From Escherichia coli (GTDB lineage: Bacteria; Pseudomonadota; Gammaproteobacteria; Enterobacterales; Enterobacteriaceae), in assembly GCF_003334355.1 (NCBI RefSeq), contig NZ_QOWP01000043.1: a stretch of 26,147 nt of DNA; one strand, written 5' to 3'. Positions 1 to 26,147 of this stretch are shown one piece after another (positions within the stretch are counted from its first letter, which is position 1; each line of letters starts with the position of its first letter). The notes below the pieces were generated by a model. That model saw only the letters and a list, made by a program, of their open reading frames with translations. It was not told the origin of the DNA and did no database searches. Position numbers and translations under genes: made by a program.

Positions 1-6175: not shown

Positions 6176-8374
6176 TTAAACCACATCCGGCAGCTTATCG
6201 AGCAGCTTATCCAGAGTGATGGGATAATCCCGTACCCGAATACCGGTGGCGTTATACACCGCGTTGGCGATAGCCGCGCTCACGCCGCACAGGCCCAGCT
6301 CACCGACACCTTTGGCCTTCATCGGGGAGGATATGGGGTCGGTATCATCCAGGAAAATCACCTCCTGTTTTGGGATATCCGCATGGACCGGCACCTCATA
6401 CCCCGCCATATCGTGATTAACGAAGTAGCCCAAACGGTCATCTACCGCCAGCTCCTCCATCAGTGCCGCGCCCATGCCCATAGTCATTGCTCCAATGACC
6501 TGGCTGCGTGCAGTTTTCGGATTCAGGATGCGTCCTGCAGCACACACAGCGAGCATACGCCGGACCCGAACTTCTCCCGTCGCGCTATGCACGCCGACCT
6601 CCACAAAATGCCCGGCAAAGGTCGACTGCTGGTACTCCTTGCTCAGTGTTCCGAATTCAATGCTCTCTTCCGCTGTCAGTCTGCCGCCTGCGGTGGCCTC
6701 ATGTAGCATGGCGCTTCGGGTACCGTTGGTAATCTTGCCGTCGGCAAACTGCGACTGCTCAGGATCAAACCCGACTGCCGAGGCAATCATTTCGCGAAGC
6801 TTCACACAGGCGGCGTAAACGCCGGAGGTGGAGGTATTCGCGCCCCATTGTCCACCAGAACCCGCAGAAACCGGGAAACTGGAATCGCCGAGGTGAACCG
6901 CAACCTGCTCCAGCGGTACGCCAAGCATTTCCGCTGCCGTCTGGGCCAGAATGGTGTAGCTGCCGGTGCCAATGTCGGTCATGTCCGTTTCCACGGTAAC
7001 GGTGCCGTTTGGTTCGAGGTGAACCCGAGCACCCGATTTTTCCAGCAGATTATTGCGAAAGCCCGCCGCGACGCCGTGGCCGACTAGCCACTCCCCGTCG
7101 CGCACCTGTCCGGGTGTGGCGTTGCGCTGCTTCCAGCCAAATTTATCCGCTCCGGTGCGCAAGCACTCAATAAGCTGACGGCGAGAGAAGCGGCGCGTCG
7201 GATCGGCGGGGTCAACCTGAGTGTCATTCAGGATGCGAAACTCGACGGGATCGATGCCCGCTTTTTCCGCCAGTTCATCGATCGCGATTTCGAGCGCCAT
7301 CAGACCGGGGGCTTCGCCGGGCGCACGCATGGCGTTCCCTTCCGGCAAATCAAGCGTGGCGAGCCGCAGGCCGGTATGACGGTTTGCCCCTGCGTAGAGT
7401 AATTCGCTTTGCTGTACCGCCGTTTCCGGCGTGCCGCCGGGCAGGTTTCCGGACCAACTTTCATGTGAGATAGCGGTGATTTTCCCGCTCTGGTCAGCAC
7501 CGATACGCAAGTGCTGAAGGGTGGCGGGGCGGTGCGTGGTGTTATTGGGAATAGTGGGGCGGGGGAGCATCACTTTAACCGGACGTTTCACCGCTCGGGC
7601 GGCGAGGGCCGCCAGCAGTGCATCGCTTCTCAGGAACAGCTTGCCGCCAAACCCTCCGCCGATATACGGGGAGATAATACGCACATTCTCCACGGGCACT
7701 TTCAGCGTTTTTGCCAGATCGGTGCGGCACCAGTCAATCATCTGATTTGAGGTCCAGAGGGTAAGCTTATTTCCATCCCAGACGGCCATCGAGGCATGCG
7801 GCTCCATCGCCATATGGCTCTGGTCCGGGGTCGTGTAGGTAGCATCAATCTTCACCGCAGCGGAGGTGAAAGCCCCGTCAAAGTCACCGACGTTTTTGTC
7901 GGGCGTGTCTTCCGGCGGCTGACTGACGGCCTGTTTCTCGTCCGCCAGGGAGTAAGCTCCTTTATTGCGGCGATAGTGCGCCTGCACCAGCGAGGCCGCC
8001 GCTCGCGCCTGTTCGAAGGTCTCGGCCACTACCAGCGCAATGGCCTGATGATAGTGCTCAATAGTGGGGCCGCCTAACAGTCTGGCGGTGTTTTTGTCGC
8101 CTTTGCCGAGTGCCCCGGCGTTACTGGCGGTAATGACAGCCAGTACGCCCGGCGCTTTTTGCGCGGCGTCCGTATCAAGAGCGGTGAGGCGTCCTTTGGC
8201 AATGGCGGAACCGACGATATAGCCATAGGCGGCGTTGGGGGCTTCTTCATGCCATTCGTAGGCGTAGCGTGCCGTGCCGGTAGTTTTCAGCGGTCCGTCG
8301 ATGCGGTCATGGGGACGACCGACAACCTTCAGCTGATCGATCGGGTTTTCCCCTGCGGGTTTATCAAATTTCAT
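6176..8374 (-). CDS. paoC: Aldehyde oxidoreductase molybdopterin-binding large subunit PaoC
   Basis: 732-aa [44 protein letters not shown]... recognised as YagR/PaoC, xanthine dehydrogenase-family large subunit. Start overlaps the paoB stop by 4 nt. Confidence 0.92.
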
Positions 8375-9327
8375 GCTTGTGCCCTCGCTTCAGCCAGTAC
8401 GGAGGCAAGCGTTCGCTTCGCCAACAGGAGTTTAAAGGTGTTTTCAGCGGTGGGATGGGCGCTGGCGAACAGCGCGTCATATACGGCCTGCGCCCCCTGG
8501 GATAGCTGAGCATCCGCAGCCTCAATGCGCCAGGGCTTATGTGCTACTCCGCCCAGCGCGACGCGCCCGCTGCCGTCAGGCTGAATAATCGCCGCGACCG
8601 ATACCAGGGCAAAGGCGTAGGAGGCGCGATCGCGCACCTTACGGTAGATATGTTTTCCGCCGAGCGGCGGAGGTAACGTCACCGCAACGATAAGCTCACC
8701 GGGAAGCAGGGCGGTTTCAATGTGCGGCGTTTTCCCCGGTGGGTGATAAAAATCAGCCAGTGTGATACTGCGAGTCTTTCCCTCCGGCGTGATGGTTTCC
8801 ACCACCGCATCCAGCAACCGCATTGCGACCGCCATATCGCTCGGATGGGTGGCAATGCAGGCTTCGCTTACGCCTACCACCGCGTGCTGACGGCTAAAGC
8901 CTTCAAGCGCCGCGCAGCCGCTCCCGGGCAGGCGCTTATTGCAGGGCTGATTGGTGTCGTAAAAATAGGGGCAGCGCGTGCGCTGGAGCAGATTACCTGC
9001 GGTGGTTGCCTGATTACGTAACTGACCAGACGCGCCAGCGAGCAGGGCGCGGGAGAGTACCGCGTAATCACGACGCACGCGCTCGTGAGCCGCCAGGTCG
9101 GTGTTCCGTACCAGTGCGCCGATGCGCAGCCCACCCGCGTCGGTCACTTCAATCTTATCGAGCCCGAGCCCGTTCACATCGATAAGGTGGGTGGGCGTTT
9201 CAATTTCCAGCTTCATCAGGTCCAGCAGATTGGTCCCGCCCGCGATAAATTTTGCGCCGGGTACGCGCTGAGCGCTAAGTGCCGCCTCGGCCGGGGTGTT
9301 CACTCGTTCATAGGTAAACGCCTTCAT
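8371..9327 (-). CDS. paoB: Aldehyde oxidoreductase FAD-binding subunit PaoB
   Basis: 318-aa [46 protein letters not shown]... recognised as YagS/PaoB. Start overlaps the paoA stop (9324..9327). Confidence 0.92.
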
Positions 9328-10013
9328 GATTTTATCTCCCCCGCAGCATCTTCAATGGCGGCAAGGATGTTAGCGTATGCACCACAGCGACAGATGTTGC
9401 CGCTCATACGTTCACGGATCTCATCGACAGTTGTTTCTGGAGCGGAAACCAAATCGACCGTGACGTGACTGGGAATGCCGTCCTGAATCTCTTTTAGCAC
9501 CGCTACTGATGAGCAAATTTGCCCGGAGGTGCAGTAGCCGCACTGGAAGCCATCATGCTTGATAAAGGCCGCCTGCATGGGGTGAAGATTATCTGGTGAA
9601 CCCAGGCCTTCAATGGTGGTGATCTCGGCCCCCTGATGCATGACTGCAAGCGTCAGGCAGGCATTAAGCCTGCGACCATTGACCAGCACGGTACAGGCTC
9701 CGCACTGTCCGTGATCGCAACCTTTCTTGGTACCGATCAAATGCAGATTTTCACGCAAAGCGTCCAGTAGCGTGGTTCGGGTATCCACCTCAAGCTGCTC
9801 GGTTTTGCCGTTCACCTTCAGTGTCAGGGGCATTATCTCTGGCGCGGGTGTAGCTGCCGGAACGCTTGCCGCCAGCGTAGAATGAGGATAAACCACGGCG
9901 GTCGCCGCTGTTGCGGCGCTCACTTTAATCAGATCGCGACGGGTCAAACTTAAATCGTGCGGCTCGTGCTTCCCAACCCGATTATCTTCGGGGTATTCGC
10001 CTTGGTTGCTCAT
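9324..10013 (-). CDS. paoA: Aldehyde oxidoreductase [2Fe-2S] iron-sulfur subunit PaoA, with Tat signal peptide
   Basis: 229-aa ORF with twin-arginine signal ([17 protein letters not shown]) and cysteine clusters [10 protein letters not shown] and [11 protein letters not shown] ... CRCGAY typical of 2Fe-2S ferredoxin-like subunits. First gene of the operon, divergent from yagU. Confidence 0.92.
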
Positions 10014-10430
10014 ACCAGGCCTCCGGTATTCTAAAGGGGAAAATAAGAGTGCGTTGCGAGAGTGCTGATGCTTTTTTAAATGTTAAGCATAGTCGGCGAC
10101 AGCAGGAGGATTATTCTTAAAACGCGAATGCAGCTATGAGCCCGGCTAATAAATTCATGTTCGCCGGGATGTTGATGATGATGGGAGCTGGTTTATTGCT
10201 TTAGTTGTACGATGCAAAAACCAATAAGGAAACCTGTGATTTTCAGCTCTGCATCACCCTGCAAATCTCTGTCACTTCTAATATAAAAATAGGGAGAAAT
10301 GATGGAGCTTATATTCATTGGCGATTAGGAAACCATCTTGTTATACAAAACAATACAGTTCTTTACATTTGCCTTGTTTTATGAATACTCCTGAAGAGGT
10401 GTATAACATAATGGTACAAGCAGGGTAGAT

Positions 10431-11044
10431 ATGAATATATTTGAACAAACTCCACCGAACCGCAGACGTTATGGTCTTGCTGCATTCATTGGGCTGATTG
10501 CTGGCGTTGTTTCCGCATTCGTGAAGTGGGGGGCTGAAGTTCCATTGCCGCCACGTAGCCCGGTGGATATGTTTAATGCAGCGTGTGGCCCGGAATCATT
10601 AATCAGGGCTGCAGGCCAAATTGATTGCTCGCGTAATTTTCTCAATCCACCTATATTTTTCTTCGAGACTGGTTGGGGCTGACAGATCCCAATGCGGCTG
10701 TTTATACCTTTGCCGGGCATGTCTTTAACTGGGTTGGTGTTACGCACATTATCTTTTCGATAGTGTTTGCTGTCGGTTATTGTGTGGTCGCTGAAGTATT
10801 TCCAAAAATTAAACTCTGGCAGGGCTTACTGGCAGGTGCTTTAGCCCAACTTTTTGTTCATATGATTTCATTCCCTCTCATGGGACTGACGCCACCTCTG
10901 TTTGATCTCCCGTGGTATGAGAATGTTTCTGAAATTTTTGGACATTTAGTCTGGTTCTGGTCTATTGAAATTATTCGCAGAGATTTACGAAACAGAATTA
11001 CTCATGAGCCAGACCCTGAGATCCCTTTAGGCTCAAACAGATAA
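10431..11044 (+). pseudogene. yagU: yagU (DUF1440 inner-membrane protein) interrupted by a single-base frameshift near 10652
   Basis: Track shows two consecutive ORFs in different frames (10431..10682 and 10673..11044) that together make one ~204-codon protein. Frame 1 encodes ...SRNFLNPP then runs into a stop at 10680..10682; frame 2 encodes [20 protein letters not shown]... from 10652 and has no ATG start. N-terminus [25 protein letters not shown] recognised as YagU. Confidence 0.7.
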
Positions 11045-11057
11045 TGCATTGAATGAT

Positions 11058-11086
11058 AAAAATGGCGCAAATACAGCGCCATTTTT
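11058..11086. terminator. Rho-independent terminator downstream of yagU (potentially bidirectional)
   Basis: Perfect 11-bp stem AAAAATGGCGC / GCGCCATTTTT with 7-nt loop AAATACA, flanked by an A-run and a T-run, starting 14 nt after the yagU stop. Confidence 0.65.
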
Positions 11087-11291
11087 ATAGGTTAAAAACA
11101 TTGCTTTTTATATTCTGATGCAGATAGTCAGTGAGTATATCGCGCTACTTCAGGATGATGTAGATCCGAAGAACGCTACAGAAGAGAGGCATTGTTGCTG
11201 GCAAATAGAAGAAGTATCGGGTTTTGTTACCCCTGAAAAACGAAGCCCCGCTATTATCGCTGGCGGGGCAGTGCAATTAATTATTGTATGT

Positions 11292-11621
11292 TTATAACGG
11301 TGTCAGCCCGTATTTAGCCCTTGCACGATTGCAAGCCTCATTGACGACTCCGTTCTCACCAGACATGGCAAATTCTCTGCATGTGGACGATCGATTTTTA
11401 TATATCGTGCAGCAGGCATTTTTGCCCGGGGTTCCTGCAAGGGCAATACATCGGGGGTTTTTCTGATTGGTACCGCTCATGCATCGGTGAAAAGGGGATA
11501 TTTGTTCAGTGAGCCTGGCGGGAATGGTACCGCCAGCATCGTCGGCTTCGGCCCAGTAAAAAGAGACGCGGAAAAATGCACAACAGGCACCACACGTCAT
11601 GCATGGATTCAGATTGCTCAT
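11292..11621 (-). CDS. ykgJ: YkgJ-family cysteine-cluster protein (UPF0153)
   Basis: 109-aa [40 protein letters not shown]... with CxxCxxCC and additional cysteine motifs; recognised as YkgJ. Confidence 0.85.
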
Positions 11622-11933
11622 AATTCACCAGTACAGCTATAAATCGTAAAGAGAACAGCGGTACATCGTATGTAAGAACGTACCGCGGTTGGCTGGTGTA
11701 CTTTCGATAGTGTGAGTATTGAATGATTTCCAGCCGTTACCGATTTTACGTACTAATTCGTGAATAAACCACTCGTTAGCAGGCTGCCTGGTACCTTTCC
11801 GTGTCTCCTGAACACTATTGTGTGCATATGAGAAAGCCCATCGTTACAGGTGATATTGACGATCGCTTCCACATCATTTAAACGATTTTTGGGGCTCTGA
11901 GGTGGAATTCTTCCCTCGACCGATGGATAAGTC

Positions 11934-12644
11934 TTAGTCCGCCGAAGGGGGCTTAGCCGGACAGGAATCGCTAATCTTAATGAATTTGTCGTTATAGACC
12001 AGATAATGATTCCCCGGCTGACGTAACTCAGGCTGATGAACCACGTCTCCCGGACGTAGATACCAGGCATCGCCTTCCTCTTCGGTCGAATCACATCCTG
12101 GCTTAATCAGTAGCTTAAACCATGTGTTGCCAGTGTTACTTACCGTTCCTGTCACCTTGTCGAAGGACCATTTAAACTGAACCTGACGTGGTCGTACTAC
12201 CAGAATGGTATCCATCACCACCACCGGCTCCGTGCTGACCTCGCCGCCGGTTGGGCTACGTCTTGTCTGGTTACGAGTGGGGACCTCGCGAAATGAGACC
12301 CGGTAGTAGCGCTCGCGGTTATCCCGTGGCCCATGATAGTAAAATTTAAAATACTCGCTCTCACCAGCCTGCAACGCCAGCTGGCGGGGGGCGAAAAGCA
12401 GTTCACCATCCACCGGTCGGGTGCGCAATTCACTGCTGCCCGGGCTATCAATAGCACTGATGGCAATACGGTATATCCGTGCGCTTTTGTTGTTATTCAC
12501 TACACGTTTGCTGACAAAGTCAGTCTCGGACGGCAGTGAAAAAGTCAGATTGCCGACCGAAATCGCCTGTGTCAAAGGTGCCGCCAGCATACAGACCGCT
12601 GTCAGCAGGGCCTTAGTTAATGTTACGCCACGTCGCCTGAACAT
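11934..12644 (-). CDS. ecpE: E. coli common pilus protein EcpE (MatF), chaperone-like
   Basis: Track ORF 11934..12689; I place the start at the internal ATG (12644), giving [27 protein letters not shown] (signal peptide) with AGGAGAG 6 nt upstream. Overlaps the 3' end of ecpD by 32 nt. Confidence 0.82.
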
Positions 12645-14256
12645 GAATCTCTCCTGAAGCGCTGACTTCGCCAAACCAGCCGTTATCATCTACCGTACGC
12701 AGCGAAATGGCGTTATCCATTGGAATCGAAAATTTGACTGTGGTCTTATCCATCTGCCCCACTTCGCCAGAGATATCAGTCCACGGTGTGGTCAGCCACA
12801 GCGCATCGGTCATATCCCGCCAGCTATCATCGCACCCGGCATCGTAGGTTTTTGTAGCTCCGTTGCGGGTAATAAAGGAAAGTGTCGCCGGGAACGGTAC
12901 TTTCGCCTTACCGTCATCGGAGCTGAAGACACAATAGGAGCGCCCGCCAATCACCTGCGCGGGTCCGGTCACCTTGATCAGCACTTCGTCGGCAGCTGTT
13001 TTACCGCTGGTGGTTACGATATAGCCGAAATCGAGTGCCGACTCGCCGCTGCCAACATATCCCTCCCGCGACGGTGTCTGAGTATATTCATCGGAGATAA
13101 TACTGATGCTGAAATCACGGGGTTTGATAATCAGCGTGTTGGAGGTAGAAAATTCATACCAGCCAGACTCCGGTGATGTGGTGTTCTGAAAGCGAAAGTT
13201 GAATAGATCTTTGGTGTTGATATCGCTGATCCCGAGGTTCACCATCTGCTTAAAGAAGTTGCTCGAGAAGAAAACATAGATCGAGTCTGCGCTCTTCATC
13301 TCGTTGAAGGTGTAGTAATAGGCGGTATTGCTCACCGGTTTCCATGAACTGCCATTCAGACTGAACTGCATATCGTACGCCCCGACGGCCGAGGCTAACG
13401 ACGAGTTGGCGATCGCCGGGAATATATGGATTGAGGTGTTGCTGAGTCCGTTTGTTTGCAGGGTATAGTTAACCATCTTACAACTTAATCCTGAACGGCT
13501 GCCGATGGTTTGCGTCCGGCAGTCGGCGTTCCCTTCGCCCAGAGTCGGTACTCCGTCGCTGTTGATAAATACTTCCGCCAGCGAGTGGGTATTTATCAAC
13601 CGTAGATTTGCTGCTTTCGTATGGGTGACGTTGCGAACATACCAGTTGCCGGAGGCCTGATCCTTACAGCGTGCGCCGCTGCTGGCGTCATAGTTCACAG
13701 AGGTCTGGCAGGCATTGATGGTCATTGTAAAGCTGCTGCCGACGGGCATTTGTTGCATATACTGGTAAAACGCGTCTGACAACATGCCGTGCATCCACTT
13801 CGCGCCGCCGCTGGTCACCGTCGCGCCATAAAATCCACTGGCGTCGGTGGTTTGCGGCAGGATAAGACTGGTGGTCATATTACACCCAGCGTACCAGTTG
13901 ATGCAGCGCAAGCCAGTTAAAGGAGATGAAACTGGTGAATTTTCCAGCCACATATCAAACTTCCAGTTGGTATAAAGGCCGGTGTTGTAACCGTTATCAA
14001 TGTAGCCGAGGCTTTGCTGATAGATGGTTCCTGAACCAGTGTATTTTAAACCGGTCCAGCGGTTGGCACCGGTCAGGCGCGGATCCAGCGCCCCGCCAGG
14101 AGTGACGAAAAAGTTGTCGTCTGAGTTGTTTTCGACAAACACAAACTCGCGTGCCGGTGCATCCGCCCAGGTTGTTTTGCTCACTGCCGCTCTGAGCGCA
14201 GTTACTGGCCAGATTAGCGCGAAAATTATCATCGTTATTAGTAGGTTAACTCTCAT
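12613..14256 (-). CDS. ecpD: E. coli common pilus tip adhesin EcpD (MatE)
   Basis: 547-aa [37 protein letters not shown]... with signal peptide; recognised as EcpD. Overlaps ecpC by 11 nt. Confidence 0.9.
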
Positions 14257-16771
14257 TCTCTTCTCCTGTCTGCGTCACCGCCGCCCACGATGAGAGGCCG
14301 CTGCAGACCACATCACCGACCCAGACGGCACCGCGCACCTGGTTGAGTTCCAGAGCCACTTCGCAGGTTTTATTGCCACTGTAGCGAAAATCGATAGTGG
14401 GGTATTTCTTATCCACGTCCATGACAAACTCGCCGTTTTCATCGGTTCGGGTTCGGCCGATATGGTTGTTAATCCGTGCGTTAGCCAGCAGTGTGCCGTC
14501 TTCCGCACGGATACGACCGGAGACGGTAACCATCTGCTTCACCTCTGGCTCAATGACAGCGACATTGCCTGGATAGAGAGTCAGACGACTTTTGCGGCCG
14601 CTGACGATATCGTAACTGTCGAGTGAGTTTTTGCTGTTCTGTAACTCCACCTCATATCTTCCATAGGGAGAGAGCGGGAGATAGTTACGCTTGCCGTTAA
14701 GCGGGAAAATCCGCCCGTTGATTTTGGCGCTGATCTGACCGTCGTCCTCCAGCCCGGTGTTGAATATCACCCCAGCGTTGCCATCAGTCCGCCCGCTGGC
14801 AGCAATGTTTTTACCCTGCCAGCCGACGCTGCCATTGGCGGTCAAGTTGGTATTGACGTAGCCGTCCGCCGCGCTATTGACGTTCAGCGTTCCGCTGGCG
14901 TAACGAGCGTCGAATTGTGCATACGCCCCGCCGCTGAGGGTTTTGTCATCACCGGTATCGCCGGAGATGGCACGTGACAGATTGGCACCAACAGTGCGAA
15001 TGGTTCCTTCATCAAACTGTTTGCGTGCTGACAGGTTTGCCATGGTGTAGCCGTTTTGATGAGTCATCCCTGCGCTAAACCAGTTGCCCAGTGGTAGCGA
15101 GAGATCGAGAGCGATATATTTTCCTGTATTGGCGTTGCTGTCGCCGTTGTTATAGCGCTGAATACCGGCCCGCAGGCCAAGCGAACCAAAGGTACCGCTG
15201 TAGACATTTTGATAGTAATCTGCCGTGTAATAATGGCTGTTGTAACGGCGGTCATCATTGTAGCTGATGCTGAATGTGCCCAGCTTCGACCACAGTGAGT
15301 TCAGGTTGAGTGTGCCGCCGATTGCACGGTTGTCGGCATCGCTACGTCGCAATTGATTGCCAATGCGGGTTTTTTCCTGATTAACCCACAGCGAACTAAA
15401 GCCTCCCGGTAGAGTGGCGCTGATGCTGCCGATGCTGCTCCATGAGCTGTCACTGGCCAGCATATTTTGCAGGTTAACGTTGATCGCCCCCCCAAGCGGC
15501 AGCGTCAGACGGGTTTCACCCACCGCCTGATTATCGTATCCATATCCCGTTGCCGCCCAGCTAAGCGTACTCAATGAGCCGGAGGTCGAGGCACCTGCTA
15601 GCCAACTCTCTTTAGCTGGTCGCGTCTTTTTCCCGTTTTCCGACCAGCGATCCATATGAAAGCTACCGCCCCATACCTGCCACGCCAGTGGTGCACCGAC
15701 GCCGCGCCCCCGGCTAAACAGCTTATTGACCCGCTGGGTGCGTTTGCTGATCACGCGACCGTTAACGATCACCTCAACTTCCACATCGTAAATCCCGTAC
15801 GGTAGACCCCGGGTATCCACTTCATGATTGCCCATAGTGAAGTTCTGAACGCTTAGTAGCCGCCCATCACGGGTGAGATGTACTTCGCCCGCCGCCGGTA
15901 AAAAGGCGATCACTGGCGTGGCTGACTGGCTGCTGTCGAAGATGGTGGAGCTGGCCTGGTTTCCCCAGGAAAGGCCGTAAATCTTCCCTGCTGAAATGGC
16001 GGTCATCGGCCCTAAGGACTGCAAGTTCCAGGTGTCGAGCATTCCACCGGCAAATCGGTGACCGGCAAAATCGCGTTCATACATCGCTTTATATAATTCA
16101 CTGTCCTGTTGACCGCTACCGATCCCGTACAGCGAGCCGTCGAGCACCACATGATGTTCGCGCAGTGCAGTAACGTTATTCAGCGACAGATAGCTGGATG
16201 TGTTGCTCCCGCCGTTACGCAACTGGTTGTTATAGACGCCCAAGTTATAGCTCAGATTACTGCTGAGGGTGTTAACACTGGACTGCCCGATGTCTTCGCT
16301 ACGTGAGCGTAGTACGGTGCCCAGCGCTTCGCGCTTGACCACTAGCTGCAGCAGCAGTTGGCGCAAGCTGAGATCCAGCTGCGCGTTGTCAGTCAGGGGG
16401 ATGGTAAGGGCCTCATTGAACGGGGCGTTGGCCAGAGCCATCAGCTGCTGTTGAGTTTGTTCGCTGACACTGGCGTTATCTTCACTCTCTTCCAGCTGTA
16501 TTTTCCGGATGCGTAGCTGTCCATCGTCCAGCCAGATAAAAGCGCTGCCGATTCGCTGATCGTCCTGGCGACCCTGGCTACCGGCGAGATGAATATAGAG
16601 CGGGACGCTCATGCCGTCCTGAAGCGCCTGACTGAAGGCCTGCGGAATAATCACCCCACCTATTTGCTGCGCACTTATGTCAGCAGCGCTGGCATCGGGC
16701 TGAACGAACAAAAAGACCATGCCGAAGGCAAACTGGGCTTTCAGTCCTGGGGAGAACCGTCGTAAAGGCAT
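14246..16771 (-). CDS. ecpC: E. coli common pilus usher EcpC (MatD)
   Basis: 841-aa [39 protein letters not shown]...; large, outer-membrane-protein-like composition; recognised as EcpC. Confidence 0.9.
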
Positions 16772-16796
16772 TGTCGTTATCCATCTGCACAGCTAT

Positions 16797-17465
16797 CTAT
16801 TTCACGGGAATGAACTTATCACCCTGCCAAAGTGCAACCCGTCCTTTGTTATCCGCCGTGTCCACGCGGGTAAAACGACGCGACTTGCCCGGCATCAGGT
16901 AGTAATTCTCTTTACACTCTTTACCATTGGCGGCTTTCAGGCAGGGGCCGTAGGCGAGGATCCGCAGCGTCGCATTTCCTGTATTTGTCAGGGAGCCGTT
17001 GGCGTACTGAAAGTGGTAGTTTGCCTGGCGGGGTGCGACGACCAGAATGGTGCCGATGCGGGCGGAAGCAGTGGCCACAGCGCTGCGGTTGGCATTATCG
17101 CGCTGTGCATCACTGAGGGCCTGATCAAACCAGACAATGCGGTAGTAGCGCTCTTTTTCATCTGCGGGTCCCTTATAGAAGAAGCGGATCACTTCGCTGG
17201 CTTGGGCGGGTAGCAGCAAGCTGGCGGGAGTGAGTAGCAACTCATCCGGCTTGTCCATTGAGATAACCTGCCCGTCGTCAAGCGGTGAAGAGAGCCGTTC
17301 GAGACGGATATTGATAAGGCGACCACTGTCGGTACTGTTTTTGATCGTTTTGCTCAGCGTGCTGCTGTCACTGTTCATAAACGATGATATATCGCCGACA
17401 TCCAGCGCCTGGGCCGGAGATATTCCGGAAAACAGCAGAGCGAGAGGCAGAAGGTGCTTTTTCAT
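16797..17465 (-). CDS. ecpB: E. coli common pilus periplasmic chaperone EcpB (MatC)
   Basis: 222-aa [32 protein letters not shown]... with signal peptide; recognised as EcpB. Confidence 0.9.
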
Positions 17466-17486
17466 AACAATTCCGTCCAGGAATAA

Positions 17487-17507
17487 AGCAGGGGGGCTAC
17501 CCCTGCT
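17487..17507 (-). terminator. Putative intra-operon attenuator hairpin between ecpA and ecpB
   Basis: 8-bp GC-rich stem AGCAGGGG / CCCCTGCT with 5-nt loop, followed on the mRNA (minus) strand by UUAUUCC; lies 16 nt downstream of the ecpA stop. Confidence 0.4.
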
Positions 17508-17522
17508 GGTACATCAGAGAGA

Positions 17523-18110
17523 TTAACTGGTCCAGGTCGCGTCGAACTGTACGCTAACGTCGCCGCTCCAGATGCCTTCCGGTAGAGTGCTGTAATCTGT
17601 TACTGCGGTGGTACCATTGGTGGTACCGCTGATGATGGAGAAGGTGAAACCATCCTGTGCGGTGGTACGATTGCTGGCATTGTAACCGTTAGCCAGCGGG
17701 CTAAGGTTGCCGCCCAGTACGCCGTTGGCGGTATCGATCATCACGGTATCGCCAGTTTTTTCGACTGCCGCGCCGTTATAATCCACGCCCACATTCAGTG
17801 TGGAACCTGAGGTATCCAACTGGGTTAATGTGTTGGTGATAAGACGTGAGGTCAGTTTAAAGGCGGTAGCCGTTGAGTCACCCTCGATAGCCACGTCAAA
17901 TAGACCTTTCTGTGAGTTAAAACCTTTAATGCCTTCGGCATACTGGAACGCCAGGCTACCGAGTGGCGTCACAACCAGCTTACTGGTGGTGTCTTTTTTG
18001 GCTGTTGCCGACCAGGTCGCTACAGCCTGAGCTGTTACGTCAGCAGCCTGCGCCACACCCATGCCGGTAAACACCGTTACCAGAGCTATTGCCAGAACCT
18101 TTTTTTTCAT
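17523..18110 (-). CDS. ecpA: E. coli common pilus major pilin EcpA (MatB)
   Basis: 195-aa [50 protein letters not shown]... recognised as EcpA. Confidence 0.92.
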
Positions 18111-18184
18111 TGCATTTCTTCCCGAGTTGAATTGAGGACGTGATGTCCCAGTGAGTCATTTTTTAAAACTAACTTGCCTGGAGT

Positions 18185-18796
<612 letters not shown>

Positions 18797-19081
18797 TTAC
18801 AGGTGCATTCAGTTTCCTTAGTAAACCGGAAGTAAATAAGATACGTAGTACATATCAATAAAGGTTAAACGAGATTAAGTTTAATTATTTTCGATTGGGC
18901 TTAAATTTATGTTTTTTTTCCCGATGAGTGTCAATATGTGAACGGAAAAGGAATTCAATGGTTAAGTCAATATTTAGAAAAACTGAAAATATTGCTTTTT
19001 TGATAAGAAGAAAAAGACATTTGGTTTCATAAGGTTATTGGCAATATAACGTTCAATTCTTACTTGCATTTTATATTGGTC

Positions 19082-19108
19082 AGGAACTTTGCCCTGAAGT
19101 GTTAGGAA
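19082..19108 (-). promoter_or_regulatory. TTCCT-N17-TTCCT direct repeat upstream of ecpR (candidate EcpR autoregulatory box)
   Basis: Plus strand reads AGGAA-N17-AGGAA (19082..19086 and 19104..19108), i.e. TTCCT-N17-TTCCT in the ecp orientation, ~300 bp upstream of the ecpR ATG. This matches the EcpR recognition sequence as I recall it. Confidence 0.45.

Positions 19109-26147: not shown

Follow-up and report, generated by a model that had tools for sequence, protein, structure and literature searches.

A single-base deletion very probably makes yagU a young, clone-specific pseudogene in Escherichia coli

In the window, by which we mean the whole 26,147-nucleotide stretch of Escherichia coli DNA that was analysed, the yagU gene is split into two reading frames by the loss of one G, c.222delG. 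This is very probably a genuine deletion, which arose once, has since been inherited vertically and has turned yagU into a young pseudogene. As such, yagU is an ordinary, recent and clone-specific pseudogene, and the identical allele has already been flagged in RefSeq.

Identity and surroundings of the broken gene

A megablast search of 5,426 complete E. coli genomes showed positions 10431-11044 on the plus strand, a broken allele of 614 nt, to be yagU. The gene is flanked by paoA and ykgJ, as it is in K-12 MG1655, and the wider order of the locus, in which yagU is divergent from paoABCD, convergent with ykgJ and upstream of the ecp operon, is the same in K-12, PSS-12, SY033 and J2, so that it occupies the orthologous position of the YagU family. 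When the missing G is put back, the translation equals WP_001019920.1 exactly, and this repaired protein matches the Pfam DUF1440 profile (PF07274) over residues 26-181 with an E-value of 7.9e-48, a match that takes in the whole model (positions 1-135 of 135). Both fragments of the broken gene have precomputed PF07274 matches as well, that of the 83-residue piece being only weak. The name yagU, given in a sequence-only reading of this DNA that preceded our analysis, is thus borne out by the K-12 locus and by the profile. A scan of intact YagU and of both fragments against the NCBIfam HMMs matched no family. The other genes of the window, namely paoABCD, ykgJ, ecpEDCBAR and fdeC, are of normal length.

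Between the convergent yagU and ykgJ, at 11056-11088, there is a hairpin of 13 bp with an A-run before it and a T-run after it, for which direct folding gave -18.4 kcal/mol (z -4.6), and which, judging by these features, is likely to be a bidirectional intrinsic terminator. Since yagU is monocistronic, with what would be a terminator of its own, and ykgJ is convergent, no polar effect of the lesion is expected. A scan for consensus promoters and terminators performed at chance level and missed this hairpin.

The missing base and the two reading frames

The sequence-only reading had proposed a one-base frameshift near position 10652 that splits a frame of 204 codons, and both the reading frames and an alignment with K-12 agree with it. 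Translation from the ATG at 10431 runs through 74 native residues, Met1 to Pro74, ending in NFLNPP, and then through nine out-of-frame codons (IFFFETGWG) to a TGA at 10680-10682; the 5' fragment therefore spans 10431-10682 on the plus strand and counts 83 codons, and the prompt stop after NPP had been correctly described. The 3' remainder (10652-11044, plus strand) lies in the -1 frame. It starts at T10652 and comprises native codons 75-204, 130 codons in all, which end in PLGSNR, are followed by a TAA at 11042-11044 and are identical to K-12 throughout. The two frames do share one T, as the earlier reading had it, with T10652 closing the Pro74 codon CCT and at the same time opening the Tyr75 codon TAT.

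A base has indeed been lost within CCT-TAT, but it is a G and not a T. K-12 reads CCA CCG TAT where the window reads CCA CC-TAT, and alignments with the intact genes of K-12, J2 and SY033, together with those of five carriers, put the absent G between C10651 and T10652, on the plus strand. The lost base is nucleotide 222 of yagU, the third base of the Pro74 codon CCG, and the lesion is accordingly written c.222delG, p.Tyr75Ilefs*10. Alignment with intact K-12 yagU, the check proposed with the earlier reading, returned this gap of one nucleotide in an otherwise identical gene, and the gap is also the sole indel relative to K-12 in 6.6 kb. Compared with intact and otherwise identical orthologues, the frame is plainly disrupted, as befits a frameshifted pseudogene.

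The position given in the earlier reading also needs correction. The lesion had been placed next to a T-run; the T5 run, however, occupies 10656-10660, the deletion lies four bases upstream of it, and the deleted G sat between a C and a T, with no homopolymer. Since the deletion is neither within nor adjacent to the run, the argument from homopolymer error does not apply to it. The 3' frame has no start codon before the TTG at 10673 (native Leu82), which is its first possible start, and gene callers report the orphan 123-residue open reading frame that begins there (10673-11044, plus strand) as a separate DUF1440 gene.

Carriers of the deletion and age of the allele

The identical 614-nt allele is present in strain PSS-12 (RefSeq NZ_AP027697.1), isolated from human faeces in Ecuador, where PGAP has tagged it as 'frameshifted' (locus AABK13_RS09565). 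In addition, the exact 83-residue product was found in a collection of 15 billion proteins, on assembled contigs of SRR27314501 (a contig listed for three samples), ERR10677920, SRR24680064 and SRR3823860, plus AP027697, and all of these have the same gap. Relative to the window, the four contigs carry 7 substitutions in 16 kb, 10 in 18 kb, 6 in 9.5 kb and 0 in 5.9 kb, respectively. The deletion is therefore seen in six distinct sequences, one each for the window and the PSS-12 assembly plus four from unrelated read sets, of which SRR3823860 may be the window's own source. Besides the window, this amounts to reproduction of the lesion in five SNP-distinguishable sequences, at the level of assemblies and contigs. 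The carriers share one haplotype yet differ from one another by a few SNPs, so that, window included, the clone is represented by no fewer than five distinct genomes. Between the two alternatives left by the sequence-only reading, a genuine inactivation or an error, the recurrence of the same allele in six distinct sequences strongly favours the former.

The window and PSS-12 differ by no indels and by 34 SNPs over 19.9 kb, 31 of which fall in window positions 3153-4678; the 15.5-kb pao-yagU-ecp core has just 2. These 34 SNPs, together with a different upstream island, rule out that the window is the PSS-12 genome itself. Two single substitutions distinguish the window from nearly all of its relatives: 6491T is synonymous in codon 628 of paoC (GGA vs GGC) and common only to the window and the SRR3823860 contig, whereas 19131T, between ecpR and ykgL, is private to the window. 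The window probably comes from the SRR3823860 isolate or from a sister of it. In the SRR27314501 contig, at 13816-16342 (around window position 15486), an extra C splits the ecpC usher gene into open reading frames of 405 and 432 residues, which may be either a second pseudogene or an assembly error; ecpC of the window is intact, with 841 residues.

The upstream island is itself variable. It covers window positions 1-5159, abuts a truncated LysR-family gene (4821-5159) beside paoD, and holds a gene for a PerC-family regulator (2698-2979), one for a pRiA4b ORF-3 family protein (3583-4125) and several hypothetical open reading frames. In PSS-12 the island instead encodes a P4-family primase alongside a protein that carries the annotation peptidase M41 family, and in SRR27314501 it encodes Ogr/Delta, an AAA ATPase and an S8 peptidase. 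As carriers of the same deletion differ here, the insertion site of the island turns over faster than the flanking core.

The allele is rare. In the 5,426 complete E. coli genomes, a 70-nt probe across the site hit a single record with an identity of 99% or higher, compared with 3,172 in the 95-99% range, so that the frequency of c.222delG in this set is 1/5,426, the one genome being PSS-12. An exact 35-mer across the deletion had no match in the GTDB representative genomes or in the JGI metagenome contigs, and because these scans gave no further carriers, support for the allele comes from a handful of isolates.

Comparison with near relatives gives the direction of the change. Within the 15.5-kb core the window and PSS-12 are all but identical, and the next best complete genomes reach 99.6%. 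One of the latter, strain J2 from wastewater in Panama, has an intact yagU with CCG and differs from the window, over positions 4955-11525 (about 6.5 kb, pao to yagU), by four substitutions and the G. Because this near-identical relative retains the intact CCG, the deletion is derived on this haplotype. Furthermore, the 3' two-thirds of yagU has accumulated zero secondary mutations, which indicates that the pseudogene is young.

Consequences for the protein and expected phenotype

Hydropathy and an AlphaFold2 model place the four helices of YagU at about residues 14-36, 101-123, 130-150 and 162-191, with a loop of some 65 residues separating helices 1 and 2. The model, built with 26 homologues, has a mean pLDDT of 68.8, the transmembrane helices being confident and the periplasmic loop falling below about 55. 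The positively charged residues ahead of helix 1 and behind helix 4 suggest a topology with both termini inside and the loop in the periplasm; both C52 and C66, which lie in this predicted periplasmic loop, are invariant. In Klebsiella, Vibrio, Aeromonas, Pasteurellaceae and Campylobacter the homologues are single open reading frames of about 200 residues that are 60-90% identical. The family is thus unusually conserved, with identities of 60-90% across Enterobacteriaceae, Vibrio, Aeromonas and Pasteurellaceae with Campylobacter at about 72%, and its reach up to Campylobacter hints at strong constraint or at horizontal transfer.

The frameshift falls inside the best-conserved motif of the family, as aligned from the homologues: C66-S-R-x-F-L-N-P-P-[YH]-x-F77-L78-R79-D80. 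Downstream of it lie 38 of the 60 invariant columns and three of the four transmembrane helices (TM2-TM4). An intact member is a single open reading frame of about 200 residues with four transmembrane helices and the motif CSRxFLNPP[YH]xFLRD, whereas the window gene is broken after Pro74; it is a pseudogene of the family and most likely not a functional member. Translation from the native ATG would shift after Pro74 and stop nine codons later, yielding a product of 83 residues that keeps TM1 and the first 40 or so residues of the predicted periplasmic loop, without F77-L78-R79-D80 and helices 2-4. Since this product lacks most of what the family conserves, the c.222delG allele is most likely null, and the truncated protein would be non-functional, with the strain losing the contribution of YagU to survival in extreme acid.

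The link between yagU and acid resistance, to which the sequence-only reading had pointed, is documented (PMC1626474; PMC2270276). A yagU::kan mutant of W3110 survived pH 2 at 19 ± 2%, vs 70 ± 6% for its parent (PMC1626474); external acid induces yagU 16-fold, among the strongest responses, and the gene responds to external and not to cytoplasmic pH (PMC2270276). Moreover, yagU is a direct target of CpxR in ChIP-exo and iModulon data (PMC7657598). By analogy with the K-12 knockout, the clone is expected to show a modest phenotype, with survival at pH 2 reduced about three-fold, though this may differ in the genetic background of the window strain. As for how YagU acts, no mechanism is assignable from sequence or fold searches: a sequence search of the PDB with a 26-sequence profile gave 0 matches at E-values up to 1, and a Foldseek search of the AlphaFold2 model against the PDB returned nothing below an E-value of 0.5, the best being 0.58, with VKOR-like four-helix bundles appearing among the matches only above 1.

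Alternative explanations

Could the frameshift have been created in base-calling or polishing, one G having been dropped from a true genome that reads CCG TAT? No assembly error is commoner than a single-base indel, some further yagU 'frameshifts' in public data fall in homopolymer tracts, namely the G6 run (nt 93-99) and, for T199, a T-run, and are possibly errors, and as the carriers were judged at contig level a systematic error shared by the Logan runs is formally conceivable. Against this, the lost G was flanked by C and T outside any run, the identical gap recurs in six sequences that are distinct by SNPs, among them four read sets from different archives, a comparison with K-12 over 6.6 kb shows no indel but the gap itself, PSS-12 shows none over 19.9 kb, and the remaining genes of the window are all intact. 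What marks an artefact, an error-prone context combined with absence from independent data, is thus not what we found; the context, the recurrence and the clean surroundings make an artefact very unlikely, and we give it almost no credence. A real deletion could still have left yagU partly functional, either by a low-level -1 slip on TTT TTC TTC (10656-10664, plus strand), which lies downstream of the lesion, is not the mutated site and is the only place where such a slip restores the frame, or by termination and reinitiation at TTG 10673. Re-pairing of tRNA-Phe from TTC (10659-10661) to TTT is possible; the product, NPP-IFF-LRDW, would keep F77-L78-R79-D80, and the slipped protein of 204 residues would differ from the native one only at Y75I and I76F. 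The TTG, in turn, sits 7 nt upstream of the frame-0 stop, the two fragments could assemble in the membrane, and the 3' part of yagU is free of secondary mutations. However, an undecayed 3' part is equally explained by a young lesion, and TTG is a weak start with no strong Shine-Dalgarno sequence before it. The overlap of the frames (10637-10679) is without a canonical X XXY YYZ heptamer, offering only A TTT TTC and T TTC TTC, at which one tRNA cannot re-pair, and the region 10662-10725 holds no stimulatory structure, since its predicted fold is no more stable than those of shuffled versions, 101 of 200 of which do as well (z 0.08). Nor is the two-frame arrangement conserved, being confined to one clone (1/5,426 genomes) while the homologues in other genera are all single open reading frames of about 200 residues, from which we conclude that recoding has not been selected and that any read-through is accidental and probably well under a few percent. 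Partial function by either route is therefore quite improbable, although an accidental slip may keep a trickle of near-wild-type YagU (Y75I, I76F). Programmed frameshifting as such and phase variation were both rejected, given the lack of a repeat tract at the site, of conservation, of a slippery heptamer and of a stimulator.

A genuine, inactivating deletion, which is the reading we prefer, may also be asked whether selection favoured it, the clone then being one of many convergent yagU inactivations. The gene has been broken independently elsewhere: ten sampled places that encode the orphan 123-residue frame held at least eight other independent lesions, none of them c.222delG, which comprise insertions of IS1 or IS3 (nt ~106-149), shortening of the G6 run by one or two G, delT199 and delG176, and strain 26561 has an IS1A insertion in yagU. 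The orphan frame occurs in 9,472 index blocks of the collection, against 85,821 for intact YagU, blocks not being counts of genomes, and at the sensitivity of megablast 500 of the 5,426 complete genomes lack a match to yagU. Such a pattern, in counts uncorrected for phylogeny, fits relaxed selection on a dispensable gene equally well. Some of the homopolymer cases are possibly sequencing errors, and the 60-90% conservation of the protein in several families of Proteobacteria implies that it is generally under purifying selection. In an evolution experiment, moreover, IS1 insertions near yagU were judged to be passengers (PMC12416847), which again speaks against adaptive loss. We thus regard it as unlikely that selection favoured this deletion, and we hold as unlikely, too, the general claim that yagU is repeatedly inactivated in natural E. 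coli with its loss being positively selected, and not merely tolerated, in some host or environmental niches.

Significance and comparison with known systems

The chief value of these results is in quality control: the frameshift being biological, yagU should be annotated as a pseudogene in the window genome. The strain, together with a version in which the G is repaired, would offer a natural loss-of-function background for probing the role of YagU, and c.222delG can serve as a clean marker of the clone, a small E. coli lineage found in several unrelated data sets. Known mechanisms are left unchanged by this finding.

The closest counterpart is yagU of K-12 (b0287), to whose DNA the window is identical across the whole gene save one base, in the same paoA-ykgJ locus; K-12, however, makes one protein of 204 residues with four transmembrane helices, whereas the window is left with a piece of 83 residues and an orphan piece of 130 codons. 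The pseudogene of PSS-12 has the identical 614-nt allele in a near-identical core, but other genes precede the position that corresponds to window 3153, and the window has 6491T and 19131T, which makes it a sister isolate. Other disrupted yagU alleles have the same outcome, an N-terminal stub followed by the orphan 123-residue frame that starts at TTG, although they have arisen through separate events. Finally, the two overlapping frames of yagU, from which a -1 shift would yield the full product, with a T-rich run of Phe codons in the overlap, resemble the -1 frameshift arrangements of dnaX and of IS3-family transposases. Unlike those programmed genes, the arrangement in yagU is unconserved and without heptamer or stimulator, and its ancestral state is a single open reading frame.

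Follow-up and report, generated by a model that had tools for sequence, protein, structure and literature searches.

A conserved hairpin and U-tract between the pilin and chaperone genes of the Escherichia coli ecp operon is probably a leaky intrinsic terminator

Between the major pilin gene ecpA and the chaperone gene ecpB of the Escherichia coli ecp (mat) operon lies a G-C-rich hairpin followed by a U-tract. It is probably a leaky intrinsic (Rho-independent) terminator and, at the same time, a 3' stabilizer of the pilin mRNA. An earlier note on this DNA had described an 8-bp GC-rich stem-loop between the two genes at 17487-17507, followed by a short U-rich tract. The coordinates are exact, and the tract is described accurately, although it is imperfect (UUAUUCCU or UUUAUUCC, depending on where counting begins). 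The note gave no strand; the hairpin is on the minus strand, as is the operon that holds it according to the list of open reading frames and the RefSeq annotation. The window, that is, the whole stretch of 26,147 nucleotides analyzed (contig NZ_QOWP01000043.1), matches E. coli, and the 241 bases around the hairpin are 100% identical to K-12. RefSeq annotation marks nothing in the ecpA-ecpB spacer. The features of the locus are as follows.

18185-18727, minus strand: ecpR (matA), activator, first gene of the operon (RefSeq annotation)
17523-18110, minus strand: ecpA (matB/yagZ), major pilin gene (open reading frame list and RefSeq; Pfam MatB precomputed for orthologues)
17525-17523, minus strand: ecpA stop codon TAA
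17508-17522, minus strand: linker of 15 nt from the ecpA stop to the hairpin
17507-17500, minus strand: hairpin 5' arm, AGCAGGGG
17499-17495, minus strand: hairpin loop of 5 nt, UAGCC
17494-17487, minus strand: hairpin 3' arm, CCCCUGCU
17479-17486, minus strand: imperfect U-tract UUAUUCCU, counted from the 8-bp stem
17487-17480, minus strand: U-tract UUUAUUCC, counted from the G-C-closed 7-bp core
17472-17478, minus strand: GGACGGA, probable Shine-Dalgarno region of ecpB
16797-17465, minus strand: ecpB (matC/yagY), periplasmic chaperone, the first gene that would depend on read-through (open reading frame list and RefSeq)
14246-16771, minus strand: ecpC, usher, likewise expected to depend on read-through (open reading frame list and RefSeq)
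12613-14256, minus strand: ecpD, tip adhesin, likewise (open reading frame list and RefSeq)
11934-12644, minus strand: ecpE, second chaperone, likewise (open reading frame list and RefSeq)

Of 5,426 complete E. coli genomes, 4,967 (>90%) carry the ecp locus, and many other Enterobacterales have ECP/Mat fimbriae too. EcpB, EcpC, EcpD and EcpE are needed for pilus assembly. All six genes are reported to form one operon with a promoter 121 bp upstream of ecpR (PMC10038029, citing Martinez-Santos 2012). As ecpBCDE have no reported promoter of their own, their expression requires read-through, and the interval from the hairpin to ecpB is too short for a promoter. Given a single promoter, no room for another before ecpB and the need for EcpB-E, any termination at the hairpin must be partial.

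On the minus strand, 5' to 3', the 57-nt spacer reads UCUCUCUGAUGUACC-AGCAGGGG-UAGCC-CCCCUGCU-UUAUUCCUGGACGGAAUUGUU-AUG. The stem has 8 bp, six of them G-C (17507-17500 paired with 17494-17487). UUAUUCC follows directly on its 3' side, and the hairpin ends 21 nt before the ecpB AUG. The folding free energy, which the earlier note had proposed to calculate, comes to -15.0 kcal/mol when 33 nt are folded (z = -3.47). None of 200 dinucleotide shuffles folds as well; the full spacer gives z -2.0. Some MFE folds add an outer helix around the hairpin (UCUG.../...CGGA), with 3-5 bp formed across a large internal loop.

The element has the parts expected of an intrinsic terminator. The G-C-rich stem with its 5-nt loop is on the transcribed strand, and the U-tract counted from the core (UUUAUUCC) has U at five of eight positions, including all three proximal ones. 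In E. coli the tract is interrupted after these three U's and has CC behind it, which predicts a termination efficiency well below 100%. The tract ends 1 nt upstream of the first GGA in the ribosome-binding region of ecpB, so that a terminated RNA would carry ecpA and no translatable ecpB. At its other end, the hairpin is presumably placed just outside the footprint of a ribosome terminating at the ecpA stop. A bidirectional function was considered and rejected: on the plus strand the hairpin is followed by GGTACATC, without a T-tract.

In a terminator scan, the hairpin was the best minus-strand terminator-like site in 10 kb. The generic pattern occurs 15 times in these 10 kb, compared with 9.4 expected. 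Under strict criteria (a perfect stem of at least 7 bp with at least five G-C pairs, and at least five T in the next eight positions) only two loci were found in the 26-kb window, the ecpA-ecpB hairpin and a predicted bidirectional terminator at 11062-11082. By comparison, 0.14 strict hits per window arise in first-order Markov surrogates, and the corresponding expectation for one 57-nt spacer on one strand is about 0.00015. An Rfam search over 16500-19500 at a permissive E-value returned no family. The spacer does not behave as a member of the REP/BIME repeats; the 63-nt spacer sequence is found at a median of one and a maximum of two places per E. coli genome.

Loci for comparison were chosen from an EcpB alignment, 32 from a one-genome-per-species collection and three by exact protein look-up, and 31 could be scored. 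All 31 have a hairpin and T-run between the ecpA stop and the ecpB start. They represent about 15 genera, including Escherichia, Klebsiella, Raoultella, Enterobacter, Citrobacter, Phytobacter, Pluralibacter, Cedecea, Pantoea, Kosakonia, Serratia, Symbiopectobacterium and Morganella. The stems compared were those defined by a search for a G-C-closed core; over the 31 loci the median stem has 8 bp and -15.9 kcal/mol, with median distances of 16 nt between stop codon and core and 22 nt between stem and AUG.

Among 28 distinct junctions we found 27 distinct hairpin sequences. The stem is GGCAGAGGG/CCCUCUGCC in Phytobacter, GCAGGAGCGA/UCGCUCCUGC in Kosakonia, GGCGGG/CCCGCC in Serratia and Symbiopectobacterium, and GGGCAG/CUGCCC in Morganella, and one stem pair occurs as A-U (7), G-U (9) or G-C (7). 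The loops vary freely in sequence (UAGCC, CCCU, UUCU, GAAU, GUAA and others) and also in length. That the structure is kept while the sequence changes, with the loops free, argues for selection on RNA pairing and not on a DNA motif.

Alignment-based tests agree with a conserved pairing. In a MAFFT alignment, 88.8% of the stem cells are paired, compared with 43-60% for the whole tested structure when the partners are slid, and none of 500 shuffles matches the observed pairing. Alignment to a covariance model gives 90.7% paired, compared with 57-72% after sliding; five pairs differ on both sides. Over the two alignments, at most one of 500 shuffles reached the observed pairing or covariation score. 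Among the loci searched, the covariance model found the element only at ecpA-ecpB junctions. The six most divergent junctions are out of register in both alignments, which makes both pairing counts conservative, and their hairpins were tested singly. These junctions, Serratia, Kosakonia and Pluralibacter included, form clean hairpins of their own (z -3.1 to -5.1), Morganella excepted. Within the well-aligned group covariation is modest because GCAGGGG/CCCCUGC is itself highly conserved.

Some genomes in the comparison carry unusual loci. Phytobacter massiliensis has two ecp loci (L021 and L029), with the stems GGCAGGGG/CCCCUGCC and GGCAGAGGG/CCCUCUGCC, and one Klebsiella MAG also has two separate ecp loci (L017 and L019), each with its own version of the hairpin. 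The presence of an individual hairpin at each locus suggests that the element is maintained in both paralogous operons. In Klebsiella indica (L006, 2745-3000) the ecpA-ecpB spacer has grown to 256 nt, against the usual 60 or so, through an insertion of about 200 nt that carries a REP-like GC-rich palindrome. The insertion divides the hairpin and duplicates part of it: the copy beside ecpA is intact and lacks a T-tract, and the one beside ecpB is degenerate and keeps the T-tract. Two further matches lie on very short, low-coverage contigs, one of 524 nt assigned to Terrisporobacter mayombei (L022; EcpB identity 99%) and one of 471 nt assigned to Prolixibacteraceae (L034; EcpB identity 80%). Both are most likely enterobacterial contamination of those assemblies.

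The T-run is conserved as well. At positions +1 to +6 after the core, the frequency of T in the 28 distinct junctions is 0.93, 0.96, 0.79, 0.54, 0.89 and 0.79, compared with 0.30 in the remaining spacer positions. The U-tract has six or seven U in eight positions in Enterobacter, Klebsiella and Symbiopectobacterium; Enterobacter has U7, and Symbiopectobacterium reads GGCGGG-GUAA-CCCGCC followed by U7. To judge by these frequencies, the T-run is selected in its own right. Its conservation where the stem has been replaced points to a terminator rather than a mere exonuclease block.

The T-run thereby bears on the alternative that survives best, a pure mRNA decay barrier. Under this reading polymerases would not terminate in the spacer; instead, the full-length transcript would be cut by an endonuclease, and the hairpin would stop 3'-to-5' exonucleases, as in puf and malEFG. 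A 'processed ecpA mRNA' is indeed reported, with a stability that is raised by EcpR/MatA under inducing conditions (PMC5962669, citing Lehti 2013), and the hairpin readily suggests itself as the protected 3' end of this mRNA. Many E. coli operons use protective hairpins for differential decay, a feature conserved between species (PMC5927463), and the imperfect U-tract of E. coli would suit a barrier. However, a barrier needs no T-run, and one is strongly conserved even behind replaced stems, to the point of textbook terminators in several genera such as Enterobacter and Symbiopectobacterium. We therefore regard a barrier without termination as rather unlikely.

A different possibility is that the spacer controls translation of ecpB, with a helix between the U-tract and GAAU presenting or hiding the GGA of the Shine-Dalgarno sequence, possibly as a CsrA-type site, and the large hairpin being a mere neighbor. 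In 20 of the 28 junctions a GGA (in E. coli the first GGA of GGACGGA) lies exactly 10 nt from the ecpB AUG. A helix of 4-5 bp can form, with one C-G to A-U exchange between junctions; in E. coli it is a 5-bp mini-hairpin, AUUCC-UGGAC-GGAAU, with GGA in the loop (17466-17486, minus strand). GGA in a hairpin loop is a target of CsrA, which also binds the analogous fimA-fimI spacer. The helix is marginal and has weak covariation support, however (-0.1 to -3.4 kcal/mol, predicted in 11 of the 28 junctions, 66.7% paired), the conserved GGA is most simply the ecpB Shine-Dalgarno sequence itself, and the large hairpin overlaps neither this sequence nor the start codon. It is very unlikely that translational control is what the spacer encodes.

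The comparison with type 1 pili raises the further possibility of a small regulatory RNA. The MG1655 fimA-fimI spacer (L041, 2175-2209) is annotated as the sRNA FimR2 (b4838), so that in both of these chaperone-usher operons a short structured RNA occupies the spacer behind the major pilin gene. FimR2 is a 3' UTR sRNA processed by RNase E that binds CsrA and acts in trans, partly through CsrA. By analogy, the roughly 40-nt ecpA 3' UTR, from the stop codon to the U-tract, could act in trans, and the hairpin would supply its stable 3' end. Yet only 15 nt precede the hairpin and these are poorly conserved between genera, the UTR part contains no GGA, Rfam gave no match to this region, and the RNA is absent from the K-12 3'-end tables, the operon probably being silent there. 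The two spacers also differ in structure; that of fimA-fimI has no T-tract and folds no better than shuffles (z 0.03), whereas the ecp spacer holds a canonical hairpin and U-tract. Nothing points to a trans-acting product of the ecp element, and we give the sRNA reading very little credence. Taken jointly, a trans-acting sRNA of about 40 nt from the terminated 3' UTR or a CsrA-controlled GGA gate on translation of the assembly genes would still be improbable. If either were true, natural alleles, such as the stem mismatch found in 307 E. coli records, could retune pilus output or cross-talk with motility and biofilm formation.

Finally, that the hairpin is a chance palindrome or a DNA-level protein-binding site without RNA function is extremely improbable: the shortness of the hairpin and the ready occurrence of the generic terminator-like pattern in the region are in its favor, but the strict expectation for the spacer is minute, and the structure persists through changes of sequence with loops free in sequence and length.

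We therefore return to the leaky terminator. RNA polymerase starting at the ecpR promoter would transcribe ecpR and then ecpA. The G-C-rich hairpin would form in the nascent RNA while a weak rU:dA hybrid occupies the active site, and a fraction of the polymerases would release. The released transcripts would end just upstream of the ecpB ribosome-binding site and code for the pilin and not for the assembly proteins; the remaining polymerases would read through into ecpBCDE. At the 3' end of the short transcripts the hairpin would also block 3'-to-5' exonucleases, giving a longer-lived pilin mRNA. Termination and protection would both raise the ratio of pilin mRNA to chaperone, usher and adhesin mRNA, which fits a fiber built of very many EcpA subunits by few assembly proteins. 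Presumably 3' ends form at the hairpin, with a termination efficiency predicted to be well below 100%, and presumably the effect is shared in some proportion between termination and 3'-exonuclease protection.

The earlier note had suggested that partial termination here would give an excess of pilin transcript over the downstream genes. Structure, position, conserved pairing and the conserved T-tract support this computationally, and the literature contributes a single reported promoter, a processed ecpA mRNA and the pap precedent. That the hairpin sets the stoichiometry of pilin to assembly proteins is, in our view, well founded, and we infer it from these lines together.

Like canonical intrinsic terminators and intra-operon attenuators, the ecp element follows a stop codon and combines a G-C-rich stem (7-8 bp) with a loop of 4-5 nt and an adjacent U-tract. 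It differs from a canonical terminator in lying within the operon, with the next start codon 21 nt away, and not at the operon end.

ECP belongs to a different chaperone-usher clade from Pap, and the proteins are unrelated in sequence. The closest system is nevertheless pap of uropathogenic E. coli, where the order is papB regulator, papA pilin, terminator and assembly genes. The ecp layout is alike (ecpR-ecpA-hairpin-ecpB-C-D-E), with a single reported promoter upstream of ecpR. RNase E cuts the papBA transcript, leaving a stable papA mRNA that is protected by a 5' stem-loop and, at the 3' end, by an RNase-resistant terminator (PMC5927463 and PMC4546395; Baga et al. 1988, Bricker & Belasco 1999). 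The likeness would extend to a processed primary transcript, a stable pilin mRNA with a structured 3' end and pilin message in excess, and pap provides a documented precedent for what had been called a common design in chaperone-usher operons. Experiments have mapped all three pap elements (RNase E site, 5' stem-loop and 3' terminator), whereas the ecp hairpin is known here from sequence. We did not identify a pap-like protective 5' stem-loop in the ecpR-ecpA spacer, whose fold is no better than that of shuffles (z -0.05); this spacer does contain an AU-rich stretch of the kind preferred by RNase E and a marginal 5-bp helix.

Gene order in the cfa operon is unlike that of ecp, with the chaperone before the pilin. 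As an alternate chaperone-usher fimbrial operon, cfa may resemble ecp in a ratio set by mRNA stability; relative mRNA stability is reported to set its ratio of subunit to assembly proteins (a 1993 study, as cited in PMC5927463).

We found no description of the ecpA-ecpB hairpin, or of its conservation in the ECP clade, in the accessible literature. Papers about F9 fimbriae and PapB regulators contained no information about a terminator behind a subunit gene. The curated MG1655 Term-seq tables (Adams et al. 2021) contain no sense-strand 3' end at the spacer, which weighs neither for nor against the model given the poor expression of the ecp operon in laboratory cultures of K-12, and the TERMITe supplements do not mention ecp.

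The same Term-seq tables do hold a 3' end within ecpA on the opposite strand. A plus-strand hairpin of 12-13 bp followed by TTTTTT lies antisense inside ecpA (17724-17762), with a fold of -19.3 kcal/mol on the plus strand (z -2.95) and -11.4 on the sense strand (z +0.2). It coincides with the curated MG1655 3' end 310323 (+), which has about 1,100-2,240 reads (Adams et al. 2021), indicating that an antisense RNA ends inside ecpA. This RNA must start towards ecpB or in the spacer. The antisense hairpin and its T6 are well formed mainly in Escherichia and partly in Klebsiella.

Downstream of ecpE (11700-11934, minus strand) we did not find an intrinsic-terminator-like hairpin, so the operon may end by Rho or run into the next gene. 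The first strong minus-strand terminator past ecpE is at 11082-11062, beyond a ykgJ-family gene. This site is a perfect 7-bp G-C-rich palindrome on both strands (11062-11082), reading ATGGCGC...GCGCCAT TTTTAT on each, and it lies 18 nt after the yagU stop on the plus strand and about 210 nt after the ykgJ-family gene on the minus strand. By its sequence it is a textbook candidate for a bidirectional terminator between the convergent yagU and ykgJ.

Within E. coli, variation in the hairpin is concentrated in the loop. The K-12 spacer is exact in 3,120 of the 4,972 E. coli records with the locus, and an allele with one loop base less is found in 1,253 of 4,972, with unchanged stability (-15.0 vs -15.1). 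This loop indel is the sole difference between the two main alleles; a further variant has an extra C in the loop. A third allele affects the stem: T to A at 17490 (a U of the 3' arm on the minus strand) creates an A.A mismatch in mid-stem and weakens the fold from -15.0 to -9.9 kcal/mol. Exactly this allele is present in 307 of 4,972 records, about 6% of E. coli loci. Among the examples listed (L038, H36-H47), its carriers are mostly O157:H7 or cattle isolates, and some O157:H7 strains carry the K-12 allele. From its sequence, this allele is a putative natural variant of the terminator with a weaker stem.

Even the common E. coli hairpin ranks 26th of the 31 loci in stability; the d-score used for ranking serves for relative comparison only. 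Termination in E. coli could thus be weak, given this rank and the interrupted U-tract. If the terminator reading is true, the allele at -9.9 kcal/mol is predicted to shift the ratio of pilin to assembly mRNA relative to alleles at -15.

A specialist would not be surprised by a partial terminator behind the major subunit gene, which is a classic arrangement. What the analysis adds is the cross-genus conservation argument and a natural allele with a weaker stem, and its value for annotation lies in extending a design known from pap to the ECP clade, which is unrelated in sequence. Several papers note an unexplained post-transcriptional control of the production of ECP/Mat fimbriae, and a conserved leaky terminator would give this control a concrete element. 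It would also explain how one promoter can yield much pilin and little usher or chaperone.

What the first reader, a model, noticed from the sequence alone, without database searches (positions are those of the whole stretch)
19082..19108. TTCCT-N17-TTCCT motif far upstream of ecpR
Two TTCCT pentamers in direct orientation, exactly 17 bp apart, in the ecp strand sense match the EcpR recognition sequence as I recall it, which would support positive autoregulation of the operon from a distal site in an AT-rich leader region.
Basis: partly seen in the sequence, partly recalled or inferred. Interest (0 to 1): 0.25.

Follow-up and report, generated by a model that had tools for sequence, protein, structure and literature searches.

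The report
Known EcpR binding boxes upstream of ecp

Summary
On the ecp-sense (minus) strand, TTCCT (19108..19104) and TTCCT (19086..19082) are separated by exactly 17 bases. This is the only such pair in the window (0.04 expected). The pair lies 307-333 bp upstream of the GTG of ecpR, about -212/-186 from the inferred ecp promoter (TTGACA 18934..18929, TAAATT 18909..18904, start near 18896).

This matches what I recall of Martinez-Santos et al. 2012: [quoted passage not shown]. That paper could not be opened here. In O157:H7, the published strain background, these are the only two sense-strand TTCCT in the whole ecpR-ykgL spacer.

The site is present in 4987 of 5426 complete E. coli genomes. 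Nearly all carry one of two alleles, and both alleles keep both pentamers in the strains I inspected.

The distal pentamer is the right half of a 14-bp box, TAAGACTATTCCTA. This box matches 13/14 of the RcsAB-box consensus and fits the RcsB box perfectly.

Across Klebsiella, Enterobacter and paralogous operons, the conserved unit is this box, 16 bases, then (A/T)TCCTG. Pantoea has the same parts one base closer together. The literal TTCCT is therefore partly specific to E. coli.

This fits the published MatA-RcsB heterodimer. Verdict: already known, low interest.

The parts
19104..19108 (-). Distal TTCCT box. It forms the right half (positions 9-13) of the 14-bp RcsAB-like box.
   Evidence: Invariant in 7 diverse E. 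coli. The TC core is invariant in 14 loci from several genera.
19082..19086 (-). Proximal TTCCT box. The conserved core is TCCT plus the following G at 19081.
   Evidence: TCCTG is invariant in 14 loci. Pantoea has TCCTA one base closer.
19103..19116 (-). 14-bp pseudo-palindromic box TAAGACTATTCCTA (RcsAB/RcsB-box type).
   Evidence: One mismatch to TAAGAATATTCCTA. It is the only match with at most 1 mismatch in the window; 2 matches with at most 2 mismatches against 0.14 expected. It fits TN(G/A)GAN4TC(T/C)NA (PMC7913699). One such box is present at the homologous position in 12 of 13 other ecpR-type loci, against 1.36 expected in total.
19056..19062 (-). Conserved TAAGAAT, an RcsAB-box left-half-like heptamer, 19 nt downstream of the proximal TCCT. 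Function unknown.
   Evidence: Conserved at fixed distance in Escherichia, Klebsiella and Enterobacter. An IS1 insertion disrupts it in strain 22AR0434.
18929..18934 (-). Inferred -35 hexamer TTGACA of the ecp promoter.
   Evidence: TTGACAC is invariant across 9 orthologous loci. It lies at -38..-33 from the position 121 nt upstream of the GTG.
18904..18909 (-). Inferred -10 hexamer TAAATT. The transcription start is inferred near 18895-18896.
   Evidence: TAAAT(T/C) kept across genera.. The distance of 121 bp is quoted in PMC10038029, and GTG as the start codon is used in PMC3900561.
18185..18775 (-). ecpR (matA), encoding a LuxR/GerE-type HTH regulator. RefSeq starts it at ATG 18727 (180 aa). 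The longer ORF starts at GTG 18775 (196 aa).
   Evidence: Pfam EcpR_N plus GerE on homologues. The HTH aligns to NarL/FixJ-type regulators.
17523..18110 (-). ecpA (matB), the major pilin and first structural gene driven by the regulated promoter.

Best explanation
The pair is the upstream activating site of the ecpRABCDE (mat) operon. EcpR/MatA, a LuxR/FixJ-type helix-turn-helix protein encoded by the first gene of the operon, binds here, about 190-210 bp upstream of the ecp transcription start. Binding raises transcription of its own operon, which is positive autoregulation. It works against H-NS silencing of this AT-rich region, with IHF presumably bending the intervening DNA.

The site has two parts. 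The first is a full 14-bp RcsAB/RcsB-type box (TAAGACTATTCCTA) whose right half is the distal TTCCT. The second is a lone TCCTG half-site, the proximal TTCCT, 22 bp further on. That is about two helical turns, so both parts face the same side of the DNA.

The most likely occupant of the 14-bp box is the EcpR(MatA)-RcsB heterodimer. A further EcpR-containing unit probably sits on the proximal half-site.

Shown here: the sequence, its uniqueness in the window, its position relative to the conserved promoter, and its conservation. Taken from the literature: autoregulation, H-NS and IHF involvement, and the MatA-RcsB heterodimer. Inferred: which protein touches which half-site, and DNA looping.
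For: The sequence and spacing are as described, and the pair is unique in the window.

The locus is ecp. EcpR homologues carry EcpR_N plus GerE domains, and the HTH aligns to NarL/FixJ regulators.

In O157:H7 the only sense-strand TTCCT in the 817-bp upstream region are this pair.

With the start 121 bp upstream of the GTG (PMC10038029; GTG start per PMC3900561), the boxes lie at -212..-208 and -190..-186. A cross-genus invariant TTGACA(C) and a TAAATT sit at the expected promoter positions.

The 33-nt site is in 4987 of 5426 complete E. coli genomes: 2770 exact, 2172 with a single mismatch, 49 lower. In the strains inspected, the single-mismatch class is a spacer T>C change.

The literature-defined RcsB box occurs once, at the homologous position, in 12 of 13 further ecpR-type loci, against 1.36 expected.

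In 14 aligned loci, the invariant positions of the box are T1, A3, G4, T10, C11 and A14. These are exactly the upper-case positions of the published RcsAB consensus TaAGaatatTCctA (PMC3950696). TCCTG is also invariant.

Paralogous operons keep TTCCT-N17-TTCCT although the spacer and flanks are unalignable.

In the orthologue alignment, 15 of 20 motif columns are invariant against 27% overall (hypergeometric P = 7e-6).

Literature: the MatA-RcsB heterodimer activates mat independently of RcsB phosphorylation, and H-NS represses (PMC5651002, PMC7917084). MatA autoactivates and counteracts H-NS (PMC5962669).
Against: The three primary papers (Martinez-Santos 2012, PMC3430341; Lehti 2012, PMC3434760; Pannen 2016, PMC4732218) are not in the held library. 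The phrase 'two TTCCT boxes' and the EMSA evidence therefore rest on my memory of the abstract, and the published coordinates were not compared.

Within E. coli, conservation alone is weak evidence. At about 8% divergence between the two alleles, ten positions stay unchanged by chance about 43% of the time.

The first T of each pentamer is not conserved outside E. coli (A or G in Klebsiella and Enterobacter). 'TTCCT' is therefore not the precise recognition unit.

The right half of RcsAB-type boxes is thought to be the RcsB-bound half (PMC3950696). This leaves open whether EcpR itself touches the distal TTCCT.

No IHF consensus (at most 1 mismatch) could be located between the boxes and the promoter.

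Confidence: 0.88

Rival explanations
1. The element is essentially an RcsB (homodimer or RcsA-RcsB) operator. EcpR acts only through RcsB or elsewhere, and the 'pair of TTCCT' is a by-product of an RcsB box plus an unrelated conserved element.
For: The distal pentamer lies inside a box that fits the RcsB homodimer pattern perfectly and matches 13/14 of the RcsAB consensus (PMC7913699, PMC3950696). The box, not the literal pentamer, is what is conserved across genera. The right half of such boxes is assigned to RcsB (PMC3950696).
Against: The proximal TCCTG is invariant at fixed spacing in 14 loci, yet it has no recognisable partner half-site. It is therefore not a second RcsB-dimer box. The composite operator travels with ecpR-type regulator genes, including paralogues and a FimA-type operon. 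This argues that the regulator itself reads it. The literature reports a MatA-RcsB heterodimer active without RcsB phosphorylation (PMC5651002). From memory, it also reports direct EcpR binding that depends on its HTH.
Confidence: 0.08
2. The pair is a chance co-occurrence of a common pentamer in AT-rich intergenic DNA and has no function.
For: TTCCT is frequent: 59 copies in the window. Four of 100 shuffles give a TTCCT-N17-TTCCT pair somewhere in the window. Conservation within E. coli is not decisive by itself.
Against: The core and the spacing are retained across Klebsiella, Enterobacter and Escherichia, and in paralogous operons whose flanks do not align. Pantoea keeps both parts with the half-site one base closer. 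The site lies in the expected orientation upstream of the gene for the regulator said to bind TTCCT boxes.
Confidence: 0.02
3. The element controls the divergent gene ykgL (19545..19778, + strand) rather than ecp.
For: The site lies in the shared 769-bp ecpR-ykgL intergenic region.
Against: The site is about 440 bp from ykgL. ykgL is frameshifted or absent in many strains that keep the site. In Klebsiella, Enterobacter and the tandem paralogues, the upstream neighbour is a different gene, while the operator stays at about -385 to -450 from the ecpR start.
Confidence: 0.02

Closest known systems
EcpR 'TTCCT boxes' of the ecp promoter (Martinez-Santos et al., J Bacteriol 2012, 194:5020; EHEC/EPEC)
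   Same: Same locus, same strand, two TTCCT motifs far upstream of the promoter that lies 121 bp upstream of the ecpR start codon. In O157:H7 there is no other candidate pair.
   Different: Nothing demonstrably different. I could not open the paper to compare coordinates. The window is a K-12-like allele, about 92% identical to the EHEC/EPEC upstream region. It has one spacer difference (T instead of C) and one extra A in the promoter spacer.
RcsAB box / RcsB box (Wehland & Bernhard 2000 consensus TaAGaatatTCctA; RcsB box TN(G/A)GAN4TC(T/C)NA, PMC7913699). From memory, also the RcsAB box reported in the mat regulatory region by Lehti et al. 2012.
   Same: The distal TTCCT sits in TAAGACTATTCCTA. 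This matches 13/14 of the consensus with all upper-case consensus positions matched, and it fits the RcsB box perfectly. K. pneumoniae has the 14/14 consensus at the same place.
   Different: Classical RcsAB boxes act with phosphorylated RcsB plus RcsA, close to or within promoters such as cps and flhDC. Here the partner is reported to be MatA/EcpR and is phosphorylation-independent (PMC5651002). The box lies about 210 bp upstream and is accompanied by an extra half-site 22 bp away.
BglJ-RcsB heteromer sites (PMC3950696)
   Same: An auxiliary FixJ/LuxR-type regulator pairs with RcsB on an asymmetric site that shares only the TTCykA half with the RcsAB box. It activates H-NS-silenced loci, sometimes from about 100 bp upstream.
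   Different: The auxiliary protein and the other half of the motif differ. The ecp site keeps both RcsAB halves and adds a second TCCTG.

Membership tests
EcpR (MatA) operator of the ecp/mat operon | Two TTCCT motifs on the ecp-sense strand | tested here: met
   TTCCT at 19108..19104 and 19086..19082 on the minus strand.
EcpR (MatA) operator of the ecp/mat operon | Located far upstream of the ecp promoter, which starts 121 bp upstream of the ecpR start codon | tested here: met
   With GTG 18775 as the start codon (PMC3900561) and 121 bp (PMC10038029), the start is about 18896. The boxes then lie at -212..-208 and -190..-186. A conserved TTGACA and TAAATT sit at the expected positions. The promoter position is inferred, not measured.
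EcpR (MatA) operator of the ecp/mat operon | Lies upstream of an ecpR gene encoding a LuxR/GerE-type HTH protein followed by ecpABCDE | tested here: met
   (RefSeq annotation of identical DNA). (EcpR_N plus GerE, then MatB, EcpB and usher).
EcpR (MatA) operator of the ecp/mat operon | Coordinates identical to the published boxes | not testable with these tools
   The primary paper is not held. Indirect support: in O157:H7 no other sense-strand TTCCT exists in the 817-bp upstream region.
EcpR (MatA) operator of the ecp/mat operon | EcpR binds the boxes, and their mutation abolishes activation | not testable with these tools
   Needs EMSA or footprinting and reporter fusions.
EcpR (MatA) operator of the ecp/mat operon | Conserved in ecp loci of other strains and species | tested here: met
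   Present in 4987 of 5426 E. coli genomes, nearly all with at most 1 mismatch over 31-33 nt. The core and spacing are kept in Klebsiella, Enterobacter and paralogues, and in Pantoea with the half-site one base closer. The first T of each pentamer is not conserved outside E. coli.
RcsAB / RcsB box | Match to the 14-bp consensus TaAGaatatTCctA and to TN(G/A)GAN4TC(T/C)NA | tested here: met
   TAAGACTATTCCTA at 19116..19103 matches 13/14, with all upper-case positions matched (consensus from PMC3950696 and PMC7913699).
RcsAB / RcsB box | Conservation of the box at the homologous position in related enterobacteria | tested here: met
   12 of 13 further loci have exactly one box, against 1.36 expected in total. 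The exception, L023, has TAAGGGAATTCCTA.
RcsAB / RcsB box | Bound by RcsB, alone or with an auxiliary regulator | not testable with these tools
   Reviews state that the MatA-RcsB heterodimer activates mat (PMC5651002, PMC7917084). Binding to this exact box was not checked.

The most novel reading that the evidence does not exclude
The real recognition unit may not be 'two TTCCT boxes'. It may instead be a fixed bipartite operator: an RcsB-type 14-bp box, 16 bp of spacer, then a TCCTG half-site. This unit co-migrates with EcpR-type regulator genes across Escherichia, Klebsiella, Enterobacter and Pantoea (half-site one base closer in Pantoea). It also accompanies tandem second ecp operons and at least one FimA/PapD-type fimbrial operon. 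That would imply a three-protomer or higher-order EcpR-RcsB complex with a conserved geometry, and a portable regulator-plus-operator cassette for chaperone-usher fimbriae. Parts of this, the RcsAB box in the mat region and the MatA-RcsB heterodimer, are already published. The cross-genus geometry and the extra half-site may not be.
Probability: 0.45. Interest if true: 0.3.

Novelty: already known. Interest (0 to 1): 0.12.

Why it matters
The site is the switch through which the common pilus of E. coli, a widespread adhesin and biofilm factor, escapes H-NS silencing and locks itself on by positive feedback. For this window, locating it simply annotates a known operator correctly.

There are three modest added values. 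First, the distal box is a near-consensus RcsAB/RcsB box. Second, the operator geometry is conserved across genera and paralogous operons. Third, natural variants exist that could serve as ready-made mutants: a TTCCC point variant and IS1 insertions between or next to the boxes.

Tried and rejected
1. I tried to read the three primary papers: Martinez-Santos 2012 by DOI and by PMC3430341, Lehti 2012 (PMC3434760) and Pannen 2016 (PMC4732218). None is held. Full-text searches for 'TTCCT boxes' or EcpR+TTCCT found nothing relevant. A search for ChIP-exo or binding-motif data on EcpR found nothing.

2. I looked for the IHF site. There is no WATCAANNNNTTR match in the intergenic region, and none with at most 1 mismatch in 18780..19200. 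The IHF part was a script bug and is void. The IHF site is therefore not located.

3. The simple sigma-70 scan found only one weak site, at 19194..19167, which is not at the conserved promoter. The scan requires a T at position 6 of the -10 hexamer within a 16-18 spacer. It missed TTGACA-N19-TAAATT in this K-12-type allele.

4. Rfam found no RNA family in the ecpR-ykgL spacer. The small ORFs there (43 and 48 aa) were not pursued.

5. The genome-contig scan with EcpR peptides returned only 8 loci. I extended it through protein homologues and their contigs.

6. The composite-motif shuffle test is circular, because the motif was derived from the same loci. It is cited only for specificity. The independent test uses the literature-defined RcsB box.

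7. Chance, and a role in ykgL control, were considered and rejected (see rivals).

Full report
**What is in the sequence.**
The window is the E. coli ecp (mat) locus. On the minus strand lie ecpC (14246..16771), ecpB (16797..17465), ecpA (17523..18110) and ecpR. RefSeq annotation of essentially identical DNA starts ecpR at the ATG at 18727, giving 180 aa (18185..18727). A longer ORF runs from the GTG at 18775, giving 196 aa. Upstream, on the plus strand, is ykgL (19545..19778).

The minus strand at 19108..19082 reads TTCCTAACACTTCAGGGCAAAGTTCCT. This is two TTCCT in direct orientation, in the ecp sense, with exactly 17 bases between them. It is the only such pair on either strand of the window. 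Shuffles give 0.04 matches on average, and 4 of 100 shuffles give at least one. Single TTCCT pentamers are common: 59 observed against 46 expected. Statistics alone are only mildly significant, so function has to be judged from context and conservation.

**Position relative to the promoter.**
A held paper quotes the primary study: the operon is transcribed from a promoter 121 bp upstream of the first ecpR codon and is activated by EcpR (PMC10038029). Papers from the same groups treat the GTG as the start codon (PMC3900561; a primer in PMC4103759). Counting 121 nt from the GTG (18775) gives a start near 18896.

That position sits 8 nt downstream of a TAAATT hexamer (18909..18904). A perfect TTGACA lies at 18934..18929. 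TTGACAC is invariant, and the TAAAT(T/C) hexamer is kept, in an alignment of nine orthologous upstream regions from Escherichia, Klebsiella and Enterobacter.

The pentamers therefore lie at about -212..-208 and -190..-186. This is upstream regulatory DNA, not a leader. In the same alignment the conserved ribosome-binding site and the ATG at 18727 look like the true translation start. The GTG is not conserved in Klebsiella.

**Identity with the published site.**
The primary papers could not be opened. No held paper contains both EcpR and TTCCT in the relevant sense. From memory, the Martinez-Santos et al. 2012 abstract says that EcpR activates the promoter [quoted passage not shown]. It also says that HTH mutants no longer bind and that IHF is needed to counteract H-NS.

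Held papers confirm the following:
- Positive autoregulation by EcpR/MatA.
- Help from IHF.
- Repression by H-NS.
- A MatA-RcsB heterodimer that activates mat independently of RcsB phosphorylation.

These points come from PMC10038029, PMC5962669, PMC5651002 and PMC7917084.

One deduction ties the sequence to the publication. In an O157:H7 genome, the EHEC background of that study, the only sense-strand TTCCT in the whole 817 bp upstream of ecpR are this pair. The extra sense-strand TTCCT copies in the K-12-type allele, at 18953..18949 and 19376..19372, are absent there.

**Conservation within E. coli.**
The 769-bp ecpR-ykgL spacer is found in 5059 of 5426 complete genomes. It falls into a K-12-like group (at least 95% identical) and a group about 92% identical that includes O157:H7 and ST131. 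This matches the lineage-associated promoter heterogeneity described in PMC3900561.

In seven strains spanning both groups, both pentamers are invariant and the spacer has one T>C change. A 33-nt query centred on the pair hits 4987 genomes: 2770 exact, 2172 with a single mismatch and 49 lower. I checked that the single mismatch is the spacer change only in the strains I fetched. With 8% divergence, ten unchanged positions are not by themselves strong evidence.

Rare variants exist:
- SCU-485 has TTCCC at the proximal box.
- MS20675 has IS1 inserted between the two boxes.
- 22AR0434 has IS1 just after the proximal box.
- Another isolate (30224_1#333) has IS1 in the 5' untranslated region.

**What the element really is.**
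The distal pentamer is the right half of TAAGACTATTCCTA (19116..19103). This differs at one lower-case position from the RcsAB-box consensus TaAGaatatTCctA (quoted in PMC3950696). It fits the RcsB homodimer box TN(G/A)GAN4TC(T/C)NA exactly (PMC7913699). It is the only match with at most 1 mismatch in the window.

I collected ecpR-type loci from other genomes in two ways. Eight loci came from species-representative genomes. More came through protein homologues and their contigs. The literature-defined RcsB box occurs exactly once, about 385-450 bp upstream of the ecpR start, in 12 of 13 such loci. Shuffles predict 1.36 in total.

When 14 loci are lined up without gaps, the pattern is T(A/G)AG(A/G)-N4-TC(C/T)(T/G)A, then 16 bases, then (A/T)TCCTG. 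The invariant box positions are T1, A3, G4, T10, C11 and A14. These are exactly the upper-case positions of the published consensus. TCCTG is also invariant.

Individual loci read as follows:
- K. pneumoniae has the perfect consensus TAAGAATATTCCTA followed by ATCCTG.
- The K. oxytoca group has TAAGAATAGTCTTA followed by ATCCTG.
- Enterobacter mori has TGAGAATAATCCTA followed by ATCCTG.
- Pantoea has the half-site one base closer.
- Tandem second ecp operons in the K. oxytoca complex (L014, L023, L026) keep a literal TTCCT-N17-TTCCT, although the spacer and flanks are unalignable.
- An EcpR-like regulator upstream of a FimA/PapD-type operon (L025) keeps the box (with TCCG in place of the distal TCCT) and ATCCTG at the same spacing.

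In the orthologue alignment, 15 of 20 motif columns are invariant against 27% overall (P = 7e-6). The first T of each pentamer varies outside E. coli. The conserved cores are therefore TC(C/T)TA and TCCTG, 22 bp apart (about two helical turns). A further TAAGAAT (19062..19056) is conserved 19 nt downstream of the proximal core in Escherichia, Klebsiella and Enterobacter.

**Mechanism.**
The best reading has four parts.

1. EcpR/MatA is a FixJ/LuxR-type HTH protein. Together with RcsB it occupies the 14-bp box.
2. An additional EcpR-containing unit occupies the proximal half-site on the same face of the helix.
3. From about -200, the complex relieves H-NS silencing of the AT-rich promoter region and activates the TTGACA/TAAATT promoter. 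IHF bends the intervening DNA.
4. Because ecpR is the first gene of the operon, this is a positive feedback loop.

The anatomy and conservation are shown here. Autoregulation, H-NS, IHF and the heterodimer are taken from the literature. Which protomer reads which half-site, and looping, are inference. PMC3950696 assigns the TTCCTA-type half of such boxes to RcsB, so EcpR may in fact read the other half and the proximal site. I could not locate an IHF consensus.

**Rivals.**
- A pure RcsB or RcsA-RcsB operator with no direct EcpR contact is possible but less likely. The invariant proximal TCCTG has no partner half-site, and the operator travels with ecpR-type genes.
- Chance is excluded by the cross-genus footprint.
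- Control of ykgL is unlikely. ykgL is often frameshifted, and it is replaced by other genes in other genera while the operator stays with ecpR.

**Verdict.**
This is the known EcpR/MatA binding site of the ecp promoter. The known refinement is that its distal half is an RcsAB-type box. Novelty: already known. Interest is low. The only mildly new material is the conserved bipartite geometry across genera and paralogous operons, and the natural IS1 and point variants.

Noticed in passing
window 18913..18920 (- strand), between TTGACA 18934..18929 and TAAATT 18909..18904: The poly-A tract in the promoter spacer is A8 in the window and in K-12, giving a 19-bp spacer. It is A7 (an 18-bp spacer) in M19, O157:H7, ST131 and the other E. 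coli strains aligned; the other genera also lack the extra base at this gap column, but their A runs are shorter. A 19-bp spacer could weaken the promoter in K-12-type strains.
   Followed up: partly
L016 (MS20675), L017 (22AR0434), L018 (isolate 30224_1#333); equivalent to window about 19093, about 19063 and about 18845: IS1 insertions occur in the ecpR upstream region of natural isolates: between the two boxes, immediately after the proximal box inside the conserved TAAGAAT, and in the 5' untranslated region. Their effect on ECP expression is unknown.
   Followed up: partly
L015 (E. coli SCU-485), equivalent to window 19082: A natural point variant of the proximal box, TTCCC instead of TTCCT.
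   Followed up: no
L014, L023/L024, L026 (K. oxytoca complex and relatives); L025: Some Klebsiella genomes carry a second ecp operon in tandem. It has its own ecpR paralogue (about 60% identical) and its own TTCCT-N17-TTCCT operator. In L025 an EcpR-like regulator with the same operator precedes a FimA/PapD-type fimbrial operon. In L026 the paralogue is not followed by pilin genes.
   Followed up: partly
window 19056..19062 (- strand): A TAAGAAT heptamer, like the left half of an RcsAB box, is conserved 19 nt downstream of the proximal TCCT in Escherichia, Klebsiella and Enterobacter. Further conserved blocks follow (AATAACC..ATGAAA, and a second ATTGAC near 18974). Their function is unassigned, and one of them may be the IHF site.
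   Followed up: partly
window 18727 vs 18775 (- strand): The ATG at 18727, preceded by a conserved GAGG, is conserved across genera. The upstream GTG used as the ecpR start in several papers is not conserved in Klebsiella. The 196-aa form is probably an over-extension.
   Followed up: partly
window 10106..10119 (- strand): A second, weaker RcsAB-like box, TAAGAATAATCCTC (2 mismatches, one at a strongly conserved position), lies upstream of the 229-aa ORF at 9324..10013. It may be chance.
   Followed up: no
window 11050..11249 (+ strand): Full-length match to the Rfam family IS009 (RF02111, 202 bits), downstream of the ecp operon.
   Followed up: no
window 21797..26053 (+ strand): An intact 1418-aa ORF is present (intimin/invasin-like EaeH by my reading, not checked with tools). 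The ecpR upstream region is nevertheless 99.9% identical to K-12.
   Followed up: no
E. coli plasmids: Thirteen of the matches to the ecpR upstream region in complete E. coli genomes are on records labelled as plasmids. They were not inspected.
   Followed up: no
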